Of a stretch of DNA of 64,000 nt, positions 1-64,000 are shown one piece after another. The number at the start of each line of letters is the position of its first letter. Position 1 is the stretch's first letter. The stretch comes from Patescibacteria group bacterium. Its GTDB lineage: Bacteria > Patescibacteriota > UBA1384 > CAJBMM01. The notes beneath the pieces are model-generated. The model saw only the letters and a program-made list of their open reading frames with translations, made no database searches and was not told the DNA's origin. The stretch covers positions 217,836 through 281,835 of the forward strand of contig JBAZWC010000002.1 of the NCBI GenBank assembly GCA_041660565.1. Direction: 5' to 3'. The position numbers and the translations under genes are program-made.

Positions 1-1
1 G

Positions 2-340
2 GTAGCAAAATATCAGGGTGATGTGCTTGCTGGCGCTATCGTCGCGCTGTGGCAAGGAAAGGCAAGTTATCTGTATGGCGCCTCATCAGACCAAAATCGA
101 AACGTGATGGCACCCTATCTGTTGCACTTTACTATCATCTCAGACGCCAAAAAGTTTGGGTGCTCGGTATATGATATGATCGGCGTCGCGCCGGAAAATG
201 CATCACCAAAACACCCGTGGCACGGTATATCGCGGTTTAAGCGCGAGTTTGGCGGCCAGACGGTGCACTATTTGGGTAGTTTTGATAAGGTTTATAACCC
301 GGTTTGGTATAAGTTGTACCAGCTTGGGAGAAAAAAATGA
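2..340 (+). CDS. FemAB-family peptidoglycan bridge-forming peptidyltransferase, C-terminal fragment (5' end lies outside the window)
   Basis: The reading frame is open from position 2. The C-terminal motif LYGASS, with conserved aromatic and basic residues, is typical of FemX/FemAB. The stop overlaps the start of the downstream Mur ligase gene (ATGA). Confidence 0.5.
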   Translation, partial: VAKYQGDVLAGAIVALWQGKASYLYGASSDQNRNVMAPYLLHFTIISDAKKFGCSVYDMIGVAPENASPKHPWHGISRFKREFGGQTVHYLGSFDKVYNPVWYKLYQLGRKK

Positions 341-1635
341 AAAATACGATTAAAAAAATAATTGGTCGAGGACCTCTCAAAGCGTATCACTCTGTTCGCT
401 CTGAGATAGTTTCACGTCAGTTCGGTCGGCCAGCAAAGCAGATGCAGGTAATTGGCATTACTGGCACGAACGGCAAAACCACCACCGCCAATTTAATTTC
501 CTCAATTTTCGAGACGGCCGGTTATCGAGTCGCTTTGTTGACCACTATTCAGTTTAGGATTAACGGCGAAGAGGTGGTTAACGGACAGAAGATGACCGCG
601 CCTTCTCCTCGCATACTAAATCAATTTTTAGCCAAAGCGCGCGATGCAGGGTGCAACTTATTTATCGTTGAGGCAACATCACACGCTCTAGACCAGCATC
701 GATTTGCCGGCATTAAGTTTGATTGTGGGGTGCTAACCAATATCACGCACGATCATTTGGATTATCACGGCACGTTTGATAGATACGTTGCGGCGAAGCG
801 CCAGCTGTTTAACGATTTAAGATTGTCGGTGGTCAATTTAGATGATCCAAATGGTGCGGAGTTTAACGATTTGCCGGCAGATTTGCACATTCCGTATAGT
901 CGTGACGTGACAAAACAACACGCTCTGGCTTTGTCCGAAGTTACAGCACAAGACGGATACTCAACCCTAACATTTAATCTGCCTAATTCAAACAGCCAGT
1001 TACAAGTGAACACTAGGCTGGTTGGGCAGTTTAATTGGCAGAATATTATGGCCGCGGTGGCGGTGGCGCTTGGCTTCGGTATTCCTACTCATATTATTCA
1101 AAACGGTATTGCTAAAATGACGGCAGTGCCCGGGCGAATGCAGAAAGTAGAGTGTGGTCAGCCATTTACGGTCATTATTGACTACGCTCATACGCCAGAC
1201 GCGTTAGAGAAAATGTACGATGCATTGAAACCGGTGCAAAATGATGGGGCGATACTATCGGTTTTGGGTGCGTGCGGTGAGCGAGACGTAACAAAACGCC
1301 CAATTTTGGGTCAAATTGCCGGGCGAGAGGCGAAATATGTGGTGATTACTAATGAAGATCCGTATTCGGAAGATCCGCAATCAATCATCGATAGCGTAGC
1401 TAGTGGAATTGAAAAGGATAATCCGCGACAAAGTGAGGGCGTAACGTACTGGCGTACTTTGGACCGTCGCGCCGCTATTCGCCATGCATTTTCGTTAGCA
1501 AAACCAAACGACGTTGTAACCATCACCGGAAAGGGTGCCGAAACCGCAATGGCGGTTAAGGGTGAGTTTGTGCCTTGGTCTGATAAAGAAGTGGTGATTG
1601 AAGAATTGGTTCGCGCCGGGTATGGGAACAGGTAA
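337..1635 (+). CDS. murE: Mur ligase family protein, MurE-like (UDP-MurNAc-tripeptide synthetase)
   Basis: P-loop GITGTNGKTTT, the DYAHTPDAL motif and a Mur ligase C-terminal domain. It is translationally coupled to the upstream FemAB gene. Confidence 0.55.
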   Translation: MKNTIKKIIGRGPLKAYHSVRSEIVSRQFGRPAKQMQVIGITGTNGKTTTANLISSIFETAGYRVALLTTIQFRINGEEVVNGQKMTAPSPRILNQFLAKARDAGCNLFIVEATSHALDQHRFAGIKFDCGVLTNITHDHLDYHGTFDRYVAAKRQLFNDLRLSVVNLDDPNGAEFNDLPADLHIPYSRDVTKQHALALSEVTAQDGYSTLTFNLPNSNSQLQVNTRLVGQFNWQNIMAAVAVALGFGIPTHIIQNGIAKMTAVPGRMQKVECGQPFTVIIDYAHTPDALEKMYDALKPVQNDGAILSVLGACGERDVTKRPILGQIAGREAKYVVITNEDPYSEDPQSIIDSVASGIEKDNPRQSEGVTYWRTLDRRAAIRHAFSLAKPNDVVTITGKGAETAMAVKGEFVPWSDKEVVIEELVRAGYGNR

Positions 1636-1695
1636 GGGCATAAAGCAAGTTTTCTACACAGTGTTTTTGTAATAACATAAGCTAGAGGGGCAAAA

Positions 1696-2451
1696 ATGAG
1701 AAGTATGGTTGAACATTTAGTACACGCCGGACTAACGTCTTTGCAGGCACGAGTTTATGTTAGTGCGCTTGAGCTTGGTGAGGCTGGTGCAACCGAATTG
1801 GCAGCAAAATCGGGTATTAAGCGTGTTACCGTTTACACCGCACTGAACGATTTGCTTGAAATGAACTTAATTACCTCTGACGATTTCGAAGCGGTGCGAG
1901 TATATAAACCAACTCCTCTTGAGAATCTGGATCAACATTTTATGATGCGAGCCAAAGAAGCAATTCAATCTTATCGTTTAATTCAAAGCTTGTTACCGGA
2001 TCTAAAACAGATCACCAAAGCTACGTTTACCGATCCAACTACCACTTTAATCGAAGGGTCGGTGGCCGTTAAGCAGTATATTGAGAGCGTTTTGCCCAAG
2101 GAGCTTTTGCATTCTGCTTACATTAACGATCAAGCGCACTACGAATTGGTCAAGCCTCTGGCTAAAAAGGCCATCGATTCCGAGTTTCGTCCCAAGGTAA
2201 TTGTGCCTAACTCGGTTAATGCCGATTTAATTGTTTATTTGGATCATCGTGTAGTACCGAATAAAAAAGTCCAATTTCCGGCCACTACTTTGATTTTTCA
2301 ACATCGCGTGGGCACTTTCCTAAGCGAAAATGGGATGATTCAGCTTTATTTGCAAAACGATGACCGCATTGCCGCTCAATACCAAGCTATTTTCGATCTT
2401 GAATGGCGGATTCTCTCCGGGGAACATTTAATTCTGCCTACGGCAGAATAG
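1696..2451 (+). CDS. TrmB-like HTH transcriptional regulator
   Basis: N-terminal winged HTH (LTSLQARVYVSALELGEAGATELAAKSGIKRVTVYTALNDL) resembling TrmB/archaeal-type sugar regulators. SD ctagagggg lies upstream. Confidence 0.4.
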   Translation: MRSMVEHLVHAGLTSLQARVYVSALELGEAGATELAAKSGIKRVTVYTALNDLLEMNLITSDDFEAVRVYKPTPLENLDQHFMMRAKEAIQSYRLIQSLLPDLKQITKATFTDPTTTLIEGSVAVKQYIESVLPKELLHSAYINDQAHYELVKPLAKKAIDSEFRPKVIVPNSVNADLIVYLDHRVVPNKKVQFPATTLIFQHRVGTFLSENGMIQLYLQNDDRIAAQYQAIFDLEWRILSGEHLILPTAE

Positions 2452-2471
2452 AATTTGAATTGCGTCACGAC

Positions 2472-2624
2472 CTGTCATTTCGACTCCCCGATGTTCAAAT
2501 CGGGGGTGGAGAAATCTCAAGAAAAAACTGGAAGGGACTCTTTCTCAGATTTCTCCCTCCGGGCGTAGTCTACGGGCGGAGCCAACGTAGTCGCTCGAGC
2601 CAGCTTCTAGGGTCGAAATGACAG
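2472..2624. repeat. MITE-like palindromic element, family A, copy 1 (termini CCTGTCATTTCGAC ... GTCGAAATGACAG)
   Basis: Inverted termini enclose a conserved inner pair GGAGAAATCT...AGATTTCTCC and the box GGAAGGGA(T/C)TCT. It sits in the trmB-like/polA intergenic region. ORF 2403-2621 is a translation artefact of it. Confidence 0.6.
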
Positions 2625-2675
2625 CTCTACGTGGTGCTCTTTGACTTTTGGTGATCAACTTAGTTTAATGGTGGT

Positions 2676-5270
2676 ATGCAAACACCAAAACCGACTTTAC
2701 TTCTAATTGATGGTAATGCCCTGATTCATCGTGCCTATCACGCGATACCATTAGGCATGAAAACGGCCAGTGGTGAGCTGACAAACGCCATTTATGGGTT
2801 TACTAGCTCGTTAATTACCGCCATCGCCACCGCCAAACCGTCATACGTGGTGGCGTGTTTTGATGTTAAAGGAGACACTTTTCGCCACAAGCAGTATCCG
2901 CAATATAAAGCTCAGCGCAAGCCGATGGAGCAGGAGTTGGTTGACCAAATTCCGCGTATTCACCAAATCGTCGAATCAATGCAAATTCCAATATTGACCC
3001 AAGTAGGCGTAGAAGCAGATGACCTAATCGGCACCATCGCCAAGCAACACGCAAATGGAACTCACGTTTACATCCTCACCGGCGATAAAGACACGCTGCA
3101 GCTACTTGACGACCATATTTCGGTCATCACGCTTGGCTCCGGCATCAATAAGTCCGAAATCATCACTCCCAAAGAACTTGAACACAAAATGGGGTTAACT
3201 CCGGCCGAAATAATCGTTTACAAAGCGTTGCGCGGAGATCCGTCTGATAATATTCCCGGCGTGGCCGGCATTGGTGATGTAACAGCGACCAAGCTGGTTA
3301 CGCATTATCATACCCTGGACAAGATTTACGCCGCGCTGGACGACGAAAATCAGCCGTTGTTGCAGGGTAAAGTGAAGCAGAATTTAATTGATCAAAAAGA
3401 GACAGCGTATTTGTCTGAGGTGCTGGCGACGATTGATACTAATATTAAGATTGATTTTGATTTGGACAAAGCCAAATGGGACGGCCGCGTAACGCCAGAG
3501 ACCGAGAAAATATTTAGCGATTTGCAGTTTCACAGTTTAATGACGCGATTGCGCGGGTTGCGAAGTGGTCATCTCGACACCGCGAGTGAATCGAACGGCG
3601 AGCGACCCCGTCTGGCTCAGATAAAAACGGAATCTCTCACTGCGTTCGAGACGGCAGGTGATAGTGTCGCATTGGTCTTAACCTATGAAGGAGATTCACC
3701 GCGACGCGGTCAAATTACCGGAGTCGCAATCGCCACCAGCGCAGATCAAGCATATATTTTAAAATGGGACGATAAATCAAAGTCGATATTAAATAAAATA
3801 CTGGCATCGGGCGTCGAAATAATTTCTCCAAATATCAAAAATGTCATTTTCTTACTCGAAAACGCCGAGTCGTCACTCAAGCAGCCGTATTTTGACGTAA
3901 ATCTTGCCATCAACCTAACACAAGACGAGGCTAGAATCGATAATGTGAAAACGTTAGAAGACGCCGCTCAAATTGCATGTCAATGTTTTGCTCTAAGAAA
4001 AAATTTGGGTGAAAAAATTGACGAATCTAAAATGACCAAGCTTTGGCAAGAAGTTGAGCTGCCGCTAATTCCGGTTATCGCTAAAATTGAAAACAACGGC
4101 ATATTAGTAGAGCCGCACAAGCTAAACGATTTATCAACTGAATTCACAGCGCAAATTGCCAAAGTGGAGAAAGAGATATGGCACCTGGCCGGCCAAGAGT
4201 TTAACATCGCCTCGCCTAGTCAATTAAGCGATATTCTGTTCAACAAGCTCCAAATTAGCGCTAAGGATGTTAAAAAAAACAAAACGGCGTATTCAACCGA
4301 TGCCGAGACGCTAGAGGTACTCCGGTCGGCGCATCCTGTGGTGGATTTGGTGTTGCGATATCGTGAATTAGCCAAGCTTAAAAACACCTATTTAGACGCG
4401 TTGCCGGCGTTAATTGACCCTAAAGACGGGCGAATTCACACCACCTACAATCAGCTCGGTGCGGCAACCGGCCGATTTTCGTCAACTGATCCGAATTTAC
4501 AGAACATCCCAATTCGATCCGAGTACGGTGATCAAATTCGTCAAGCTTTTGTGGCGGCGCCCAAAACAAAATTAGTTTCGGCCGATTACTCGCAAATTGA
4601 GCTGCGCGTTTTGGCGCATTTGTCTGGCGATCAGAATATGATTTCCGATTTTAATTCCGGTTTGGATATTCACACCGCTACGGCAGCCAAGATTCATCAA
4701 ATTGACCCAAAGTTGGTTACTAGTGAGTTACGACGGGCAGCTAAAACAATCAATTTTGGTATATTATATGGGTTGTCTGCGCATCGCTTGTCCGGCCAAC
4801 TTAGTATTAGCCATGCTGAAGCAAAACAGTTTATCGATCGATATTTTGCGTCCTACCCCGGTATCAAACAGTTTTTGGAAAAAGTAATTGAGCAGTCCAG
4901 GCGAGATGGCTATTACACTACTTTATTTGGACGCCGACGCATTTTCCCCGAGATCAATTCGGGCGCATGGGCGGTACGGGCGGGGGCAGAGCGCATGGCG
5001 ATGAACTTTCCAATGCAGGGCGCGGTGGCTGATATTTTGAAGATGGCGATGATCAAAGCTGGTCACGAATTTGCATTGCACCAAGATCAGATTAAGCCGG
5101 TGTTAACGATTCATGACGAGTTAATTTTTGAAGTAGCCGAGGCCGAAGTTGATTTTGTGGCTAAGAATTTGCCTCAAATTATGACTAGCGTGTGCAAATT
5201 GGATGTTCCGCTGGTAGCAGAGGTTAAAGTGGGTGAAAACTGGGGAAACATGAGCAAATTCGAACAATAG
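2676..5270 (+). CDS. polA: DNA polymerase I
   Basis: 864 aa with a 5'-3' exonuclease N-terminus (LLLIDGNALIHRAYHA), a central 3'-5' exo-like domain and the PolA palm motifs (DYSQIELR, RRAAKTINFGILYG). Confidence 0.9.
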   Translation: MQTPKPTLLLIDGNALIHRAYHAIPLGMKTASGELTNAIYGFTSSLITAIATAKPSYVVACFDVKGDTFRHKQYPQYKAQRKPMEQELVDQIPRIHQIVESMQIPILTQVGVEADDLIGTIAKQHANGTHVYILTGDKDTLQLLDDHISVITLGSGINKSEIITPKELEHKMGLTPAEIIVYKALRGDPSDNIPGVAGIGDVTATKLVTHYHTLDKIYAALDDENQPLLQGKVKQNLIDQKETAYLSEVLATIDTNIKIDFDLDKAKWDGRVTPETEKIFSDLQFHSLMTRLRGLRSGHLDTASESNGERPRLAQIKTESLTAFETAGDSVALVLTYEGDSPRRGQITGVAIATSADQAYILKWDDKSKSILNKILASGVEIISPNIKNVIFLLENAESSLKQPYFDVNLAINLTQDEARIDNVKTLEDAAQIACQCFALRKNLGEKIDESKMTKLWQEVELPLIPVIAKIENNGILVEPHKLNDLSTEFTAQIAKVEKEIWHLAGQEFNIASPSQLSDILFNKLQISAKDVKKNKTAYSTDAETLEVLRSAHPVVDLVLRYRELAKLKNTYLDALPALIDPKDGRIHTTYNQLGAATGRFSSTDPNLQNIPIRSEYGDQIRQAFVAAPKTKLVSADYSQIELRVLAHLSGDQNMISDFNSGLDIHTATAAKIHQIDPKLVTSELRRAAKTINFGILYGLSAHRLSGQLSISHAEAKQFIDRYFASYPGIKQFLEKVIEQSRRDGYYTTLFGRRRIFPEINSGAWAVRAGAERMAMNFPMQGAVADILKMAMIKAGHEFALHQDQIKPVLTIHDELIFEVAEAEVDFVAKNLPQIMTSVCKLDVPLVAEVKVGENWGNMSKFEQ

Positions 5271-5283
5271 AAACTTCCTGTTT

Positions 5284-5445
5284 CTGTCATTTCGACCCTG
5301 CGAGCATTGTCGAGCTGTTGGAGAAATCTTAATTAAGAATTTGAAATTTGAAGTTTGAAATTTGAAATTTTTAATTCTGGAAGGGATTCTATTCAGATTT
5401 CTCCGCCGCGGTCGTGTTGACACACTCCCCGAGTCGAAATGACAG
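5284..5445. repeat. family A element, copy 2 (contains the TTGAAAT heptamer tract 5336-5372)
   Basis: Termini are CTGTCATTTCGACCCTGCGAGCATTGTCGAGCTG at 5284 and GAGTCGAAATGACAGG at 5431-5446. The inner sequence matches copies 1 and 4. It ends 18 nt before the holA ATG. Confidence 0.6.
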
Positions 5446-5463
5446 GTGATAGAGGTAAAATTT

Positions 5464-6405
5464 ATGATTAAAAGCAATATTTATTTATTTTACGGTGAGG
5501 ATAGCGCGGCGATACGGGCTAAATTAAAGCAATGGACCGATAAGCTATCTAAGCAGACAGATTTATTATTAGACAGCATAGACTTAGATGCGTCTGAAGT
5601 TACTTTTGATCAAATTCAGAACGCCGTATCACTAGTGCCGTTGTTTTCCGGGAAAAGATTAGTAGTGGTACGCAACGTTTTTTCAGCGCCCAAAAATGTG
5701 GCCGAGAAAATGACGGCGTACTTGCCTAGTGTGCCAGAATCAACAGTGCTGGTATTAGTCGAAGAGGGCAAAATTGATCCAAAAGACGCTTTGCTTAATC
5801 AGCTTAAAAACAACTATAAGGTGGATTATTTTGCACCGGTTTCGTTGGCCAGCATTAACAAATCCGCTACGCTGATTATTCAAAAATCTGACATCAAAAT
5901 TAACTTTGCCGCCAAGAATTTACTATTAAATCGAATTGGATTAGACAGCTTTCGGTTGGCAAACGAGTTGGAAAAATTGCGTTTGTATGCAAATAGCAAA
6001 GAAATCACCACAGAAATGGTCGAGACGTTGGTGCCGGAAACGCTCGAATCGCGTATTTTTCAACTATCTGATGCTATTATGGGGAATCAAGTAAAAACTG
6101 CGTGTTCGCTTATGCTTAATGAGTTAAGATTTGGTGCTGATCCGTTAAAAATACTAGGGCTATTAATTAGCCTGGTGAGAAAACAACTAATAGTATCTGA
6201 TAATGCCCCGGGGAAGATGTCTGATGCTCAGATAAGTGTCAAAATGAACATCAAACCGTTCGTGATTCAGAAGATGAAAGCGACTGCGCAAAAGACTGGC
6301 CAAGTTAAGCTAATAAACTACTATACGCGGTTGTGTTTGGCAGATATCAACCTAAAACTCGGCCTTGAGGCCGAGCCGGTAATGCTGAATTTATGTAGAA
6401 TTTGA
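5464..6405 (+). CDS. holA: DNA polymerase III delta subunit
   Basis: MIKSNIYLFYGED N-terminus and delta-subunit fold motifs. The ATG at 5464 has SD agaggt 7 nt upstream. The ORF-track start at 5446 reads into the upstream repeat. Confidence 0.7.
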   Translation: MIKSNIYLFYGEDSAAIRAKLKQWTDKLSKQTDLLLDSIDLDASEVTFDQIQNAVSLVPLFSGKRLVVVRNVFSAPKNVAEKMTAYLPSVPESTVLVLVEEGKIDPKDALLNQLKNNYKVDYFAPVSLASINKSATLIIQKSDIKINFAAKNLLLNRIGLDSFRLANELEKLRLYANSKEITTEMVETLVPETLESRIFQLSDAIMGNQVKTACSLMLNELRFGADPLKILGLLISLVRKQLIVSDNAPGKMSDAQISVKMNIKPFVIQKMKATAQKTGQVKLINYYTRLCLADINLKLGLEAEPVMLNLCRI

Positions 6406-6410
6406 GAAGA

Positions 6411-6490
6411 CGGTTAGGGGGCTTAGGGTGATTAGGGGTATTGGGGGAAACCGTTTGTTTTCCCAATCACCCAAATGTCCCTAATTCCCC
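6411..6490. repeat. TTAGGG-rich long palindrome, family C, copy 1 (probable bidirectional terminator holA/rpsT)
   Basis: GGTTAGGGGGCTTAGGGTGATTAGGGGTATTGGGGG ... CCCAATCACCCAAATGTCCCTAATTCCCC. It lies between convergent genes. Confidence 0.55.
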
Positions 6491-6816
6491 TTATTGGTCT
6501 TTTTCTTTTTCGTGGCTGTTTTGGCCTTGGCTGAAACCGCTTTTTTGGTCGGTTTTACGACCGGAGACGTTGCTTTTGAAGCTAATCTTGAGAGTAATCG
6601 GCTAGCGGTGCGGCGATGTAGCAATTTGGTTTTTACCGCTTTGTCTAGCGAGCTTTGGGCCTGAGAAATCGCGTCGGTTGCGCTATCCGGGCTAACCAAC
6701 ACTAACTTGCGCGCCTCTTTTAGGGCACGTTTGTAGGTGTTTTTTAGCACGATGTTTTCGCTGGCACGGCGTTTGGCAACAGATACAGCTTTTTTGGCAG
6801 ATGATGTAATTGGCAT
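6481..6816 (-). CDS. rpsT: 30S ribosomal protein S20
   Basis: The N-terminus SAKKAVSVAKRRASENIVLKNTYKRALKEARK is a canonical S20. There is a Lys/Ala-rich C-terminal tail extension. Confidence 0.9.
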   Translation of the reverse strand: MPITSSAKKAVSVAKRRASENIVLKNTYKRALKEARKLVLVSPDSATDAISQAQSSLDKAVKTKLLHRRTASRLLSRLASKATSPVVKPTKKAVSAKAKTATKKKKTNKGN

Positions 6817-7073
6817 ATCTCAAAATCCTTTTGATGGTTGGTTTAACTAATATATTAACATATAAAATTGTCTTGTGCAAATATTTTATTAGTAATCGTC
6901 CACATTTATGGAAACCCTTCTCCTCACGAGGAGAAGGTGCCCGTAGGGCGGATGAGGAGCTCCTCACCCGGCTTGCAGCCACCCTCTCCTCAGTAAGGAG
7001 AGGGGACAAAGGCTATTGCTCTTTTGTCGCTTTTTTGCTATATTAATCTGTCAGCCAATTTGATAAAGGCAAT

Positions 7074-8225
7074 ATGGAATTAACTCCAAAACAACAAATC
7101 GTCGAGTTAGCAAAAGGGGCAAACAATATCTTAATCGTAACTCATGATCGCCCAGACGGCGATGGTCTTGGTAGTGCGTTGGGGCTTAAGCTGGCTTTAA
7201 CCAAGCTAAACAAATCGGTAACTATTGCTGCTGCAAACCCAGAGCATCAATTACATCATTTTTTACCCGGTATCACCGAAATTCAATCTCAAATTAGCGC
7301 TCACAAAGATCTAATTATCTCTATTGATACCGAGCAGACGCCGGTAAAAAAGGTGATGTATCAAAAATCACCCGATAACCAACTAAATATTATTGTGACG
7401 CCGGATCAAAATATTACTATTGATGCATCGCGTTTAACATTTTCGACCGGCCAATACGCGTGGGATCTGATTATTGCGCTTGACTGCGCCGATATTGAGC
7501 GAATTGGAGACGTTTATACTCAGAATCCGGATATGTTTTTCGATGTGCCGGTGGTAAATATTGACCATCATCCCGGAAATGACCATTGGGGTCGAGTAAA
7601 TTTGGTAGATATGACCGCTACATCCACCTCGGAAATACTGGTTTCGGTGATTGAATCTTTGGGTCGCGAACAGAATTTGCTTGATGAAGACACTGCTACC
7701 TGTTTGCTGTGCGGCATTATTAGCGATACCAACAGTTTTCAGAACAATAATACTACGCCGAAATCGTTTACGGTGGCAGCACAGTTAATTGCGGCCGGCG
7801 CCAGACAGCAAGAAATCATTCATAATCTGTTTCGCACCAAATCTTTGTCAACACTCAAGCTATGGGGAACAATTTTGGCGAATGTGCAAGAAGAAGCTGA
7901 TTTTGTGTGGTCTTACGCTACCGCAACCGAGATTGCGGATGCCGGCGCTGCTCCAGAGCAAACCAGCGGCATTATTGACGAATTGCTCAAGACTACTACC
8001 GGGTCTAGTTTCGCTTTGATGTTATCGGAGCGAGACGGGGGAGTTCATGGCTCGTTGCGCGCGATTAATAAAACGGTTGATGTTTCGGTGATCGCCAATC
8101 TTTTTGGGGGTGGTGGACATGCGGCCGCGGCTGCGTTTGATATTCCAAATACCACGCTTGCGGACAGTCAGGCATTAGTAATCGACAAAGTGAAACAGCT
8201 TCAAGCAGATCGGTCGGGGAAATAG
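7074..8225 (+). CDS. nrnA: DHH/DHHA1 phosphoesterase (NrnA-like oligoribonuclease/pAp phosphatase)
   Basis: DHH motif region ILIVTHDRPDGDGLGS, a DHH at NIDHHPGN, and the DHHA1 motif GGGHAAAAAF. Confidence 0.8.
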   Translation: MELTPKQQIVELAKGANNILIVTHDRPDGDGLGSALGLKLALTKLNKSVTIAAANPEHQLHHFLPGITEIQSQISAHKDLIISIDTEQTPVKKVMYQKSPDNQLNIIVTPDQNITIDASRLTFSTGQYAWDLIIALDCADIERIGDVYTQNPDMFFDVPVVNIDHHPGNDHWGRVNLVDMTATSTSEILVSVIESLGREQNLLDEDTATCLLCGIISDTNSFQNNNTTPKSFTVAAQLIAAGARQQEIIHNLFRTKSLSTLKLWGTILANVQEEADFVWSYATATEIADAGAAPEQTSGIIDELLKTTTGSSFALMLSERDGGVHGSLRAINKTVDVSVIANLFGGGGHAAAAAFDIPNTTLADSQALVIDKVKQLQADRSGK

Positions 8226-8248
8226 GGTGTTGCGGGGAAACCTAAAGC

Positions 8249-8348
8249 AAGAATTTGAAATTTGAAATTTGAAATTTTTAATGGTGGAAGGGATTCTTTC
8301 TTAGATTTCTCCACCCTCGAGACAATGCTCGAGGAGTCGAAATGACAG
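8249..8348. repeat. family A element, copy 4 (right half only)
   Basis: Heptamer tract, then GGAAGGGATTCTTTCTTAGATTTCTCCACCCTCGAGACAATGCTCGAGGAGTCGAAATGACAG. This is nearly the exact reverse complement of the left arm of copy 2. It lies upstream of the rpsO promoter. Confidence 0.55.
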
Positions 8349-8363
8349 TTTATGAGGCTTGTC

Positions 8364-8392
8364 TTGACCAAATCAACTATCAGTGATATAAC
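8364..8392 (+). promoter_or_regulatory. sigma-70-type promoter for rpsO-pnp (TTGACC - 17 nt - TATAAC)
   Basis: The -35 TTGACC is at 8364-8369. A 17-nt spacer follows. The -10 TATAAC is at 8387-8392, about 35 nt upstream of the rpsO ATG. Confidence 0.4.
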
Positions 8393-8428
8393 TAAGCAGT
8401 AGGATAACAAAAGTAATTAAGGATAAAC

Positions 8429-8683
8429 ATGGCAGAGAAGAATCTGATCAAGAAATATCAAACCCACAAAGAAGACACCGGATCAACATCGGTGCAGGTT
8501 GCGGTATTGACCGCTAAAATTAAAGAACTAACCGAGCATTTGCGCGAACATCGCAAAGATTTTGATAGCAGAGTCGGTTTGTTAAAAATGGTGGGCAAAC
8601 GTCGTCGCTTGCTTAATTACATGGCCAAAACCGATTTAGAAGGCTATGAAAAAATCATCGCAGATTTAGGTCTGCGTAAGTAA
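8429..8683 (+). CDS. rpsO: 30S ribosomal protein S15
   Basis: Canonical S15 sequence ([48 protein letters not shown]), with conserved rpsO-pnp synteny. Confidence 0.95.
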
Positions 8684-8820
8684 TACTTATCATTTAACAA
8701 ATTAATGTTTTTGGACAGTTTAGTCTAATTAGTCTTTAGCGAAATGGAGCAAGACCAAAAGTATTTCGTGCTTCATCCGATAAAGTCCAATTAGTACTAC
8801 TTGTCCTAAAGAAAGGGCAC

Positions 8821-10962
8821 ATGGACATAAAAACGATCAAGACCGAGCTCGGCGGCAAAGAGCTTTCTTTTGAGATAGGTAAATTTGCCGGATTAGCCGA
8901 TGGATCGGTAACAGTTCGATACGGTGACACGGTAGTATTAGCCACGGCAGTAATGGCGCCGGAAGCTAAAGATGGCACCGATTTCTTTCCACTCCAAGTA
9001 GAATATGAGGAACGATTGTACGCGGCCGGCAAAATTTCCGGTAGCCGCTTTATTAAACGTGAAGGTCGTCCGTCTGACCAAGCCATTTTAACCTCGCGCT
9101 TGATTGATCGCAGCGTACGCCCGATGTTTTCAAAATACGAACGTCGCGATGTTCAAGTAATTGTAACCGTGTTGTCTTTTGATAACGAAAATGACCCAGA
9201 CGTAGTCTCCATCGTTGCCGCTTCAGCCGCCTTGATGGCATCAACCGTGCCATTCCGCGGACCAATTGGTGCTGTGCGCGTTGGTTTAGTCGATGATAAA
9301 TTTATTATCAACCCAACTCGCAGCGAGCGAGAAAAAAGCTCGCTTGATTTAGTAGTTTCAGGAACATCCGAGCGAGTGGTGATGATTGAGGCCGGCGCTA
9401 ATCAAGTACCGGAAGAGACGGTAATTAAAGCAATCGCTTTTGCGCAAGAAAATCTTAAACCAACCTTAGAAATCCAGAAAAAATTAGTCGATATAATCAA
9501 TCCGGTCAATCAAACCGAAACCGGCCTAGACACCACCATGCACGATAAAGTGGCGGATTACGTTGGCGGACAGCTAGACGAAATTCTAACCATGGCCGAC
9601 AAAGAACAGCGCGAAACTAGTTTAGCTGCGTTTGAAACTCAAGTGCTGTCTAACTTTGATGGTGATTACAAACAAGTTGATCTAAAAGTGGCGTTTGCCA
9701 AAGTGGTAGAAAAGAAGCTGCGCGCTGCCATTTTAGACAAAGGTATCAGACCCGATGGCCGTCATCCTAAAGAAATTCGACCGTTATTTATCGAAGTCGG
9801 ATTGCTGCCTCGTACGCATGGTAGCGGTTTGTTTACTCGAGGCCAAACCCAAGCTCTAACCATCGCCACCCTAGGAGCGCCAGGCGAAGAGCAAATTATT
9901 GAAACGATGGACGAAGAAAGCACCAAGCGCTTTATGCATCACTACAACTTCCCACCTTTCTCAACCGGTGAAGTACGACCGGTGCGTGGTGCGTCTCGTC
10001 GCGAAATTGGCCACGGCGCCTTAGCCGAACGCGCGTTATATCCGGTTATCCCAGATCAACAAACATTCCCATACACCATTCGTTTAGTGTCCGAAGTGTT
10101 GTCTAGCAACGGCTCGTCATCGATGGCCTCAACCTGCGGCTCCACCTTAGCGTTAATGGACGCGGGCGTGCCAATTTTAGAGCCAGTTTCCGGTATTGCC
10201 ATGGGCTTGATGACAGACGAAAAAGGGAAATACTGCGTGCTATCCGACTTGCAAGGGTTGGAAGATTTCTCGGGCGATATGGATTTCAAAATCGCCGGCA
10301 CCAAAAATGGTATCACCGCAATTCAGCTAGACGTTAAAATTGCCGGGCTCACCCCCGAAATTATCCACGACACGGTGATGCAAGCCAAAGAAGGCCGAAT
10401 GTTTATTTTGGGTGAAATGCTTAAAGTGATCCCAGAAGTGCGCAAAGATTTATCACAATTTGCCCCGCGAATTACCGCTATTAAAATTGATCCGGAAAAA
10501 ATCGGCATCGTAATTGGTGGCGGCGGTAAAACGATCAACAAAATCGTCACCGAATGTGGCGGCAAAGAGATTACCAGCATCGACATTGATGATGACGGCA
10601 CCATTATGGTTTCGTCCACCGATCCCGAAATGTCTAAAAAAGCGATCAGCTGGATTGAAGGGCTAACCAAAGAAATTAAAATCGGTGAAAAATACACCGG
10701 TGAGGTAACCAATATCGTGAAAGACCGCATGCGCGGTAACGAAATTGGCGCAATTGTGCAAATTACCCCGAATCAAGATGGAATGGTGCATATTTCAGAA
10801 GTAGCACCGGAACGTATTGAAAAGGTGTCCGATGTGCTGAAAGTTGGCCAAACCGTTAACGTGGTTGTTACAGATATCGACAAAGAGCGTGGCCGCATTG
10901 GGCTCTCTATCAAACGATACGGCGAACAAAACCAGCCCGTTGAACAACGCTTCCACGAATAA
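8821..10962 (+). CDS. pnp: polynucleotide phosphorylase
   Basis: 713 aa with two RNase PH domains, then KH and S1 domains (GEVTNIVKDRMRGNEIGAIVQI). It follows rpsO. Confidence 0.95.
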   Translation: MDIKTIKTELGGKELSFEIGKFAGLADGSVTVRYGDTVVLATAVMAPEAKDGTDFFPLQVEYEERLYAAGKISGSRFIKREGRPSDQAILTSRLIDRSVRPMFSKYERRDVQVIVTVLSFDNENDPDVVSIVAASAALMASTVPFRGPIGAVRVGLVDDKFIINPTRSEREKSSLDLVVSGTSERVVMIEAGANQVPEETVIKAIAFAQENLKPTLEIQKKLVDIINPVNQTETGLDTTMHDKVADYVGGQLDEILTMADKEQRETSLAAFETQVLSNFDGDYKQVDLKVAFAKVVEKKLRAAILDKGIRPDGRHPKEIRPLFIEVGLLPRTHGSGLFTRGQTQALTIATLGAPGEEQIIETMDEESTKRFMHHYNFPPFSTGEVRPVRGASRREIGHGALAERALYPVIPDQQTFPYTIRLVSEVLSSNGSSSMASTCGSTLALMDAGVPILEPVSGIAMGLMTDEKGKYCVLSDLQGLEDFSGDMDFKIAGTKNGITAIQLDVKIAGLTPEIIHDTVMQAKEGRMFILGEMLKVIPEVRKDLSQFAPRITAIKIDPEKIGIVIGGGGKTINKIVTECGGKEITSIDIDDDGTIMVSSTDPEMSKKAISWIEGLTKEIKIGEKYTGEVTNIVKDRMRGNEIGAIVQITPNQDGMVHISEVAPERIEKVSDVLKVGQTVNVVVTDIDKERGRIGLSIKRYGEQNQPVEQRFHE

Positions 10963-10988
10963 ATAATTGAATTACGATGAGCGTCGTA

Positions 10989-11016
10989 GGGGCGGACTTG
11001 TAAGTCCGCCCTTTTG
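10989..11016 (+). terminator. rho-independent terminator of pnp (GGGGCGGAC-ttgtaa-GTCCGCCC followed by a TTTT run)
   Basis: A perfect 9-bp GC stem and T-run lie 27 nt after the pnp stop. A second hairpin (11028-11060) sits on the other side and serves the convergent minus-strand ORF. Confidence 0.6.
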
Positions 11017-11082
11017 GTATCTAAAAAAGAACCGCCCAGCGACTACAAGAGTCGGGGCGGTCGGTCGAGGTAATCCGCGCGG

Positions 11083-11421
11083 TCACTGTTCGCCGTAACC
11101 CCTGTACCACGCTTCCAGCTCGTAAGATCGGTCAGGCGCTTTTCTGCCTGTATGGGGTGTACGACGGGGCGCAAAAACGCTGGACGTCATGCCTGCCAGC
11201 AGTTCTTTAAAGGTAATCGCGTGCGCCATGTAGCCACAAGCCCGGAGTCCTTCTATCGAATTGAACTCAACGACTACGCGCACAAGCCCTTCGACTTGGG
11301 CGATTGGCGTCTCGGTGAGCTGGCATAGACCAGCGTCCCGAGCGTAGCGAAACGCCAGTATATCCGGCGATTTGCACCCTACTACGGTTTCTTGACGCAG
11401 AGGTACGCACATGGCCATCAC
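11083..11421 (-). CDS. hypothetical protein encoded in a GC-rich insert, 30 nt downstream of xerC
   Basis: 112-aa ORF in a roughly 60% GC segment (11040-11430) embedded in a roughly 45% GC context. No family is recognisable. It is co-directional with xerC. Confidence 0.3.
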   Translation of the reverse strand: MMAMCVPLRQETVVGCKSPDILAFRYARDAGLCQLTETPIAQVEGLVRVVVEFNSIEGLRACGYMAHAITFKELLAGMTSSVFAPRRTPHTGRKAPDRSYELEAWYRGYGEQ

Positions 11422-11451
11422 CCCGAAGCGAGATAGTTTTATAGTACAGTA

Positions 11452-12426
11452 TTATTCAGTTTTGTCAACAGGAGGTTCTTCTACTTTTTTATCATGAAAA
11501 GCAGTGTGGATGTCTTTTAAGTGTTGATTTGTTACGTGCGTGTAAATTTGCGTGGTATTCAACGAGGCGTGCCCCAACATCGCTTGAACATCGCGAATGT
11601 TGGCGCCATTCATCAACAAATCGGTGGCAAACGAGTGGCGCAAAGTATGCGGAGTGACAGTTTTAACAATGCCAGCCGCTTTGGCATATCCCTGCACAAT
11701 TCGTTCAATTGATCGGTCAGATAAGCGTAAGCTGCGGTCAAGTTGTTGCTCGGCCTCTGGGATCGGATCTTTTAACCGAATAAACACGGCGTTATCATCG
11801 TCGGTGCGGCTAATTAAATACTGGCGCAGATACTCGGTAGCCACCGCCGACAAAAAAACAATCCGTTCTTTGCGTCCCTTGCCAATCACCGCAAATTCGC
11901 CGCGTTCCAAATTAACCTGATCTCGATTAAGTGATGCAATTTCGGACACTCGCAATCCGGTCGAGAATAAGGTATGCAGCAATGCCAAGTCACGCGCACC
12001 TTTAATCGTTTTGGGGTTAGGCATCTGCAACAATCGCACCAATTCTTCGTGATCCAAAAACTGAATCTGGCGCGAGTCGTTCGCCGGTAAATCAATCTTC
12101 TCTGCTGCCATCGCCACCACATTTTTGCGATTTAAATAGCGCAAAAGTGATCGCAGCGCAATTAAATGATAGTTTTGAGTTGATTTTGACAGCGGTTCGT
12201 CTTTTTGATTTTTGAGACGATTCAAATACTGGCGAAATCGCAGCACCAAATCATCGGTAATTTGATCAACCGAGGTAACGTTTTGCTCTTCTGCCCAAGC
12301 GTTAAATCGGTTTAAATAATGCGAATAGCTCTCGATCGTGTGTAATGATCGATTTTTTTCAAGCTCCAAATGCTGCATAAAAGCATCAGTTGCGTCGGAT
12401 AATGTCATAAAAAAAGTATAACACAA
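11452..12426 (-). CDS. xerC: tyrosine site-specific recombinase XerC/XerD family
   Basis: N-terminal SAM-like domain and C-terminal catalytic motifs (R..HTLRHSFATDLL..GANIRDVQAMLGHASLNTTQIYTHV). Confidence 0.85.
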   Translation of the reverse strand: MCYTFFMTLSDATDAFMQHLELEKNRSLHTIESYSHYLNRFNAWAEEQNVTSVDQITDDLVLRFRQYLNRLKNQKDEPLSKSTQNYHLIALRSLLRYLNRKNVVAMAAEKIDLPANDSRQIQFLDHEELVRLLQMPNPKTIKGARDLALLHTLFSTGLRVSEIASLNRDQVNLERGEFAVIGKGRKERIVFLSAVATEYLRQYLISRTDDDNAVFIRLKDPIPEAEQQLDRSLRLSDRSIERIVQGYAKAAGIVKTVTPHTLRHSFATDLLMNGANIRDVQAMLGHASLNTTQIYTHVTNQHLKDIHTAFHDKKVEEPPVDKTE

Positions 12427-12439
12427 AGAGACGAATTTT

Positions 12440-12610
12440 AAATTTTCAATTTTTAATTAGATGCTTAGCATCGAAATCACTCGCGGTACGCTCGAGATTA
12501 TCAAATGAAAGGTAGCCAATTTTAAATGACTAAATAAGGAGCCGCCTTTTTAAAATTTAATCATTCGGTACTTATTCATTTAAAATTTAGCCTTTAAAAT
12601 TTAAAATTTT
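12440..12610. repeat. intergenic repeat, family B, copy 1 (about 170 bp)
   Basis: Near-identical to 18738-18910 and, in its 3' 125 bp, to 25185-25312. It starts with (TTTTAAT)n, has an internal imperfect inverted repeat TTTAAATGACTAAATAAGGA...CTTATTCATTTAAA, and ends TTTAGCCTTTAAAATTTAAAATT. Confidence 0.7.
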
Positions 12611-12666
12611 ATTGGCTTGTGTTATCCTAAATGTAGGAGGGCCAGAAACTGTAATTTCTGGGTGAA

Positions 12667-15600
12667 ATGCAGGTAAAATTTAATCTCCGGCAATTTGGCG
12701 TATCTTGCGCTTTACTTATGATAGTTATAAGCGCTGGTTTGATGTCGGCTAGGCCGGCTTTTGCAGGAACCAGCTTGAATGTACAAGCATCTTTAAGCGC
12801 TGATAACACTGTAACCGTAAAATTTGACCAATATGACAACGCTCAAACGTATAACATTTCTAGAGTAAGTGGCACTACCGTTGCTCCAATTAGCTCGGTT
12901 ATCGGATCTGTTGCATTTAGTGGCGGGGTCACAACTACCTCCCAAACACTATCTGGCGAGCCGGTGGGAGTGTGGGAATATCAAGTGGAAGCGTTTAGTA
13001 GCTCAACTGCCAGTGGTACGGCACTTTCCTCGCAAAAGTCATCTGCAATTACTATTTCGGCTGCGGCTGCTTCTGGCGACACAACAACCCCTGTGGATGA
13101 GAACACGGTTATACTTAATCCAACTACTATGATGGCGGATTGTGTAGCGGCCAAGAAAACTGTTGACGATGACAAGAGCAAAGCCAGTAGTTCTATCTCT
13201 AGGAGAAGTTTATACGATGCCATCAGTGATAACAGCGTTAAGGCAGTTTTCAAATGGACACTCAGCTTAGTTAATATTCTGGTACTAATCTTTCTGCTTG
13301 TGGTATCATTCTCCAGTATTTTACGTGTGCAAATAGACACCTATGCGGTCAAAAAAGTGCTGCCCGCGCTAATTATGGGCATCGTTTTGGCCAACTTTAG
13401 CTGGCTAATTTGTCGATTCTTAATCGAGGTCTCTACATTAATAACCAACTCACTGTTGGCACAGTATGGTGGCGCTGGCGAGCTGTTTAGAAAAATTGCC
13501 GAGAGCTACGGACTAAGAGACACCTTATGCACCACCGCTACCACCGGCAACTTTGCCAGCGGGCTGTTAGGCGTATTTGTTGGCACGGTTTTGGTGGTAG
13601 TAGCCGCTATCTTAATGCTAACGCTGTATATGCTACTGGTGGCACGCATCTGGATTATCACCTTGCTAATGATTTTAGCGCCGTTAGCGTTCATCTCGCT
13701 CGGCTTCCCGCTAACATCAAGCTATTTCAAAAAATGGTGGACGATGTTCTTTAACTGGGTGTTTATGACGCCGGCCGCATTCCTTATCCTCATATTAGCG
13801 GAAAGGGTGTCGATTATTGGCAAAGAAGCAAACTTAACTCGATATATTTTGACCACGGCGTTGTTGTACTTTGCCATTCAAGTGCCGTTTAAGATGGGGG
13901 GCGATTGGATGCGCCAGTGGGGTGGCTACGTCTCGCAATTCAAGAAAAAAGCGTATGAAGGAACTGCTAAAGCTGTCGATCATTCAACCAAAGGTACGCG
14001 TGAAGATTTAGCTAATCGGGCTAGGTTGATGTATCGCAATAGTGCGGTTGGGCAAGATGTCGGCCGCCGCATTGCCGGTATCCAAATGCGGCGAGACTTG
14101 CGCAAAAAAGAGCTGGATAACTTAAAAGCAAGAGATCGCGGAAATGCCCGTGATGCCGCGGTTAAGTCAAGAAAGCTGACTGCCGCTCAAGCGGCTCTAC
14201 AGGACGCCCAGCAAGTTGGTCCAAAGCGTAAAGAAATTGAAGACAATATGTTGAAGGCTTTCGGTGGAAATACAGCAAAATTAGAACAATTTAAATCTCT
14301 TACTGAAGACGAAAAGTCGCGTCGAGTAAACATGGCCCGATCTACCGATACGTCTCTGACAAAGAAGGAGCGGGACAAAGCGGCAAGAGCAGTAGCTAGT
14401 TTGAGTACAAAAATTGCCAGCTCGAGATCTAGGTTTTCTGCAGCTGAACTAGCTGACATCGACAAGCAGATGCCAGGGAATCTTGACGCACACAAAGCTG
14501 ATCAAGACAGAATAAAAGCCGCACAAGACCGTTTAGCGGCAACACAGAACAAAGTGTACGGTCGATCGTACGAAGCTGCTGAGAGCGCTCTAGAGTTAAT
14601 GAAAGGCGAGGAAGGCTCGAAAAAAACAAACCAAGCCGCCTTTGACGAAACAGAGCTTGGCAGGCAGCATATGAACTGGATGACTGAGTATGCGTTCAAG
14701 ATGGCCAAAATGGATGCCAGAACTCAGATTGCGAAAGAGCAACAATCAGGCCGATGGCTTAAGGCTTTTGGGGTTGATCCAAATAAACCCACCGCCGAAT
14801 TAATTCAATTGGCTAAGGAAATCGGGGCAGATCCAAAGGAGCTTGGCAAGGCAATCAGCGACAACTTTACACTGCGATCAGATGCAGCGGCGCTTAAAGA
14901 TCGCAACGCAAAAACAGACGAAGATAATTTGGTTAAGGTGGCTCGAGAACAACTGACTCTGCATAATACTGTGTATAAGGTTAGAAATTTACGCGATCAA
15001 ATGACTCAAACGCAAGGTTCGCTAGACGCTGCAATTATTTCTGGTGATAAAATTCAAGAGAAGCTTTTGACTGAGATGCTTAAAGTATTAAAATCACAAC
15101 ATGACGCTGCCGTTGTAGATCACGACTCGACAATTGATAAATTACGTACCGACAGTAACAACAATTTTTCTGCGCTTGCACCGCATCTTCAGCAGGTAAT
15201 GACTGAGGGCGCTGGTGGGACAATCGCAGGCGCTAAAGAACTTGATAGTGGTACTGTGTTGAGATTGGTTGGTCGTGTAAAGGCGTGGGAAACGGGTAAA
15301 GCCGCAAATAGATTAGATGATACTGGAATATTGGCTCTGTCGCAAAAGTTACAAGCCGGTAGCCCCGAGGATGAAATTACGCAGAAGCAGGTTGAGGCGT
15401 ATCGTGCAGGAAATTTTGCCGCCATAGATGATGATATTTCTAAGCGCGCGGATATAGTTTCAAAAATAAATATTTGGACAGCGGCTGTAAGTAAGACCCT
15501 GGGCGGAACTACAAATCCTGATAGCGATATGGTTTCTGAGATGAGCCTTAACCAACTCATAACACCGGAGACAAGGCACTCAGTGGCGCTTCAAATAGCA

Positions 15601-15786
15601 CGTTCTGCAAAAGGCAGAGGATTCTTTAAAGATAATGGAATTGATGTGGAAACTGCATCACCTGATTGGTATACTACCCCAGCTGCAATGAATGTTATGA
15701 ACAAGGCACTGACCAATAATAAGAGTCGTAGATTAGTAATTGGTGCGCTTAAACAAGTATTTACCACCCAAGGGAAAGGTAACTAA
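12667..15786 (+). CDS. giant membrane protein with a signal peptide, a Ser/Thr-rich exodomain, a VirB6/TrbL-like polytopic core and a roughly 580-aa charged coiled-coil tail
   Basis: The signal peptide is MQVKFNLRQFGVSCALLMIVISAGLMSARPAFAG. At least six TM helices fall between about aa 200 and 450 (ILAPLAFISLGFP...). A long K/R/E/D/Q-rich heptad-like C-terminus follows. The gene is first in an operon with the next two ORFs (3-nt and 12-nt gaps). Confidence 0.4.
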   Translation: MQVKFNLRQFGVSCALLMIVISAGLMSARPAFAGTSLNVQASLSADNTVTVKFDQYDNAQTYNISRVSGTTVAPISSVIGSVAFSGGVTTTSQTLSGEPVGVWEYQVEAFSSSTASGTALSSQKSSAITISAAAASGDTTTPVDENTVILNPTTMMADCVAAKKTVDDDKSKASSSISRRSLYDAISDNSVKAVFKWTLSLVNILVLIFLLVVSFSSILRVQIDTYAVKKVLPALIMGIVLANFSWLICRFLIEVSTLITNSLLAQYGGAGELFRKIAESYGLRDTLCTTATTGNFASGLLGVFVGTVLVVVAAILMLTLYMLLVARIWIITLLMILAPLAFISLGFPLTSSYFKKWWTMFFNWVFMTPAAFLILILAERVSIIGKEANLTRYILTTALLYFAIQVPFKMGGDWMRQWGGYVSQFKKKAYEGTAKAVDHSTKGTREDLANRARLMYRNSAVGQDVGRRIAGIQMRRDLRKKELDNLKARDRGNARDAAVKSRKLTAAQAALQDAQQVGPKRKEIEDNMLKAFGGNTAKLEQFKSLTEDEKSRRVNMARSTDTSLTKKERDKAARAVASLSTKIASSRSRFSAAELADIDKQMPGNLDAHKADQDRIKAAQDRLAATQNKVYGRSYEAAESALELMKGEEGSKKTNQAAFDETELGRQHMNWMTEYAFKMAKMDARTQIAKEQQSGRWLKAFGVDPNKPTAELIQLAKEIGADPKELGKAISDNFTLRSDAAALKDRNAKTDEDNLVKVAREQLTLHNTVYKVRNLRDQMTQTQGSLDAAIISGDKIQEKLLTEMLKVLKSQHDAAVVDHDSTIDKLRTDSNNNFSALAPHLQQVMTEGAGGTIAGAKELDSGTVLRLVGRVKAWETGKAANRLDDTGILALSQKLQAGSPEDEITQKQVEAYRAGNFAAIDDDISKRADIVSKINIWTAAVSKTLGGTTNPDSDMVSEMSLNQLITPETRHSVALQIARSAKGRGFFKDNGIDVETASPDWYTTPAAMNVMNKALTNNKSRRLVIGALKQVFTTQGKGN

Positions 15787-15788
15787 TC

Positions 15789-16634
15789 ATGGCTGATGAA
15801 AATACCACCACAACTCAAAATCTTGATCCGGATGATTATCTACTGGAGCTAGAAACAGATCCGGAAAGCGACTGCTATAAGCTTATTCAAGATCAAAAAT
15901 ACGATCAAATAATGCCGGTGCTGGCACCGCTACCGTTAAAAGTGCAAATTAGGGTTTGCGAGCTGTTGCGCGAAACGTTTATCGATCAAATGCGCCACCT
16001 GATCAACTCTACTCCAGCCGATATCTACCAAAAAATTACCGCTACTATTACTAAGACGAGTGGTGATGATCAGGCAAAACTGGCTCAAATTCGCGACCAC
16101 TATTTTGTGACAATTAGTATGTTGATGACCTTAAAAGCGCCGAGCACACAAAAACGTTTGGTCAAAATTGCCGCTCAAAAATATAACGCAGACACCTCTT
16201 ATCGTCAGATTGACATCGAACAACAGTTGGCCGAAACCATGTTGCGCGCGTTGCCAAATATTGCCGAGACAGAAACAGATTACATTCAAAAAATCGCCGA
16301 ATTTACCGGGGTCGAAATGAGCGATCAGCCGTTTACCGATTTTGTTTCTAAAGCGGTTGATGCGCTTTATTACATCGCTTTGCTAGACGATTTATTGTTG
16401 CTGAAAATTGGAACGCAGACCGGTGATGATAAGATCGACTTGACGGTGTTGCAATCACAGGGAGTGATTGAGTTCGTACGTATGGTGATGATGTTGCGTG
16501 ATCCGTTTTTGCAGGCGTTGTATAGCGAATCTGAGCTGAATACATCAGTTGCTGCGATGCCCGAAATTTCACCCGAGACGGTGAAGCAGACTCCAGCGCC
16601 CGAAACTGAAACAACTAATTATGATATCGTGTAA
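15789..16634 (+). CDS. acidic cytoplasmic hypothetical protein (operon partner of the VirB6-like and PrgI-like genes)
   Basis: The start lies 3 nt after the upstream stop. There are no TM segments and no recognisable domain. Confidence 0.45.
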   Translation: MADENTTTTQNLDPDDYLLELETDPESDCYKLIQDQKYDQIMPVLAPLPLKVQIRVCELLRETFIDQMRHLINSTPADIYQKITATITKTSGDDQAKLAQIRDHYFVTISMLMTLKAPSTQKRLVKIAAQKYNADTSYRQIDIEQQLAETMLRALPNIAETETDYIQKIAEFTGVEMSDQPFTDFVSKAVDALYYIALLDDLLLLKIGTQTGDDKIDLTVLQSQGVIEFVRMVMMLRDPFLQALYSESELNTSVAAMPEISPETVKQTPAPETETTNYDIV

Positions 16635-16645
16635 TTAGAGGAAAT

Positions 16646-17131
16646 ATGCAATACAAAGTGCCGCAAAATATCGATAAAGAGGACGAAATCGTTGGCCCGC
16701 TAACGCTGGTTCAATTTAGCTATTTGGCCATCGCCTTTGCCATTGACTTTTTGGCATTCAAATCTTTGCCATTGGCACTAAGTTTGATCATCATTCTGCC
16801 TCTTTCGGTATTGGCTTTTGCTTTGGCATTTTTGAAGATTCAAGATCGGCCGATGCTGACATTTTTGATGGCGGTGCTGCATTTTTCTCGTGATGATAAA
16901 GCCAGAGTGTGGAGTAAAACATCTGACCGCCCCATTTTGCAGATCGACAAAACGGTAGCGCCGGTGGTAGCTACCGATGCTACACAGCACAAACAGTTCG
17001 ATTCTGCTAAAGCCGAAGCACTGGCCAATGTCATTGACGCACGCGGTCAAGCCCCAGCACCTGCCACGCCCGAGCCGACTAAGATGCCGTTTACAAATGT
17101 AGATCAAAACATCTTGAAAAAGAACGATTAG
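16646..17131 (+). CDS. PrgI-family (VirB3-like) small membrane protein
   Basis: 161 aa. The N-terminus MQYKVPQNIDKEDEIVGPLTLVQFSYLAIAFAIDFLAF, followed by two TM helices, is typical of PrgI-family proteins from Gram-positive/CPR T4SS loci. Confidence 0.5.
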   Translation: MQYKVPQNIDKEDEIVGPLTLVQFSYLAIAFAIDFLAFKSLPLALSLIIILPLSVLAFALAFLKIQDRPMLTFLMAVLHFSRDDKARVWSKTSDRPILQIDKTVAPVVATDATQHKQFDSAKAEALANVIDARGQAPAPATPEPTKMPFTNVDQNILKKND

Positions 17132-17244
17132 GGTCATTGGGGTAGTTAGGGCAGTTGAATCCCCCTAACCGTACCTACCGCCTGACAGTCTCTCAAACAA
17201 TCTTGGCAAAGGGTTTGGCGTTTGTTACGCTACCAAAGTAAAGG

Positions 17245-17823
17245 ATGTGGGCAAGCGTGTTTTCGACTATCGACAGCCAGATTGTGCTGGCATTAAATCA
17301 TTTAGCCCTCACAAACGACTTGACCAAATTCGTCGTCGTTTTTTGTTCGAACGGTTTAATTGCGATTGTGGTCTCGGTGGCTATTATGTATTTTTTATTT
17401 AATTTTCCGCTTTCAGCCGGTCAGCGAGTCCGCCCGATTATCGGATACGCCGCAGTCAGCATTTTGCTGGCGATGGCGGCGGGCTACATCATCGAGACAT
17501 TTATTGGTCGCGCCCGCCCATTTGCGTTGCTAAGTGATATTTCGGTTATTGGATCAATCCCCAAAAACACCTCTATGCCCAGTTTGCATACGTTGGCTGC
17601 ATTTGCCTTTGCCGGTGCGTTTATTTTTTGGCGACCAAAGGTAAATCATGCATGGTGGTTAATTGCCGCCGCCACTTTGGTGGGATTATCGCGTATTGCG
17701 GCCGGTTTGCATTACCCAACCGACGTGTTAGTTGGAGCGGCCATTGGCATCACCTGCGCTTATCTGGTAGTATACGAAGGATCCCCGGTGTTTAGATGGC
17801 TTTCTAGAGGACAGCAAAGATAA
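17245..17823 (+). CDS. PAP2-family phosphatase (PgpB-like, membrane)
   Basis: Polytopic membrane protein with PAP2 motifs (SMPSLHT...SRIAAGLHYPTDVLVGAAIG). Confidence 0.7.
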   Translation: MWASVFSTIDSQIVLALNHLALTNDLTKFVVVFCSNGLIAIVVSVAIMYFLFNFPLSAGQRVRPIIGYAAVSILLAMAAGYIIETFIGRARPFALLSDISVIGSIPKNTSMPSLHTLAAFAFAGAFIFWRPKVNHAWWLIAAATLVGLSRIAAGLHYPTDVLVGAAIGITCAYLVVYEGSPVFRWLSRGQQR

Positions 17824-17932
17824 TTTGAAATTCGAAATTTGAAATTTTTAAACATTTGGGAATTTTTTATTTTAAATTCGGATCTTGTTCATTTCAAATT
17901 GTAAATTTTATATTTCAAATTCTGGAGGTACC

Positions 17933-18724
17933 GTGTCTTATTTACAAGCAATCGTTTTAGGATTAGTACAAGGATTAGGTGAGTTTTTGCCTATTTCCAG
18001 CTCGGCTCACCTGGTATTGGTCCCGTATATTTTTGGCTGGACCGCACACACGGATATTTTTGATGTAGCTTTGCACTTGGGCACGCTTTTAGCGGTGGTG
18101 ATCTTTTTTGCCAAAGACATTTGGCGTTTGCTTAAAGCCGGTTTAACTCAGGGCATCAAAACTGTTGATGGCAAGCTATTCTGGCTGATTATGGTGGCTA
18201 CCGTGCCAGCCGGATTGATTGGCTATCAATTTGAAGGCTTTGTTGACGATAAGTTGCGTACCGCTTACTTGGCCATTGCACTGGCGATGGCAATTATGGG
18301 TGTTGTACTATGGCTTGTCGATAAATATGCATCCAAAAAACTGGATGAAAATAAACTAACGTGGGGACAATCAATTTTAATTGGTGTTTCGCAGGCGCTT
18401 GCGTTGTTACCAGGTGTGTCTCGATCTGGTGCCACTATGACCACCGGTTTATTGTTTGGTCTAACCCGAGAATCGGCTGCCCGTTTTTCATTTTTGATGT
18501 CGGTGCCCATTATTGCCGGCGCCGGATTACTTAAATTAACTAAATTGCATGCATCAGACGTTGATGGGCAATTTATCGTTGGAGTGGTTGTGGCGGCAGT
18601 AGTTGGCTATCTAAGCATTCGCTGGTTATTAAATTATTTGAACAAAGGTCGTTTTGATATTTTTGCTTGGTATCGGTTTGGCTTTGCCGCACTTGTGATC
18701 ATCCTTCTTGTCGTCAGACGGTAA
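17933..18724 (+). CDS. uppP: undecaprenyl-diphosphate phosphatase
   Basis: The BacA/UppP N-terminus is LQAIVLGLVQGLGEFLPISSSAHL. A GTG start at 17933 has SD GGAGG 6 nt upstream. The ORF-track start at 17885 is over-extended. Confidence 0.9.
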   Translation: MSYLQAIVLGLVQGLGEFLPISSSAHLVLVPYIFGWTAHTDIFDVALHLGTLLAVVIFFAKDIWRLLKAGLTQGIKTVDGKLFWLIMVATVPAGLIGYQFEGFVDDKLRTAYLAIALAMAIMGVVLWLVDKYASKKLDENKLTWGQSILIGVSQALALLPGVSRSGATMTTGLLFGLTRESAARFSFLMSVPIIAGAGLLKLTKLHASDVDGQFIVGVVVAAVVGYLSIRWLLNYLNKGRFDIFAWYRFGFAALVIILLVVRR

Positions 18725-18737
18725 CCAAGGGTATAAT

Positions 18738-18910
18738 TTCAAATTTTTAATTTTTAATTAGATGTTTAGCATCGAAATCACTCGCGGAACGCTCGAGATT
18801 ATCAAATGAAAAGTTGCCAATTTCTAAATGACTAAATAAAGAACCATTTAAAATTTAATCATTCGGTACTTATTCATTTAAAATTTAGCCTTTAAAATTT
18901 AAAATTCAAA
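18738..18910. repeat. family B, copy 2
   Basis: More than 90% identical to copy 1 by eye. It lies between uppP and dedA. Confidence 0.7.
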
Positions 18911-18921
18911 TCGGGGTCAAA

Positions 18922-19530
18922 ATGATAAACGTTTTAGTCAATTTTGTTACCAATGTCATTGGGCAAGTAGGATACGCCGGGGTTTTTGGCTTAATGCTAT
19001 TGGAGTCGGCGAACATTCCTATTCCGTCCGAGGCCATCATGCCGTTTGCGGGCTTTCTGGTGGCCCGTGGAGACCTTAACATCTGGTGGGTGGTACTAAT
19101 TGGCACCTTGGGTAATCTGGTGGGTTCTATGCTGTCCTACTGGGTTGGCGCTACCGGCGGGCGCACTCTAATTGATAAGTACGGCAAATACGTACGGCTT
19201 AACCATCATCACCTTGACCTGACCGAAAAATGGTTTGCCAAATATGGCGAATCGTCGGTCTTTTTTGGCCGCTGGATGCCGGTGGTTCGCACTTTTGTTT
19301 CTTTACCCGCTGGTTTAGCTAAAATGAACTTTACCAAATTCTCAATTTATACCTTCCTTGGTGCGCTGCCGTTCTGCTATCTGTTAACTTGGATAGGGTA
19401 TAAATTGGGGCAAAACTGGGAACAAATTCGTCCATACTTCCACTATTTGGATTTGCTGGTGCTTTTTGTAGTGATAATTTGGCTGCTAAATCTTTTGCTT
19501 AAAAAACGTACTAAACCTGTTGCCAATTAG
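18922..19530 (+). CDS. dedA: DedA/TVP38 family membrane protein
   Basis: DedA signature (GVFGLMLLESANIPIPSEAIMPFAGFLVARGDLN...GRWMPVVRTFVSLPAG). Confidence 0.8.
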   Translation: MINVLVNFVTNVIGQVGYAGVFGLMLLESANIPIPSEAIMPFAGFLVARGDLNIWWVVLIGTLGNLVGSMLSYWVGATGGRTLIDKYGKYVRLNHHHLDLTEKWFAKYGESSVFFGRWMPVVRTFVSLPAGLAKMNFTKFSIYTFLGALPFCYLLTWIGYKLGQNWEQIRPYFHYLDLLVLFVVIIWLLNLLLKKRTKPVAN

Positions 19531-19713
19531 TCTGATTGGATAAATTGGATTTTTTGGTGTGTGGAATTTTTTTGTCATATAGATTCCGGGTCGAGCCCGG
19601 AATGACAAACTCCAAAAACCAGTTGACGTGCTCTTATTTATATGACATACTGCGGCTAACACTCGGGGTACACTCAAGCGCCCCACTGACAACAGAATCC
19701 GGAGGGTGGAACG

Positions 19714-20133
19714 ATGCAAGCTAAGATCGTCCTGATCATCGTGATGGTCTTTCTGGTAGCCATTTGCGGCATGACTGCGCTGGACTACTCGCGTCACACC
19801 GGGGCGTCGTTGCTGGAGATCACAGTTACCGGCGCCGAGATTGAGTCGGTGGGCAATGGCGGTACCGCATCGTCTTTGTCCGCCGACAAGACGGTTGCGC
19901 ACATGGCTTTCGTCGGCGACAGGTGTGTTACCTCACTAGAGGTCAAGCCGAAGGATGACTTAACTACTGAATACCAAGTTCGGATAACGGTGATTGACCA
20001 GTCCGGGCGGAACTCGTCCAGCCGTGACTTCACCATGAAGCCCGAGGACGAAGGGTTCAACCTGGAGGTGCGGGTCTTTCCGCCTGAGCCCGGGCAGATC
20101 CGGATTGTGGTTGCCCCGCCTTCGATCGATTAG
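19714..20133 (+). CDS. GC-rich signal-anchored small secreted protein (hypothetical)
   Basis: 139 aa with an N-terminal hydrophobic anchor (IVLIIVMVFLVAICGMTAL). SD GGAGGG lies 8 nt upstream. The segment is about 60% GC. The stop region overlaps the over-extended ORF-track call of the peptidase. Confidence 0.45.
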   Translation: MQAKIVLIIVMVFLVAICGMTALDYSRHTGASLLEITVTGAEIESVGNGGTASSLSADKTVAHMAFVGDRCVTSLEVKPKDDLTTEYQVRITVIDQSGRNSSSRDFTMKPEDEGFNLEVRVFPPEPGQIRIVVAPPSID

Positions 20134-20203
20134 TGCGAGCAACGGGCTCGGGTGGCAATGCGCCGCCCGGGCCTATCTTTTTGCCCTTAAATCTGCTTTA
20201 ATT

Positions 20204-21469
20204 ATGTTAATGAAATACGAACTAAATACATTATCAAATGGCGTCAAAGTTTTACAGATCCCAGTCGCCGGCGTCAAATCTGTCACTGCTCTGGTGCTTT
20301 TTGGCGTTGGTTCGCGCTATGAAAATCAACCGATAAACGGTTTGTCACACTTTTTGGAACACTTATTTTTTAAGGGCTCCAAAAAACGCCCCACCGCCGA
20401 GCAGATTTCGATTGCGGTAGATGAAGTGGGCGGCGAAATGAACGCTTTTACCAGCAAAGAATACACCGGTTATTACATTAAAGCGGCATCGCAGTTTGGC
20501 GAGCTGGCGTTAGACGTTTTGTCTGATATGTTGCTTAACCCGCTGTTAAAAGAGGATGAAATCGATCGCGAACGTGGGGTGATTATCGAAGAAATTAAGA
20601 TGTACGAAGATCAGCCAATGATGTATGTGGGTGAGCTTTTCGAAAATCAACTTTTTGGCGATACCCCGCTAGGTTGGGACACTATTGGCACTCGCCAGAA
20701 CATTAAGGCGATGCAGAAAAAGCAGATTAACGATTATCGTCAAAACTTTTACACTGCGGATAATATGTTAGTGGTAGTGGCCGGTGATATCGCGCAAACT
20801 ACGCCGCATTTGGAAAAGTACTTTGCTCAGTTTTCCGGATCGCGCCATCAAAATTATCAGAAATGGGCGCTTGAATCGCGTTCAGCATATAAAATGCACG
20901 TCAAACCAACCGAACAGACACATTTGTGGCTAGGTTTTTTGGGCTTGCCTGCCAATCATCCCGACAAATACGTGTTAAAGGTGATTTCGGCCATTTTGGG
21001 TGGGGGGATGAGTTCGCGGTTGTTCCTCTCGGTGCGCGAGCGCCAAGGTTTGGCATATTATGTTCGTGCCGCATCTGAGCACTACCTAGACAGTGGTTAC
21101 TTGGTTGCCTCGGCCGGCGTAGCGACAGAAAAAGTGGAACAGGCAGTAAAGGCGATTTTGCTTGAGTTCCAAAAATTGCGCGATGAAAAAGTTAGCGCGA
21201 CCGAATTAAACAAGGTAAAACAATATCTTAAAGGTAAATTGTTGTTAAAAATTGAACAGACCGATGAGTTGGCTGGAATGCTTGGAATGCAACAGTTATT
21301 GCAGGGTGAAATTAAAACGCCTGAAGAGATAAATCAGTTAATCGACGCGGTGACATTGGATGATATTTCTCGCGTTGCCAAGCAAATTATCACACAGCAA
21401 AATCTTTGTGGCGCGTTTATCTCGTCTGAGGATTTCAGTAGTTGGCTAGACATTAATCTAAAAATATAA
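20204..21469 (+). CDS. M16-family (insulinase/pitrilysin-like) zinc peptidase
   Basis: HxxEH motif SHFLEHLFFKG and the M16 architecture. The plausible start MLMKYEL is at 20204. The ORF-track start at 20105 overlaps the upstream gene. Confidence 0.85.
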   Translation: MLMKYELNTLSNGVKVLQIPVAGVKSVTALVLFGVGSRYENQPINGLSHFLEHLFFKGSKKRPTAEQISIAVDEVGGEMNAFTSKEYTGYYIKAASQFGELALDVLSDMLLNPLLKEDEIDRERGVIIEEIKMYEDQPMMYVGELFENQLFGDTPLGWDTIGTRQNIKAMQKKQINDYRQNFYTADNMLVVVAGDIAQTTPHLEKYFAQFSGSRHQNYQKWALESRSAYKMHVKPTEQTHLWLGFLGLPANHPDKYVLKVISAILGGGMSSRLFLSVRERQGLAYYVRAASEHYLDSGYLVASAGVATEKVEQAVKAILLEFQKLRDEKVSATELNKVKQYLKGKLLLKIEQTDELAGMLGMQQLLQGEIKTPEEINQLIDAVTLDDISRVAKQIITQQNLCGAFISSEDFSSWLDINLKI

Positions 21470-21547
21470 CCAATTAATCCAATTAGATTTTATTATATAG
21501 ATTCCAAAGTCGAGCCCGGAATGACAAAAAAATATAAGGAGCAGAAT

Positions 21548-22141
21548 ATGCAACATCCAAAAGAAGAGCGAACGGTCGTTTTAGTAAAGCCCGATGGGGT
21601 TATGCGCGGTTTGGTGGGCGAGGTTTTAACTCGTTTTGAAAAACGCGGTTTGAAGATTTTAGGTTTGAAAATGGTATATCCGTCTCGTGAACACGCTGCG
21701 GCACACTATTCGGGCTCCGAAGAGTGGTTGCGTGGGATGGGCAATAAGACGCTTGAGGCGTTTGCCAAATATGGCATAGACGTAACTGCAGAAATGGGCA
21801 CTGCCGACGCATTGGAAATTGGTAAAAAGGTGCAGCAATGGAACGTTGACTACTTGGCAATGGGTCCGGTAGTGGCAATCGTTCTGCAGGGTATGCACGC
21901 TATCACCACCGTGCGCAAAATTGTGGGAAGTACTTTGCCGGTGTTAGCCGATCCTGGTACCATCAGGGGCGATTTTTCGGTTGATTCAAATGTTGCCGGC
22001 AATTTTGATAAGCGCGCGATTCACAATATCGTTCACGCCTCTGGTGATCCATCCGAAGCCGGGCACGAAATTGCGCACTGGTTCAAAGAGGAAGAACTAA
22101 TTAAATATTCTCGCGCCGACGAACAGATAATGTTTGGATAA
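21548..22141 (+). CDS. ndk: nucleoside diphosphate kinase (with an internal insertion of about 30 aa)
   Basis: VVLVKPDGVMRGLVGEVLTRFEKRGLKI and the NIVHASGDPSEAGHEIAHWF active-site region. The ATG at 21548 has SD AAGGAG upstream. The ORF-track start at 21521 is over-extended. Confidence 0.9.
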   Translation: MQHPKEERTVVLVKPDGVMRGLVGEVLTRFEKRGLKILGLKMVYPSREHAAAHYSGSEEWLRGMGNKTLEAFAKYGIDVTAEMGTADALEIGKKVQQWNVDYLAMGPVVAIVLQGMHAITTVRKIVGSTLPVLADPGTIRGDFSVDSNVAGNFDKRAIHNIVHASGDPSEAGHEIAHWFKEEELIKYSRADEQIMFG

Positions 22142-22184
22142 AAAAATAACCCAACGTGGGTTAAGACGTGTGATTAAAAAGAAG

Positions 22185-22215
22185 AACGGTCGGGCACAGA
22201 GTGCGCCCGACCGTT
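22185..22215. terminator. bidirectional hairpin terminator between ndk and the convergent GC-rich gene
   Basis: aacggtcgggcac-agagt-gcgcccgaccgtt forms a 12-13 bp GC-rich stem between convergent genes. Confidence 0.5.
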
Positions 22216-22250
22216 GTCGTGCTTGGTGCTAGAGAGGCCGGCACCCGGGG

Positions 22251-22751
22251 CTAGACCGTGTATGCCCGGTTGCCGCCGTGCAGCGGTTCGTGTCGCCCGA
22301 TGTTCGCGTTGACGTCGCTCAGGTAGAAGGTATGGTTTCCGCCGTTACAAGGTGCCCGCAGAGCGGGCGCGGGACGAACGCCGGATCTGGCTGTCGCGTA
22401 GATGCCGTGGCCGTCGATGGCCATGCTGTTCGTCGCGTTGATCGTCGCCCAATGGTTGTACGTGTCGCCGATGTTCACCTTGACGCCGTTGGCCGGCGGG
22501 CCGGTGTCGATCGCGTTGAGGCCGGTGACCGGGGCCGTGTCGAAGTCGCCCGTCGCCGTCGTGCAGATGTCAGTCGCTGTCCATAGATTGTACGTCGAAT
22601 CGGCCGTCGCCAAAGTCGTCAAGGTGACGACGGTCGGCGGCGAGCTGTCGACGGCGAACGCGGTGTCGTTCCGCACCGTTGCCGTAGCGGGCAACGTGAA
22701 CAGGACGAGCATCGCGAACACCGCCGTCACGAGAGCGAGCACATTCCTCAT
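22251..22751 (-). CDS. GC-rich secreted hypothetical protein (signal peptide; Thr/Asn/Gly-rich)
   Basis: 166 aa. The signal peptide is MRNVLALVTAVFAMLVLFTLPATA. A strong SD AAGGAGGG lies 8 nt upstream on the minus strand. The segment is about 65% GC. The plus-strand ORFs overlapping it are judged antisense artefacts. Confidence 0.5.
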   Translation of the reverse strand: MRNVLALVTAVFAMLVLFTLPATATVRNDTAFAVDSSPPTVVTLTTLATADSTYNLWTATDICTTATGDFDTAPVTGLNAIDTGPPANGVKVNIGDTYNHWATINATNSMAIDGHGIYATARSGVRPAPALRAPCNGGNHTFYLSDVNANIGRHEPLHGGNRAYTV

Positions 22752-22933
22752 GGGCTTGTCCCTCCTTGGGGTGGGGTGTTCGACTTGTCTTGTACTAGGA
22801 TATTTGCATTATAGCGCAAACGCTACAGTGTGTCAAGAGTTTTAAAGAGTGTTTTTGGAGGTAAAATTAGCAATTTAATGCTTACGCCGTGACGAAACGG
22901 AGATATTTGGATAAAAACATTCCCCCCGCGGCA

Positions 22934-23161
22934 TCATTTTGCCTCGGGGGTGGGGTTCGTAAACAGCTCTTGGTTGCAGTAGGCGCAGCGTGCTCTGCGG
23001 TCTTGTCTAGAGAGGTGGATTCGAGTGCCGTCGCGCAATTGAAGGTGATATCGCCGTGGCCCACAGTGACCGCATTTCGACATATTTGGGGCAATGGTGT
23101 AGAACTGATCCCAGAAACTCCTTTCTCTGACAATGATAATCTCTGGATCGATTTCAGGCAT
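22934..23161 (-). CDS. small zinc-ribbon protein (CxxC...CxxC), GC-rich
   Basis: 75 aa with CGHCG and CAYC motifs. SD GGAGG lies 7 nt upstream of the ATG. It is adjacent to the 22251-22751 gene in the same GC-rich island. Confidence 0.45.
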   Translation of the reverse strand: MPEIDPEIIIVRERSFWDQFYTIAPNMSKCGHCGPRRYHLQLRDGTRIHLSRQDRRARCAYCNQELFTNPTPEAK

Positions 23162-23271
23162 CCGATTTCCTCCGCGGAGTGGTCATTACTAAGTATAGAA
23201 TAGGACGATTTAGCAAATTGTCAAATTCCAATACAAAAATCCGGAAATTAATCCAAGGGAGATTATTTTAC

Positions 23272-23439
23272 CTGTCATCTCGACCCTGTGAGCGTTGTCG
23301 AACTGTTGGCTTCCTGCCCTCTTAGGGCGTAAGCCCGGAGGGAGAGATCCCGCCAGTAGCTAGATCAATACGGGATTTCTCCATCAAGCGGGCGGACATA
23401 TGAGTCCGCCCCTACACCAAGAGATTGTCGAAATGACAA
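23272..23439. repeat. family A element, copy 3 (GC-rich interior)
   Basis: Termini are CCTGTCATCTCGACCCTGTGAGCGTTGTCGAACTG and GTCGAAATGACAA. The interior retains GGAGAGATCCC...GGGATTTCTCC and carries a GGGCGGAC-atatga-GTCCGCCC hairpin. Confidence 0.55.
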
Positions 23440-23483
23440 TTACTGGGATTATGCCTAACTTTGAATTGTGTTATATTTGTTGT

Positions 23484-24611
23484 ATGAGTAACCTAGTTTG
23501 GCCGATTATTATTTCTACGCTAGTTAGCTTTGTGCTGACCTATTTGGTTAAGCAATATGCGTTAAAACACCATTTAGCCATGCCAATTCGTGCTCGCGAT
23601 GTCCACACCAAACAGATTCCGCGCCTTGGCGGCTTGGCAATTTTTGGCGCATTTTTAATTGTGGTGATAATTTATCAAGTTGCGAGCCAGAATAATTTTT
23701 CCGGTTTTGGCTTTCCGTTTGCCATTTTTGGCATTAGTATTGATAAACGATTGTTAGCGGTTCTGATTGCGTCTGTCGTTTTAGTCGCGACGATGGCTTA
23801 CGACGATATTAAAGGTCTAAAACCATATCAAAAATTATCGGCGCAGATTTTGGTGGCGTTAATCATTATTGCCGGCGGAATTGGCATCCGTTATATCAAT
23901 AATCCGTTTGGCGGGCTGGAATTTAGGCTTGACCAGTGGCAAATTCCCGTTCAAATTGGGGCAGCCACTTATCATTTTGTGGTGCTGGCTGATTTGCTTG
24001 CCGTGGCGTGGTTATTATTGTTGATGAATGTGGTTAATTTTAGTGATGGCGTGGATGGCCTAGCCGGCACTATGACTGCGATTGCGTTACTTGTGCTGAT
24101 GCTTTTAAGCTTACGCGACCCTGTTAATCAACCGGCCACCGCGTTGTTGTCATCGATTGGTTTTGGCGCAGTGCTCGGGTTTTTGTTTTGGAACTGGCCA
24201 CCTGCCAAAATTTTTATGGGAGACAGCGGGGCGATGTTTTTGGGGTTCCTAATTGGGGTGATTGGGCTGATTGCCGGTGGAAAGATTGCCACCATTTTAG
24301 TGGTTTTGGCCTTGCCAATATTGGATGCGCTGCTGGTGATTTTCACTCGCCTAATTCACGGTTATAACCCGCTTACTCATCCCGATCAGAGCCATTTGCA
24401 TCATCGATTTTTGCACGCAAACTTTTCGGCTCGCCAAACATTAACCGTGCTGGGTGTTTTTTGCGCCACCTTTGGCATAATCGCTTTGAAATATACCGGG
24501 TTGGTTAAAGCGGAAATGTTTGGTATAGCTGTAATCGCACTGGTGATTATAATCATCGCGTTGAGTGCAAAGAGCCGTAATGATAATTCGAAATTGTCAT
24601 CTGCCAATTAG
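23484..24611 (+). CDS. MraY/WecA-family polyprenyl-phosphate N-acetylhexosamine-1-phosphate transferase (glycosyltransferase family 4)
   Basis: Polytopic membrane protein with the family motifs (VVNFSDGVDGLAG, GDSGAMFLGF). The start MSNLVWPI is at 23484, downstream of the repeat element. The ORF-track start at 23400 translates the repeat. Confidence 0.75.
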   Translation: MSNLVWPIIISTLVSFVLTYLVKQYALKHHLAMPIRARDVHTKQIPRLGGLAIFGAFLIVVIIYQVASQNNFSGFGFPFAIFGISIDKRLLAVLIASVVLVATMAYDDIKGLKPYQKLSAQILVALIIIAGGIGIRYINNPFGGLEFRLDQWQIPVQIGAATYHFVVLADLLAVAWLLLLMNVVNFSDGVDGLAGTMTAIALLVLMLLSLRDPVNQPATALLSSIGFGAVLGFLFWNWPPAKIFMGDSGAMFLGFLIGVIGLIAGGKIATILVVLALPILDALLVIFTRLIHGYNPLTHPDQSHLHHRFLHANFSARQTLTVLGVFCATFGIIALKYTGLVKAEMFGIAVIALVIIIIALSAKSRNDNSKLSSAN

Positions 24612-24671
24612 TCCAATTGGGGGACGACTGTGGGACGTGGATATTTTTTTGATCTGTGCTAAGCTGATAGT

Positions 24672-25178
24672 ATGTTAGACATTCATTTTGATGGACAGCA
24701 AAAGGACGAAGAAGTGGTGGCGATGTTTCATCGTAGTATTTGGGTTTATTTTAAGTGGATCGTAGCTATTATCATCTGCCTGATGTTCTCAATTGTTGTA
24801 CTGATTTTAAGTAATTTCCATACTCCGGGATTGTATATCGCCGGTTTGCTATTTTTTGCTGTGGTTTATCTGATTGTTCGGACATGGTACATTTGGTCGA
24901 ACAATTTATTCATCGTTACTAATATGCGGGTGATTGGTCTGGTGCAAAACAGTGTTTTTGAGCGTCAGCTAAAAGAATCTTACCTTGATAGTATTTGTCA
25001 GGTGACGGCGGTGGTTAAGGGTGTGATGCCGAATATGTTTGGCTATGGGCAAGTGCTGGTGCAAACAGAGGAAGTGATGATTTTGGAAGGAATAGAGACG
25101 CCGTTTGATGCCAAACATGCTATTTTTATGGCTATTGATCAATCAAAAAGAGCTAACCCGAATCTTAAAAGAGACTAG
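24672..25178 (+). CDS. membrane protein with a bacterial PH-like (bPH/YdbT-like) domain
   Basis: Two TM helices precede a domain resembling bPH_2 (VTNMRVIGLVQNSVFERQLKESYLDSI). Confidence 0.4.
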   Translation: MLDIHFDGQQKDEEVVAMFHRSIWVYFKWIVAIIICLMFSIVVLILSNFHTPGLYIAGLLFFAVVYLIVRTWYIWSNNLFIVTNMRVIGLVQNSVFERQLKESYLDSICQVTAVVKGVMPNMFGYGQVLVQTEEVMILEGIETPFDAKHAIFMAIDQSKRANPNLKRD

Positions 25179-25184
25179 GAAACG

Positions 25185-25312
25185 AATTTTTAATTTTTAA
25201 TTTTTAATTTCAAATGAAAGGAAGCCAATTTTTAAATGACTAAATAAGGAACCATTTAAAATTTAATCATTCGGTACTTATTCATTTAAAATTTAGCCTT
25301 TAAAATTTATAA
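25185..25312. repeat. family B, copy 3 (lacks the roughly 45-bp GCATCGAAATCACTCGCGG...GAGATTATC module)
   Basis: It abuts the dnaE stop codon and is convergent with the bPH-membrane gene. Confidence 0.65.
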
Positions 25313-28300
25313 TTATCTAACCTCGGTCTGGTGTGGGCCAACTAATCGCGCAATTTGATCTAACAAGCTGAAGTCAATTTTTACTGTCAGCCTTGGTTTA
25401 ATTTCTTTTTGGTCCGGTAGATGCAAGATGAAGGCATTTACGCCGTTATGTAGTGACAAAACGTGTTTTAGCTCGGACAAAGTTTTGGTACTGGTGTCTT
25501 CGGGAATGGTGATATGCAAAATAGCGGATTCGGGAAACATCTGCACCGGTTTTTCACTCGCTCCGGTTGTGGGTGCTGCGGCGCGTCCGTTTTGGCTTTT
25601 GCCGTTACCGTTTTTATATGACGTAAGTGCGGGCAAATCTATACCATCCACTGACCGCGCCTCGGTGATATCCCACGCCGCGTTGACTAAAATTTTTAAG
25701 CTGCCATCTTTATCGTTCACCTTGCCATCTGCCACTATAATGCGGTCATTTTGCCATAAATCCTTGGTTTCGGCATATAAATTGGGGAAGATGATTAGCT
25801 CAATATTGGTAGTAGCGTCTTCCACTTTCACAAACGCCATTGCTTGGTTGGATTTGGTGATAATCGATTTGACACTGGTGATCATACCGATAATGCGCAC
25901 CGATTTATCTACCATATTTTGTTTAATTTCACCGATTTTAATGATGTCGTGCCCCGAAATTGAGTTCAAATCTGACATTGGGTGCTCTGAAAGGTAAATG
26001 CCAAGCAGGTCTTTTTCCCATTGCATAATTTGTTGTTTGGTGGCGGGAGCGGTTGGGGTTAAATTAAGCAAAACCATCTCTTCGTTTTCGTCTGAGCCAA
26101 ACAACCCAATTTGGCTGTGATGATCTTTGTGAATACCGGTGGCGTACTTTAGAATTGCTTCGATATTAACAAACAAGGTGTTTCGGTCTGAAAAACTATC
26201 CAAAGCGCCCGCTTGCGTCAAGCTCTCCAATGTTTTTCGGTTGATTACTTTTCCATCAGTCCTTTTGATAAAATCAGTCAAACTAGTAAACAAACCATTT
26301 TTTTTGCGCTCTTTGACGATCACCTCTGCCACGCCGTGCCCCACATTCTTAATTGCTCCTAGCCCAAACCGAATATTCTCGTTTTTATGTTGATCGTTCG
26401 GGACTACGCCAAAATCCGGAAAAGACTCGTTGATGTCCGGAGGCAGCACCTTAATGCCCATTCGATTGCACTCGTTTAGGGCGAACGATACTTTTTCAAT
26501 GTCACGGCTTTGCTCCGAGGTTAGCCATGCCGCCATAAACTGGCTGGGATAGTGCATTTTAAGATACGCGGTTTGGTACGCAATCATCCCGTAAGAGGTG
26601 GCGTGCGCTTTATTAAATCCGTAACGGGCGAACGGCTCTACGAAGTCGAATAGCTTTTCGGCCAAGCTTTTGGTGATGCCGTTTTGCACCCCTTTTTCAA
26701 TCCATTTATGCCGCTGTTCCAATAATAATTCTTTGATTTTTTTACCAATCGCTTTGCGCAGAACATCGGCTTCGCCGTATGAAAATCCGCACAAATCGCG
26801 AGCAATGCGCAAAATTTGTTCCTGATAAACGGCAATACCGTATGTTTCTTTTAGAATTGGCTCGAGCTTGGGATGAAGATAGGTGACTTTTTTGGTGCCA
26901 TGTTTGCCGGCAATATAATCTGGAATTAATTCGATTGGTCCGGGACGATATAGCGCCACCATCGCAATAATATCGTTGATGACGGTTGGTTTTAGCTCTT
27001 TTAAGTACCGTTTCATCCCATCTGACTCTAATTGGAACACCCCAGACGACTCGCCGCGAGAAAGCAGCTGGTACGTTTCTTTGTCATCAAGCGGTATTTC
27101 GGCGGTAATTATATCAACATCTCGAGTGGCTTTGATGATCTCCAGCGCCCGCTCAATGATGGACAGGTTGGCTAGACCCAAGAAGTCCATTTTAACCAAA
27201 CCAACTGCCTCTAACTCTTTCATGGCAAATTGAGTCACGATGCCAGACTGCTCTTTATCGCCGATACGTTGCACCGGTACATAGTTGGTGATGTCTTTGT
27301 CCGAGATAACTACGCCAGCGGCGTGCACCGAGGCGTGGCGAGCCACTCCTTCTACCTTGCCCGCCAGATCAATCAGCTTTTTAATTGCGGGCTCGTTGTT
27401 GTAGCGATATTTTAACTCAACGTTGGTTTCTAGCGCGATATCCAGTGTTGACCCGAGCGGGATCAGTTTAGAAACCGCATCTACTTCGCCATACGGCATG
27501 CCCAAAACTCGCCCCACGTCGCGGATGCTGTTTTTGGCTGCAATCGTACCAAAGGTAATAATCTGTGCCACCTTGTCGGCGCCGTATTTTTCGGTGACGT
27601 ATGCGATTAATTCGCCGCGTCTGGTATCGGCGATATCCAAGTCAACATCTGGCCAGTCAATACGTTCTTGGTTTAGAAATCGTTCAAAGATTAGACCGTA
27701 CTTTAACGGATCGATGTCGGTAATGTTGATTAAATACGAGACTAATGAGCCAGCGGCTGATCCACGAGTGTTGGTAAAAATGCCCATTTCCTTGGCTTTG
27801 TTGTTGTAGTCTGCCACCATCAGCATATAGCTGGCAAAGCCGGTTTTGCCGATGACATCAAGCTCATATTCAAGTCGGGTTTTGTACTCTTCATCTAAAT
27901 TGGACGGGTATTCCGAGCGTTCGCTGGGTTGATTAGTCTTGACCACTTTAGCCCATAATCCGGCAATACATCTCTCGCGCAGATAATCATCCGGTTTTGC
28001 CCCACCCGGTATTGGAAACGCCGGAAAGATATATTGACCGGTCTTGATTTCGAATTGGCACATATCGGCAATTTTGCGGGTGTTTGATATTGCCTCTGGC
28101 AAATCTGCAAAATTGGCGGACATTTCATCACTCGTTAGCATTGATATATCAATGTAGCGACCATCTTGTTTCATTGACATTCGATTTTGATCTGCCATAA
28201 ACTTGCCGGTTTGAATACACAGCAATGCATCTTGCGCCTCGGCATCATCATGCTCTAAATAATGGACATCATTTGTGGCCACTAGCCCGAGCTGGTGTTT

Positions 28301-28888
28301 TTGCGCCAAGCTGGTTAGATGCCGATTGGCTAAGACTTGCGCTGGAAGCTCTGGGTGGTGCTGTAGCTCGACAAACAGTCGCTCATGCCCAAAGATCTCC
28401 AGATACTGTTTTAACGCCTCGTCGGCCTTTTCGGGGTCATCCTGACCGGCCGGACGCGCCACTTCGCCTTGCAAACAGGCGGTCAGACAAATTAGCCCCT
28501 CGTTGTACTGCTTGAGCAGGTTTTTGTCCACGCGGGGTTTGTAATAGTAACCATCTAAATGGGCAATGCTGATTAATTTTAGTAAATTATGATAACCGGT
28601 TTCATTTTGACACAGCACGATTAGGTGATAAGGATTTTTATCAAGCTGACTGACTTTTTCGGTGTGCGTGCGTGGCGCAACATACAACTCGCAGCCGATG
28701 ATTGGTTTGACACCGGCTTTTTTGGCCACTTTACTAAACTCTACCGCCCCGTAAAGCACCCCATGGTCGGTTAAGGCCAATGTGTCCATATTCAATTTTT
28801 TGGCATGGTCAACCAATTTGGGTACGGTACCAAGCCCGTCAAGCAGGCTGTAGTGAGAGTGAACATGAAGATGAGTGAAGTCAGACAT
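25313..28888 (-). CDS. dnaE: DNA polymerase III alpha subunit
   Basis: The PHP domain begins MSDFTHLHVHSHYSLLDG, and the full DnaE architecture follows, including the C-terminal OB fold. The chosen start at 28888 is the conserved PHP N-terminus. The ORF-track start at 28978 is a GTG with SD GGGAGA and would add 30 aa translated from a TTAGGG repeat. Confidence 0.9.
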   Translation of the reverse strand: MSDFTHLHVHSHYSLLDGLGTVPKLVDHAKKLNMDTLALTDHGVLYGAVEFSKVAKKAGVKPIIGCELYVAPRTHTEKVSQLDKNPYHLIVLCQNETGYHNLLKLISIAHLDGYYYKPRVDKNLLKQYNEGLICLTACLQGEVARPAGQDDPEKADEALKQYLEIFGHERLFVELQHHPELPAQVLANRHLTSLAQKHQLGLVATNDVHYLEHDDAEAQDALLCIQTGKFMADQNRMSMKQDGRYIDISMLTSDEMSANFADLPEAISNTRKIADMCQFEIKTGQYIFPAFPIPGGAKPDDYLRERCIAGLWAKVVKTNQPSERSEYPSNLDEEYKTRLEYELDVIGKTGFASYMLMVADYNNKAKEMGIFTNTRGSAAGSLVSYLINITDIDPLKYGLIFERFLNQERIDWPDVDLDIADTRRGELIAYVTEKYGADKVAQIITFGTIAAKNSIRDVGRVLGMPYGEVDAVSKLIPLGSTLDIALETNVELKYRYNNEPAIKKLIDLAGKVEGVARHASVHAAGVVISDKDITNYVPVQRIGDKEQSGIVTQFAMKELEAVGLVKMDFLGLANLSIIERALEIIKATRDVDIITAEIPLDDKETYQLLSRGESSGVFQLESDGMKRYLKELKPTVINDIIAMVALYRPGPIELIPDYIAGKHGTKKVTYLHPKLEPILKETYGIAVYQEQILRIARDLCGFSYGEADVLRKAIGKKIKELLLEQRHKWIEKGVQNGITKSLAEKLFDFVEPFARYGFNKAHATSYGMIAYQTAYLKMHYPSQFMAAWLTSEQSRDIEKVSFALNECNRMGIKVLPPDINESFPDFGVVPNDQHKNENIRFGLGAIKNVGHGVAEVIVKERKKNGLFTSLTDFIKRTDGKVINRKTLESLTQAGALDSFSDRNTLFVNIEAILKYATGIHKDHHSQIGLFGSDENEEMVLLNLTPTAPATKQQIMQWEKDLLGIYLSEHPMSDLNSISGHDIIKIGEIKQNMVDKSVRIIGMITSVKSIITKSNQAMAFVKVEDATTNIELIIFPNLYAETKDLWQNDRIIVADGKVNDKDGSLKILVNAAWDITEARSVDGIDLPALTSYKNGNGKSQNGRAAAPTTGASEKPVQMFPESAILHITIPEDTSTKTLSELKHVLSLHNGVNAFILHLPDQKEIKPRLTVKIDFSLLDQIARLVGPHQTEVR

Positions 28889-28892
28889 AAGA

Positions 28893-28985
28893 AGGTTTCT
28901 TTCGTTCGGGGGATTAGGGACATTAGGGAAGTTGGGGATTTTGGGAGTGCCTTTGGCTCCCCCAATGCCCCTAATCACCCCAATC
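28893..28985. repeat. family C, copy 3 (between divergent dnaE and the methyltransferase gene)
   Basis: GGGGGATTAGGGACATTAGGGAAGTTGGGGATTTTGGGAG...CTCCCCCAATGCCCCTAATCACCCCAATCTCCCTAAT. Confidence 0.55.
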
Positions 28986-29013
28986 TCCCTAATTTGTGTT
29001 ATAATTATTCATA

Positions 29014-30117
29014 ATGAATAATTGGTTTGCAATCACGGGCAAAACACCCGATTTATCTTTAGCCGAGCTGCGCGCGCTAAAACTAGACGTTGCGCCTTTT
29101 AGCGTATCGAAACAGGTGATCAATGGCAAGGGGGATTTTCCTTCAGTCGAGACGTGGAATCGACTGGGCGGCGTGGTCAAAGCCGGAGTTTGGGTGGCGG
29201 AATGTACATCAGCTCGACTAGAAGATAAGTTGATTGAAGTCCTGTCATTTCCATCCCCAGATTCGGGTCGCATTGACTTTGGTTTATCATTTTATCCTAC
29301 TACTTACAATCCGAAACAGATTGAACGATTGTCGCTGTCAATCAAAAAACAACTTAAATCATCTACCAAGCAGCCGGTAAGGGTTTATCTGCCTACCGAC
29401 GGAATAATTTCGCCCGTTATTACCGCAAAAGAACTGTTGCCCAAGGGTGGCAAAGAATTGGTGATAATGTTGGAGCACGGTCAGATTCAAATTGGTGAAG
29501 TGGGTTGGGTGCACCGGTTTGAAGATTGGTCCAAGCGCGAATTTGGCGACAAGCAGGTTGACGCCAAAAGCGGGTTATTGCCGCAAAAATTAGCCCGCAT
29601 GATGGTCAATTTGACCGGTTTAAACGCCGGAGACGTGACGATTTACGATCCTTTCTGCGGAGATGGCACGGTGTTAATGGAGGCTTCTGAGCTTGGATTT
29701 AATATTCTAGGGTCAGACATTAGCCCAACCGCTGTTGAACACAGCAAAACAAACACGAGGTCCGACAATTTTATGGTAGAAGACGCGCGCATTACTCGTC
29801 CCAAAATTAGTACTAGCGAAATGGCCATCGTAACCGAACCGTATTTGGGGCCGGTAAATGCAGAGATAAATCAATCAAATCACATCGTGAATCAATTAAC
29901 TGAACTGTATTATCAATCGTTAAAGCAATGGCGATCGTTCTTGAAACCCGGCGCAGCGGTAGTGATGGTATTCCCGGTAATTTCAAATCTTTCCACCTTT
30001 GCAAAAATCGTTGACAGGTTAAGTAGTTTAGGATATAGTACCTCTATAGGTCCGCTACGATATGAACGCGTAGGTCAATTAGTGCAACGTGACATCGTAC
30101 GGCTAACGGTAATATAA
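29014..30117 (+). CDS. putative RNA (N2-guanine/N6-adenine type) methyltransferase, Trm11/RlmL-like
   Basis: SAM-binding motif IYDPFCGDGTVLMEASELGFNILGSDIS, preceded by a substrate-binding-like N-terminal domain. Confidence 0.45.
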   Translation: MNNWFAITGKTPDLSLAELRALKLDVAPFSVSKQVINGKGDFPSVETWNRLGGVVKAGVWVAECTSARLEDKLIEVLSFPSPDSGRIDFGLSFYPTTYNPKQIERLSLSIKKQLKSSTKQPVRVYLPTDGIISPVITAKELLPKGGKELVIMLEHGQIQIGEVGWVHRFEDWSKREFGDKQVDAKSGLLPQKLARMMVNLTGLNAGDVTIYDPFCGDGTVLMEASELGFNILGSDISPTAVEHSKTNTRSDNFMVEDARITRPKISTSEMAIVTEPYLGPVNAEINQSNHIVNQLTELYYQSLKQWRSFLKPGAAVVMVFPVISNLSTFAKIVDRLSSLGYSTSIGPLRYERVGQLVQRDIVRLTVI

Positions 30118-30228
30118 GCAAAATTCTAAATTCCAAGTTCCAAATTCTAAATAAATTCTAAATAAAAAATTCAAATAGTTTAGAATTTAGTGCTTAGTGC
30201 TTAGAATTTACGACTGTAAGGAGTATCT

Positions 30229-30534
30229 GTGGCTCATAAAAAAGCCGGTGGTTCAACTCGGTTAGGTAGAGACAGCCAATCAAAACGATTGGGAGTTAAG
30301 GTTTTTGGTGACCAAATGGCCACAGCCGGTGCTATTATTATTCGTCAAACCGGTCAAAAATTTCGTGCAGGAGAGAATGTCGGTGTTGGAACCGATTTTT
30401 CGTTGTATGCAAAGACAGCTGGAAAAGTAAAATTCAGTAATAAAAAAATGGTTCGCTTCACTGGATTGCTCAAAGACACTCGAATTGTATCAGTTGAGCC
30501 GTTCAAACCGGTTGCCAAAAAGGAAAGTAAATAA
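30229..30534 (+). CDS. rpmA: 50S ribosomal protein L27
   Basis: [28 protein letters not shown] is a canonical L27 sequence. The GTG start has SD TAAGGAG 5 nt upstream. Confidence 0.9.
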
Positions 30535-31133
30535 TGGACAAATTAGCTACAGTTGCACAGTCTTCACTAAAGCAAAACCCACCGTTAGTAAAACCCGGTG
30601 ATACGGTTAAAGTGTATCAAATTGTTCGCGAAGGAACGAAAGAGCGCGTGCAGATTTTTGAAGGCGTGGTGCTATCGGTTAAGGGCGGTACAGGCATCTC
30701 GGCTACGTTTACGGTTCGTAAAATTTCCTTTGGATACGGCGTCGAACGCACTTTCCCATTGCACTCACCTCGTGTGCTAAAAGTTGAACGCATTAAATCA
30801 TCTAATACTCGTCGATCAAAACTTTATTATCTGCGCGAGCTAACCGGTAAAGCGGCCAGATTAAAGAATGAAAAAATGGATTACTGTCTTTGGGAAGAAA
30901 AAGGGGCAGAGGAAAAATTAGAGCAGATTGAAGAAGCGGTGGCCGAAGAAGCCGAAGCCAGAGCGGAAGAAAAAGCTGAAGAAGCTGGTGACGTGGTTGT
31001 TGAAGAGACAGTGGCACAGACCGATGAAGAGAAAGCAGCCATTGCAGCCGGGGTTGAAAACGAAGTCAAATCAGACGACGAAACACCAACTGAAGTAACT
31101 CGTCATGAAGAACAAGACAAAGTAGAAAAATAA
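30534..31133 (+). CDS. rplS: 50S ribosomal protein L19 with an acidic tail extension of about 80 aa
   Basis: L19 core (VKPGDTVKVYQIVREGTKERVQIFEGVVLSVKGGTGISATFTVRKISFGYGVERTFPLHSPRV) followed by a Glu/Ala/Lys-rich tail. Confidence 0.9.
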   Translation: MDKLATVAQSSLKQNPPLVKPGDTVKVYQIVREGTKERVQIFEGVVLSVKGGTGISATFTVRKISFGYGVERTFPLHSPRVLKVERIKSSNTRRSKLYYLRELTGKAARLKNEKMDYCLWEEKGAEEKLEQIEEAVAEEAEARAEEKAEEAGDVVVEETVAQTDEEKAAIAAGVENEVKSDDETPTEVTRHEEQDKVEK

Positions 31134-31186
31134 CCAAAAATTTTAAAAAAGGTCCCAGATGGACCTTTTTTTGGTATAATAAACTC

Positions 31187-31537
31187 ATGGAAAATAAGCA
31201 AGTCGGTAGAATTGGTGAAGATATCGCGACGGATTTTTTGCGCAAATTGCATTTCAAAATCATTGGTCGTAATGTGATTCGGGCAGGGGTTGAGGCTGAT
31301 ATTCTGGCTGAGGATGGTAAATGTGTGGTTATTGTTGAAGTCAAAACCAAAACCAGTGATGAATACGGTTTGCCGCAAGAAATGGTTGGCCCGGCCAAGC
31401 AACACCAGCTAATCCGATTTGCCAAAAGCTATTTATCTGAGTATGGTGAGGTGGCAATACGGATAGACGTTGTCGCCGTCACCTTAACTAACGATGAGCC
31501 GGTTATTGAACATCTAAAAAATTGTGTGGGAGAATAA
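31187..31537 (+). CDS. yraN: YraN-family (UPF0102) endonuclease
   Basis: 116 aa with the UPF0102 motifs (GEDIATDFLRKLHFKIIGRNV...VVIVEVKTK...RIDVVAV). Confidence 0.65.
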   Translation: MENKQVGRIGEDIATDFLRKLHFKIIGRNVIRAGVEADILAEDGKCVVIVEVKTKTSDEYGLPQEMVGPAKQHQLIRFAKSYLSEYGEVAIRIDVVAVTLTNDEPVIEHLKNCVGE

Positions 31538-31538
31538 T

Positions 31539-33062
31539 ATGTCTGAGCAAATCAAATATCGCACTCGTGTTGCCCCTAGTCCAACCGGTGATCCGCACGT
31601 TGGCTTGTTGCGTAACGCTTTATATAACTATTTTTTGGCGCGTCAAAGCGGCGGGCAGTTTATTTTGCGGATCGAGGATACAGACCAAGCGCGTGAGGTT
31701 GAAGGCTCAATTGATCGCATTTTAGCAGCCTTGAATTGGATTGGTACCGTGCCAGACGAAGGCCCGTTTAAGCAATCCGATTATAAAGATGAATATCTAA
31801 AATTAGCTAAAGAATTGATTAACAAAGGCCACGCGTACTACTGTTTTTGCTCATCAGAGCGCCTTGACCAGTTGCGCGCAGAACAGGCTAAAAATCACCA
31901 AGCGCCACGTTATGACCGCAAATGCCGTGAATTAGATAAAGCCGAGTCTGAAAAGCGATCACTTACCGAGCCTCACGTAATTAGAATGAAAATGCCGGAT
32001 GATGAAGAAATTGTGCTACGCGACGCAGTAAAAGGCGAGGTTAAATTTAATTCAAACGAAATTGACGATCAGGTGATAATTAAATCCGATGGTTTTCCCA
32101 CTTATCATTTGGCCTCGGTGGTGGACGATCATCTAATGAAAATTAATTTAATGCTCCGGTCCGACGAATGGTTGTCGTCTTCGCCTAAACATTTGATGTT
32201 GTACCGATATTTTGGCTGGGATTTGCCTACTTTTGCCCATTTACCGTTAATTCTGAACCTCGATCGGACTAAAATTTCTAAACGTAAAAATGACACTTCG
32301 GTATTGTCGTATAAGGCCAAGGGTTATCACCCCTTAGCCATGGCGCACTTTTTAATGTTTTGCGGTTGGAATCCGGAAAAAACGCAGGACACGTATTCCT
32401 TTGCCGATTATGAAAAACTTTTTTCGCTCGATCGGGTGGGCAAGTCGCCGGCGGTGTTTGATATCAAAAAATTGGATTGGCTAAGCCATCAATATTTCAA
32501 TCAAGATAAAATTGACGATGTTTTTGCCGCGTATTTGGTTTGGTTAGGTGATAAGGCGGAGAATACCGAAGTTGAAGAGTTATTTATCAAGCTTGCCCGT
32601 GAAAATCATTCTGCTGCACAAGCAATGCTTGATATAGTACGCATGCGCGCAGATTATTTTACGCAGTATTCAGCTACCGCGGCCACTTTTTTCAATCAAG
32701 ATAAATTAGGCCAACTATCTGCAGTCGACTTATTGCAGGACGGGAAAATTGATAAAGTCGAGGCGATTAAGGCGCTTGAATTAGTGAAGCAGTCGATTTC
32801 AAAAATTGAAAAATCTTGGTACGACGAAAAATCAGCCGAGAAGCGGTCTAAACAACTAAATGAATACTTTCGTCAGGTACAGCCAGCAGAGCTTTCTCCA
32901 GCGGCCTATTTGCATCCAACTCGGGTAGCCATTACCGGCGAGAAACAATCAATGAATATGTTTGAATATCTATCGGTTTATTTGTTGATGGACAAAGGTG
33001 TGGCAGAGATTGAACATCGTCTTGATCACGCAGCCGCAATTTTGAAAAATGAAAATAATTAG
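31539..33062 (+). CDS. gltX: glutamyl-tRNA synthetase
   Basis: TRVAPSPTGDPHVG (HIGH-type motif) and KISKRK (KMSKS). The start at 31539 overlaps the yraN stop. Confidence 0.9.
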   Translation: MSEQIKYRTRVAPSPTGDPHVGLLRNALYNYFLARQSGGQFILRIEDTDQAREVEGSIDRILAALNWIGTVPDEGPFKQSDYKDEYLKLAKELINKGHAYYCFCSSERLDQLRAEQAKNHQAPRYDRKCRELDKAESEKRSLTEPHVIRMKMPDDEEIVLRDAVKGEVKFNSNEIDDQVIIKSDGFPTYHLASVVDDHLMKINLMLRSDEWLSSSPKHLMLYRYFGWDLPTFAHLPLILNLDRTKISKRKNDTSVLSYKAKGYHPLAMAHFLMFCGWNPEKTQDTYSFADYEKLFSLDRVGKSPAVFDIKKLDWLSHQYFNQDKIDDVFAAYLVWLGDKAENTEVEELFIKLARENHSAAQAMLDIVRMRADYFTQYSATAATFFNQDKLGQLSAVDLLQDGKIDKVEAIKALELVKQSISKIEKSWYDEKSAEKRSKQLNEYFRQVQPAELSPAAYLHPTRVAITGEKQSMNMFEYLSVYLLMDKGVAEIEHRLDHAAAILKNENN

Positions 33063-33855
33063 TCAGATCAAAAACCTATTTCGATCGTACGATACCGTAT
33101 CAAAGGTGATTCGGCACGATCAAATGTGGCAAAGTGCCAATGTGTCCGGTGCGGTCAAAATTGACCCGATCAGTCGCGACGACAAAAAACTTAATGTTTT
33201 GATTTTGTCACCAAGCCCGGGTGACGAAATTTTGGGATGCGGCGGGGCGTTAGCTCGGCACTTATTGCGTCAAGACGCGGTTCGGGTAATTACCTTAACC
33301 GATGGTAGTCGAGGCACGCCATCCGGAGTGCGTGACGCCCAGTTAATCAAGGGGCGTGAATCTGAATCTAAACAAGCATTGGCGGTTTTGGGTGAGGCCA
33401 AGGTGGATTTTTGGCGATTTGAAAACGGCAAACTTAAGGCAAATCCAACTACGTTAGGCTTATTGAAGCAGATAATGATCGAAGCACATGTGGATCGAAT
33501 TTATGCGCCGTGGTGGGGCGATGATAATCAAGATCATCAGCAGACAATCGAAATTCTGTCTCAATCATTACAGGCTGCGCCGCAAAACTGCGAAATTTGG
33601 CAATATGAAACTTCATCACCGCTTTTGCCGAATCGTATTGTGCCAATTGACAACGTGTTTGATGTAAAAATTCAAGCGATTCGAAAACATATCAGTCAGT
33701 TAAAATTACGGCGTTTTGATCACGCTATTGCCGGATTAAACGATTATCGTGGTGAAATGCACAATCAAAAACAGCCCGCTGAGGCATTTTTGGTATTGTC
33801 TGCTAAGCAATTTTCCGAATTATATGGTCATTTTGACGATAAAATTGATAAATAA
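33049..33855 (+). CDS. PIG-L/LmbE-family N-acetylglucosaminyl deacetylase
   Basis: LILSPSPGDEILGCGGALARH matches the PIG-L zinc-binding motif. It overlaps the gltX end. Confidence 0.65.
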   Translation: MKIISQIKNLFRSYDTVSKVIRHDQMWQSANVSGAVKIDPISRDDKKLNVLILSPSPGDEILGCGGALARHLLRQDAVRVITLTDGSRGTPSGVRDAQLIKGRESESKQALAVLGEAKVDFWRFENGKLKANPTTLGLLKQIMIEAHVDRIYAPWWGDDNQDHQQTIEILSQSLQAAPQNCEIWQYETSSPLLPNRIVPIDNVFDVKIQAIRKHISQLKLRRFDHAIAGLNDYRGEMHNQKQPAEAFLVLSAKQFSELYGHFDDKIDK

Positions 33856-34967
33856 ACGTCCAGAGTTTCTTTTGCACATTTATCCCAACTAAACTTGGCT
33901 AGCTGATCTATCTCTCTTGCGCGCAATGATTTATCTAAATCATGATCCTGGGTGATCTTTTGCATCGCCTCAGCTAGCTTTGCTACATCTTTTGTTGGAA
34001 AATATATCGCTGCGTCTCCGGCTACCTCTGGCAGCGAAGAGTTGTTAGCTACAATTACCGGTGTGTTATAGCTGTATGCTTCTAGCACCGGCAGACCAAA
34101 GCCTTCGTACTCCGACGGCACAACGAACGCGCATGCATTCTTATATAAGGAGGCCAAAACGTCATCTGGCGCAAACCCGGGTGCTAAAATATCCGCTTTA
34201 AATTCCGAATTTTTGATCGCATCCAATACCTCTAGCGTAGCCATTTTTTGACTACCAAGCAGCACTAACCGATGCGGCAATTTTGTCTCGCGCTTAAATT
34301 GCTCAAAAGCGCGTACCAAAGTTAAAATACCTTTATGTGGCCGCCACTGGCTAACAAATAAAAAGTACGGTTGATTGGTTTTAAGATAGTTCTGAGCCAG
34401 TTCGAGGTGATTTTTAGGTAATTTGTATGGATCGGGGCCGCCCTCGTAAACAACCGCAATTTTATCGGATTTTACATGAAAATATTTTTGGATATCGTTT
34501 TTGGTGTAGTTAGAAATGGCAATCACTTTGGTTGCTTTGGTTGATGCGTGCTTAAAAATATATCGGAACGCTACCCGACGAACCGGTTTCTGTTTTTTCT
34601 GTCCGCCCGGAAAGAAAAACAGGGTCATATCGTGAATGGTAGTCACAAATGGACGAAGATAGCCAATTGGATGATTAAAGTTCAAAAAATGCACCAGATC
34701 AAAATGATGTTGATTTAATATTTGCAGGAATTTTGTTTGTTCAGATAGGGAATAGTGGATAATTGGTACCACCAGCGGGGTAAAGTTTGCTTGATCGATG
34801 TCCCATTCCGGCATATCGTCGGCGGTTAATAACACGGTGTAGTGATTAGTTTTATCAAGCTCAGCCAGGTGTTTGATTAGTTCGCGAGTGTAGCGGCCAA
34901 GCCCACCGGTTTCGCTTCGCCAAAACCGCGCATCTAAACAGATTGAATATGGTGGTTGATCTTTCAT
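33828..34967 (-). CDS. glycosyltransferase family 1 (GT4-type)
   Basis: C-terminal EX7E-type motif region EGFGLPVLEAYSYNTPVIVANNSSLPEVAGD. Confidence 0.75.
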   Translation of the reverse strand: MKDQPPYSICLDARFWRSETGGLGRYTRELIKHLAELDKTNHYTVLLTADDMPEWDIDQANFTPLVVPIIHYSLSEQTKFLQILNQHHFDLVHFLNFNHPIGYLRPFVTTIHDMTLFFFPGGQKKQKPVRRVAFRYIFKHASTKATKVIAISNYTKNDIQKYFHVKSDKIAVVYEGGPDPYKLPKNHLELAQNYLKTNQPYFLFVSQWRPHKGILTLVRAFEQFKRETKLPHRLVLLGSQKMATLEVLDAIKNSEFKADILAPGFAPDDVLASLYKNACAFVVPSEYEGFGLPVLEAYSYNTPVIVANNSSLPEVAGDAAIYFPTKDVAKLAEAMQKITQDHDLDKSLRAREIDQLAKFSWDKCAKETLDVYLSILSSK

Positions 34968-35100
34968 TTCCTAGATTATACCACAGATTTGTTAATAATC
35001 CGTAGGGGCGGACCTATGTGTCCGCCCGCATAGTATTGTTTATTGTAGAGTTTTGTGGTATAACAACACTGCAAGCACTCTACGTTTCAGGAGACAGTCC

Positions 35101-35784
35101 ATGAAAGCGTTTGGCAAGGTCGTTTTGGCTTTTGCGCTAGTGCTCGCTCTACTCCTTCCGTCCGCCTGCTTCGCGCAGGCGCCGACTACTACTCCCAAGG
35201 TGGCTGTTCTTCCTTGGGTCTTCACCGAGAACGGGCGGGCGACTAACTCGACCAAATCCTCGGCGGTTACCACTGTCGAGAAGATGGTGGTGGACCTGCT
35301 GGCGAAGGTTGGGCTCGAGCGTGTGGACGACGGCAAGGTTACGGGGGTATGGTCGCGCGATCTGGGCAAAGAGTTGCCAACCGGCGCCGCCTTCCCTGAC
35401 GACCGAGACTTACTCGCATTGGGTCAGAAGCTGGACGTCGACTACGTCATGGTCGGCAACTGCGCCTGGCGCGTGAGGTCCGTCTGGGTGGGGTTTGGCC
35501 CCAAGACCAAGGCGGAGTGCGAGGTGTCGGTTCGCGTTATCGACGTCAAAGCTGGCGTTGTTGACTACAAGACGGTGGCCAACTCCGACTCCACCAAAAA
35601 GGAGGACCCGCTCGCCATCGCCGGGACACTGCTGATTACACCAATCTTCACCTTCGTCAGTGGCGGTCCGAAGACCCCTCATATGCAGAGGTCCGGGGGA
35701 TTCGCCACGGCTAAGGCGGTCGGTGGGTGGGCGACCAAGTTCGCGACGACCGGGCAGAAGATCAAGATCGACGACAAGAAGTAG
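35101..35784 (+). CDS. GC-rich secreted protein, paralog A (CsgG/LpoB/TolB-N-like AVLPW motif)
   Basis: The signal peptide ends ...ACFA|QAP. Conserved motifs are KVAVLPWVFTENG, DYVMVGNCAWR and KAECEVSVRVIDVKAGV. The ATG at 35101 has SD CAGGAG. An extended -10 TGgTATAAC is at 35056-35064. An identical terminator hairpin is at 35805-35839. Confidence 0.5.
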   Translation: MKAFGKVVLAFALVLALLLPSACFAQAPTTTPKVAVLPWVFTENGRATNSTKSSAVTTVEKMVVDLLAKVGLERVDDGKVTGVWSRDLGKELPTGAAFPDDRDLLALGQKLDVDYVMVGNCAWRVRSVWVGFGPKTKAECEVSVRVIDVKAGVVDYKTVANSDSTKKEDPLAIAGTLLITPIFTFVSGGPKTPHMQRSGGFATAKAVGGWATKFATTGQKIKIDDKK

Positions 35785-35804
35785 GCGTGTGGGCGCCGGC
35801 ACAA

Positions 35805-35839
35805 AACGGCTCGGATGCAGTGCATTCCGAGCCGTTTTT
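35805..35839 (+). terminator. rho-independent terminator of paralog A (identical copy at 36618-36653 after paralog B)
   Basis: AACGGCTCGGATGCAGTGCATTCCGAGCCGTT followed by TTTT. A 32-45 bp identical segment is duplicated after both paralogs. Confidence 0.65.
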
Positions 35840-35958
35840 CATTTAGTTACGTGAAATTTCTTCATTATCATATTCGATTTAGGTGTTACGTATTGAATAT
35901 TATTTATTTTTATGGTATAAAATAGTTTGCATGCACACTACGCTTCGGGAGGCTGTCC

Positions 35959-36594
35959 GTGAAATGGTTCTGCCATGTCGTGCTTGTTCTTGTTATGTGT
36001 TCGTCTGCGTGCTTTGCGAAGGCGCCAACAGGATCGCTCAAGGTGGCGGTGCTACCGTGGGTCTTCACCGAGAATGGGCAGGAGACCACCGTGGCAAAGT
36101 GCCCCGCGGTGACGGCCGTCAAGGGTATGGTGACAATACTGTTGCCCAAGGCGCGGCTCATTTGTCTGGACGAAGCCAAGGTCACGGGTGTCTGGATGCG
36201 CGATATGGGCAAGAAGCTACCTTCCGGCACCGCCTTCCCCGATGATCGTTCGCTGGTGGCTTTGGGTAAGAAGCTGGGCGTAGACTACGTGATGGTTGGC
36301 AACTGTGCCTGGCGGATGCAATCGCCTTGGGTGGAGCGGGGACCGAATTCCAAGGTAGAATGCGCCGTCAGCGTGCGGATCGTCAACGTCAAGACCGGCG
36401 TTGAGGCCTACAAGAACACCGCGAGCACCAACTCGTCCCGCAAGGAAGCTCCACTCACGATCACCCGTGACATGCAGATCTCCTCAATGGTGATCAACAG
36501 TGGCCCCAAGACTCCGCGCATGGGGCTAACGGGCGGATTTGCGGCGGCCAAGGCGCTTAACCCGTGGGTGTCCAAGTTCGCCGGCAAGAAGTAA
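35959..36594 (+). CDS. GC-rich secreted protein, paralog B (about 55-60% identical to paralog A)
   Basis: GTG start with SD GGGAGG 6 nt upstream. It has the same motifs as paralog A. Its own promoter is TTGAAT - 17 nt - TGgTATAAA (35893-35921). The terminator at 36618-36650 is near-identical to that of paralog A. Confidence 0.5.
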   Translation: MKWFCHVVLVLVMCSSACFAKAPTGSLKVAVLPWVFTENGQETTVAKCPAVTAVKGMVTILLPKARLICLDEAKVTGVWMRDMGKKLPSGTAFPDDRSLVALGKKLGVDYVMVGNCAWRMQSPWVERGPNSKVECAVSVRIVNVKTGVEAYKNTASTNSSRKEAPLTITRDMQISSMVINSGPKTPRMGLTGGFAAAKALNPWVSKFAGKK

Positions 36595-36732
36595 GGCGTC
36601 ACGTGGACGCCGACACAAAACGGCTCGGATGCAGTGCATTCCGAGCCGTTATTCATTTTATAGTCGAATTGGCTTGCCATTCCGAAGCCTTCTTGACCTT
36701 CCGTAGCTTTGGCGAAGGAGGTGGCGAAGGAT

Positions 36733-36807
36733 GGCTGGGGAGGAAGGATTCGAACCTTCGATCTTCTGCTCCAGAGGCAGACGCCGTACCGCTTGGCCAC
36801 TCCCCAA
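36733..36807 (-). tRNA. tRNA-Gln (anticodon CTG), CCA encoded
   Basis: Reverse complement: UGGGGAG-UG-GCCAAGCGGUA...UCUGC-CUCUGGA-GCAGA...GGUUCGAAUCC...CUCCCCA-G-CCA. Cloverleaf with a 7-bp acceptor stem, anticodon CUG and a T-loop GGTTCGAATCC. Confidence 0.8.
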
Positions 36808-36915
36808 TAATGCTATTATTATACTCAAAATGCGTCATATTTGCAATATTTAATATAAAATATGCCCCACGGTGTTGGTTGCCGTGGGGCTAGTGTGTGA
36901 GTGATGTACGCTGCG

Positions 36916-38484
36916 TCACTTCTTGACGAGGGCGGCCACGATTTTATCCGCGGCCACCAGCGTCTCCAACTTGGATGTGGCCTCAGATATCAGAGACTCC
37001 GTTGCCGCCAGCTCGTCGCGTTGTCGCTGTGCCAACGCGGTTCGATCGTCTATGACCCGGGTCAAGCGGTTGATTGCCTGCTGGAGCTTGTCGGGTGCGG
37101 GTGTGGCGGGCGTGTTCTGCGGGTGTGGCGTGGGTGGCACTGGTGACGCGCCGTTATGCCCCGCCTGGTTAAGACGGTCCATGGCCAGAGCGATCAAGTC
37201 GTACTCGTGGCCAGGTTTCAGCGTCAGATCGTCCTCGAGGGTAGCCGCCCCGCCTTTGAGGTTTGTCATTACCTTGATGGGCGTCGCGAATACCAGGGGT
37301 TGATTGAGACCGGGTCTAGCGAAGGCGTGCTTGCTCCGTAGTAAGCAGTTGGTTGCTGATGTTACTTCACGGCTCGACGCGCCGATCTGTTTGCCGATTC
37401 GAACGGAGCGCACTTTACCGCCGTTCTCAAAGATCTCCTTGATCAGGTGGTATGCTACTTTGATCTGGACAGGCCCGGTTAGAATCACCGGATCCCCGGT
37501 TAACTCAGGCATCGAATATCGTGCCGGTGCGGTGTCTGCCATTGCGTTGTCTCCTGGGAGTGCGCTGGGTTGGTCTTGGGGTGGTGATGGTGCAACTTCG
37601 TCGTCTGGAGTCAGCGTTTGATCGAGCGGAGTCTGGCAGGTACCGTGCGCCCCGTTTCGGTGTTGAGAGTGGGTGATGAAAGGCTGGGTCATGTCTGTGC
37701 CATCCGTTGCACACGCCATGTCTTGTAACCACCCGTTGTTAAGCAAGCGCTTTCTTGCTTGCCGTTCCAGTTGGTACACCCTCGACTCTGACCGGCGCAA
37801 GACTTCACCGATCTCTTTGTATGTCATCCCGCCGAAGTAGTAGCAGAGAGCTACCTTTCTTTCATTACTCGGTAGGGTATTTACAGCTTGCAGGATGACG
37901 CGACGTGCTTCATTATCCTCGGCTTCCGCTGCTACATCAACCTGCTTGTCTCGAACCATATCTGCGATGGTAATGGTTTCCTCGGTGTCAACCGGTTTGT
38001 CGATCCTGACAAGGGAAGTGCGTTCTTTCTCTGCGCACAAGCCAAGGTAGGATTTGATGTCTAGCTTCAACTCACGCGCAACCTCGTCATCTGTCGGAGG
38101 CCGACCCATCATTGATTCCAAACGGGCTATAACAGCTTCGATCACCTTGATGTTCTCACGTACGGTACGGGGAACCCAGTCTTCTTCGCGCAGTCCTTCC
38201 AGGATCGCTCCTCGAATTAGCGCGATGGCGTAGGTTTCGAACTTAACCATTCGGGTCAGATCAAATTGGTCCACTGCCTTGATTAGACCAATTGCGCCAT
38301 AACCCGCTATGTCGCCTATCTCCATCGTTGGTGGCAGACACGGTATCATTCTACCAGCCGATACTTTGGCTAGGTAAGAGTAGTGGGTGATCAACGCGGC
38401 TCGAGCCCGTGGATCACCCCATTGCTTGAACCGGCGCCAGTTTTCACTGATGCTTTCGGGGCGATCCTGAATTGCCGTGGCCAC
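36916..38484 (-). CDS. FliA/WhiG-type (sigma-28 family) RNA polymerase sigma factor with a Pro-rich C-terminal extension of about 270 aa
   Basis: Region 2 (GDIAGYGAIGLIKAVDQFDLTRMVKFETYAIALIRGAILEGLREEDWVPRTVR), region 3, and region 4 (LPSNERKVALCYYFGGMTYKEIGEVLRRSESRVYQLERQARKRL). The extension has PPQDQP/PPTPHP linkers and a C-terminal coiled coil. The GTG start has SD GGAGG 5 nt upstream. The segment is about 62% GC. Confidence 0.65.
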   Translation of the reverse strand: MATAIQDRPESISENWRRFKQWGDPRARAALITHYSYLAKVSAGRMIPCLPPTMEIGDIAGYGAIGLIKAVDQFDLTRMVKFETYAIALIRGAILEGLREEDWVPRTVRENIKVIEAVIARLESMMGRPPTDDEVARELKLDIKSYLGLCAEKERTSLVRIDKPVDTEETITIADMVRDKQVDVAAEAEDNEARRVILQAVNTLPSNERKVALCYYFGGMTYKEIGEVLRRSESRVYQLERQARKRLLNNGWLQDMACATDGTDMTQPFITHSQHRNGAHGTCQTPLDQTLTPDDEVAPSPPQDQPSALPGDNAMADTAPARYSMPELTGDPVILTGPVQIKVAYHLIKEIFENGGKVRSVRIGKQIGASSREVTSATNCLLRSKHAFARPGLNQPLVFATPIKVMTNLKGGAATLEDDLTLKPGHEYDLIALAMDRLNQAGHNGASPVPPTPHPQNTPATPAPDKLQQAINRLTRVIDDRTALAQRQRDELAATESLISEATSKLETLVAADKIVAALVKK

Positions 38485-38641
38485 GTTGTCCTCCGTGTTG
38501 AGTCGGGAATTGCGGCTGTTTCGGTTAGAAAGGTACGCGGTGGATTTGACATCGATACTTTATCAGATTTGGTGGTTAGCGTCAATTATTGCAGAGTTAC
38601 TGACCGCGCATTAATGACAAAATCTGTGCTACAATTGGCGT

Positions 38642-39211
38642 ATGACAGGGAAGACACATCAAGTTATTGGCATAACGGTTGGGTTAGGGTCGTTTTTGAT
38701 TCTTAATCCGGCCGAATACGGCCCCGCCACCTTTGCGGCGGTGCTGGTTATTTCGTCCCTCGGATCGCTACTACCGGATATCGACTCTGCTGGTGGCGAT
38801 ATTTGGCACACTTTGCCGTTTGGTCACACCATCGGCAAAATATCCGATCCCATTTTGGCTCATCGCAACATTACCCACTCCATTTTAGGATTTGCTTTAA
38901 TTACTTACGGATTTAATCTGCTGCTCAACCTCGCCCCAACCTATTGGGGGCTTAACACGCATTACATTTTAATCGCGCTAATCGCTGGATACGGTAGCCA
39001 TTTGGTCGCAGATATGATAACTGTAGAGGGGATTCCGTTGCTCTGGCCAATCCAAAAGATGTTTGGCATTCCGCCCAAGCCGTTTGATGGTGTGCGTATT
39101 GTCACCGGCAAATGGTTTGAAAACCTAGTCATCTTCCCGGCAGTTAATTTAGTGTTAATTATTCTGGTCGCATCAAAGTGGGATGTGATTAAAACAATTT
39201 TATTAAAATAA
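38642..39211 (+). CDS. YdjM-like membrane-bound metal-dependent hydrolase (DUF457)
   Basis: Polytopic protein with multiple conserved His/Asp residues (HQVIGITVG..., NITHSILGF, GSHLVADMIT). Confidence 0.5.
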   Translation: MTGKTHQVIGITVGLGSFLILNPAEYGPATFAAVLVISSLGSLLPDIDSAGGDIWHTLPFGHTIGKISDPILAHRNITHSILGFALITYGFNLLLNLAPTYWGLNTHYILIALIAGYGSHLVADMITVEGIPLLWPIQKMFGIPPKPFDGVRIVTGKWFENLVIFPAVNLVLIILVASKWDVIKTILLK

Positions 39212-39277
39212 ATCATCAATTATAAAATGCCAATTGAGCCAATTAATCCAATTTGACCAATTGAGAATGAGGAAATT

Positions 39278-40258
39278 ATGGTACAACCGATACTTGTAAC
39301 CGGGGGAGCGGGGTACATTGGCAGCCAAACCGTGCAAGCGCTGCTTGACGCCGGTAAATCGGTGGTAGTGGTGGATAATTTGTCGGCCGGATCACGTCGG
39401 CTTGTGCCCGATGGTGTCGCGTTCGAGCAGGCAGATACGCGTGACGTTACCGAAATGAATCGTATAATGAAGCAATATCATCCCAGTGCGGTGATGCATT
39501 TTGCCGCGCACTTGGCGGTGGGCGAATCGGTTGAAAAGCCAATAGAATATTACGATAACAACGTGGTTGGGGTGATTAGACTGTTAGATGCGATGCGTCA
39601 GAATAACGTTAAGCGGTTTATTTTCTCATCTACCTGTGCCATTTTTGGTCAACCAAAGACCGTGCCAGTGTCCGAATACCTGCCCCCGAATCCCGAAAGC
39701 CCGTACGGGCAGACCAAATTAGCGGTGGAACAGCTGCTGCCCTGGGCGGAAAAAGCCTATGGTATCAAATGGACTGCGCTGCGTTATTTTAATGCCGCTG
39801 GAGCAGCCCACAACGGCACATTAGGGTTGATCCAATCAAACCCTAGTCAACTGATCCCCAAAGCCATTACAGCGCTTTTAGCAGACCAAGAAGTCGAACT
39901 GTACGGCACAGATTGGCCGACGCCCGATGGCACGTGCGTTCGCGACTACATCCACGTTGAAGATTTGGCCAGCGCGCATATTTTAGCGTTGAATCGGTTG
40001 GAAAAAGGGGGAGAAAGCACGGTTTATAATTTGGGCACCGGTACGGGAACCAGCGTAAAGCAGATTTTGGATGCAATTGAAAAAGCATCGGGCAAAAAGT
40101 TGAAAATAAAAATGATGCCTAGGCGTTTGGGTGATCCGGCTAAGGTGTGGGCAGATAACACCAAGGCGGTTAAAGAGCTCGGCTGGCAACCGAAATATAC
40201 GGACATCAACGACATCGTCAAAACCGCCTGGAGTTGGCACTCAAAATTATCCAAATAG
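39278..40258 (+). CDS. galE: UDP-glucose 4-epimerase
   Basis: ILVTGGAGYIGSQTV Rossmann motif, the catalytic SSTCAIFG and YGQTK (YxxxK) motifs. SD GAGGA lies upstream. Confidence 0.85.
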   Translation: MVQPILVTGGAGYIGSQTVQALLDAGKSVVVVDNLSAGSRRLVPDGVAFEQADTRDVTEMNRIMKQYHPSAVMHFAAHLAVGESVEKPIEYYDNNVVGVIRLLDAMRQNNVKRFIFSSTCAIFGQPKTVPVSEYLPPNPESPYGQTKLAVEQLLPWAEKAYGIKWTALRYFNAAGAAHNGTLGLIQSNPSQLIPKAITALLADQEVELYGTDWPTPDGTCVRDYIHVEDLASAHILALNRLEKGGESTVYNLGTGTGTSVKQILDAIEKASGKKLKIKMMPRRLGDPAKVWADNTKAVKELGWQPKYTDINDIVKTAWSWHSKLSK

Positions 40259-40297
40259 AGATTTGCCTTTTGGGGGCGCTAGATTTAATATATAAAT

Positions 40298-40810
40298 ATG
40301 ATATTTCTTAAGAAAAACTTAACTTTTATTTTAGGAATTTCGATCCCGATATTAATGATTATCGCGGTGGCGTTAAGCGTGTATATACCCTCGTTATTCA
40401 ACCAGCCAAAATATAATTTTATTTATTCCAGCGGGTACTCTTACTCGGGCGCCTCGTATTCGGTGGAGAAAGGTAAGTTGGTTACACCAGCTACTCCAAC
40501 TCCAAAAGTATATTCGGACACTCAAAGTTATTCGACAAACTATTCGTACTCAACCACTGATACCACAAAGTTGTTTTTATACGATGTAACAAAGAATCAA
40601 AGCACCGAAGTTACCGCCGAAGAAGTTCAGGGTATGCAGTTAAATTCTAGTACCACGTCCTTGGATGGCTATACAATCACCAGCGGTTTGTCGGGTGAAA
40701 ATTTATTGTCGTATGGCACCAAATACATTAAAGGCCACGGAGTAAGCAAGCAGATCAATCTTGACAGTGAAAGTAAATACTCCTTTAAATTTATTGGATG
40801 GGTAGAGTAA
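40298..40810 (+). CDS. signal-anchored Ser/Tyr/Thr-rich secreted protein (hypothetical)
   Basis: N-terminal TM anchor followed by low-complexity YSYS/STT-rich sequence. Confidence 0.35.
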   Translation: MIFLKKNLTFILGISIPILMIIAVALSVYIPSLFNQPKYNFIYSSGYSYSGASYSVEKGKLVTPATPTPKVYSDTQSYSTNYSYSTTDTTKLFLYDVTKNQSTEVTAEEVQGMQLNSSTTSLDGYTITSGLSGENLLSYGTKYIKGHGVSKQINLDSESKYSFKFIGWVE

Positions 40811-40811
40811 G

Positions 40812-41795
40812 ATGGCAACAAAAGAAGAGATTTTAGATTACATTAAACTGTTGGCCGAGCAAAAAGTGGTGAGCAAAGAAGAGCTTAATTTAGCGTTTGA
40901 TTCGGGCAACGGTGGCCAAATAGACGGTACGACTCCCAAAAAGCTTAACATCTCTGAAGTGCTGTATTTCTTGGGTGGTGGGATTGTGTTTTTGGGCATC
41001 GCTATCATGATCGCGCAAAACTGGGTAGGCTTAAGCAGCTTTACAAAAATATTAGCAACACTTGGGTCCGGTATCGCCGCCTATGCGGTTGGTTACGTAT
41101 TCAGTCGAGATCATCGTACCGAAGCAGTTAGCTCCGCATTCTATTTATTGTCTGCGCTGGTTTTGCCAATTGGATTATGGGTGGTTTTTGGCGGCTCACC
41201 CACGTTCGATCCTAAGCATGGTATCCAAGCGATCATCGCCGCAATATTACTAGCATTATTCTTGGGATCATATCTGGCATTCCGCAAGAATTTATTTGCC
41301 TTGTTTAGCGTTATGTATGGAACGTGGTTGTTCTTTAGCCTAACTTCTATGATGGCAAGCGGGAATGCATATTTGTACGGTGTAAATTTTTATCAATACC
41401 GCGCCCTCGCGTTGGGTGTGTCCTATATGCTACTTGGAAACGCTTTTTCCAAGAACTCACTAATATCGATTCACGGATACCTTTACAGCTTTGGAATACT
41501 TGGGTTTCTTGGCTCGGCATTGTCACTATGCAACTGGTGGTCAAGCGAAAATCTATTTTGGGTGTTTGCTTTTCCGCTCTTAGTATTGGGGGCAATCTCT
41601 ATTAGTGTTCGTATCAAGAGCAAAGCATTTTTGGTTTTTGGCACAATTTATCTAATGATTTATATTTTGTTGGTTACGGCAAGATACTTCTCCACTGGCC
41701 TTGGTTGGCCACTTTCACTGGTGATGGCCGGGTTAGCGTTGATTGGTATTGTTTTTGCCGCTGTCTCGGTTAAAAAGAAATATCTAACCAAGTAA
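40812..41795 (+). CDS. polytopic membrane protein (DUF2157-like)
   Basis: Soluble N-terminal helix-rich segment followed by about eight TM helices. It is adjacent to and coupled with the upstream ORF (1-nt gap). Confidence 0.4.
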   Translation: MATKEEILDYIKLLAEQKVVSKEELNLAFDSGNGGQIDGTTPKKLNISEVLYFLGGGIVFLGIAIMIAQNWVGLSSFTKILATLGSGIAAYAVGYVFSRDHRTEAVSSAFYLLSALVLPIGLWVVFGGSPTFDPKHGIQAIIAAILLALFLGSYLAFRKNLFALFSVMYGTWLFFSLTSMMASGNAYLYGVNFYQYRALALGVSYMLLGNAFSKNSLISIHGYLYSFGILGFLGSALSLCNWWSSENLFWVFAFPLLVLGAISISVRIKSKAFLVFGTIYLMIYILLVTARYFSTGLGWPLSLVMAGLALIGIVFAAVSVKKKYLTK

Positions 41796-41895
41796 ATTTT
41801 ATATTTTATGCTTAAAGTCCGATTGCCAACCGGACTATTTAGCGTATAATAAATATATCTGTACCTGCCCTTATCTCTTTCTTCGGGAGAAAGTA

Positions 41896-42330
41896 ATGCG
41901 CGCGTTTGGCTCGTGGTTTTCCAGTGTCTGGATGAGCCTAAAGGGTTGGCGTCCGTTCCAATCTCGGACTGCGCAATATCGCGTCCAGGCCGAGGTTGTG
42001 GCAGACTGGGTGGCGAGTCAGGTTAGGTTGATGCTTCAGATCAAACCTGGTTCAGACCTAGACTGGGACATCTCGCACTTCTCACTCTATTTGGCTCGCG
42101 CCATTGCGGAGGAACTGGGGCGAGAGGACGGCATACTCTCAATCGTCAATACCGAGAGCACCCGGCCAATCCCTATCTTTGCCAGAGCACTTACGCTGGC
42201 TCGTATCAATCAGCGGAGGGTGGTCAATTCTATCCCTTGTTGTCGGATTCGAATTGTTCCCGGCTGGGTCAAGGCGTATAGCCTAGAGGACCATGAAGCC
42301 GCCCCAAAGACGTTGCAATGTCCCGACTAG
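41896..42330 (+). CDS. GC-rich hypothetical cytoplasmic protein
   Basis: 144 aa in a roughly 60% GC segment. SD GGGAG lies 6 nt upstream. No family is recognised. Confidence 0.35.
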   Translation: MRAFGSWFSSVWMSLKGWRPFQSRTAQYRVQAEVVADWVASQVRLMLQIKPGSDLDWDISHFSLYLARAIAEELGREDGILSIVNTESTRPIPIFARALTLARINQRRVVNSIPCCRIRIVPGWVKAYSLEDHEAAPKTLQCPD

Positions 42331-42426
42331 CCCTGTCCTACCGGCCGCCCCGCGCTTTCTGCGAGGCGGCTCTGCTTTGTTGTACTAATATCTAAATAGT
42401 GATATAATAACATCACCGGCTAGGAA

Positions 42427-42750
42427 TTGTTGCCGGAATTCATCCCAAGGGGGATAACGGTCTTGTCAGAAACCGAAATACGCTCACAGCCAATGGTGTG
42501 CAAGTGCGGCACGGCGGCAGTAGTACATCCCGACTCAGAGAAGGGGGTCGGAAAGAAGAACTGGGTGCAATGCCCAAGGTGTAAGGCGGAGTGGTATCCG
42601 CGATGGTGCTGGAACTGCGGTACCAATGTCGACAGTCGCGTTGATGGGCAGTGTAATAGCTGCGCCTGGCGGATTTGCCCAAGCTGTGGTGCGTGCAAGA
42701 ACTCGATAGATCGAGATAAGTGCAAGAAGCAAATGGAAACAACCTATTAG
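42427..42750 (+). CDS. GC-rich Cys-rich multi-zinc-ribbon small protein
   Basis: Five CxxC pairs (CKCG, CPRC, CWNCG, CNSC, CPSCGAC). The start is uncertain. The TTG at 42460 has SD AAGGGGGA, and the ORF-track call is a TTG at 42427. Confidence 0.4.
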   Translation: MLPEFIPRGITVLSETEIRSQPMVCKCGTAAVVHPDSEKGVGKKNWVQCPRCKAEWYPRWCWNCGTNVDSRVDGQCNSCAWRICPSCGACKNSIDRDKCKKQMETTY

Positions 42751-42848
42751 TTCCAACCTATGGATCACAAAGCCGGTATGCAACGTCGCGTGCCGGTTAT
42801 TATTTTCTTGAAGGTTGTCCGAAGTAACGATTTATTATTGAATGTGAA

Positions 42849-43739
42849 TTATATAGGCCACCCTTTTTTGAACGCATTCCAATATGCATCAATAAACATT
42901 TTTTGAAGCTGATCGCGGTGAAACTCGCTTTCGTATTGGACTAATAATGACGACCCACCCTGTCCTGTGATTTGATACGTATCAACCAAAGTCATTCCCC
43001 ATGACGCGACATCTTGTGGTCGGGTATCAAGGTGGCAGAAGCCGACTGGATATGCGTCGTGAACAATAGAACAACGCATTTGATAAAAATTTTTGGATAG
43101 TTTTATTAGAAATTTGTTAAGTGACGCAATATTTATGCTGTCGATATAATTGATGCAGCAGCAACTTGCGCCAGTGCCATTGATGTTTGAAAAACAATAT
43201 TTTTCTGCATAGTGTCGGTTTTTGCGTATCAGTGAATTGTACACAAGATGTCGGGTAGTTCTTCTTTCAAGAGGGAAAATCCCTGGTTTTGCGAATTGAT
43301 AACCTTTTAGTAATAGTCTTTTATCGGTCTCACTGAGGCATTCGATCATGAATCTGGTAAAACGAGCAGGTTTGCTATTCCTGTACCTTTTGATGCTCTG
43401 TCCCTTTATTTTCCCCGGGCTAAATTTTCCTGCACTACGGGGTGATATAGCTTCTGAAGTAATTATCGAGGCAAGCAAAGGTATTGTTCTCGCTTTTTCG
43501 CTCAGTTCGTTTTGAGTTACTCCTTGCCAAAAAGATAATGCAAAAAAGAAGGAGAGCAAATCCTTGTGTCTATTAATGTAACTTTTCGAGGCTTCAAAAA
43601 TTTCCTGCTGGGTTTTACCAAAGATCGTTTGCAATAGCTTTGAGCATTTTTTTGAATGGTTCAATCGTTCCTGTTGAGTAACGCCTGTCTTGTGTTTGAC
43701 CGGATCAATGGCAAAATATGGGTTCAATATAGTTCGCAT
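42849..43739 (-). CDS. AT-rich hypothetical protein with an Rx4H motif (possible HEPN/Abi-like), immediately downstream of tRNA-Glu
   Basis: 296 aa at about 40% GC, lower than both the core and the neighbouring GC islands. The C-terminal MRCSIVHDAY fits the HEPN Rx4-6H signature. It is co-oriented with and 95 nt downstream of tRNA-Glu. Confidence 0.35.
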   Translation of the reverse strand: MRTILNPYFAIDPVKHKTGVTQQERLNHSKKCSKLLQTIFGKTQQEIFEASKSYINRHKDLLSFFFALSFWQGVTQNELSEKARTIPLLASIITSEAISPRSAGKFSPGKIKGQSIKRYRNSKPARFTRFMIECLSETDKRLLLKGYQFAKPGIFPLERRTTRHLVYNSLIRKNRHYAEKYCFSNINGTGASCCCINYIDSINIASLNKFLIKLSKNFYQMRCSIVHDAYPVGFCHLDTRPQDVASWGMTLVDTYQITGQGGSSLLVQYESEFHRDQLQKMFIDAYWNAFKKGWPI

Positions 43740-43833
43740 TTGTTGGTCTCGTTCGAGGGATTAAGAATACGATTACATTATGAGAAACATTGTATTCATA
43801 ATTTAAATATTGAGGATTAATATGTTATAAAGC

Positions 43834-43908
43834 TGGTAGCCTCACGGGGAATTGAACCCCGGTTTGCAGGATGAGAACCTACTGTCCTAACCACTAGACG
43901 ATGAGGCC
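43834..43908 (-). tRNA. tRNA-Glu (anticodon CTC), CCA encoded
   Basis: Reverse complement: GGCCUCA-UC-GUCU-AGUGGUUAG-GACA-G-UAGGU-UCUCAU-CCUGC-AAAC-CGGGG-UUCAAUU-CCCCG-UGAGGCU-A-CCA. Cloverleaf with anticodon CUC. Confidence 0.8.
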
Positions 43909-43937
43909 ATAACTATTAGATTATAACATTTTTACCA

Positions 43938-44462
43938 CTATTTTGCAAAAACGTTAATTGAATCTAAAATATATTCCAGTTCAGGGGCGAAGGGGTGGCT
44001 AGCTGATCGTAATTGATCTACCTCGTCTTTTGCATAAAACTGCACATCATCTACTTCATCGGGACTAAGTGAAAACGGTCCATTATGAATTGCCTTAAAA
44101 ACCGCGATCGATTTGTGGAGCGGTTTGTCTTGGCGTGTATCTATATACCAGTTCATATCTAACATCTCGATTTTTGTATCAATTCCGATTTCTTCGAACA
44201 ACTCGCGCTTAGCCGCGTCTTCGTAACTTTCATCTGATTTAACGTGCCCCCCGGCGGCGGTGCCAAAATGTCCACCGAATATTTTACGGTTTTTACTCAT
44301 TTTGGTAAGCAAAATTTTGCCATCATTATTAAAAATAAGCACGTGGACAATGCGGTGGGGTAGTCTTTCGGCGTAGATTTGTGCCCGCGTTGCCTTGCCA
44401 ACCACATTATCATCCAAATCAATTACATCTAATAGCTCGTCGTTCATAAAATAAAGGTACAA
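43938..44462 (-). CDS. NUDIX hydrolase
   Basis: Nudix box GGHVKSDESYEDAAKRELFEEIGI. Confidence 0.8.
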   Translation of the reverse strand: MYLYFMNDELLDVIDLDDNVVGKATRAQIYAERLPHRIVHVLIFNNDGKILLTKMSKNRKIFGGHFGTAAGGHVKSDESYEDAAKRELFEEIGIDTKIEMLDMNWYIDTRQDKPLHKSIAVFKAIHNGPFSLSPDEVDDVQFYAKDEVDQLRSASHPFAPELEYILDSINVFAK

Positions 44463-44542
44463 TAAATGGAAGTTTTTTTATAGGGAGTATTGTTTAAAAA
44501 TTGAGATTTGAGATTTGTTGCGATATACTAATATCGTAACAA

Positions 44543-44866
44543 ATGAGGGGCATGGGACTGATTGTCGGACCAAATAGTTTTATCTCTTGGTGGGTGTTTG
44601 CCGTACCCAAACGCCTGTATCTTTGGGGTATGCGCGTTGTTGGCATGGTGGGCGACACTTTTGCCGTTAAGCAAATGGCCACTCACATTGGCGAGCCGAT
44701 TTTCCAAGATCCAACCTGGCAGGGGCGCTTAATAGGCATCTTTATACGCTTTTTTCGATTAATTGTTGGCTTGCTTCTTGAAGGCGTATTCTTTGTTTTG
44801 GTTTGCGCGGTGGTGATTGGTTGGTATTTATTGCCGTTCTTGGCAGTGTACGAGGTGATCAGATGA
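44543..44866 (+). CDS. small membrane protein, translationally coupled (ATGA) to the downstream Clp-like ATPase
   Basis: 107-aa ORF with two TM helices. Its stop overlaps the clpC start codon. The true start is uncertain. Confidence 0.3.
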   Translation: MRGMGLIVGPNSFISWWVFAVPKRLYLWGMRVVGMVGDTFAVKQMATHIGEPIFQDPTWQGRLIGIFIRFFRLIVGLLLEGVFFVLVCAVVIGWYLLPFLAVYEVIR

Positions 44867-47370
44867 CCGAAGCACCAAATCAATTGCAATTTAAACAAAC
44901 TGCCGCCGAATTTGTGAGCGGATGGAACAGTAGCCGCGCCTTGGCCGGTATTGGTCAGGTAATTGGATTCGGATCTTTGTTGGTTAGTATGCTGGCGTTG
45001 GCTTTGCAAACTTATCGTGGCTGGCTGGATGGGGAGATGCCCATTGTTTCATTGTTTGGCGGCTCTGCGTTGGCGCGGATGATGTGGGTTTTGATTCTAT
45101 TAGACATTGTGGCGGTCTATTTATTGGATGAAATTAGACGTCGAAAAACATATACCTCGAGGGACGATGTATACAACTTTTTAGATCAAAATAGCCGTTC
45201 TTTCCTTGCCCAAGCCTTATCTGTTGCCGACAAAAACAAACAAAAATTAACGGTAAATATGGCGTTGCATTTAATGTTGCAGTCCGGTTCCATGCGATAT
45301 TATTTGGCAAAATTAGAAATTGTTTCGGACTCGGTGTATGAGGCGGTCAAGCAACAAATACCGCTTGATTCGGTGCCTCAGTCTAAAAACGCTATGGAAA
45401 TGGATAACACTTTTCAGCAATATCTATTAGATAGCGCAAATCGTGCCGCGGCCAGAGGCGATAGTTCATTTGGCTTGCCGGACATCTTTTTAACGATTTT
45501 AGAAAAAGACGCCAACATTGCGCAGTTCTTTAGTAAAATTGACATTACGCCTAAGCGTTTTGCGGTGGTGATTAACGATTCGTCAACTCGCGATCATTTA
45601 CTGTCAACTTTTGATCAATTAAAGCAACAGCGCATGCACACCGGGCCGGTTAATCGCGCTTGGACATCTACCCCCACGCCGATGTTGAATCAATTTGGTC
45701 AAGATTTGACTGTTACCGCCTCGGCCGGTGCCATCCCGCTGGTTACAGTGCGACAAAAAGAGGTTGATGAAGCCATTCGAGTGTTGGCGCGTGCTACCAA
45801 AAACAGCTTGTTGTTGGTGGGCGAGCCGGGGGCGGGTAAAGCAACCGTGGTGGATCGCATTGCATTTCAAATGTTGTCCGGGTCCGTGCCCAAAGAGTTA
45901 CAAGATAAACGTTTAGTGCAGCTAGATGCGGCAGCGTTGCATGGATCGCCCGAAGGATTTTCGGTGGCGTTTGAGCAGCTGTTGGCTGAAACCGAGCGTT
46001 CGGGTAACGTCATCTTGTTTATTCCCAGTTTGCAAGATTTAGCTAGCGAGCAAACATCCGGAGTTGCGGTTGCTGAATTGTTATTGCCATTGCTTGATCG
46101 CGCTAGAATGCAGGTGATTGGCGCTACTACCATCAAGCAGTATCGCGAGGAAATTGAGCCCAATGTTAGCTTTGCCAAAGCGTTTGGGGTGGTGCAGATT
46201 AACGAAATGTCGCCGGATCAGGCTATGACCGTGCTAGAAGAAACGGCGTTAGAGCTTGAGGGCCAGCACCACGTTAAAATTTCGCTCAAAGCAATTGAAG
46301 CCGCGGTTACCTTATCCGCTAAATTTATTCACGACCGGGTGCTGCCCGAGAAGGCGATTGATATTTTGGATGAGGCATCAGCGATGGCCAGTGCTGCCAA
46401 AAAAGCCGAGGTAACCGAAGCTGACGTGCAGACAGTAATCAGCCAAAAAACCAATGTGCCAACCGAGGCGATAGGTCAGAATGAGCAATCAACCTTACTA
46501 GATTTGGAGAAGATTATTGGGTCCAGGGTGGTGGGTCAGGTTGAGGCGGTACAGGCGGTGTCTAAGGCGCTACGAAGGGCTAGGGCGGGCTTATCTGATA
46601 GTAATAGACCAATTGGCACCTTCTTGTTTGTGGGGCCAACTGGCGTGGGTAAGACCGAATTGGCCAAGGCGTTAGCTTCTAGTTATTTTAAGGGTGAGGA
46701 TACAATGGTGCGGTTGGATATGTCCGAATTTCAGTCGGCCGCTTCGTTAGTCGATTTAATTGGCCAGAATAATAAAGAAGGCGTGTTAACCGGACCGGTG
46801 CGCAATCGTCCGTTCTGTTTATTACTGCTAGATGAGTTTGAAAAAGCCTGTGATGAAGTGCGCAACTTATTCCTATCCATATTTGACGACGGGCGCATTA
46901 CCGATGGCAACGGCCACTTAATTGACTTTAAAAACTGTATAATTATTGCCACATCTAACGCCGGTTCACTCGAGATACAGCAGGCGATACAGTCAAACGT
47001 GCCTTACACCGACATTCAGAAAAAGCTTGGTTCAACTTTATTGCCGCAGATTTTTCGCCCCGAGCTACTCAACCGTTTTGACGGCATTATTGTGTTCAAA
47101 CCTCTCACCGCTGACGAAATTCTCAAGATTGCCAAATTACAAGTCGAAGCGGTAATTAAGCAGACAGAAGCCACGTCTGGGGTAAAACTGGCTGTTACCG
47201 ACGCGGTGATACAAAAACTAGCCACCGATGGTTTTGATCCTACGATGGGTGGGCGTCCGCTACGTCGAGTAGTTCAAGACGAGTTGGAATCGCCATTAGC
47301 CAACAAAATCATCGCCGGCAACGCCAAGCGTGGCGACCAAATTACGATTGATGTTGGAGACCTCGGGTAG
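44863..47370 (+). CDS. ClpC/ClpB-like double-AAA+ chaperone ATPase with an N-terminal two-TM membrane anchor
   Basis: Walker A GEPGAGKAT in NBD1 and GPTGVGKT in NBD2, plus a ClpB_D2-small C-terminus. About 90 aa with two hydrophobic helices precede the Clp N-domain. The ATG at 44863 has SD GAGGTG. Confidence 0.8.
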   Translation: MTEAPNQLQFKQTAAEFVSGWNSSRALAGIGQVIGFGSLLVSMLALALQTYRGWLDGEMPIVSLFGGSALARMMWVLILLDIVAVYLLDEIRRRKTYTSRDDVYNFLDQNSRSFLAQALSVADKNKQKLTVNMALHLMLQSGSMRYYLAKLEIVSDSVYEAVKQQIPLDSVPQSKNAMEMDNTFQQYLLDSANRAAARGDSSFGLPDIFLTILEKDANIAQFFSKIDITPKRFAVVINDSSTRDHLLSTFDQLKQQRMHTGPVNRAWTSTPTPMLNQFGQDLTVTASAGAIPLVTVRQKEVDEAIRVLARATKNSLLLVGEPGAGKATVVDRIAFQMLSGSVPKELQDKRLVQLDAAALHGSPEGFSVAFEQLLAETERSGNVILFIPSLQDLASEQTSGVAVAELLLPLLDRARMQVIGATTIKQYREEIEPNVSFAKAFGVVQINEMSPDQAMTVLEETALELEGQHHVKISLKAIEAAVTLSAKFIHDRVLPEKAIDILDEASAMASAAKKAEVTEADVQTVISQKTNVPTEAIGQNEQSTLLDLEKIIGSRVVGQVEAVQAVSKALRRARAGLSDSNRPIGTFLFVGPTGVGKTELAKALASSYFKGEDTMVRLDMSEFQSAASLVDLIGQNNKEGVLTGPVRNRPFCLLLLDEFEKACDEVRNLFLSIFDDGRITDGNGHLIDFKNCIIIATSNAGSLEIQQAIQSNVPYTDIQKKLGSTLLPQIFRPELLNRFDGIIVFKPLTADEILKIAKLQVEAVIKQTEATSGVKLAVTDAVIQKLATDGFDPTMGGRPLRRVVQDELESPLANKIIAGNAKRGDQITIDVGDLG

Positions 47371-47375
47371 GAAGC

Positions 47376-47470
47376 ACCAAAAACGGTTAGGGAGATTAGG
47401 GACTTTAGGGATTTTGGGAGACCATCGGTTATCCCAACCGCCCTAATCACCCTAAAACCCCTAACCGTCT
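47376..47470. repeat. family C, copy 4 (between convergent clpC-like and response regulator genes)
   Basis: CGGTTAGGGAGATTAGGGACTTTAGGGATTTTGGGAG ... TCCCAACCGCCCTAATCACCCTAAAACCCCTAACCG. Confidence 0.55.
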
Positions 47471-47483
47471 TTAGAATTTTGGC

Positions 47484-47870
47484 TTAGACGGCTGGTTTTT
47501 GTTCCGGCCCTAGATAGCGATTTAACACTTCTACTACCATGCCTGGCTCATACTCAGCTTTAACTAGATAATTTACAGCGCCAAGTGACTTAGCTTTCTC
47601 ACCGCTGGTATGTTCGGGCAAGTTGGTGGTCATAAATACCGGAATACTCTGTGTCTCTGGGTCTTCTTTTAGTATCTTTAACACATCAAAACCGTTAATC
47701 TTTGGCATAATAATATCTAGCAAAATGATGTCAGGCTTCTCATGTTTGGCAATTTCAATACCCGCAGTGCCAGATAGGGCAGTAAATACTTTGTACTGGC
47801 TTTGCTCCAGTTTAATCTTGTACATCTCAATAATGGCTGGTTCGTCATCGATGATTAGAATGCTGTGCAT
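47484..47870 (-). CDS. single-domain response regulator (CheY-like receiver)
   Basis: MHSILIIDDEP...DIILLDIIMPKINGFDVLKILKED...K. Confidence 0.85.
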   Translation of the reverse strand: MHSILIIDDEPAIIEMYKIKLEQSQYKVFTALSGTAGIEIAKHEKPDIILLDIIMPKINGFDVLKILKEDPETQSIPVFMTTNLPEHTSGEKAKSLGAVNYLVKAEYEPGMVVEVLNRYLGPEQKPAV

Positions 47871-47962
47871 AATATTTTCTCCTTCTCATTATCAATATAT
47901 GGACAATTTATTATAAAGTAAAGCCGGTTAAGACTTTAGGCGAATCAAGAAACTCAAGGGAT

Positions 47963-49243
47963 TTACCTTGGGAGTGAAAAGAAGAATGTTGATCCTTGAT
48001 TCTCTTTGCTCTCTACCCAAATTTTGCCTTGATGGCGGGTAATGATTACTTTGGCGATGTACAGACCAAGACCGGTTCCGCGAGTGTCCATAGATAGCAC
48101 ATTGCCGCTGCGGAAAAAGCGTTGGAACAATTTGGGAATATCGGCCGATGGTATACCAACCCCGTTATCACTAACCGAAACTACCACGTCTTTTGGCCTA
48201 GTCTCAATTTTAACCACAATTTTGCCTCTAGGATTGGTGTATTTGATGGCGTTATCAATTAAGTTCTGCACCACTTGAGTAATTTTTTCTCCATCCATAT
48301 TTAGAGTAGGAGTGCTACTAGAAGGTTTTTCAAAAACGATGTCAATTTTACGCTCAACCGCCAGTGTTTTCATCTCTTCCACCGCACTTTGTACTACTGC
48401 GGTAATGTTAGTCTGGGAAAAGTTAAGCACAATTTTGCGTTCTTCTAACCTGGAAATTGATAATAGCTCGGTAATGAGATTAACCATTTTTTTAGTAGAT
48501 TCCAATGTCTGATTTAGAAAATAATGCTGTTTTTCGTTAATCTTGCCTAAATCACCTTGCATCAACATGGATAAATGGCCGCGAATAATTGAAAGTGGGG
48601 TGAATAATTGGTGTGAGGTCATAGAAACAAACTCGTGTTCCATTGATTCAGCCTCGTGAATTTTGGTCAGATCTCGAATCAAAATCAAACTAGCGCCTCT
48701 GTGACCCGGGAATTTTTTAGCTTTGGTGCATCGTACGCCCACATCAATATGTTGACCGTCTTTGGTTAACATCTGCACTTCTTCGTAATGCGTTGGATTC
48801 TCCTCGGTTAAAAAACCAAGACCAAATGCAATACCGGTCTCTTTGTATTTCTCGGTGCGGAAGATATCGGGGCAGTAATGGCCAACCGCGTCAGCGGCGG
48901 TATATCCCGAAATATCTGTCATAGCCTCGTTAATGCGTAAAATGTTATTATTCTTATCTAAAACAATGATGCCATCGTGAGTTAGGGCAAAAAAGGCCAT
49001 ATGGCGATCACGCTGAAATCTTAGTTCTCGGCTGTCTTCTTCTAGCTGTTTTTGATCGTTAACGCTGCCTTTGCCTGATTCTAAAGCCCGAATTGTCCAA
49101 TACGCCGCTAGCAATATTGCTAATACGGCGCTAAGCTTCTCTTCTAGCGAATAATCTTGCGCTATAATACCAAAATAGACGTAGGTAAGAGTTAGTATCC
49201 AAATTAATGCGTCAAACGCACTGCGAATTTGTCTAGGTGTCAT
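47963..49243 (-). CDS. sensor histidine kinase (membrane anchor + PAS + HisKA + HATPase_c)
   Basis: PAS (FFALTHDGIIVLDKNNNILRINEAMTDISGY), H-box MTSHQLFTP, and the N/G1/G2 boxes (NLIDNAIKYT, DNGVGIP, GTGLGLYIAK). Confidence 0.85.
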   Translation of the reverse strand: MTPRQIRSAFDALIWILTLTYVYFGIIAQDYSLEEKLSAVLAILLAAYWTIRALESGKGSVNDQKQLEEDSRELRFQRDRHMAFFALTHDGIIVLDKNNNILRINEAMTDISGYTAADAVGHYCPDIFRTEKYKETGIAFGLGFLTEENPTHYEEVQMLTKDGQHIDVGVRCTKAKKFPGHRGASLILIRDLTKIHEAESMEHEFVSMTSHQLFTPLSIIRGHLSMLMQGDLGKINEKQHYFLNQTLESTKKMVNLITELLSISRLEERKIVLNFSQTNITAVVQSAVEEMKTLAVERKIDIVFEKPSSSTPTLNMDGEKITQVVQNLIDNAIKYTNPRGKIVVKIETRPKDVVVSVSDNGVGIPSADIPKLFQRFFRSGNVLSMDTRGTGLGLYIAKVIITRHQGKIWVESKENQGSTFFFSLPR

Positions 49244-49299
49244 ATTTTTATTATAGGGTGGTAGCGTAGAAAAGTATAGGGACGTGATTCAATTCACCT

Positions 49300-50088
49300 T
49301 TGCTAAAGATTCTGGTACGATTAATAGGTAATATTTGGAGAAGGATGGGGCAGTTTTTCAACGTGCTATTGTGGGAATTCTACGGAATCGGATACGACGC
49401 TATTTCGGTATCTTTACCTCATCGATACCTGCGACAAGAAGTAATTAAATTGATTGATGCTCAGGGTCGCGTCCATTCCGTAATGGATGTAGGGTGTGGG
49501 ACGGGCACTCTTTTACTTGAACTTTCCTCGCATCATTCTGAGATCAAGCTATCGGGGATTGATTTTTCATGGGTGATGCTTACTCTGGCTCGGATCAAAA
49601 AATTTTTGTGGAACAGAAAAATAACATTCTCTCGATTATCAATTAGCGAATTAGATCAAGTATCAAATGAGAGTGCTAACGTTGTTGTTTCGGTTAACGC
49701 AATTTTCGCCACAAATGACCCAGCCCCCGTTTTAACACAGATTAATCGAATATTAACCACAAACGGCAGGTTGGTTTTAGTTACCCCGTCTGATAACTTT
49801 AGTTTTGGTAGAATGTTGAAATTGCATCGACAAATTTTTAGAAAACTCACCGTTATTCAAAAAATTGCACTCAGTTTGTTCACAATTTTAACAATACCGC
49901 TATGGATCATTGTTTGCGTTGCCAACGTGATTATTGATGTGTTAGCGACAAGGGGACATTACCAGTTTGGCAAGTTAGACGACGTTGTTAACGTGGTGTC
50001 TAACGCTGGTTTTAAGATTATTTCTCAAACTGCTTTTCTTGATGGCCAAGAGCTAACAGTTGTAGCACAAAAGATGGGTGCAGTATGA
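49300..50088 (+). CDS. class I SAM-dependent methyltransferase
   Basis: Motif I VMDVGCGTGTLLLEL. First gene of a coupled three-gene operon (ATGA overlaps). Confidence 0.6.
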   Translation: MLKILVRLIGNIWRRMGQFFNVLLWEFYGIGYDAISVSLPHRYLRQEVIKLIDAQGRVHSVMDVGCGTGTLLLELSSHHSEIKLSGIDFSWVMLTLARIKKFLWNRKITFSRLSISELDQVSNESANVVVSVNAIFATNDPAPVLTQINRILTTNGRLVLVTPSDNFSFGRMLKLHRQIFRKLTVIQKIALSLFTILTIPLWIIVCVANVIIDVLATRGHYQFGKLDDVVNVVSNAGFKIISQTAFLDGQELTVVAQKMGAV

Positions 50089-50420
50089 TTACTGACATAT
50101 GGAACATGGCAATCGATCAATATCATGTTAATCCGATAATCTTTATTGTTATTTATGTCGTTACCTACATACCTTGCTGGTTGATTGTGTTTAAAATCGT
50201 CAAAATGTTTAAGCATAAAAATACCGAATCGTTGTATTTCTACATTTTGTTGGAATTGGCTTTGCTACTTATGCCGTATCTATATGTATTATTATTTGGG
50301 CGTAATTTACCCATTTGGGCCTATCTGCTCCTATTTGTACTAATTATTATGTCAGTTAACAGTACGTATCGGTATTGCGTTAAATTACTCAAAAATAAAA
50401 AAACAGGGAAACAAATATGA
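50085..50420 (+). CDS. small polytopic membrane protein
   Basis: Three TM helices. Its start and stop codons overlap both neighbours. Confidence 0.4.
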   Translation: MITDIWNMAIDQYHVNPIIFIVIYVVTYIPCWLIVFKIVKMFKHKNTESLYFYILLELALLLMPYLYVLLFGRNLPIWAYLLLFVLIIMSVNSTYRYCVKLLKNKKTGKQI

Positions 50421-51952
50421 GTGTTCAAGATATTATATTAAACCGGCCAAAGCTGGCTTGTTGGCTACTTTCCAAACTGCCCGCCGCGTATTGGTCAAAA
50501 GAGGGAGAAAAGCTGGCGTGTGATATTGCCAATCAAACTATCCGCGAAGTTAAAGCATATCAACAATTTTTATCAGACCACAGTAAAAGCATAAAATCAG
50601 TATCATCGATTAGAGATTTTGAAACCCTACCGGTAATGGATAAAGATAATTATATCGCTAAATACAAAACTGACGATACTTTGATACAGAACCATATATC
50701 GGAAAATTATGCCATTGAAAGAAGCTCTGGTCATAGCGGCGAAGCGCAATACTGGCCAAGAGACGCTGTAGTTGACAGTTTTTTTGCAAAATATATCGAA
50801 ATTGCCTTCAACCAGGCCTACAAAATTAGCCAAAAATCATCTTTGGTGGTTTTAACCTTTGCTTTGGGTACATGGACAACCGGCGAAAAAACAGCCGACG
50901 CATTAAGAAAACTCGCTGCTACGGGTAGATATCGGTTGTCAGTAATTACTCCGGGGGCAAATTTGGCTGAATCGGTCGAAATTTTACAGAGATTATCAAA
51001 TCAGTATGATCAGACAATCATTATTGGGTATCCGCCGTTTGTTAGATCGATTGTTGACGGTGCTATCGAAGCTGGGATAGATTTATCGAAGTTAAATATT
51101 AAAATTGGGCTTGGTGGTGAAGGTCATTCTTTGTTCTGGAAGAAAGATATATCAAAAAAACTTCATATTTCATCTAACGATTTGACGTCCATCTCAAGCG
51201 CATATGGAGCCGCCGATGTCGGTATAGGGATCGGTAGAGAATATCCGATTTCAATATTGATTAGGCAGTTGGCATCGGATAATAAAAAATTAGCCAATGA
51301 TTTATTCGGACAGTCTGATGTTCTGCCGGGTTTATATCAGTTCAACAACTCGTCATACGTTGAGGCGGTAAATGGAGAGTTGATTTTTACTGCCATGAAC
51401 GGTATCCCGGTGGTAAGATATAATATCCACGACCGCGGTGGGGTGATAAAATACAATCAGATGCTGAAGATATTGCTTGAGCATGGCATCGACATCAGAA
51501 AAATGCTTCAGGAACGCCATTATACATCGGCTGATGTATGGCGTTTGCCGTTCTTTTACGTATTTGGACGCACTGATGGTACGATTTCGTTCGGGGGCGC
51601 GAATATTTATCCAGAGAACATTGAAAACGCTTTGATTTCAAGTAATCAAAGTCAGCTGGTAAGCGCGTTCAAATTAGGTGTTGAAAAATCAAAATCAGGA
51701 AAAGAATGCCTAGTTGTTCACATCGAACTAAAGCAGAAAAGTTCGGTTGAATCTGAGGGTGAAAAAAAACGTCTCGCGACTACATTACATCAGGTGGTGG
51801 TGGAAAAACTAAAAGAGATCAATACTGATTATAGTGACGTATATCAGTTTGATCCCAAGTCTGCCGACATCGAAATTCGAGTATGCGATTATGGAACCAG
51901 CCCGTTTATGTTGGACAATAAAAAGATTAAAAGAAACTACCTATTAAAATAA
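50417..51952 (+). CDS. adenylate-forming enzyme of the PaaK/CapK/F390-synthetase-like (ANL) family
   Basis: The ERSSGHSGEAQYWPRD region resembles the SSGTTG-P adenylation motif of PaaK-like ligases. The length and C-terminal domain fit that family. Confidence 0.4.
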   Translation: MSVQDIILNRPKLACWLLSKLPAAYWSKEGEKLACDIANQTIREVKAYQQFLSDHSKSIKSVSSIRDFETLPVMDKDNYIAKYKTDDTLIQNHISENYAIERSSGHSGEAQYWPRDAVVDSFFAKYIEIAFNQAYKISQKSSLVVLTFALGTWTTGEKTADALRKLAATGRYRLSVITPGANLAESVEILQRLSNQYDQTIIIGYPPFVRSIVDGAIEAGIDLSKLNIKIGLGGEGHSLFWKKDISKKLHISSNDLTSISSAYGAADVGIGIGREYPISILIRQLASDNKKLANDLFGQSDVLPGLYQFNNSSYVEAVNGELIFTAMNGIPVVRYNIHDRGGVIKYNQMLKILLEHGIDIRKMLQERHYTSADVWRLPFFYVFGRTDGTISFGGANIYPENIENALISSNQSQLVSAFKLGVEKSKSGKECLVVHIELKQKSSVESEGEKKRLATTLHQVVVEKLKEINTDYSDVYQFDPKSADIEIRVCDYGTSPFMLDNKKIKRNYLLK

Positions 51953-51959
51953 GAGAAAT

Positions 51960-54071
51960 ATGTTACAGATTTTATTATTAACCATCGTTTCAGCGGTCAA
52001 CATATACCTTGCCTTTTTGGTTTGTCTAAAAGGTAAAGATAAAGTAATAAACTACTATTTTGGTGTGCTAGTAACTTTTATGGTGCTGTGGATGGTGACA
52101 AACTATCTATGTGACAATCCGATTATGCCGGCATGGGCTCTGTTTTGGAATAGATTGACCTTTGCTGTGGCCAGTGGATTAATTATGTCTTTCTTCCTTT
52201 TCTCTTGGAACTTTCCTCGAAATATCTTTGATTTTGGCCGTCATGTTACTACGATTGGGGTCATCTTGACTTTGGTTGTGGCCACGTTGTCGGTTTCAAC
52301 CAACACTATTATCAAATCGGTTGATTATTACAGCTGGGGAACAAACGCCGTTCCGGGTACGCTATATCCTTTATTTTTAATCCTTTTTGCGGTCTTTGTC
52401 GGCTTGGGTTTTTATAGTCAAATTGTAAAATTCATCCGATCTCGCGGTAAATCACGGTCTCAGCTAGCCTTTTTGTTTTTAGGATTACTACTCTCGGCGG
52501 TTGGTGTTAGTGTGTTTGGCATAATTATCCCAATCATCACCGGTTTGACGAACTATGGTAAGACTGGAGTGTACTCGCTGGTTATCTTCACCGCTCTAAC
52601 TTCGTACGCTATCATTGAGCATCATCTTTTCGATATTAGGTTTATTATCAAGCGCACCATTGTTTACTCGGTGCTGCTATCGTTTGTGTTAATGACCTAC
52701 GCGTTAGTTGTATTCTTTTCATCTCAAATAATCGGTGGAGACCTGTCGTTTGGTATCAAATCGTTCGCGCCAAACATTATCGCAGCGTTGTTAATAGCCG
52801 TTGGATTTGATCCGCTGAAACAATGGTTGTCCAAAGTAACTGACAAATATCTGTTCAAAGGTGAATACGATACACAAGAAGTGGCAAAAAAACTGGCCAA
52901 GCAGCTCTCAAATGTGGTCAGCTTAGATGAGGCATTGGACACTACAATGTCAATTGTGGCTGACGAAATGCGCATCAGTAGAGTGGCAACGATCATATTA
53001 CGTCGTATCGAAAAAGATACGGTGGTAAAGCGAGTTAAATCAACTGGTTATAGCAATGTGGTTAAATTGGAAGATAAGCCAATTGGATTTCTGGTTGACT
53101 ATTTGACTAAACATCCGGTAATGGTGGTTGTTGAAGACTTACGCGATGATCTTAGCAAGACCGCTATCAATCGCACTGTCATCAATGGAGTGATCTCGCA
53201 AATTGATCAATTTCAGGCGGTGGTGGCGCTGCCAATTCAGGTTAGTGGGGCGGTTATTGGTATTATGCTGGTTGGCGAAAAGTTGTCCGGTGACAGCTTT
53301 GATGAAGAAGACTTTGACACTTTAGAGCTGGTGGCGAATCAAACCGCGTTGTCAATTGAGAAAGCTCAATTTTATGAGGAAGATAAGTTAAAATCTGAAT
53401 TTATTTCTATCGCTTCTCATGAACTGCTCACCCCAACCGCAGCGATTGAAGGATATTTGTCGATGTTGCTGGACGAAAAGGCGGTGCCAACCAAAGAGCA
53501 GGCACATTTATATGCCACGCAGGCGTATCAAAGTAGTCGTCGTTTGGCCGATTTAGTCAAAGATTTGCTTTCTATCTCTCGAATTGAGAGTGGTAGATTA
53601 AAGATTACGGCAGTACCGATGGATTTGGTGCCAAGCATTGAACAAGCAACATCGGAATTAGCTAATATCGCCAAGGAAAAAGGATTGAAGCTAACCTTTG
53701 TTAAGCCGGGTGCTGGTTTGCCAAAGGTAGTCGCAGATCCCGATCGGGTGTTACAGATCTGCGTGAATTTAATTAGTAACGCCATTAAATATTCAATGAA
53801 GGGTGAAATAAAAGTATCGGCTGTGCCTAAAAAAGATCATGTTTTAGTATCTGTGCAAGATAATGGCATTGGTATTTCAAAGACAGATCAACAGCATTTG
53901 TTTGAGAAATTTCATCGCATTGATAATGCTAAAACAAGCGGGATTATGGGAACAGGCTTGGGGTTGTACATCACCAAAAATTTGGTAACATTGCTTGGTG
54001 GTGAGATGAAAGTGGTAAGCGAACCGGACAAAGGTAGCGTGTTTAGCTTTACTCTACCAATGTCAAAATGA
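51960..54071 (+). CDS. membrane sensor histidine kinase (7TM receptor-like N-terminus + GAF + HisKA + HATPase_c)
   Basis: Seven N-terminal TM helices, a GAF-like region, H-box IASHELLTPTAAIEGY, NLISNAIKYS and GTGLGLYITK. Confidence 0.8.
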   Translation: MLQILLLTIVSAVNIYLAFLVCLKGKDKVINYYFGVLVTFMVLWMVTNYLCDNPIMPAWALFWNRLTFAVASGLIMSFFLFSWNFPRNIFDFGRHVTTIGVILTLVVATLSVSTNTIIKSVDYYSWGTNAVPGTLYPLFLILFAVFVGLGFYSQIVKFIRSRGKSRSQLAFLFLGLLLSAVGVSVFGIIIPIITGLTNYGKTGVYSLVIFTALTSYAIIEHHLFDIRFIIKRTIVYSVLLSFVLMTYALVVFFSSQIIGGDLSFGIKSFAPNIIAALLIAVGFDPLKQWLSKVTDKYLFKGEYDTQEVAKKLAKQLSNVVSLDEALDTTMSIVADEMRISRVATIILRRIEKDTVVKRVKSTGYSNVVKLEDKPIGFLVDYLTKHPVMVVVEDLRDDLSKTAINRTVINGVISQIDQFQAVVALPIQVSGAVIGIMLVGEKLSGDSFDEEDFDTLELVANQTALSIEKAQFYEEDKLKSEFISIASHELLTPTAAIEGYLSMLLDEKAVPTKEQAHLYATQAYQSSRRLADLVKDLLSISRIESGRLKITAVPMDLVPSIEQATSELANIAKEKGLKLTFVKPGAGLPKVVADPDRVLQICVNLISNAIKYSMKGEIKVSAVPKKDHVLVSVQDNGIGISKTDQQHLFEKFHRIDNAKTSGIMGTGLGLYITKNLVTLLGGEMKVVSEPDKGSVFSFTLPMSK

Positions 54072-54127
54072 AAAATGTGATAGTATATAGTTAGTCGGAA
54101 GCGACATGGTAATAAGCAGGAGGGAAA

Positions 54128-54520
54128 ATGTCTGAATTAAACGGTAAAACAGTGTTAGTGGTGGACGATGACGAGTCGTTGCGTCAGATGTACCGTTTGC
54201 GTCTAGAAGCGTCCGGATACGCCGTTGTAGAGGCAACCAATGGGGAAGAAGCGATGGCTAGAGCAGTAGATACCCAGCCAAGCTGTATTTTACTAGACAT
54301 TATGATGCCAAGAGTAAACGGCTTTGACGTGTTAGACATTCTTAAGACAACCGCATCAACTAAAAAAATTCCGGTGGTGGTATTGACTGCTTTAATGCAA
54401 GACGACGCTCGTAAGCGCGTACAAAACGCCGGTGCGGCGGCTTGTCTGGTTAAATCCGAAGTAGTACCGGCGCAAGTGGTAGCTACGATTGACGCCGTGT
54501 TAGCCAAACCAACAACATAA
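54128..54520 (+). CDS. single-domain response regulator (CheY-like)
   Basis: VLVVDDDES...ILLDIMMPRVNGFDVLDILK...K. Confidence 0.85.
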   Translation: MSELNGKTVLVVDDDESLRQMYRLRLEASGYAVVEATNGEEAMARAVDTQPSCILLDIMMPRVNGFDVLDILKTTASTKKIPVVVLTALMQDDARKRVQNAGAAACLVKSEVVPAQVVATIDAVLAKPTT

Positions 54521-54579
54521 CAATTATCCTTTTGACAGTGGGGGGTTAAGGGGTTTTGCAGAAGTAATAAGGAGAGTTT

Positions 54580-54957
54580 ATGTCAGTGATACTATTGGCC
54601 GATGACGATAAAACGTTGCGAGATATGTATCGAATACCTTTGACCAGAGCGGGACACGTAGTTCACGAGGCGATAGATGGGTTAGCGGTTATCGAAATTG
54701 TCAAAACTATTCATTTCGATCTAATTTTACTAGACATTATGATGCCAAAAATGAACGGCTTGGACGTTTTGAAACTATTGCGTTCAGATGATGCCACAAA
54801 GCATGTTCCAATAATTATTTTAACCGCGTTGGCACAAGATTTAAGCCAAACCAGCGCTAGTGAGATTAAGGCAGACCGATATTTTTCCAAAGCAGACACT
54901 ACGCCAAACCAGTTGGTGCAATGCGTTAGCGAGCTTTTAGCTCAAAAGCCGAATTAA
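54580..54957 (+). CDS. single-domain response regulator (CheY-like)
   Basis: ILLADDDKT...LILLDIMMPKMNGLDVLKLLR. Paralog of the preceding gene. Confidence 0.85.
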   Translation: MSVILLADDDKTLRDMYRIPLTRAGHVVHEAIDGLAVIEIVKTIHFDLILLDIMMPKMNGLDVLKLLRSDDATKHVPIIILTALAQDLSQTSASEIKADRYFSKADTTPNQLVQCVSELLAQKPN

Positions 54958-54975
54958 GTATTTATCTCAAATTTA

Positions 54976-55239
54976 TTATTGCCCGACGAACGGATTTTCA
55001 CGGCCGGAGGTGTTTGGCGTTAATTGTGCACTAACATCTATATGCAATCTGCCCGTAACCAACGCCATATTGGTGGTATCTAGTTTAGACGTGCTTACGC
55101 TTTCCACAACATCGGACGATAAATCTTCGGACTGTTTGGTCAACAAGCTGGTGTAATAAATACTGCCATTAATTAACAGCAAAGCGATGATCGCAATGAC
55201 AATTATTACCGCTTTACTTTGATTTTTAGCTTCTTCCAT
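54976..55239 (-). CDS. small single-TM protein at the end of the pilMNO operon (PilP-position)
   Basis: 87 aa with one TM helix. It lies 12 nt downstream of pilO. Confidence 0.3.
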   Translation of the reverse strand: MEEAKNQSKAVIIVIAIIALLLINGSIYYTSLLTKQSEDLSSDVVESVSTSKLDTTNMALVTGRLHIDVSAQLTPNTSGRENPFVGQ

Positions 55240-55251
55240 ATCGATTCCTAC

Positions 55252-55812
55252 TTACTTTACGTAATAAAAACTGAATTTAATATCAGCGGATAAATTATTG
55301 GCATCACTCTCGGTTGGAATAATGGTTACAGATGTAATTGTAAGAATTCTATCTAGAGTTTCGCTTTCGGTTAATAGAAGTTTGATGTTTGGGTACGTGC
55401 CATTTACGCTCATCGATCCGGTTAGTTCTTTGTAATAGCTACTGGTTGATGCGGTGGTAGCCGCGGTATTTTTGGTAGTGCTGGTTAGCGGGGATAAGTT
55501 AATATCATTTACTTTTAGTTGGTGGCTGTTGGCCAGAGTTTCAAGGGTAAGCAAAAGAGTGTCATAATCGGGCGTTTTCGGGATAGCTAGTGTAGTAATA
55601 TTTTGGGCCTGAGTAATGTCAGTCTGGCTTTTGTTAAGTTTTATTAGATCATTTAATTTATCTTGGCTTTGGATATACTGCTGATTTTTATTTTTTAATT
55701 CCGTGATACTGTTGTTAACTCCCGATACAAAAGGTTTGATACCAAAAACTGTGCCACCACCAAGAATGGCGATGTAGATGATGGTGATTAATACGACGCG
55801 ATAATTAATCAT
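55252..55812 (-). CDS. pilO: type IV pilus assembly protein PilO-like
   Basis: N-terminal TM helix, then a coiled coil and an alpha/beta domain. Its position after pilN with a 1-nt overlap supports the call. Confidence 0.55.
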   Translation of the reverse strand: MINYRVVLITIIYIAILGGGTVFGIKPFVSGVNNSITELKNKNQQYIQSQDKLNDLIKLNKSQTDITQAQNITTLAIPKTPDYDTLLLTLETLANSHQLKVNDINLSPLTSTTKNTAATTASTSSYYKELTGSMSVNGTYPNIKLLLTESETLDRILTITSVTIIPTESDANNLSADIKFSFYYVK

Positions 55813-56411
55813 TATTTCACCTTTGGTGTTTGGTAGCCGGCGTTTAGGGTGAAAGTGAATGGGGCGGTGGTGTCAACTGATGTGTCGGCGGTAATAGTGT
55901 AGGTAATCCCAGTAAACGCCGCGTTGTTCTCTAAGGCCCGTTTGAAATCAACAATACTTGATCGTTGTTTTGCTGTTCCGCCAATGGTAATTTGAACCGG
56001 AGCGGCAGTAACAGCCGGAGTCGCACTCTTTGTTGTGGTAGCAACTGTTTTATTTACCGTAATCGTTTTTATTATTACATCGCTGCCAATCACGGCCGAA
56101 ATCTGATCTAAGATTGTGTTAGGTTTGATCTGCTTGTCAAGAATAGTTTTGATTGCTTTGAGGCCGGTGTTTGCGCTTGAGACGTTTGATTCCAGATCTT
56201 TGTACACCAAGGTTTTATTTTCGATAGTTTCTATTTGATTATTGAAACTGTTAATTTTTTCAGCAATGGTAATTCGAACCGTGGTTAAAGCTACCACAAA
56301 CCCAGCTAAAATGACCAAAATGGCGAAAAATCCGATCGAAATATAGGTCATCAAATTTACTGATAATCTTTTCTGTTTCTGAGATTGTGGTAAAAGGTTA
56401 ATGTCGCTCAT
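55812..56411 (-). CDS. pilN: type IV pilus assembly protein PilN-like
   Basis: Short cytoplasmic N-terminus (SDINLLP) that would bind PilM, then a TM helix and a periplasmic-type domain. Confidence 0.55.
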   Translation of the reverse strand: MSDINLLPQSQKQKRLSVNLMTYISIGFFAILVILAGFVVALTTVRITIAEKINSFNNQIETIENKTLVYKDLESNVSSANTGLKAIKTILDKQIKPNTILDQISAVIGSDVIIKTITVNKTVATTTKSATPAVTAAPVQITIGGTAKQRSSIVDFKRALENNAAFTGITYTITADTSVDTTAPFTFTLNAGYQTPKVK

Positions 56412-56420
56412 TTTCTCACC

Positions 56421-57446
56421 TTAATATGGCCTCATACTTAATCCAAGCGATACCGCGTACTGTAAATTTACTTCAGTGGTGCCGGTAACCAGCGGCAAAC
56501 CGGGTTCGCACTGAATATGCATTGACCCGACAACGGCCGGAATAATACCAGGGATGGTTGACCCCTGCCCAACCAGAATTGCACGCTTAATTTTGTCGGC
56601 TTGATAGTCTCTGGTTTCGTGAAAACGGTTGGCAGAAACTGCTTCTTGAACAATTGGGGCAACGGCACTGGAAACTACACTGTCAATTGAACTGCTTTTA
56701 TGATTGGATAAATAGTCCCTAACCTCGTTTTCAGGTTGGTTCAGTTTTTCACCAATGGTTTTTAGTAATTGCGCTTCGCCGATGTTTAAGGAGGTGGTTA
56801 ACCACACGTTGCCGTGGTCCGAAATAGTCATACGGGTAGATTCAGATCCGATCTCAATAATCTGAATCGCGTCGGTACTACCGGCGGGTAGTAGCGATCG
56901 GGTGATTGCGGTAGATTTTGTTTCCAAAGCCGATAGCTCAAACCCAGCCTGGTTGGTTATGTCTATCAAGCTGTCAACCATCTGTTTGGGAGCGGCAAAT
57001 ATGGCCACATCAATTTGTTGTTTGTCTGGATGCAACGCCAGTGGGGTGTAATCAATATACATTTCGTCAATTGGCATCGGAATAAACTGGCTGGTTTCAA
57101 ACGGGATTGCTTTTTGGAGCTCGTTTGGAGGCAAGTTTGGCATTTGGATTACTTTGGAAAAAATGTAAATCTCGGGTAACGCGGCCACCAGTGTTTTGGC
57201 GGTAATGCGGTGCGGGGTGGCGTTTTGCAAGGCAGATTTAATTGTTTCAATTAGTGCGTCCGGATTGGCAATAGTGCCTTTTTCAAGCGTTTTTTTAGGT
57301 AGTTCGGCGATACCTAAACTGACCAGGCGAGAATGTTGCCTTGGTCGTTTTAGTTGAGCTACTCTAACCGAGTGTTGCCCAATGTCTAAGCCGACTACTT
57401 CGGTTCGTAATCCTAAGAACGATGATAAACTCAAATACCCCTCCAT
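56421..57446 (-). CDS. pilM: type IV pilus assembly ATPase-like protein PilM (actin-like fold)
   Basis: VVGLDIGQHSVRVAQL N-terminal motif and the actin/FtsA-like architecture. Confidence 0.75.
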   Translation of the reverse strand: MEGYLSLSSFLGLRTEVVGLDIGQHSVRVAQLKRPRQHSRLVSLGIAELPKKTLEKGTIANPDALIETIKSALQNATPHRITAKTLVAALPEIYIFSKVIQMPNLPPNELQKAIPFETSQFIPMPIDEMYIDYTPLALHPDKQQIDVAIFAAPKQMVDSLIDITNQAGFELSALETKSTAITRSLLPAGSTDAIQIIEIGSESTRMTISDHGNVWLTTSLNIGEAQLLKTIGEKLNQPENEVRDYLSNHKSSSIDSVVSSAVAPIVQEAVSANRFHETRDYQADKIKRAILVGQGSTIPGIIPAVVGSMHIQCEPGLPLVTGTTEVNLQYAVSLGLSMRPY

Positions 57447-57497
57447 AAATAGTATAACAATAGAAATTACAAATCACAATTTTTAATTTTTAACCTT

Positions 57498-58877
57498 TTA
57501 TGGATTTAACTCTTCCCGCCAGGAGAGCAAGGCGTATTGGCCGGTAAGGGGGAAGCTGGGTGGGGGCGCATATAATAGATATTGGTCGTAGGTTTGAGTG
57601 GTGGTGCGGTATCCGGAAATCACGTTATTACCATTTACCCATGTCCAGTTCCAGTAGTTAAAACATCCAATAGATCCATAAACTGTGATGGCATTACGAA
57701 TATTGTATATACCCTGACCGCAATTATCGTTCCAGCAAATTGGACGATAAACTCGTCCGTTTTGCGCCAGCATAGCAGCGTTAATTTCTAATGTGTTTGG
57801 AGAAAGTGGCCCCACTTTGACATCTCGTTGCGCAGCTAAACCAAGGGCATCGGTACCATCTTTAGCGGTATAGACCAGGTTATTGGTGATGGTAATATCA
57901 CGATAGGTGGCCACTGCGGCCGGTAGGGTGGCCGCTGCAATAGTATATCGCCCATGAACTGTGCCACTAACCCAAACGTGATCCGCAGCGAATATGATGC
58001 CATTTGCCGGGGCGGGCTGGTTTACTAACGCGGTAGTGCTGAATTGGTTCAAAGTAGAGTTTGTAACGGTGGCTAAATTATAGGTGCCGTTGGCTAAAAA
58101 TTGAATGTAATACCCGAGCCCGGTCGATTTTCCAAGCGATTTTCCACCACTAGCCGCGCTGGTTTGTAACGAAAGAAAATCCGCCGTGATGTTTTGGAAG
58201 TTTATACGTGGTACCGGATAGATCCATTGATCGGTTGGTCCGCCGCTGCCCCAGACGCCGTTATGGGTGGTGTGACCATCGCCGCCAAACTGTGTAGCCG
58301 GGACATAACTAGCGTTTGCCGAGCTAACAATACCGTTGTTGGTTCCGTCGTAATGAATACCGGTGTTGGAATGAACCGGACCGTTGGTGTTTTCGCTATC
58401 ACCAAACCAAATTTCGTTATTGGTTACGACCGCATATTGACTAAAGGATGGTATACCTAAAACCGCTTTGACCGTTCTAGTGGTGGATGATCCGTTTAGC
58501 GTTCCGGTGGATTCGACAGTAGTAACTGTGCTTCCGTTTACCGGTGGGGTAATTAATAACGAATACGATCCAATGTTTTTACCGGTATTGTCTATGTACT
58601 GATGGACATAGGGGCCGTAAGGGGCACCACCCTGTGGTGCGCCATTGCCATCGGTGTAGTCGGCGTTATTGTGAGACAAATGCCACAGATAGTAACTCAC
58701 CCCGGCCTCAGAGATCCCTAGTGCGTCAATTTTATTCTGGCTGGTTTTGCTACTTTTACGTTGCATTATTGCAACTTCAACCAGGGCTACACTTAGGGTA
58801 ATAAATGCAGCACATAGGATCAAGATGATTGGGAGATAGAACGATTTGCGTTTGGATATTACTTTTTTGTTCATCAT
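57498..58877 (-). CDS. PilX-like pilus-associated protein with an N-terminal TM anchor
   Basis: The N-terminus KRKSFYLPIILILCAAFITLSVALVEVAIMQ resembles the PilX N-terminal domain. A large Thr/Asn/Gly-rich beta-rich exodomain follows. Confidence 0.35.
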   Translation of the reverse strand: MMNKKVISKRKSFYLPIILILCAAFITLSVALVEVAIMQRKSSKTSQNKIDALGISEAGVSYYLWHLSHNNADYTDGNGAPQGGAPYGPYVHQYIDNTGKNIGSYSLLITPPVNGSTVTTVESTGTLNGSSTTRTVKAVLGIPSFSQYAVVTNNEIWFGDSENTNGPVHSNTGIHYDGTNNGIVSSANASYVPATQFGGDGHTTHNGVWGSGGPTDQWIYPVPRINFQNITADFLSLQTSAASGGKSLGKSTGLGYYIQFLANGTYNLATVTNSTLNQFSTTALVNQPAPANGIIFAADHVWVSGTVHGRYTIAAATLPAAVATYRDITITNNLVYTAKDGTDALGLAAQRDVKVGPLSPNTLEINAAMLAQNGRVYRPICWNDNCGQGIYNIRNAITVYGSIGCFNYWNWTWVNGNNVISGYRTTTQTYDQYLLYAPPPSFPLTGQYALLSWREELNP

Positions 58878-58902
58878 GATTCCAAATTTGTCTGATAAGT
58901 TT

Positions 58903-59475
58903 TTATAGATTTGTTTTAAGGTTGCGTAAGTTAACTTTTGTGCTTGAGGTGGTGGTGTAGGTTGAATTGTAGGTGGAAAAGATGGTTGACGATACCGTAA
59001 CTAAGTGTACCGCAGGTAATGAAATTGGTAAATTCAGTGTCCCCATTTCTGATTCGTATTGAAACAGAGGTGTGGCTGGGTTAGTAACAAAATGGGTGTT
59101 GATGGTTCTAGTAGTCGCGGTGCCGGGGTCATAAGTATAGGTGCTACCAGATGCCACTCCAATTATAGTGGAAAGAGTGATGTTTGCGCCGGTTTTGGTG
59201 ATGGTGACTTGTGTTGGAGTGGCGTCGGCAGGGGCAAAATAGGATAGCACGGTGATCTGTGAAGCATCTGCTGACACAACTTGATAAGTTCCACGAAGCG
59301 CATTGGCAATTCGTGTGGTTAATGTGTCTGCCTCAGTTTTGGTTAGCGAAAGATACTGTCCGCGATAGTAGAGCGTGTAGGTATTACGAACGAAAGCAAT
59401 TAAAATAGAGCCAATTATGGTCAAAATGGCTACCGTAACTAACAACTCGACTAAACTAAAAGATTTTGTTTTCAT
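58903..59475 (-). CDS. type IV pilin-like protein
   Basis: Class III leader MKTKS|FSLVELLVTVAILTIIGSIL, with Glu at +5 and an N-terminal hydrophobic helix. Confidence 0.55.
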   Translation of the reverse strand: MKTKSFSLVELLVTVAILTIIGSILIAFVRNTYTLYYRGQYLSLTKTEADTLTTRIANALRGTYQVVSADASQITVLSYFAPADATPTQVTITKTGANITLSTIIGVASGSTYTYDPGTATTRTINTHFVTNPATPLFQYESEMGTLNLPISLPAVHLVTVSSTIFSTYNSTYTTTSSTKVNLRNLKTNL

Positions 59476-60821
59476 TCGATAACTATTGCCTCTGTTTGAC
59501 GCGCCGTGTGGCCTTGGGCATCACGATATATCAGATCGTAACTGCCAAGTGTTAGCGCCGAAAAATCGACTGTGCCACTGACAAGCGTGTTGTTTTGACC
59601 CACTGTCAGGCCGGTGTTGAATGGAATTTCCGCATCTGAACCGCGCTGAAGTGAGAACTCGGGTAAAGTTAAGTTGGCGCCAGATATTTCGATACTTACC
59701 CCAGCCGCAGCCGTGAATTGGTTTGGGTTAATATTTGAAATGCGCACGTCAGTTGGATCAATGGTGAAGTCACAGTTAACGGTAATGGCGCTATTAGGTG
59801 AAACGATAATGGGCAAGGTTGGGGAACAAGTTTTAATAAAAAATCCGATGGGAGGAGTAATGTTATAGCTATCGAACTCCAAATTACTAATCTGGACAAT
59901 CGGGTTGATTACAAATAATACCTGATTTTTAACCACATCTGGATTCTGTCCGATTAGTTTTTGCCCCACTAGCGCCGCGTCTCCACCGAAAACTACCACA
60001 CCGGTAATGTTAATGGTTAATGATGAGGTCAGGTCTATTGATAGTGTTACCTCAGTTGGTTGTTGCAGTAGGATTGTAGCATCTGGATTGGTTGGGCTTG
60101 GATTGGCAACTGAAATAGGGGTGGTTGAATCAGAGCTGTAGTTAACTTTTGAAGCAACAATGTGATAATTACCGGCTGGGGTTAGATTTGGGATGAAAAC
60201 ACCTCCGGCGGCATCGGTGGTGGTAGTGACATTAACGGGTGGGTTAACGGATGCGTTGGTTAAAACGATTGTTGCATCTGGAACCGGGCTGCCATTGGCA
60301 TCCAAAACTTTTAATTTTAATACGCCGGTATTAGAGGCGGTCTCAGCGGCTCTGGAGGCAATATCGGTTGAAAGCGTGGCTAGAACGGATGAATCGGTGT
60401 CTAGCACGGTAATGGTAACCCGTTTGTAATCAGCCGGATTAAGATCTCCGCTCCCAACCAAACTGTCATAAGCATCGTCAACATATCTAATGTCGGTGTG
60501 CACAACAAACTGAAATTTGTCTCTAGTAACCGATTCTTGATCTAAAATGTTGCCCTGTGGCACAATCGGGCCGTTTTGAGTGGCCAAGCTATCATATGAA
60601 AGGTTGCGAATATGCTCTAGCTTCTCATTTACTAGCTGCCCAGCGGCGGCAACTCTAGACGATTGATTAACGGTCTTGATACTACTCGCCATCGCCATTA
60701 TTACCACCGTAGAGATAAGCGAAAGAATCGCCATATCAATCACAACCTCAATAAGGGTGACAGCTTTTCTGGTTGATGATAGTTTAATGTGAAGCCTCAT
60801 ATTCATCCGATTCCAAGTCAT
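59472..60821 (-). CDS. minor pilin-like protein with carboxypeptidase-regulatory-like Ig domains
   Basis: Prepilin-like N-terminal helix KAVTLIEVVIDMAILSLISTVVIM. The exodomain is beta-sandwich-like (GSPVPDATIVLTNASV...GNYHIVASKVNYSSD). The start is ambiguous between the TTG at 60836 and the ATG at 60821. Confidence 0.45.
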   Translation of the reverse strand: MTWNRMNMRLHIKLSSTRKAVTLIEVVIDMAILSLISTVVIMAMASSIKTVNQSSRVAAAGQLVNEKLEHIRNLSYDSLATQNGPIVPQGNILDQESVTRDKFQFVVHTDIRYVDDAYDSLVGSGDLNPADYKRVTITVLDTDSSVLATLSTDIASRAAETASNTGVLKLKVLDANGSPVPDATIVLTNASVNPPVNVTTTTDAAGGVFIPNLTPAGNYHIVASKVNYSSDSTTPISVANPSPTNPDATILLQQPTEVTLSIDLTSSLTINITGVVVFGGDAALVGQKLIGQNPDVVKNQVLFVINPIVQISNLEFDSYNITPPIGFFIKTCSPTLPIIVSPNSAITVNCDFTIDPTDVRISNINPNQFTAAAGVSIEISGANLTLPEFSLQRGSDAEIPFNTGLTVGQNNTLVSGTVDFSALTLGSYDLIYRDAQGHTARQTEAIVIE

Positions 60822-60868
60822 TTCCCAATTGGTCAAATTGGTCCAATTGGATAAATTGGATTTTGTAT

Positions 60869-62089
60869 TTATGTGATTGATGATGTGAGTGAATAAATTG
60901 GCAGTAATATGGCAATCACAATCGAGCCAATAACCCCACCCATTATTAACATCAGCGCCGGTTCGAGTAATGTAGTTAGGTTTCGGGTTAAGTTATCCAC
61001 CTCTTTTTCCATAAAATTAGCTAAATTATTAAAGATAACATCGGTATTTCCGCTTTTTTCACCTACCGCAGTCAGCTGGACCATCATTCTAGGCATGTGT
61101 GGTTGTTTTTTTAATGCTGCCGAAATATCTAACCCGTTTTCAACGTCTTTGCCAGCTTTTTCTATCTCAACCCTGAATATATCATTGCCAACAACGTCTT
61201 TTGAGGTTGAAAATATCTCTTGCATTGGCAACCCGGCGCCAAGCAAAGTGGCAAAAATGCGGGAAAATCTGGCTAAACTAACCTTCCGAATAAGGGTGCC
61301 AAAAATTGGAATATTAATCTTAATTAGGTCAATGCGATGTTTGCCCTTGGCGGTGCGATAGTAGAAACGATAGCCGAAAAATACCCCAACAAGGGCGATA
61401 ATAATAATGTATCCCTGGCGGCGGATAACGTCTGCTAATCCAATTACCATACGCGTAACCAAGGGTAGCTTGGCATTATTTTCAATAAATACCGCCTGTA
61501 TTTGAGGCACAATGAACAACATAATAAGAGTGACAATAACCACCATCGCGACTAAAACAAAAATCGGGTATGCCATTGCACCTTTTATTTTGGCTTTGAT
61601 ATCGTTATCTTTTTCCATCTGAATTGTCAGCCGGTCTAGCACCTCATCTACTTTTCCGCTTTTTTCTCCGGCTTTTAGAATGCTCACGTAAACCGTATCA
61701 AAGATGTCCGGATGTTTGGCAAACGCCTGAGATAACGCCAAGCCACCTTCAACATCTGCGGTGATGGTTTTAATGATCTGGGCAAACTTTTTGTTATTTG
61801 TTTCTTCTTGCAGAGATCCGAGCGCTTGGCTAATTGGTAGCCCGGCCTTGGTCATAATGGAGAGCTGCTGAGTAAAAACAAATTTGTCTTTATCACCGAT
61901 TCTGTTAAACAATGACCCCCCAGCCTTTTTAGCCGACTTAGATGAGGATAAATTGCCCTCAGAAATATCTAAAATTATTAAATTTTTATCTCGCAATTTT
62001 TTAATCGCGTCACTTTTCGAATCCGCAGAAATTACGCCATTGGATTTCTGGCCCTTTGAATCACGGGTGATGTATCTAAAATCAGCCAT
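60869..62089 (-). CDS. pilC: type IV pilus platform protein PilC (GspF family)
   Basis: Two GspF repeats and three TM helices. It lies 1 nt downstream of pilB. Confidence 0.85.
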   Translation of the reverse strand: MADFRYITRDSKGQKSNGVISADSKSDAIKKLRDKNLIILDISEGNLSSSKSAKKAGGSLFNRIGDKDKFVFTQQLSIMTKAGLPISQALGSLQEETNNKKFAQIIKTITADVEGGLALSQAFAKHPDIFDTVYVSILKAGEKSGKVDEVLDRLTIQMEKDNDIKAKIKGAMAYPIFVLVAMVVIVTLIMLFIVPQIQAVFIENNAKLPLVTRMVIGLADVIRRQGYIIIIALVGVFFGYRFYYRTAKGKHRIDLIKINIPIFGTLIRKVSLARFSRIFATLLGAGLPMQEIFSTSKDVVGNDIFRVEIEKAGKDVENGLDISAALKKQPHMPRMMVQLTAVGEKSGNTDVIFNNLANFMEKEVDNLTRNLTTLLEPALMLIMGGVIGSIVIAILLPIYSLTSSIT

Positions 62090-62090
62090 C

Positions 62091-63764
62091 TTACTCCTTT
62101 GTCACTCGCCATACTTCTTCTAATGTGGTTAACCCATCAAGCGCTTTTAAGATTCCGTCTTGAATCATGGTAATCATGCCATCTGCAACGGCTTGTTTTT
62201 GGATGACGCTACCCGAAACGCGTTCCAATGCCAATTTTTTCACCGTTTCGTTGATTTCCAGCACTTCAAAGATACCGATTCTGCCTTTATAGCCAGTGTT
62301 TTGACACAGATCGCATCCCTTGCCGCGATAGAAAGCGATCTCTTTTTTAGCCACTTCTTTTCGGGGGATTTCTGGCATCTCGCTAATAATTTTATTCACT
62401 AATTCTTCTTCGGATTTATCTGCCGCTACTTTTTGTTTGCAGTCTTGGCATACTTGGCGCGCCAGACGTTGGCCGACCACAGTGTTGATAGAAGAGGTGA
62501 TTAGGAACGGCTCGATGGCCATATCGATTAAACGTGGGATTGCACCGGCAGCATCGTTAGTGTGCAAGGTTGAAAGGACAATGTGCCCCGTTAGCGATGC
62601 TTGGATGCCCATTTCGGCAGTTTCTTTATCACGAATTTCTCCCACCATAATAATGTTTGGGTCTTGACGCACAATCGCTCGCAAACCGTTGGCAAAGGTG
62701 TAGCCAATGTCGGCATTAATCTGGCTTTGGTTTACGCCAGCCATGCGGTACTCCACCGGATCTTCAATAGTCAAAACGTTCACTCCGGGATTCATAATTT
62801 GAGTTAGCAGCGCGTAAAGAGTAGTGGTTTTCCCAGATCCGGTTGGCCCGGTCACCAGCGTCATACCGTGGCTTTTGGATACCGCACTGTCTAGGGTTTT
62901 ACGTGATTCGCCCCTTAAACCAAGCTGATCAAGCGTCAAAATTCCGACGCTTTTATCTAAAATACGTAACACGATTTTTTCGCCCGTAACCACCGGAATA
63001 GTGGACATACGAAAATCGATATCTCGGCGGTCGATAATCAGCTGAATACGGCCATCTTGTGGCAATCTTTGCTCGTCAATTTTTAGGTTAGCTAAAATCT
63101 TTAGTCGTGAAGCTACCGCTGCTTGAATTTCTTTGGGCAGCGTGACCTTTTTATGCAAAATGCCATCAAGCCTAAACCGAACAATCACTTCTTTTTCATC
63201 CGGTTCAATATGAATGTCCGAAGCTTTTTCTCGCACCGCTTTTTTTAATAATGAGTAAACAATGCGGGCTGTGGGAGCGTTTTCGTTCTCGGGTTCTTCA
63301 TCTACCTGCTTAATTTCTTGCTTTTTCTCTACTCCTAAATCGGCGTCAGAAATAGCGTCTTCCAGATCGGCCTGAAAACCGGAATATTGATCTAAAATAT
63401 GACCAACATCATCGGTTGTACACAGCTTTGGCTTAACCGCGTAGCCGGTCTTGCGTTTAATTAGCTCTATTGTCTCCACATCCTGCGGATCTACCATCGC
63501 CACGTTTAGAGCGTTATTTTCGAGCGATATTGGCACCGCTTGGAACTTGCGAGCGATGTGTTCGGGAATTAAGTTAAGGATTTCTTTGGGGACGTTAACT
63601 TGACTAAGGTCTGCGTATTCAATATTAACTGTGCCGGCGCTTAAAAATTTCTCCGCTTCAGACGCGGACGTGTCTTTAACCAGGTCAGCTTGTGATAAAA
63701 CTGGCGGAATATTTGCGTTTATTGGCACCGGTGTGCCGTTATTTTGATCGGTCTGATCTGCCAT
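62091..63764 (-). CDS. pilB: type IV pilus assembly ATPase PilB (GspE family)
   Basis: Walker A GPTGSGKTT, Asp/His boxes and a tetracysteine motif (CQDC...CDLC). Confidence 0.9.
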   Translation of the reverse strand: MADQTDQNNGTPVPINANIPPVLSQADLVKDTSASEAEKFLSAGTVNIEYADLSQVNVPKEILNLIPEHIARKFQAVPISLENNALNVAMVDPQDVETIELIKRKTGYAVKPKLCTTDDVGHILDQYSGFQADLEDAISDADLGVEKKQEIKQVDEEPENENAPTARIVYSLLKKAVREKASDIHIEPDEKEVIVRFRLDGILHKKVTLPKEIQAAVASRLKILANLKIDEQRLPQDGRIQLIIDRRDIDFRMSTIPVVTGEKIVLRILDKSVGILTLDQLGLRGESRKTLDSAVSKSHGMTLVTGPTGSGKTTTLYALLTQIMNPGVNVLTIEDPVEYRMAGVNQSQINADIGYTFANGLRAIVRQDPNIIMVGEIRDKETAEMGIQASLTGHIVLSTLHTNDAAGAIPRLIDMAIEPFLITSSINTVVGQRLARQVCQDCKQKVAADKSEEELVNKIISEMPEIPRKEVAKKEIAFYRGKGCDLCQNTGYKGRIGIFEVLEINETVKKLALERVSGSVIQKQAVADGMITMIQDGILKALDGLTTLEEVWRVTKE

Positions 63765-64000
63765 ACAAAAAGCCCCTCTATTAAAAGAATAACAGAAAAA
63801 ATTTCTAAGTTCTAATTTCTAATGTCAAATGTCACGGTCTGTCATTCCGGACTAGATCCGGAATCTATATAAACAAAGAACCCGGCGCTCGCATCGTGGC
63901 GGCGCCGGGTGGTAGGACTAGGACTTGGCGTAGGGGACAAGAAACCCCTTGCAGTTGGTGGCATGAAGCAACTTTGCGTCCTGAATGCTGACTAGAACTT

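Follow-up and report, generated by a model that had tools for sequence, protein, structure and literature searches.

The window analysed here is a 64,000-nucleotide stretch of a genome that NCBI labels only as 'Patescibacteria group bacterium'. Positions 35056-38484 carry two paralogous genes for predicted secreted proteins, a tRNA-Gln gene and, on the same strand as the tRNA, a gene for a long sigma factor (Table 1). Between the neighbouring glycosyltransferase and ydjM genes, the only open reading frames of at least 60 residues are the two paralogs, the sigma gene and frames overlapping these. The segment has a GC content of 56.0% (57.2% over 35101-37722) against 45.0% for the whole window; the GC island proposed in the first-pass annotation is therefore present, although the 62% GC claimed for it was overstated. 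In 200-nt windows, GC runs at 58-65% from about 35100 to 37700, with the exception of AT-rich spacers (38.5% at 35800-35999 and 48-50% at 36700-36999). The excess is confined to coding sequences, in three stretches with 59-60% GC and a GC3 of 0.66-0.78. Compared with the 42 other genes of the window (GC3 0.446 +/- 0.043), this codon-usage check marks the segment as compositionally foreign: paralog A has 60.5% GC and a GC3 of 0.776 (z 7.6), paralog B 59.1% and 0.755 (z 7.2), and sigma residues 255-522 59.0% and 0.658 (z 4.9). The sigma domain proper reaches only 52.2% GC and a GC3 of 0.555 (z 2.5).

Table 1. Genes, protein regions and signals of the segment, in window positions
Feature	Position	Strand	Details
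Extended -10 promoter element TGGTATAA, paralog A	35056..35063	+	read from sequence
SD site GGAGA, paralog A	35090-35094	+	
Paralog A, 227-aa predicted secreted protein	35101..35784	+	type-I signal peptide (...ACFA/QAP, cleavage at the slash); TolB-N/PelC/LpoB/CsgG-like alpha/beta domain
Intrinsic terminator hairpin, paralog A	35803..35838	+	within 56-nt repeat 35789-35844; -24.1 kcal/mol, z -4.8
Extended -10 promoter element TGGTATAA, paralog B	35913..35920	+	read from sequence
SD site GGGAGG, paralog B	35947-35952	+	
Paralog B, 211-aa predicted secreted protein, GTG start	35959..36594	+	56% identical to paralog A
Intrinsic terminator hairpin, paralog B	36619..36650	+	within repeat 36603-36658; -22.7 kcal/mol, z -5.2
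tRNA-Gln (anticodon CTG)	36732..36806	-	ARAGORN and Rfam, 67 bits
Sigma-70-type promoter of tRNA-Gln, TTGCAA-17-TATAAT	36846-36818	-	
Terminator hairpin 3' of sigma gene	36864..36890	-	-19.5 kcal/mol, z -4.7
Sigma factor gene, 522 aa	36916-38484	-	also called as 522 aa by NCBI
Sigma residues 439-522	36919..37170	-	Pro-rich linker (439-464), then helix of about 57 residues
Sigma residues 321-438	37171..37524	-	predicted folded alpha/beta domain: three helices, then strands, then helix
Sigma residues 256-320	37525..37719	-	low-complexity linker rich in Pro, Thr, Asp, Gln and Ala
Internal SD (GGAGA) and ATG at M315	ATG 37540-37542	-	inside linker 256-320
Sigma residues 1-255	37720..38484	-	intact FliA/WhiG-type sigma2-sigma3-sigma4 domain (Pfam, NCBIfam, alignment)
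Sigma start		-	GTG preceded by GGAGGA
Promoter-like site of sigma gene, TTGACG-17-(TG)TAAAGT	38585-38557	-	

The two secreted-protein genes form a cassette in which a complete transcription unit is duplicated. The paralogs align with a BLASTP E value of 3e-83 at an identity within the 55-60% first estimated, and the motifs that had been quoted for both are all present. The same TGGTATAA element and an SD site precede each copy, the 71 nt 5' of the start codons are 73% identical, and the 56-nt block after the stop codons is 95% identical, including a 37-nt run, loop included, that is the same in both; the earlier description of a duplicated promoter-gene-terminator unit is borne out by these similarities. 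Substitution rates between the paralogs (dN 0.31, dS 1.16-1.23, dN/dS about 0.27) indicate that purifying selection maintains both copies. The idea that the cassette is controlled by sigma-28-type promoters did not hold, since none was found 5' of it and both of its promoters are of the sigma-70-type extended -10 class.

Both paralogs have the alpha/beta fold shared by LpoB (PF13036), PelC, CsgG and TolB-N, and all structural relatives found are envelope proteins of diderm bacteria. In such bacteria, the fold works as a module for envelope-associated interactions or ring formation, whereas here it occurs in an organism presumed to have no outer membrane. At the sequence level, the paralogs are just 10-18% identical to TolB-N, PelC, LpoB, CsgG, GNA1162 and CT253, and curated family membership was not reached, with paralog B scoring 13.2 bits on Pfam LpoB against a cut-off of 22.3 and paralog A giving no match. 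Unlike the TolB-N/PelC/LpoB/CsgG group, the family has invariant motifs of its own (C-x-W-x-x-x-S-x-W-V and G-P-K-T-P-x-M) and mostly a signal-peptidase-I site in place of a lipobox: most members, judged by eye, carry an Ala-Gln site of this type and lack the lipobox Cys at +1 that was sought as an anchor. The two 'GPKT' loops of paralog A are conserved and fall in low-confidence parts of its structure model.

The tRNA-Gln gene noted in the first-pass annotation was recovered by both ARAGORN and Rfam. As in tRNA-adjacent genomic islands, genes of foreign composition lie directly 3' of the tRNA gene, and the presence of at least two compositional classes near it suggests repeated insertion at one spot. 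Unlike such islands, however, the locus has no integrase, tRNA 3'-end direct repeat or mobility genes: neither paralog nor the sigma factor matches an integrase family, repeats of the tRNA region nowhere exceed 12 nt in the window, which leaves no att-like partial copy of the tRNA, and the segment has no PHROG, viral-contig or plasmid matches. The 16-nt inverted repeat that flanks the region can be ascribed to chance, about 2 being expected by our estimate. For an unoccupied version of the site, no sufficiently close genome was found, relatives of the flanking glycosyltransferase being at most 35% identical. The phage/defence sigma MzaA was considered and rejected as a counterpart, as the match covers the generic sigma region only (PADLOC 28 bits; NCBIfam 55.6 against a cut-off of 800). 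A type IV pilus operon occupies positions 55252-63764, and flagellar genes are absent from the roughly 10 kb around the segment, in agreement with what had first been observed.

The sigma factor begins with an intact FliA/WhiG-type domain, in keeping with its first assignment to the sigma-28 family with a long extension after regions 2-4. It comprises regions 2, 3 and 4 but lacks region 1.1; the Pfam matches (r2 33.7 bits, r4 43 bits, and r3 24.9 bits with a cut-off of 25.3) all fall within residues 43-247, and the best NCBIfam models, WhiG and FliA_WhiG, span residues 8-247. The cut-off of TIGR02479 is narrowly missed (182.3 against 189.6 bits), although this model is still among the best-scoring sigma models, and that of the WhiG equivalog is missed as well (214.8 against 343 bits). 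Armatimonadota relatives score 240-262 and 276-303 bits on these two models, and the NCBIfam models rank in the same order for the window domain as for Armatimonadota FliA proteins. End to end, with every conserved block kept, the domain is 48-54% identical to Armatimonadota proteins of about 256 residues. Among its best 120 matches, all those with a lineage name are Armatimonadota, Chthonomonadaceae or Chthonomonas, and 119 measure 252-283 residues (the other, 318). The window protein shares its set of regions with the FliA/WhiG sigmas of Chthonomonas and relatives, but it differs from them in its total length, in its lack of flagellar, FlgM or RsiG context and in its residence in a Patescibacteria genome. 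The genes predicted in the roughly 10 kb to each side of the segment include no FlgM or other anti-sigma Pfam family. A search for TAAA-N15-GCCGATAA promoters gave no convincing intergenic match in the window, and the regions 5' of the pilus operon and of the sigma gene yielded no promoter of the sigma-28 type. Being only mildly atypical in GC3, the sigma domain could have been acquired earlier or could even be native to the genome.

Homologues of the sigma domain end 5-9 residues past residue 255, which places the extension at about 265-270 residues, close to the 270 first given. The tail is an orphan: residues 321-522 match only themselves among 1.84 billion representative proteins, residues 255-522 only themselves in a collection of 5.8 billion proteins, and searches of PDB sequences, viral contigs and plasmids returned nothing besides the tail itself. 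The impression that the architecture lacks a counterpart was thereby confirmed, and the tail stands as a singleton in one MAG, on a sigma architecture with no known counterpart. The internal SD and ATG at M315 point to the fusion of a once separate gene, and GC3 climbs towards the C-terminus. The 522-residue product is identical in two assemblies, both from one read set. AlphaFold2, run on the single sequence, models the extension poorly (pLDDT 57, and about 40-64 for residues 321-438). The top Foldseek matches of residues 321-438 are the winged-helix proteins BusR, MarR and ArsR, all with E >= 0.16, and this part may, with low confidence, be a winged helix. The terminal helix is modelled better (pLDDT 77-87), with 12 of 16 a/d positions hydrophobic, and with this heptad periodicity it is probably a dimerising coiled coil; residues 439-522 also show a weak, below-cut-off match to the H-NS N-terminal coiled coil (16.4 bits). 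A Pfam search of the tail up to E <= 10 gave no FlgM match, none of any kind for residues 321-438 and nothing that reaches its cut-off; also absent is the c-di-GMP-related RsiG motif E-x3-S-x2-R-x3-Q-x3-D. ECF41 and ECF42 are group-4 sigmas whose SnoaL-like or TPR C-terminal extensions are conserved across many genomes. Like them, the window sigma carries an extra C-terminal domain in one polypeptide that could modulate activity in cis; unlike them, it belongs to group 3, and its orphan tail has a possible winged helix and coiled coil.

Within GTDB genomes, the secreted-protein family is found chiefly in Armatimonadota. A search of the collection of 5.8 billion proteins returned 5 members, namely paralog A and four relatives, and 18 loci were found in GTDB, of which 12 are of Armatimonadota lineage (labelled Armatimonadota, Chthonomonadales or Fimbriimonadales), two are Saccharimonadales/Saccharibacteria and none is actinobacterial. 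Armatimonadota are GC-rich bacteria with two membranes. In their loci, the GC3 of the secreted-protein gene is near the median of its neighbours, whereas all six non-Armatimonadota copies are GC-elevated: the gene has the top or near-top GC3 of its locus in the window and in L002, L003, L019 and L035, and its region in L020 has 53.6% GC against 47.6% for the locus. The GC-elevated Saccharimonadales-type copies are 36-49% identical to paralog A, and one Saccharibacteria copy is frameshifted. The family tree contains several deep Armatimonadota clades, but its deep nodes are weak (16-57% bootstrap), so how many transfers took place, and in which direction, is judged mainly from composition. The GC3 near 0.77 that the window paralogs keep despite a dS above 1, together with the divergent GC-elevated Saccharimonadales-type copies, is more easily explained by repeated recent transfers, or by selection for GC-rich codons, than by a single old transfer. 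At none of the other loci are the sigma factor and the cassette neighbours.

Taken together, these findings make it fairly probable that the segment is a small mosaic of horizontally acquired genes beside tRNA-Gln, comprising the secreted cassette and a sigma factor with a fused tail. The foreign origin first proposed is supported by composition, with Armatimonadota-like rather than actinobacterial donors. The cassette would supply two diverged copies of a mature protein of about 190 residues with the TolB-N/PelC/LpoB/CsgG alpha/beta fold, each expressed as its own transcription unit from a housekeeping-type extended -10 promoter, with its own SD site and intrinsic terminator. The products would be Sec substrates processed by signal peptidase I and would take a binding or scaffold role at the cell surface, with the two invariant 'GPKT' loops as their likely functional surface. 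The sigma factor, of the group-3 FliA/WhiG clade, would steer RNA polymerase to promoters of the TAAA-N15-GCCGATAA type at other places in the genome. Sigmas of this kind can control type IV pilus genes in bacteria without flagella. In the non-flagellate Rubrobacter, WhiG does so (PMC8325347), a precedent that, with the pilus operon in the window, was counted in favour of this explanation. A formerly separate GC-rich gene would have become fused to the sigma C-terminus through the linker of about 65 residues, and its possible winged helix and dimerising coiled coil may tether, dimerise or modulate the sigma factor.

Two alternatives concern the role of the tail. It might be a functionless accident, arising from a stop codon lost into a decaying foreign gene or from a MAG consensus error that merged two genes. 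Such an accident would fit its singleton status in both protein collections, the former gene start marked at M315, the early ends of the homologues and the composition of codons 271-315, where GC1 (0.73) exceeds GC3 (0.53), unlike in the two C-terminal windows. However, about 270 codons have stayed open, with a chance of about 1e-4 in random 59% GC sequence by our base-composition estimate, GC2 stays lower than GC3 in each of the four windows beyond residue 315, with a coding-like GC3 maximum in the last two, and the product is recovered in both assemblies and called by NCBI; we hold this explanation to be unlikely. Alternatively, the segment could be a self-contained module in which the tail serves as a cis-acting anti-sigma or sensor, like the extensions of ECF41/42-type sigmas, and the cassette is the regulon of the sigma factor. 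The two do adjoin and have foreign composition in common, and the WhiG anti-sigma RsiG binds through a coiled coil (PMC8325347), the element in which the sigma tail confidently ends. We nevertheless consider the module very unlikely, given the sigma-70-type extended -10 promoters of the cassette, the lack of a nearby TAAA-N15-GCCGATAA match, the absence from the tail of the RsiG motif and of FlgM or other Pfam matches, and the separation of sigma and cassette at the other loci.

Other alternatives to acquisition from Armatimonadota-like donors concern where the DNA came from. If the secreted family were old in Saccharimonadales, with its GC-richness kept by selection on codon usage or mRNA structure and Armatimonadota as recipients, the GC elevation of six out of six non-Armatimonadota copies despite strong divergence would be accounted for, as would the high GC3 of the window paralogs. 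Gene and genome GC agree in Armatimonadota only, however, several deep clades are theirs, the structural relatives found are all diderm envelope proteins and one Saccharibacteria copy is frameshifted, which leaves such an ancestry highly unlikely. The actinobacterial host of a Saccharibacterium, named as a possible source in the first-pass annotation, is a far weaker candidate and is largely refuted. It would suit the GC-rich, Pro-rich composition and the WhiG equivalog as the best single model for the sigma factor, but that score is far under its cut-off, Armatimonadota FliA proteins match the WhiG model best too, the lineage-named close sigma relatives are all of Armatimonadota type, and Actinobacteria hold no GTDB locus of the secreted family. 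Least credible of all is an assembly chimera or binning contamination in which Armatimonadota DNA was stitched into a Patescibacteria contig. An abrupt GC shift would be expected from it and is present, but the GC-richness is restricted to coding sequences, with spacers and promoters AT-rich like the host genome, and the proteins of the segment are just 36-54% identical to any Armatimonadota sequence. Moreover, the independent Logan assembly of SRR18595301 spans both outer junctions, with paralog A linked to the native rplS, gltX and glycosyltransferase genes on one side and the sigma gene linked to ydjM and galE on the other.

Genes acquired from other phyla are among the few sequence clues to the partners of Patescibacteria and to how their surfaces are built. 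In the segment at 35056-38484, both the alternative sigma factor and the exported-protein family trace to Armatimonadota. The first-pass annotation had described a GC-rich island of about 62% GC; the island exists, but this figure was wrong, as the computed GC content over the whole segment is 56.0%, compared with 45.0% for the window. In 200-nt windows, GC reaches 58-65% across about 35100-37700 and falls to 38.5% in the spacer between paralogs A and B and to 48-50% near the tRNA promoter. Given that the peaks are confined to coding sequence and the dips to spacers, the island consists of three GC-rich coding stretches, and the AT-rich spacers between them resemble the host genome. Third codon positions carry the clearest compositional signal; there, the two paralogs and the sigma tail lie far above the 42 other genes of the window (GC3 0.446 ± 0.043, the reference for the z-scores below), upholding the view of a foreign island. 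Additionally, a second, unrelated GC-rich insert was observed at 22251-22751 (-): a 166-aa ORF with a signal peptide (NCBI WC773_03780; GC 64.5%, GC3 0.856, z 9.5) that has no Pfam or PHROG match and is the sole member of its 90%-identity cluster.

Features of the segment, parts of the sigma factor, and composition and neighbors of the secreted-protein family in other loci
Feature	Position	Strand	Composition	z or background	Remarks
Paralog A ORF	35101-35784		GC3 0.776	z 7.6	
Paralog B ORF	35959-36594		GC3 0.755	z 7.2	
tRNA-Gln(CTG)	36732-36806	-			
Sigma gene	36916-38484	-			522 aa; GTG start after GGAGGA and sigma-70-like promoter
Sigma domain	residues 1-254		GC3 0.555	z 2.5	
Sigma tail	residues 255-522		GC3 0.658	z 4.9	
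Linker in tail	residues ~256-320				Low-complexity, Pro/Thr/Asp/Gln
Region in tail	residues 321-438				~118 residues; predicted three helices, strands, helix
Second linker in tail	residues 439-464				Pro-rich
Terminal helix of tail					~57 residues; hydrophobic at 12/16 a/d positions; sole part modeled with confidence (pLDDT 77-87)
Family genes, window			GC3 0.76-0.78	background 0.45	
Family gene, L002			GC3 0.66	background 0.54	
Family gene, L003			GC3 0.69	background 0.55	
Family gene, L019			GC3 0.75	background 0.62	
Family gene, L035			GC3 0.65	background 0.46	
Family gene, L020	9872-10560		GC 53.6%	background 47.6%	
DUF7379 hydrolase, L003	10888-12591				
DUF7379 hydrolase, L004	982-2685				
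DUF7379 hydrolase, L019	889-2730				
DUF7379 hydrolase, L020	16928-18721				

Together, the secreted proteins make up a small family that is new, and the fold they adopt is already known. Paralogs A and B (56% identity, E 3e-83) remain below every Pfam and NCBIfam cut-off, with LpoB scoring highest (13.2 bits; cut-off 22.3). An AF2 model built from six family members (pLDDT 75.5, pTM 0.70) matched a single fold group, TolB-N/PelC/LpoB/CsgG, in Foldseek searches (E 1e-6 to 1e-4), and all members of this group are diderm envelope proteins; the CsgG/LpoB/TolB-N-like fold guessed from sequence in the first-pass annotation was therefore right. In the family, the last residue of the predicted signal peptide is Ala and the next residue is Gln or Lys; a lipobox is missing from most members. 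Two stretches that rank among the most conserved are modeled with low confidence, namely ...S-V-W-V-G-x-G-P-K-T-K-A... and the hydrophobic ...A-G-A-L-L-x-T-P-x-F-T-x-V-S-G-G-P-K-T-P-H-M...; they may be ordered only within a complex.

Both paralogs carry TGGTATAA and an SD site upstream, their 5' regions are homologous (73% identity over 71 nt), and a terminator follows each gene, which bears out the earlier description of a duplicated promoter-gene-terminator unit. The coding sequences are 64-66% identical, with dS of 1.16-1.23, dN of 0.31 and dN/dS of ~0.27; judged by these rates, the duplication is not recent, and purifying selection acts on each copy. The terminator blocks (35789-35844 and 36603-36658, the 56 nt after each paralog stop codon) are 95% identical, share an identical 37-nt run that includes the loop, and form strong hairpins (-24.1 and -22.7 kcal/mol). 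Because the duplication is not recent (dS >1), something else must account for their near-identity, possibly gene conversion, re-copying or a sequence-specific role. A further GC-rich hairpin, GGGCGGAC-N6-GTCCGCCC followed by a T-rich tract (35005-35028, +; fold z -2.3), was found between paralog A and a divergently oriented glycosyltransferase gene, where no upstream gene on the + strand requires a terminator.

The sigma factor itself is of a known type; its tail is unique and has been seen in one genome. The 522-aa gene model is favored by the GTG at 38484 after GGAGGA and by the alignment to homologues, and the NCBI model gives an identical product; a JGI model of 469 aa starting at M54 was rejected, as it deletes part of region 2. 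A complete FliA/WhiG-type domain spans residues 1-255, with every conserved block aligned, the best NCBIfam models being WhiG (214.8 bits), FliA_WhiG (182.3; cut-off 189.6) and FliA (162.3). The best 120 database matches to this domain show 48-54% identity, are 252-283 aa long in 119 cases and 318 aa in the other, and are Armatimonadota, Chthonomonadaceae or Chthonomonas wherever a lineage is named. Since the Armatimonadota relatives give an identical model ranking with higher scores, the window sigma factor is a diverged member of the Armatimonadota group. The homologues stop 5-9 residues past window residue 255. In the two closest homologue loci examined, both from Armatimonadota (L023, 8781-10567; L024, 8910-11061), fliA lies outside any flagellar cluster and is followed by a small gene and a SurA-like rotamase gene; the product of the small gene has no Pfam match and contains a TM helix, a coiled coil and, at its C-terminus, an HTH-like motif. 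Derivation of the sigma tail from this small gene was rejected, as no similarity was found.

For the tail, phmmer run in full against 1.84 billion representative proteins returned only the query for residues 321-522, as did a 5.8-billion collection for residues 255-522, and no significant homologues besides the query were found in PDB sequences, viral contigs, plasmids, PADLOC or PHROGs. Pfam at E <= 10 gave one sub-threshold match, between the terminal helix and the H-NS N-terminal coiled coil, and the RsiG c-di-GMP motif is absent from the tail. A single-sequence AF2 model (pLDDT 57) was too poor for a meaningful fold search; the fold matches of residues 321-438 were all winged-helix regulators (BusR, MarR, ArsR), none of them significant (E >= 0.16). 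ccaGGAGAcaacgcaATG before M315 has an SD-to-start layout of the same kind as in the paralogs, and GC3 along the tail is 0.53 in the linker and climbs to 0.71-0.76 at the C-terminal end. These two features would be most simply explained if a GC-rich gene of ~208 codons, once separate, had been fused to the sigma gene via former spacer sequence. A 270-codon open frame in 59% GC DNA has an estimated chance of ~1e-4 from base composition, indicating that the fused frame is real in this assembly. In a second assembly (Logan, SRR18595301), paralog A is contiguous with the native rpmA-rplS-gltX-glycosyltransferase genes, and the sigma gene with ydjM, galE and clpB. The contigs of this second assembly end at the repeated terminator and the tRNA, a pattern that repeats are expected to produce. 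However, both assemblies probably derive from the same reads and thus are not independent support for the fusion frame. Exact-match look-ups of neighboring genes found sample SRR18595301 only, and an empty-site comparison through the flanking glycosyltransferase in metagenome contigs yielded relatives of at most 35% identity with no usable synteny.

An origin in actinobacterial hosts had been proposed for the segment. When 5.8 billion proteins were searched with a word index, five sequences of the secreted family came back, paralog A itself and four relatives, and a pattern scan covering one genome per GTDB species located 18 family loci. Twelve belong to named Armatimonadota lineages (Chthonomonadales, Fimbriimonadales, Fimbriimonadaceae, Armatimonadota/-etes), two are Saccharimonadales/Saccharibacteria, and the others have no lineage name; none is actinobacterial, which, together with the named relatives of the sigma domain, speaks against the proposal. 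The Armatimonadota loci have 54-66% GC, with the GC3 of the family gene near the median of its neighbors, whereas the gene stands out from its background in the six non-Armatimonadota loci of the table, the window included. As the gene is compositionally at home in Armatimonadota and an outlier elsewhere, composition gives the direction of transfer, and we infer that the donors resembled Armatimonadota rather than actinobacterial hosts. That this one gene forms a GC bump in the window and in five further Saccharimonadales-type loci suggests recurrent uptake or strong selection. In a neighbor-joining tree, the two window paralogs are sisters (100% bootstrap) and the Saccharimonadales sequence of L019 clusters with one from Chthonomonadales (89%); deeper nodes are weak. 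No conserved gene neighbors were found in the Armatimonadota loci, and the family has no match in viral contigs, plasmids, PHROGs or PADLOC. Literature searches found no link between Armatimonadota, a diderm phylum, and Saccharibacteria, and nothing relevant on HGT between the two groups or on FliA in Saccharibacteria. A DUF7379/palmitoyl-thioesterase-like alpha/beta hydrolase gene (~570-650 aa) adjoins the family gene or lies near it in Saccharimonadales-type loci; the hydrolase gene has no homologue in the window. The L020 copy, from a Saccharibacteria MAG (CAYHNZ010000001.1), has a frameshift in the conserved RSPW region yet retains the GC bump; it is either a decaying gene or an assembly error.

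The tRNA-Gln named in the first reading is present. The parts of the segment have in common their position, foreign composition and Armatimonadota-like affinity. The coding parts fall into three GC3 classes (0.77, 0.66 and 0.56), a difference that suggests independent arrivals at a permissive site more than one joint module. Neither an integrase nor att-like partial tRNA copies were found at the tRNA-Gln gene. A 16-nt inverted repeat (34975-34990/38620-38635, 88% complementarity) brackets the segment and was not taken as an element end, because about two such pairs are expected by chance in the region (estimate). Moreover, no regulatory evidence was found between the cassette and the sigma factor. 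A check of the cassette for promoters of the sigma-28 type (consensus TAAA-N15-GCCGATAA, scanned exactly and with <=2 mismatches) had been suggested; both paralogs have housekeeping-type extended -10 elements, with predicted starts at about 35070 and 35927, and the logic of a sigma regulon is not supported there. Window scans for TAAA-N14-17-(G)CCGATA(A) gave only intragenic or badly placed matches, bar CAAAAGTATTTCGTGCTTCATCCGATAA at 8756-8783 (+), 38 nt upstream of pnp (PNPase), the sole well-placed intergenic match with <=2 mismatches, which probably arose by chance.

Given that in Rubrobacter, which is non-flagellate, type IV pilus genes are under the control of WhiG-type sigma factors (PMC8325347) and that the window has a pilB-pilC-pilin-pilMNO operon, this operon is a reasonable candidate regulon by analogy, with no matching promoter found within the window. 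A fused anti-sigma with its regulon is speculation. The joining of a group-3 sigma factor to a large C-terminal module is at present known from one MAG and, if functional, would represent a new architecture. It is quite improbable, in our judgment, that the sigma-28-type domain and the winged-helix/coiled-coil tail form a working new kind of sigma factor, dimeric and DNA-tethered or self-regulating, which was co-opted together with the Armatimonadota-derived envelope-fold proteins for surface contact with a partner cell. On this reading, the secreted proteins might, like CsgG, oligomerise via the conserved hydrophobic 'GPKT' hairpin (residues ~169-188). If true, some environmental Saccharimonadales would live in close physical association with Armatimonadota, not Actinobacteria. 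A FliA/WhiG-type sigma gene adjoins the family gene in the window only; in three other family loci (L014, L015 and L018), a distantly similar sigma gene lies 2-3 kb away, and the one scanned is RpoD-type with region 1.2.

What the first reader, a model, noticed from the sequence alone, without database searches (positions are those of the whole stretch)
41880..42760. Second GC-rich pair: 144-aa cytoplasmic protein + 107-aa protein with five CxxC pairs, convergent with an AT-rich tRNA-linked ORF
This segment of about 60% GC is flanked by a terminator hairpin (41832-41852) and by the AT-rich 42849-43739 gene. The Cys-rich protein (CKCG, CPRC, CWNCG, CNSC, CPSCGAC) could bind two or three zinc ions. 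Its start codon is ambiguous, with two TTG candidates and one SD (AAGGGGGA). Together with 22934-23161 it suggests a family of small zinc-ribbon proteins that travel with GC-rich cargo.
Basis: partly seen in the sequence, partly recalled or inferred. Interest (0 to 1): 0.5.

Follow-up and report, generated by a model that had tools for sequence, protein, structure and literature searches.

The report
Unannotated three-zinc finger gene plus orphan ORF
The cysteine-rich ORF is a real small gene that three annotation pipelines missed; it belongs to an unnamed three-zinc-finger family found mostly in Patescibacteria, while its 144-aa neighbour is an orphan and the proposed "GC-rich cargo" link to another zinc-ribbon gene does not hold.

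Summary
The window comes from a Patescibacteria MAG contig. Both ORFs exist as described. The segment is 53.8% GC, not about 60%, against 45% for the window.

**Cys-rich ORF (most likely TTG 42463 to 42750, 95 aa).** JGI, Logan and NCBI did not call it. A word-index search found nothing. An exhaustive HMMER search found 50 relatives, the best at E = 2e-11. In a 25-sequence alignment, 11 of its 12 Cys are kept in 20-25 sequences, along with W44, Y45, W50, D57, R59 and W69. The layout is an N-terminal CxC…CxxC ribbon followed by an 8-Cys module that is probably cross-braced, so probably three Zn. No Pfam, NCBIfam, PDB or fold match is significant.

Eight of 10 genome hits are Patescibacteria. 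In relatives the module is fused to S1 domains, cold-shock domains and SF1 helicases. I therefore infer a nucleic-acid- or helicase-associated zinc module.

**144-aa ORF.** It has its own promoter, SD and terminator and the best codon score of the six frames. It has no detectable homolog and no confident fold.

**Not supported.** The 75-aa zinc ribbon at 22934-23161 lies on the minus strand and is unrelated. Relatives do not sit in GC-rich islands. There is no integrase, att repeat, or phage or plasmid match.

The parts
41807..41846 (+). Hairpin after the DUF2157 gene: inner stem 41816-41821/41831-41836, outer stem 41807-41812/41841-41846. It may terminate the upstream gene. It has no clean U-tract.
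Evidence: -13.9 kcal/mol, z = -3.46 against shuffles.
41823..41850 (+). Sigma-70-like promoter, TTGCCA-16-TATAAT, for the 144-aa ORF.
   Evidence: 11 of 12 consensus matches, the best in the 2.2-kb scan.
41885..41889 (+). Shine-Dalgarno-like GGGAG, 6 nt before the ATG at 41896.
   Evidence: Read from the sequence.
41896..42330 (+). 144-aa orphan ORF. GC1/2/3 = 0.57/0.48/0.62. Predicted mostly helical. Function unknown.
   Evidence: only this frame is open, and its codon log-odds of 0.008 compare with -0.11 to -0.29 for the other five frames. JGI and Logan called it; NCBI did not. The only hit among 5.8 billion proteins is itself. AF2 pLDDT is 42.7.
42343..42383 (+). Terminator-like GC-rich hairpin (42343-42371) with a U-rich tail, TCTGCTTTGTTG, after the 144-aa stop codon.
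   Evidence: -21.3 kcal/mol, z = -2.06. One search lists the inner stem at 42353-42368.
42380..42408 (+). Promoter-like site for the Cys-rich gene: TTGTAC, a 17-nt spacer, then the extended -10 TGaTATAAT (TG at 42400-42401, TATAAT at 42403-42408).
   Evidence: Read from the sequence. The scan does not list it, because only 3 of 6 bases match in the -35 hexamer.
42447..42454 (+). Shine-Dalgarno AAGGGGGA, 8 nt before the TTG at 42463.
   Evidence: Relatives carry GGAGG-type SDs at the same distance, two of them before TTG starts.
42463..42750 (+). Cys-rich gene, 95 aa from TTG 42463 (alternative starts: TTG 42427 or 42430, ATG 42493). N-terminal ribbon: C13, C15, C37, C40. 8-Cys module: C49, C52, C64, C67, C72, C75, C78, C87.
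   Evidence: 50 homologs at E <= 1e-3, and a family HMM score of 84.6 bits at E = 3e-25. AF2 with the alignment gives pLDDT 71. No pipeline called the gene.
42771..42808 (+). Intrinsic terminator of the Cys-rich gene: 11-bp stem with 6 GC pairs, then ATTATTTTCT.
   Evidence: -30.4 kcal/mol, z = -3.44 on the + strand, against z = -0.44 on the - strand.
42849..43739 (-). Convergent 296-aa AT-rich hypothetical gene, downstream of tRNA-Glu on the same strand. Nothing shows it to be functionally linked.
   Evidence: no family, defence-system or PDB match. NCBI annotates it as a 292-aa hypothetical protein (MFA6082520.1).
43834..43908 (-). tRNA-Glu(CTC). No repeat of its 3' end elsewhere in the window.

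Best explanation
The segment holds two independent, monocistronic small genes in a Patescibacteria genome.

(1) 42463-42750 encodes a roughly 95-aa protein of an unnamed but conserved family. It has an N-terminal zinc ribbon (CxCG…CxxC) followed by WY. After that comes an 8-Cys module, CWNC-x4-DSR-x4-CxxCxW-x2-CPxCGxC…C. The module is most likely cross-braced: C49/C52 with C72/C75 bind one Zn, and C64/C67 with C78 plus a later ligand bind the second. That makes three structural Zn in all.

Inferred function: a nucleic-acid-binding (RNA or ssDNA) or helicase-docking module, acting here as a stand-alone small factor.

(2) 41896-42330 is a lineage-specific orphan ORF with its own promoter, SD and terminator. 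It is probably expressed, and its function is unknown.

About half of the Cys gene's raised GC comes from its amino-acid composition (Cys, Gly, Trp, Arg, Pro, Ala codons). The rest comes from high GC3. This is not evidence of a mobile 'cargo'.

Shown: the gene is real, the Cys pattern is conserved, the taxonomic skew exists, the fusions exist, and the transcription signals are present. Inferred: the metal identity and stoichiometry, the cross-brace topology, and the nucleic-acid or helicase role.
For: - Homology: one search found 50 hits at E <= 1e-3 in 1.84 billion representatives (best 2.1e-11 and 3.8e-11). About 12 of them cover both modules.
- Conservation: searches show 11 of the 12 Cys kept in 20-25 of 25 sequences. 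W44, Y45, W50, D57, R59 and W69 are kept in 21-24 of 25.
- Correlated loss: P0016, L012 and L013 lose C64, C67 and C78 together while keeping C49, C52, C72 and C75. A cross-brace predicts exactly this.
- FYVE-like spacing: the profile aligns C1-C6 with FYVE and C1 fingers (E = 0.0013-0.09, hhalign 60%).
- Taxonomy: 8 of 10 genome loci are Patescibacteria.
- Fusions: P0024 is 5xS1 + module + AAA_11/AAA_12 helicase. L010 is module + SF1 helicase. P0014, L014 and L015 are CSD + module. In L011 the gene sits 40 nt upstream of a Pif1-like helicase.
- Signals: promoter, SD and terminators.
- Structure: AF2 gives pLDDT 71 with beta-hairpin ribbons.
- Composition. Expected GC with host codon usage is 0.497 against 0.539 observed. 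Relatives are GC-richer than their locus in 11 of 12 cases, while their flanks are not.
- 144-aa ORF: frame-specific signal; promoter.
Against: - There is no experimental or expression evidence for either gene.
- The function rests only on domain fusions in distant relatives (about 40% identity). The neighbourhoods of stand-alone members are heterogeneous.
- The query lacks the usual last ligand (C-x3/4-C after C78) and has C87 instead.
- The host codon model does not favour the Cys ORF's frame: -0.148 against -0.071 for an antisense frame.
- For the 144-aa ORF, length alone gives P of about 0.1. It has no homolog, a low-confidence fold, and PGAP did not call it.
Confidence: 0.6

Rival explanations
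1. The two ORFs are a horizontally acquired GC-rich cassette. On this view, small zinc-ribbon genes such as this one and 22934-23161 form a family that moves together with GC-rich cargo, here next to tRNA-Glu.
For: - The segment is 8.8 points GC-richer than the window, with GC3 of about 0.62 against a mean of 0.47 in long ORFs.
- It lies within 1.1 kb of the 3' side of a tRNA gene.
- Both genes are orphan-like. The window has two other GC-rich islands.
Against: - The 75-aa protein is not homologous.
- The proteins of the three GC-rich islands share no similarity, apart from one tandem paralog pair in the second island.
- There is no integrase and no repeat of the tRNA 3' end.
- Neither protein matches phages, plasmids or viral contigs.
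- Relatives are embedded among housekeeping genes whose flanks have normal GC.
- About half of the Cys gene's GC excess follows from its amino-acid composition.
Confidence: 0.15
2. The Cys-rich stretch is not a gene. It would be a GC-rich non-coding spacer or structured RNA, or the real gene would be one of the overlapping antisense ORFs (42420-42725 or 42440-42742, minus strand).
For: - Three pipelines left it uncalled.
- Several frames are open over about 300 nt.
- An ORF of this length is common in shuffles.
- The antisense frame sharing third positions has the more typical GC1 > GC2 pattern and a slightly better host codon score.
Against: - Protein-level homologs at 40-50% identity conserve Cys, Trp, Asp and Arg positions across phyla and in multidomain fusions. 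That cannot happen for a non-coding or antisense reading.
- The SD, promoter and a strong + strand terminator all fit the + strand.
- No Rfam match appears even at E <= 1.
- The low GC1 is explained by 12 TGY and 5 TGG codons.
Confidence: 0.03
3. The Cys-rich protein is a metal-handling or redox protein rather than a nucleic-acid-associated zinc finger. It could be rubredoxin-like Fe(Cys)4, an Fe-S carrier, or a metallothionein-like buffer.
For: - CxxCG and CPxCG knuckles are shared with rubredoxins. The profile gives weak rubredoxin hits (E = 0.7-0.9).
- In L012 the neighbour is a rhodanese.
Against: - These hits are at chance level.
- The strictly conserved aromatic and charged residues between ligands (WY, CW, DSR, W69) are typical of structural fingers with a binding surface.
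- The repeated fusions are to S1, CSD and SF1 helicase domains, not to redox enzymes.
- Some members drop one whole site, as structural fingers do.
Confidence: 0.1
4. The 144-aa ORF is a chance open frame in a GC-rich intergenic stretch, and only the Cys-rich gene is real.
For: - P is about 0.1 for such an ORF in shuffles.
- It has no homolog and no family or PDB match. The only hits are chance-level, E = 0.035-0.07 to Enterococcus phage lysins.
- AF2 pLDDT is 43.
- NCBI did not call it.
Against: - It is the only open frame of the six, and the other five carry 3-9 stops.
- Its GC1/2/3 pattern is coding-like, and its codon log-odds is clearly the best of the six frames. That score is similar to those of other accepted hypothetical genes here.
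- It has an 11/12 promoter, a GGGAG SD at 6 nt, and a terminator-like hairpin right after the stop.
- Otherwise about 650 nt would be non-coding in a compact genome.
- The word-index search also missed every relative of the Cys protein, so 'no homolog' is provisional.
Confidence: 0.3

Closest known systems
FYVE / C1 / PHD-type cross-braced (treble-clef) zinc fingers
   Same: - Eight metal ligands with the spacing CxxC-x(9-12)-CxxC-x(4)-CxxC-x(2)-C…C.
- The profile aligns C1-C6 with EEA1, RUFY1 and ARHGEF2 fingers.
- Two family members touch Pfam FYVE_2 at E of about 1e-3.
- The correlated loss of ligands 3, 4 and 7 fits interleaved pairing.
   Different: - The FYVE signature motifs for PI3P binding (WxxD, R(R/K)HHCR, RVC) are absent.
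- The conserved DSR and W69 are not FYVE features.
- The protein is bacterial, and it is preceded by an extra ribbon.
- The similarity is below any family threshold, and no fold match reaches significance.
Generic bacterial zinc ribbons (Pfam DZR PF12773, Zn_ribbon_3 PF13248, Zn_Ribbon_1 PF13240)
   Same: - CxxC…CxxC knuckles on beta-hairpins.
- Residues 61-97 of the 107-aa form match weakly.
- A few relatives pass these models.
- The structural neighbours are ribbons from ribosomal proteins, TFIIS/TFS, PriA, TopoI and Znf-GRF.
   Different: - The query scores 12-13 bits against cut-offs of 27.
- The family has its own conserved non-Cys residues and a fixed three-site architecture that these models do not describe.
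Zinc-binding domains attached to Upf1-like SF1B helicases (Upf1 CH domain, nidovirus helicase ZBD). Recalled from general knowledge, not tested by direct alignment.
   Same: - A Cys-rich domain of about 12 ligands and three Zn, placed N-terminal to an AAA_11/AAA_12 helicase core.
- That is the architecture of relatives L010 and P0024.
   Different: - The window protein is stand-alone, with no helicase nearby.
- The ligands here are all Cys, with no His.
Small archaeal and bacterial zinc-finger mini-proteins (e.g. HVO_2753-like, DUF1610, YfgJ)
   Same: - Under 100 aa, multiple CPxCG knuckles, stand-alone and monocistronic, and often missed by annotation.
- They appear as weak hits.
   Different: - Ligand number and spacing differ.

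Membership tests
Unnamed 'CWNC-DSR' three-zinc family (defined here) | N-terminal knuckle pair CxC(G)…CxxC followed by (W)Y | tested here: met
   C13, C15, C37, C40, W44 and Y45 are present. They are conserved in 21-25 of 25 sequences.
Unnamed 'CWNC-DSR' three-zinc family (defined here) | Core CW(N/Q/S)C-x4-D(S/G)R-x(4-6)-CxxCxW-x2-C(P)xC(G)xC | tested here: met
   C49, W50, C52, D57, R59, C64, C67, W69, C72, C75 and C78 are all present. The family HMM scores 84.6 bits at E = 3e-25.
Unnamed 'CWNC-DSR' three-zinc family (defined here) | Last ligand 3-4 residues after C78 (C-x3/4-C) | tested here: not met
   The query has NSID there. Its next Cys is C87, 8 residues after C78. This is a variant within the family.
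FYVE domain (Pfam FYVE / FYVE_2) | Eight Cys in cross-brace spacing | tested here: inconclusive
   The spacing aligns with EEA1 C1-C6 (E = 0.015; probability 60%). The topology is inferred only from the correlated ligand loss.
FYVE domain (Pfam FYVE / FYVE_2) | PI3P-binding motifs WxxD, R(R/K)HHCR and RVC | tested here: not met
   None is present in the sequence. The position before C64 reads DGQ, not RRHH.
Pfam DZR / Zn_ribbon_3 | Score at or above the Pfam gathering threshold | tested here: not met
   12.1 and 13.1 bits against cut-offs of 27.3 and 27.
Rubredoxin | Significant sequence or fold similarity to a single Fe(Cys)4 domain of about 54 aa | tested here: not met
   E = 0.72-0.93 over 12-14 residues only.
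Helicase-attached zinc-binding domain (Upf1 CH / nidovirus ZBD type) | Covalent attachment N-terminal to an SF1B helicase core | tested here: not met
   The window protein is stand-alone. Only relatives L010 and P0024 are fused.
Helicase-attached zinc-binding domain (Upf1 CH / nidovirus ZBD type) | Sequence or fold similarity to CH or ZBD structures | tested here: not met
   [not shown]
tRNA-integrated genomic island | Integrase or recombinase gene inside the island | tested here: not met
   Only three ORFs lie between the DUF2157 gene and tRNA-Glu, and none has a recombinase domain.
tRNA-integrated genomic island | Direct repeat of the tRNA 3' end at the far boundary | tested here: not met
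   No second copy of 16 or 25 nt of the tRNA-Glu 3' end is found with up to 3 mismatches.
Family shared with the 75-aa zinc ribbon at 22934-23161 | Detectable homology between the two proteins | tested here: not met
   BLASTP E = 2.6. hhalign probability 0.8%. The family HMM does not hit it.
Known anti-phage defence or phage protein families | Match to PADLOC or PHROG models | tested here: not met
   No hit for the 144-aa, Cys-rich or 296-aa proteins, apart from one chance-level PHROG match at E = 0.12.

The most novel reading that the evidence does not exclude
The CWNC-DSR module is an undescribed bacterial three-zinc domain whose ancestral role is to partner SF1B helicases and S1 or CSD RNA-binding proteins. 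That would make it functionally analogous to the Upf1 CH domain or the nidovirus helicase ZBD. In the reduced genomes of Patescibacteria it would have been freed as a stand-alone, trans-acting small regulator of RNA or DNA helicase activity or of translation. The gene class would be systematically missed by annotation because of its TTG starts and its Cys/Trp-skewed codon content.
Probability: 0.15. Interest if true: 0.55.

Novelty: new variant of a known kind. Interest (0 to 1): 0.3.

Why it matters
The finding shows that a conserved small gene can escape three independent annotation pipelines. It also escaped a k-mer-indexed homology search and was recovered only by exhaustive profile search. 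It defines a compact three-zinc module with no Pfam or NCBIfam model. The module is enriched in Patescibacteria, whose small genomes are rich in unknown small proteins. Its recurrent fusions to S1, cold-shock and SF1 helicase domains give a testable functional lead. This is a modest addition to the catalogue of zinc fingers, not a new kind of system. The 'GC-rich cargo' idea, which would have been the more interesting claim, is not supported.

Tried and rejected
- Word-index homology searches found nothing for the Cys protein and only the protein itself for the 144-aa ORF.
- Pfam, PHROGs, PADLOC and NCBIfam scans of the three local proteins gave nothing above threshold.
- Rfam gave nothing at gathering threshold or at E <= 1, so no ncRNA explanation holds.
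- tblastn against phages and plasmids found no match for the Cys protein. For the 144-aa ORF the only hit was E = 0.07 to Enterococcus phage lysins. This echoed PDB 6ist at E = 0.035, with no catalytic residues aligned, and I treat it as chance.
- Viral-contig scans with the family core and with the 296-aa protein found nothing.
- Synteny in a sister genome could not be tested. The one metagenome relative of the DUF2157 gene has 51% identity and a different downstream region. The two contigs carrying the locus are identical, so there is no polymorphism to analyse.
- A search for an att-like repeat of the tRNA-Glu 3' end found none.
- Fold searches of the AF2 model gave only generic ribbons. 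The AFDB library was not available.
- Single-sequence AF2 of the 144-aa ORF was uninformative.
- A search for a conserved neighbour of the family found none in 12 loci.
- The idea that the 296-aa protein is a HEPN-type toxin, from its RCSIVH (Rx4H) motif, has no supporting match.
- Two literature searches found no description of the family.
Full report
**Source and setting.** Exact-sequence look-ups place the window on a 374-kb contig of a Patescibacteria (CPR) MAG. The records are JGI 3300037810 Ga0376277_0000191 and NCBI proteins MFA60825xx with locus tags WC773_. The local gene order is:
- a 170-aa ORF;
- a DUF2157 membrane protein (40812-41795, +);
- the 144-aa ORF (41896-42330, +);
- the Cys-rich ORF (42427/42463-42750, +);
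- a convergent 296-aa hypothetical gene (42849-43739, -);
- tRNA-Glu(CTC) (43834-43908, -);
- a NUDIX gene (-);
- a ClpB-like ATPase.

**Checking the observation.** Both ORFs and the Cys motifs are present as described. Several details need correcting.
- GC is 53.8% for 41880-42760 (55.4% and 53.4% for the two ORFs), against 45.0% for the window. It is not about 60%.
- The first motif, CKC, is CxC. The protein has 12 Cys, five CxxC and one CxC. Shuffling its residues gives five or more CxxC with P = 0.003.
- The upstream hairpin is at 41807-41846. It overlaps an 11/12 sigma-70-like promoter at 41823-41850.
- The comparison gene at 22934-23161 is on the minus strand.
- ORF length alone is not significant in this composition. 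Shuffles reach 144 codons or more in 9.8% of trials and 107 or more in 44%.

**Is the Cys-rich ORF a gene?** No pipeline called it. JGI and Logan leave a gap between the 144-aa and 296-aa genes. The NCBI accessions of the DUF2157 and 296-aa proteins are consecutive. A host-trained codon model does not favour its frame, which probably explains the miss. The word-index search of 5.8 billion proteins found nothing.

The exhaustive HMMER search of 1.84 billion representatives found 50 proteins at E <= 1e-3. The best were 2.1e-11 and 3.8e-11, at 40-50% identity. About a dozen cover residues 5-12 through 78-88, meaning both modules.

Alignments show near-perfect conservation.
- Cys: C13 in 23/25, C15 in 24/25, C37 in 24/25, C40 in 25/25, C49 in 25/25, C52 in 25/25, C64 in 22/25, C67 in 22/25, C72 in 25/25, C75 in 25/25, C78 in 20/25.
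- Non-Cys: W44, Y45, W50, D57, R59 and W69, each in 21-24 of 25.

This rules out a non-coding spacer and the overlapping antisense ORFs. A family HMM hits only this ORF in the six-frame translation of the whole window (84.6 bits, E = 3e-25).

**Transcription and translation signals.** Each ORF is its own unit.
- The 144-aa ORF has the promoter at 41823-41850 and GGGAG 6 nt before its ATG. A GC-rich hairpin at 42343-42371 with a U-rich tail follows its stop codon.
- The Cys gene has TTGTAC-17-TGaTATAAT, an extended -10, at 42380-42408. It has the SD AAGGGGGA at 42447-42454, 8 nt before TTG 42463. A strong + strand terminator lies at 42771-42798 and is followed by ATTATTTTCT (z = -3.44 on the + strand, -0.44 on the - strand).
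- With a transcription start near 42415, the TTGs at 42427 and 42430 would have a leader of 12 nt or less and no SD. ATG 42493 also has no SD.
- Relatives carry GGAGG-type SDs. Two of them (L007, L011) also start at TTG, and family N-termini run 2-13 residues before the first Cys.
- I therefore favour TTG 42463 (95 aa), with ATG 42493 (85 aa) as the alternative.

**Architecture and likely chemistry.** The N-terminal part is a ribbon, C13-x-C15-G…C37-P-x-C40, followed by WY. The C-terminal module has eight ligands: C49, C52, C64, C67, C72, C75, C78 and C87.

Profile searches of the PDB give only weak hits, and these align C1-C6 with cross-braced FYVE and C1 fingers. ARHGEF2 C1 scores E = 0.0013 and EEA1 E = 0.015. 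hhalign against EEA1 FYVE gives 60% probability.

Three Saccharibacteria members (P0016, L012, L013) have lost C64, C67 and C78 together while keeping C49, C52, C72 and C75. This is what interleaved, cross-brace pairing predicts. Three Zn sites are thus inferred, not measured.

The query deviates from the family in lacking the usual C-x3/4-C last ligand. It has C87 instead.

**Distribution and context.** A pattern-plus-tblastn scan of one genome per GTDB species gave 10 loci.
- Eight are Patescibacteria (Saccharimonadia/Saccharibacteria, Berkelbacteria, and unclassified). All eight encode stand-alone proteins of 75-115 aa.
- One is the N-terminus of a 1549-aa SF1 helicase in a Rhodothermales MAG.
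- Two are C-termini of cold-shock-domain proteins, in a cyanobacterium and in Endonucleobacter.

Among the metagenomic hits, P0024 is 5xS1 + module + AAA_11/AAA_12 helicase, and P0014 is CSD + module. Hits to giant PKD and LRR surface proteins (P0018, P0032) look compositional.

The neighbourhoods of stand-alone members differ in every locus:
- XRE/RadA/RecJ;
- DUF3467/TspO/L3;
- EF-Tu/S10 upstream and a Pif1-like helicase 40 nt downstream;
- L10/L12 upstream;
- rhodanese/cupin/GTPase;
- META;
- PNP.

No relative of the 144-aa or 296-aa proteins occurs in any of these loci. The recurring theme is fusion or adjacency to ssRNA- or ssDNA-binding domains and SF1 helicases. My functional inference (a nucleic-acid- or helicase-associated zinc module) rests on that. 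It is an inference from relatives at about 40% identity, not a demonstration.

**The 144-aa ORF.**
- For coding: it is the only open frame of the six, and the others carry 3-9 stops. GC1/2/3 is 0.57/0.48/0.62. Its codon log-odds (0.008) is clearly the best of the six frames (-0.11 to -0.29) and is comparable with other hypothetical genes here. It has a promoter, an SD and a terminator.
- Against: there is no homolog in the word-index search, no family or PDB match beyond chance, an AF2 pLDDT of 43, and no PGAP call.

The same word-index search missed every relative of the Cys protein, so 'orphan' is provisional. I put the probability that it is a real gene at about 0.65-0.7.

**The 'GC-rich cargo' interpretation.** The 75-aa protein at 22934-23161 has one CxxC…CxxC ribbon and is unrelated to this family. 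The proteins of the window's three GC-rich islands share no similarity, except a tandem paralog pair in the second island.

Family members are GC-richer than their locus in 11 of 12 cases, by 1.6 to 10 points. Their flanks sit at the locus average. For the query, host codon usage would already give 49.7% GC against 53.9% observed. About half of the excess is therefore amino-acid composition, and the rest is raised GC3 (0.62 against 0.47).

There is no integrase, no att-like repeat of the tRNA-Glu 3' end, and no phage, plasmid or viral-contig match. Foreign origin of the two-gene segment cannot be excluded, because GC3 is raised in both genes. Nothing positively supports it, and no sister genome was available to test for an empty site.

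**Verdict.** The proposed family link and the cargo idea fail. The gene is a new, slightly deviant member of an undescribed three-zinc-finger family concentrated in Patescibacteria. It is a new variant of a well-known kind of protein and of modest interest.

Noticed in passing
window 35053-35784 and 35959-36594 (+): Two tandem GC-rich ORFs (GC3 about 0.76) are paralogs with 55-58% identity. Both have signal-peptide- or lipoprotein-like N-termini. There is no Pfam match apart from a chance-level LpoB hit. They sit in the largest GC-rich island (35.0-38.5 kb), next to tRNA-Gln and a sigma-70 gene.
   Followed up: partly
window 22251-22751 (-): A 166-aa ORF with a signal peptide has an extreme GC3 of 0.86 (64.8% GC observed against 52.5% expected from host codon usage). 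This is far more atypical than the finding itself. NCBI annotates it as hypothetical (MFA6082503.1). A 147-aa ORF overlaps it on the + strand.
   Followed up: partly
window 22934-23161 (-) vs 22889-23203 (+): The 75-aa single zinc-ribbon ORF has a strong GGAGG SD and was called only by Logan. The overlapping + strand 104-aa ORF gets a slightly better host codon score (-0.009 against -0.107), so the coding strand there is not settled.
   Followed up: partly
window 36916-38484 (-): This sigma-70 family protein has regions 2-4 in its first ~250 residues and a C-terminal extension of ~270 residues that matches no Pfam family. JGI and Logan choose different starts (469 vs 522 aa).
   Followed up: no
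window 42849-43739 (-): The 296-aa AT-rich protein downstream of tRNA-Glu contains an Rx4H motif (RCSIVH) and a CCC run. It has no Pfam, PADLOC, PHROG, NCBIfam or PDB match. Its cluster holds only this MAG's own two gene models (296 and 292 aa), so it too is effectively an orphan.
   Followed up: partly
L007 7881-8183 (NCBI MFA6533901.1): PGAP annotates the family member in another Patescibacteria MAG as 69 aa starting at MVECPSCH. That start cuts off the conserved first CxCG knuckle. A TTG with a GAGGAGG SD lies upstream, which suggests a systematic mis-start for this family.
   Followed up: partly
L011 7911-10046; L020 2241-3120; L008 5388-7123: Several stand-alone family members sit beside translation-gene clusters: after S10, after L10-L7/L12, and upstream of L3. 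One lies 40 nt upstream of a Pif1-like helicase, echoing the helicase fusions. This could be chance in small, dense genomes.
   Followed up: partly
P0006 (313 aa, metagenomic): This protein carries two tandem copies of the C-terminal 8-Cys module only (…RCYSCKTNLDNEVDLECRNCGWIICAQCGACGCGY…). The module is therefore an independent, duplicable domain without the N-terminal ribbon.
   Followed up: no

What the first reader, a model, noticed from the sequence alone, without database searches (positions are those of the whole stretch)
42849..43908. AT-rich Rx4H (HEPN-like) gene inserted directly downstream of tRNA-Glu: candidate abortive-infection/defence island
The 296-aa ORF is about 40% GC, lower than the core. 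It sits 95 nt downstream of tRNA-Glu on the same strand, the classic tRNA-3'-end integration position. Its C-terminus carries MRCSIVHDAY, which fits the HEPN Rx4-6H motif found in Abi/RnlA/LsoA-type RNases. The promoter region holds a 26-bp palindrome, ATTATGAgaaacattgtatTCATAAT (43778-43803), as expected for an autoregulated defence gene. It sits in a mosaic island with the GC-rich pair at 41896-42750.
Basis: partly seen in the sequence, partly recalled or inferred. Interest (0 to 1): 0.6.

Follow-up and report, generated by a model that had tools for sequence, protein, structure and literature searches.

The report
Orphan HEPN-like defence gene beside tRNA-Glu
The gene next to tRNA-Glu belongs to a small, unnamed protein family that probably folds like HEPN RNA-cutting enzymes and often sits in restriction-modification operons, so a phage-defence role is plausible, but this copy shows no sign of recent insertion.

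Summary
The 296-aa ORF (42849-43739, minus strand), tRNA-Glu(CTC) 94 nt upstream on the same strand and the MRCSIVHD motif are all real.

**HEPN reading: supported.**
- The ORF belongs to a rare family: 34 clusters among 1.84 billion representatives. No member has a Pfam, NCBIfam or PDB sequence match.
- R222 and H227 (Rx4H) are invariant. So are H164, C182, C193 and C195.
- An AlphaFold model (pLDDT 91) puts Rx4H at the end of a long helix, as in HEPN domains.
- Twelve relatives weakly match the Dazbog DzbB profile.

**Defence role: supported at family level only.**
- In 5 of 12 loci the family gene sits beside restriction-modification genes. In two it ends a type I operon.
- One homologue lies in a 3.2-kb low-GC island at tRNA-Gln with a 15/16 attR repeat.

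**Recent island at tRNA-Glu: not supported for this copy.**
- GC is 39.5% (z = -1.05) and codon usage is average (z = -0.02).
- There is no attR, integrase or RM neighbour.
- The palindrome is at chance level (P about 0.2).

My verdict is an orphan member of an undescribed RM-linked HEPN-like family, probably an abortive-infection RNase. RNase activity and defence are untested.

The parts
42849..43739 (-). 296-aa ORF. It is an orphan member of an undescribed HEPN-like (Rx4H) family. In the model, the predicted HEPN core helices are residues 58-78, 85-98, 204-228 and 275-292. An N-terminal helical extension covers residues 22-54.
43059..43076 (-). Codons for R222-C-S-I-V-H227, the Rx4H motif and putative RNase catalytic dyad. 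It lies at the C-terminal end of helix 204-228.
   Evidence: R222 is present in 32/32 sequences and H227 in 31/31. The HEPN rule that Rx4-6H sits at the end of helix-3 comes from PMC3710099.
43155..43250 (-). Codons for H164 to C195 (H164, C182, C193, C195). This is an invariant His/Cys3 cluster inside the roughly 100-residue insert between core helices 2 and 3. I infer it to be a Zn site.
   Evidence: Conservation is H164 31/31, C182 32/32, C193 31/32 and C195 32/32. Metal binding is an inference, because the model coordinates could not be inspected.
43834..43908 (-). tRNA-Glu(CTC) with an encoded CCA end. It lies 94 nt upstream of the ORF on the same strand.
   Evidence: ARAGORN and Rfam RF00005 at 59.9 bits.
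43920..43949 (-). Promoter-like site, TTGCAA-17-TATAAT with an extended TG, upstream of tRNA-Glu. It could drive a joint tRNA-ORF transcript, because no terminator-like site lies between the two.
   Evidence: Consensus scan only. Transcription is not shown.
43777..43802 (.). Inverted repeat ATTATGA-N12-TCATAAT in the tRNA-ORF spacer. It overlaps a weak -10-like CATAAT. It occurs at chance level.
   Evidence: P about 0.17-0.21. The RNA fold z-score is -1.04.
42771..42798 (+). Terminator-like hairpin of 11 pairs followed by a T-run. It lies between the convergent 107-aa ORF and the HEPN-like ORF.
   Evidence: Consensus scan.
41896..42750 (+). GC-rich neighbour pair: a 144-aa ORFan and a 107-aa Cys-rich ORF. 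Both are compositional outliers. No link to the HEPN-like gene is shown.
   Evidence: GC is 55.4% and 53.4%, and the codon-usage z-score of the 144-aa ORF is -2.25. There are no family hits. The 144-aa protein has no homologue other than itself.

Best explanation
The ORF encodes a solitary member of a rare, so far unnamed protein family.

**Predicted structure.** The core is a HEPN-type four-helix bundle. The invariant R222-x4-H227 sits at the end of core helix 3. A conserved acidic residue (E96) sits at the end of core helix 2. An insert of about 100 residues between them carries an invariant His/Cys3 cluster, probably a structural zinc site.

**Inferred mechanism.** By analogy with characterised HEPN enzymes, the protein would dimerise to form a composite, metal-independent endoRNase site. 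It would stay latent, then cut cellular or phage RNA (tRNA, rRNA or mRNA) when phage infection disturbs the cell. This would stop translation, which is abortive infection.

**Family behaviour.** The family acts as a mobile defence accessory. In several genomes it is the last gene of a type I restriction-modification operon, which resembles the PrrC logic of a second line of defence behind an RM system. In one genome it rides in a small island integrated at tRNA-Gln.

**This copy.** The window copy is an orphan with no RM partner, no integrase and no att repeat. It has native-like composition and is possibly co-transcribed with tRNA-Glu. It is therefore either an old, ameliorated acquisition or a long-resident gene.

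**Shown versus inferred.** Shown: motif conservation, predicted fold and topology, structural similarity to HEPN domains, and genomic associations of homologues. Inferred: RNase activity, dimerisation, Zn binding, latency and activation, and the defence phenotype.
For: **Family**
- 34 representatives in an exhaustive phmmer search, most of them full-length at 240-320 aa.
- Invariant or near-invariant residues are R222, H227, H164, C182, C193 and C195. E/D96 is present in 28/30, K140 in 29/31 and D253 in 29/31.
- The residue after R is C, N or S. It is N in 6 members, giving the classic RNxxxH.

**Fold**
- The AF2 model built from the alignment has pLDDT 91.3 and pTM 0.90. It has helix 204-228 ending in Rx4H, then a beta-hairpin, then helix 275-292.
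- 12 of 32 members hit the PADLOC DzbB (Dazbog) profile over the Cys-cluster and Rx4H region, with E from 1.4e-5 to 1e-2. One member hits a CARF_HEPN profile.

**Context of homologues**
- L016: GmrSD, HsdM, HsdS and HsdR, then the family gene 4 nt later.
- L017/L018: an HsdR-like gene, an MTase-S fusion, then the family gene overlapping by 23 nt.
- L012: an MTase-S fusion and PDC-S50 upstream.
- L014: DUF5677 plus a convergent HsdR/HsdS pair.
- L015: a C-protein-like HTH gene, 2 MTases and an AAA_15/21 ATPase upstream.
- L011: a low-GC island (36-44% against 50-57%) bounded by tRNA-Gln and a 15/16 repeat of its 3' end.
- The family is spread patchily over Patescibacteria, Acidobacteriota and Firestonebacteria.
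- At least 16 HEPN clades are already known to be RM-linked (PMC3710099).
Against: - No sequence-profile link to any described HEPN family was found. Pfam, NCBIfam and PDB sequence searches are empty for all 32 members.
- The window protein itself has no PADLOC hit.
- I could not inspect the superposition, so I have not shown that R222/H227 overlay the catalytic R/H of solved HEPNs.
- The residue after R is most often Cys rather than the typical N, D or H.
- In the window there is no RM system, no other recognised defence gene, no integrase and no attR.
- Composition is native-like.
- The family has no hits in viral contigs, phage genomes or plasmids.
- The Dazbog preprint could not obtain a dzbB deletion mutant and suggests toxicity as the reason. 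That hints that the nearest named relative may be a neutraliser rather than the toxin.
Confidence: 0.55

Rival explanations
1. The protein is HEPN-like but non-catalytic. It would be a regulatory or neutralising subunit, DzbB-like or an accessory or sensor of type I RM complexes. It would bind nucleotides, RNA or partner proteins rather than cleave RNA.
For: - The only named profile that recurs across the family is DzbB.
- A dzbB deletion could not be obtained, and the authors suggest toxicity as the reason.
- Some HEPN domains are non-catalytic binders (PMC3710099 abstract).
- The residue after R is mostly Cys rather than N, D or H.
- The gene has no detectable antitoxin partner, yet it is stably maintained as an orphan.
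Against: - R222 and H227 are strictly invariant, and an acidic residue is conserved at position 96. That is the pattern expected of an active HEPN site. Non-catalytic HEPNs usually lose the motif.
- The DzbB matches are weak and partial, and the window protein has none.
Confidence: 0.2
2. The gene would be the cargo of a recently integrated genomic island inserted at the 3' end of tRNA-Glu, forming a mosaic island with the GC-rich pair and autoregulated through the upstream palindrome.
For: - The gene lies 94 nt downstream of the tRNA 3' end on the same strand.
- A homologue about 36% identical by blastp (42% in the phmmer search) sits in a bona fide tRNA-Gln island with an attR repeat.
- The adjacent ORFs 41896-42750 are compositional and codon outliers.
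- The family distribution is patchy.
Against: - No copy of any part of tRNA-Glu of 12 nt or more exists elsewhere in the 64-kb window, and no near-match to its 3' end.
- No integrase lies within +/-10 kb.
- The ORF's GC (z = -1.05) and codon usage (z = -0.02) are host-like.
- No flanking direct repeats were found.
- The palindrome is at chance level.
- The only other contig that carries the gene is identical in context, so no polymorphism is visible.
Confidence: 0.2
3. The protein is a housekeeping RNA-processing enzyme functionally tied to tRNA-Glu, for example in tRNA maturation or turnover. It would be co-transcribed with the tRNA and unrelated to defence.
For: - The strong promoter-like site lies upstream of the tRNA, and there is no terminator-like site between the tRNA and the ORF.
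- Codon usage is native.
- Some HEPN enzymes, such as Las1, are RNA-processing factors.
Against: - The family is extremely rare and patchy: 34 clusters in 1.84 billion representatives, spread over unrelated phyla.
- It has no conserved neighbour.
- tRNA adjacency is seen in only 2 of about 12 loci, and one of those is an integration scar.
- RM linkage is the recurrent context.
Confidence: 0.05
4. The protein is not HEPN at all. The His/Cys3 cluster together with R and H would form a zinc-dependent catalytic or DNA-binding site of a different, novel fold, and the resemblance to HEPN four-helix bundles would be generic.
For: - Foldseek finds nothing.
- No profile hit to a HEPN family was found.
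- H164, C182, C193 and C195 are as conserved as the Rx4H motif.
Against: - The position of the motif at the end of the third core helix, with a large insert after helix 2, is the specific HEPN arrangement.
- RNxxxH variants occur in the family.
Confidence: 0.1

Closest known systems
HEPN superfamily endoRNases encoded beside restriction-modification systems (the PrrC/EcoprrI paradigm; ApeA, DUF4145/RAZR, AbiU2, EC042_2821 and others; Anantharaman et al. 2013, PMC3710099)
   Same: - A conserved Rx4H motif at the end of the third core helix.
- A conserved acidic residue in the second core helix.
- A large insert between helices 2 and 3.
- Homologues are encoded as terminal genes of type I RM operons and in defence islands.
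- The genes are solitary and have no dedicated antitoxin.
   Different: - No profile-level match to any of these families.
- No ABC-ATPase domain, unlike PrrC and RloC.
- No N-terminal zinc ribbon, unlike RAZR. The Cys3His cluster is instead inside the HEPN insert.
- The residue after R is mostly Cys.
- The window copy is not RM-linked.
DzbB of the Dazbog defence system (PADLOC PDLC03836; Millman et al. 2022)
   Same: - 12 of 32 family members give weak matches to the C-terminal third of the DzbB profile, at positions about 216-335 of 341. These matches cover the Cys cluster and the Rx4H helix.
- Dazbog acts by abortive infection.
   Different: - The window protein itself gives no hit.
- The matches are partial, at 13-23 bits.
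- No DzbA (DUF262) partner lies next to the window gene or next to most family members.
- The published role of DzbB is unknown.
Minimal HEPN toxins of HEPN-MNT (HepT/MntA) modules and the sacsin HEPN domain (PDB 5yep, 7ae2, 8xdj, 3o10)
   Different: - They are 120-140 aa proteins paired with an MNT antitoxin.
- The window protein is 296 aa, with an N-terminal extension, a 100-residue Cys/His insert and a beta-hairpin before helix 4.
- It has no MNT neighbour.
tRNA-anchored genomic islands
   Same: - The gene lies directly 3' of a tRNA gene.
- The homologue in L011 sits in a 3.2-kb island with attL (tRNA-Gln 3' end) and attR (15/16 nt).
   Different: In the window there is no attR, no integrase and no compositional break at the ORF.

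Membership tests
HEPN superfamily | Conserved Rx4-6H motif | tested here: met
   R222 is present in 32/32 sequences and H227 in 31/31 across the family alignment.
HEPN superfamily | [quoted passage not shown] | tested here: met
   In the AF2 model (pLDDT 91.3), helix 204-228 ends in R222..H227. The insert spans residues 99-203 and the last helix is 275-292. The rule is taken from PMC3710099. This is a prediction, not an experimental structure.
HEPN superfamily | Polar residue (N, D or H) immediately after the R, and a conserved acidic residue in helix-2 (often Ex3[KR]) | tested here: inconclusive
   The residue after R is C in 18, N in 6, S in 5, H in 1, T in 1 and G in 1 of the 32 sequences. 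E/D96 at the end of helix 85-98 is present in 28/30, but there is no Ex3[KR] pattern.
HEPN superfamily | Structural similarity to solved HEPN domains | tested here: met
HEPN superfamily | Sequence-profile match to a described HEPN family | tested here: not met
   No HEPN family matches any of the 32 members at E<=1 in Pfam. NCBIfam also has none. The PDB profile search is empty. One member gives a weak hit to PADLOC CARF_HEPN at E = 0.004.
HEPN superfamily | Metal-independent endoRNase activity leaving 2',3'-cyclic phosphate ends | not testable with these tools
   This needs biochemistry.
   No such hit was found for the window protein or for any of the 32 relatives.
Dazbog system (DzbA + DzbB) | DzbB profile match | tested here: inconclusive
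   The window protein has no hit. Twelve of 32 relatives give partial hits, with E from 1.4e-5 to 1e-2.
Dazbog system (DzbA + DzbB) | Adjacent DzbA gene with a DUF262 (PF03235) domain | tested here: not met
   No PF03235 appears among the genes called within +/-10 kb of the ORF. Among family loci, only L016 has a GmrSD gene, and it lies five genes away.
tRNA-integrated genomic island | Location at the 3' end of a tRNA gene | tested here: met
   The gene lies 94 nt downstream of tRNA-Glu on the same strand.
tRNA-integrated genomic island | Direct repeat of the tRNA 3' end (attR) at the far boundary | tested here: not met
   No copy of 12 nt or more, and no near-match to the 3' part of tRNA-Glu, exists elsewhere in the window. 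For contrast, L011 has a 15/16 repeat.
tRNA-integrated genomic island | Integrase or recombinase gene | tested here: not met
   No integrase Pfam family appears among the genes within +/-10 kb.
tRNA-integrated genomic island | Atypical composition relative to the host | tested here: not met
   The ORF has a GC z-score of -1.05 and a codon-usage z-score of -0.02. Only the neighbouring GC-rich ORFs are atypical.
tRNA-integrated genomic island | Presence/absence polymorphism among close relatives | not testable with these tools
   Only two identical contigs carry the gene. The ClpB anchor found only a 41%-identical, non-syntenic locus.
RM-linked HEPN second-line defence (PrrC-like logic) | Gene embedded in or adjacent to a restriction-modification operon | tested here: not met
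   The window has no RM homologue. The feature is met in homologues at 5 of 12 loci: L012, L014, L015, L016 and L017/18.

The most novel reading that the evidence does not exclude
The family would be a previously unrecognised, zinc-bearing HEPN RNase clade and the catalytic relative of Dazbog DzbB. It would serve as a portable 'second-line' effector that plugs into type I RM operons, or travels alone in mini-islands at tRNA genes. The orphan copy in this tiny Patescibacteria genome would be a stand-alone abortive-infection RNase expressed from the tRNA-Glu transcript. If so, it would assign an effector mechanism to Dazbog and add a new single-gene defence system to candidate-phyla-radiation (CPR) bacteria.
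Probability: 0.2. Interest if true: 0.65.

Novelty: new variant of a known kind. Interest (0 to 1): 0.45.

Why it matters
- If the family is an active RM-linked HEPN RNase, it adds an undescribed clade with a distinctive internal His/Cys3 insert to the set of abortive-infection effectors. It would also be a rare single-gene defence candidate for Patescibacteria, whose immune repertoire is poorly known.
- The recurrent weak similarity to DzbB offers a testable idea about the unknown effector chemistry of Dazbog.
- The practical lesson for the scan is narrower. The motif call was right. The 'AT-rich island with palindrome' reasoning was not what made it right.

Tried and rejected
- **Single-sequence searches.** Pfam, NCBIfam, PADLOC, PHROGs and PDB searches of the window protein returned nothing. 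A single-sequence AF2 model was useless, with pLDDT 33.
- **Word-indexed homologue search.** It found only the protein itself, both with the sequence and with the profile. The exhaustive search was needed.
- **Structure libraries.** Foldseek against the PDB and BFVD gave no hits. The afdb50 library was unavailable.
- **Profile-profile comparison.** hhalign of the family against single HEPN sequences was uninformative. An attempt to assemble a HEPN alignment from PDB hits was abandoned.
- **Mobile-element collections.** The viral-contig scan and tblastn against phages and plasmids returned nothing. This included the two most DzbB-like members against plasmids.
- **Search for close relatives.** The ClpB neighbour used as an anchor gave only a 41%-identical, non-syntenic contig. 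Exact-protein look-ups gave only the source contig and one identical assembly. The presence/absence test could therefore not be done.
- **Repeat searches.** The attR search for tRNA-Glu, and for tRNA-Gln of the window, was negative. The search for flanking direct repeats was also negative.
- **Conserved partner gene.** All-vs-all blastp across loci found none.
- **Homologues of the GC-rich 144-aa neighbour.** None were found.
Full report
**1. What is in the sequence**

The window holds a 296-aa ORF at 42849-43739 on the minus strand. tRNA-Glu(CTC) lies at 43834-43908 on the same strand (ARAGORN; Rfam, 59.9 bits). The spacer between them is 94 nt.

The sequence MRCSIVHD is present, with R222 encoded at 43076-43074 and H227 at 43061-43059.

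A near-consensus promoter-like site, TTGCAA-17-TATAAT with an extended TG, lies upstream of the tRNA at 43949-43920. No terminator-like site lies between the tRNA and the ORF. A good hairpin plus T-run at 42771-42798 closes the convergent plus-strand genes.

The source is a Patescibacteria MAG. NCBI lists the protein as 'hypothetical protein WC773_03875' on a 374-kb contig, and JGI lists the contig as Ga0376277_0000191. The surrounding genes are chromosomal core genes: PolA, PNPase, DnaE, a ClpB-like ATPase, NUDIX, two-component systems and glycosyltransferases.

**2. Which parts of the observation exceed chance**

ORF GC is 39.5% and GC3 is 38%, against a window mean of 45%. This is z = -1.05 among 64 ORFs, and a dozen ordinary genes are equally low.

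The synonymous codon choice of the ORF, scored against all other genes of the window, is exactly average: z = -0.02, rank 21 of 58.

The real outliers are GC-rich ORFs. They include the neighbours 41896-42330 and 42427-42750.

The 'palindrome' is a 7-bp perfect inverted repeat, at 43777-43783 and 43796-43802, with a 12-nt loop. An equally long arm occurs in 17-21% of shuffles of the spacer. The window contains 164 such repeats. As RNA, the spacer folds no better than shuffles (z = -1.04).

No copy of any part of tRNA-Glu of 12 nt or more, and no near-match to its 3' end, exists elsewhere in the 64 kb. No direct repeats flank the ORF. No integrase lies within 10 kb.

The ORF, the tRNA, the spacing and the motif are therefore real. 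The compositional, palindrome and att arguments do not hold for this copy.

**3. The protein family**

Single-sequence searches of Pfam, NCBIfam, PADLOC, PHROGs and PDB found nothing. The word-indexed homologue search found only the protein itself.

The exhaustive phmmer search of 1.84 billion cluster representatives found 34 proteins. Nineteen have E<=1e-10. Most are full-length, at 240-320 aa.

The 32-sequence alignment gives a sharp signature:

| Residue | Conservation |
|---|---|
| E/D96 | 28/30 |
| K140 | 29/31 |
| F149 | 30/31 |
| [RK]-H164 | H in 31/31 |
| C182 | 32/32 |
| C193 | 31/32 |
| C195 | 32/32 |
| W198 | 29/32 |
| Y219-x-M-R222-[CNS]-[AS]-[VI]-V-H227-[DE] | R in 32/32, H in 31/31 |
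| D253 | 29/31 |
| Y269 | 28/31 |

Six members have the textbook RNxxxH. No member matches any Pfam or NCBIfam model, and a profile search of PDB sequences is empty.

**4. Fold**

With the alignment, AlphaFold2 gives a confident model: pLDDT 91.3 and pTM 0.90. Its elements are:
- helices at 22-40, 44-54, 58-78 and 85-98;
- a mixed insert at 99-203 that carries the His/Cys3 cluster;
- a long helix at 204-228 whose C-terminal end is R222..H227;
- a beta-hairpin at 251-271;
- a final helix at 275-292.

Anantharaman et al. [quoted passage not shown] The model fits this description.

- KNTase 6nlt (5.8);
- HepT 5yep (5.4);
- AF0298 2hsb (5.4);
- HEPN toxin 8xdj (5.3);
- Csm6 8jbc (5.2);
- 4nqf (5.2);
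- LAS1L 9dun (5.1);
- YutE, Las1 6of2, TT1696 and LinB (4.9 each);
- 7ae2 and ST0689 (4.8 each).

Such enrichment cannot be a generic helical-bundle effect.

Several caveats apply. Foldseek finds nothing in the PDB or BFVD. I could not inspect the residue-level superposition. hhalign against single HEPN sequences was uninformative.

I rate 'HEPN fold with an intact active-site motif' at about 0.7. The His/Cys3 cluster is inferred to be a structural zinc site, and that was not tested.

**5. Link to a named defence protein**

I scanned all 32 members against PADLOC. Twelve hit the DzbB (Dazbog) profile, always over the Cys-cluster to Rx4H region. Examples are P0013 residues 159-284 against profile positions 216-335 of 341, and P0009 at E = 1.4e-5. 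No other model recurs, though one member touches a CARF_HEPN model. The window protein itself has no hit.

Dazbog is a two-gene abortive-infection system. DzbA carries DUF262 and the system responds to phage DNA methylation. The fold of DzbB is not described in the papers I could read. A dzbB deletion could not be obtained, and the authors suggest toxicity as the reason.

No DUF262 gene lies next to the window ORF. This is therefore a distant, partial resemblance, not membership.

**6. Genomic contexts of the family**

About 12 informative loci could be examined:

| Locus (protein) | Context |
|---|---|
| L016 (P0010) | GmrSD, PD-(D/E)xK, HsdM, HsdS and HsdR, then the family gene 4 nt after hsdR |
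| L017/L018 (P0013) | An HsdR-like helicase, an MTase-S fusion, then the family gene overlapping by 23 nt |
| L012 (P0005) | An MTase-S fusion, a PDC-S50 candidate and three unknown genes, then the family gene |
| L014 (P0008) | DUF5677 upstream, and a convergent HsdR and HsdS downstream |
| L015 (P0009) | HTH, two N6/N4 MTases, a 408-aa gene, an AAA_15/21 ATPase and a 100-aa gene, then the family gene |
| L003/L004 (Acidobacteriota) | Wedged between dapA and dapD, beside a DUF5615/PIN-like pair |
| L002 (Roizmanbacteria) | Between an HExxH protein and an EEP nuclease, 3 kb from a HEPN-MNT pair |

No partner gene is conserved across loci. The remaining loci have no RM homologue. Five of 12 loci with RM genes, two of them operonic, is far above background. 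It matches the published generalisation that at least 16 HEPN clades are RM-linked and probably act as PrrC-like second-line effectors.

The family is absent from viral contigs, phage genomes and plasmids. It is scattered over Patescibacteria, Acidobacteriota and Firestonebacteria.

**7. A genuine tRNA island in a homologue**

In L011, P0004 is 42% identical to the window protein in the phmmer search and about 36% by blastp. There, tRNA-Gln(TTG) at 5219-5292 is followed by a 3.2-kb block whose genes have 36-44% GC. The genes on either side have 46-57% GC.

The block ends at 8464-8479 with CCAAATCCCGGAGCCA. This is a 15/16 copy of the tRNA 3' end, CCAAGTCCCGGAGCCA. The chance expectation is about 1e-4 for the contig.

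Its cargo is a 222-aa gene, the family gene, a 201-aa protein with its own CRHPIVH motif, a 198-aa protein and a small GIY-YIG-like ORF.

The window copy carries none of the corresponding scars.

**8. Most likely function and mechanism**

Shown: an invariant Rx4H at the HEPN position, a HEPN-like predicted fold, a solitary gene, and RM or defence-island and island-borne homologues.

Inferred:
- the protein dimerises to build a composite, metal-independent RNase site from R222/H227, probably assisted by E96;
- the His/Cys3 insert binds zinc and may serve in regulation or target recognition;
- the enzyme is latent until infection, or until loss or inhibition of the partner RM complex;
- it then cleaves RNA and arrests translation, which is abortive infection.

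The window copy is an orphan that may be transcribed with tRNA-Glu. Its native-like composition argues for long residence.

My confidence in the overall statement is 0.55. The rivals are a non-catalytic, DzbB-like regulatory protein (0.2), a recent tRNA-Glu island (0.2, not exclusive of the main explanation), a non-HEPN zinc enzyme (0.1) and a housekeeping tRNA-linked RNase (0.05).

**9. Novelty and score**

New HEPN families beside RM systems are a familiar theme, so a specialist would not be astonished. This clade is nonetheless unannotated in Pfam, NCBIfam and PADLOC. It has a distinctive internal Cys3His insert, occurs in CPR bacteria, and gives a testable bridge to Dazbog DzbB.

I class it as a new variant of a known kind, with interest 0.45.

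Noticed in passing
window 19714-20133, 22251-22751, 35053-36594, 36916-38484, 41896-42750: GC-rich ORFs (53-65% GC, GC3 up to 86%), most with atypical codon usage, are scattered through a roughly 45% GC Patescibacteria chromosome. These, and not the HEPN-like gene, are the real compositional outliers. Most have no Pfam hit, and the 144-aa ORF has no homologue other than itself.
   Followed up: partly
window 35053-35784 and 35959-36594; tRNA-Gln 36732-36806 (-): Two tandem paralogues, 56-58% identical and with signal-peptide-like N-termini, form a GC-rich block directly 3' of tRNA-Gln. No attR repeat of tRNA-Gln was found in the window.
   Followed up: partly
window 36916-38484 (-): A GC-rich (55.7%) sigma-70 family protein carries regions 2, 3 and 4 in its first 250 residues. 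It then has a Pro/Thr-rich C-terminal extension of about 270 residues of unknown function.
   Followed up: no
L011 5219-8479: A 3.2-kb low-GC island lies at tRNA-Gln(TTG), bounded by a 15/16-nt direct repeat of the tRNA 3' end. It carries the family gene but has no recognisable integrase.
   Followed up: yes
L011 6816-7421; L013 1748-2575: Genes immediately downstream of family members carry their own HEPN-like motifs: CRHPIVHSG in a 201-aa protein and RDQARYD near the C-terminus of a 275-aa protein. This hints at tandem HEPN-type genes. hhalign did not confirm the first, and the second was not tested.
   Followed up: partly
L016 1-6891; L017 627-6576: The family gene is the last, translationally coupled gene of type I RM operons. 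It starts 4 nt after hsdR in L016, and overlaps the MTase-S fusion gene by 23 nt in L017.
   Followed up: yes
window 43920-43949 (-): A near-consensus extended -10 promoter (TTGCAA-17-TG-TATAAT) lies directly upstream of tRNA-Glu. With no terminator before the ORF, a tRNA-mRNA co-transcript is possible.
   Followed up: no
window 42427-42750 (+): A 107-aa ORF has about 15 cysteines in CxxC-type spacing, which looks like multiple zinc ribbons. JGI did not call it as a gene. It is followed by the strongest terminator-like hairpin of the region.
   Followed up: no
L002 10952-11634: A classical HEPN and nucleotidyltransferase (MNT) gene pair lies 3 kb from the Roizmanbacteria family member. The HEPN protein matches PDB 1wol.
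   Followed up: partly
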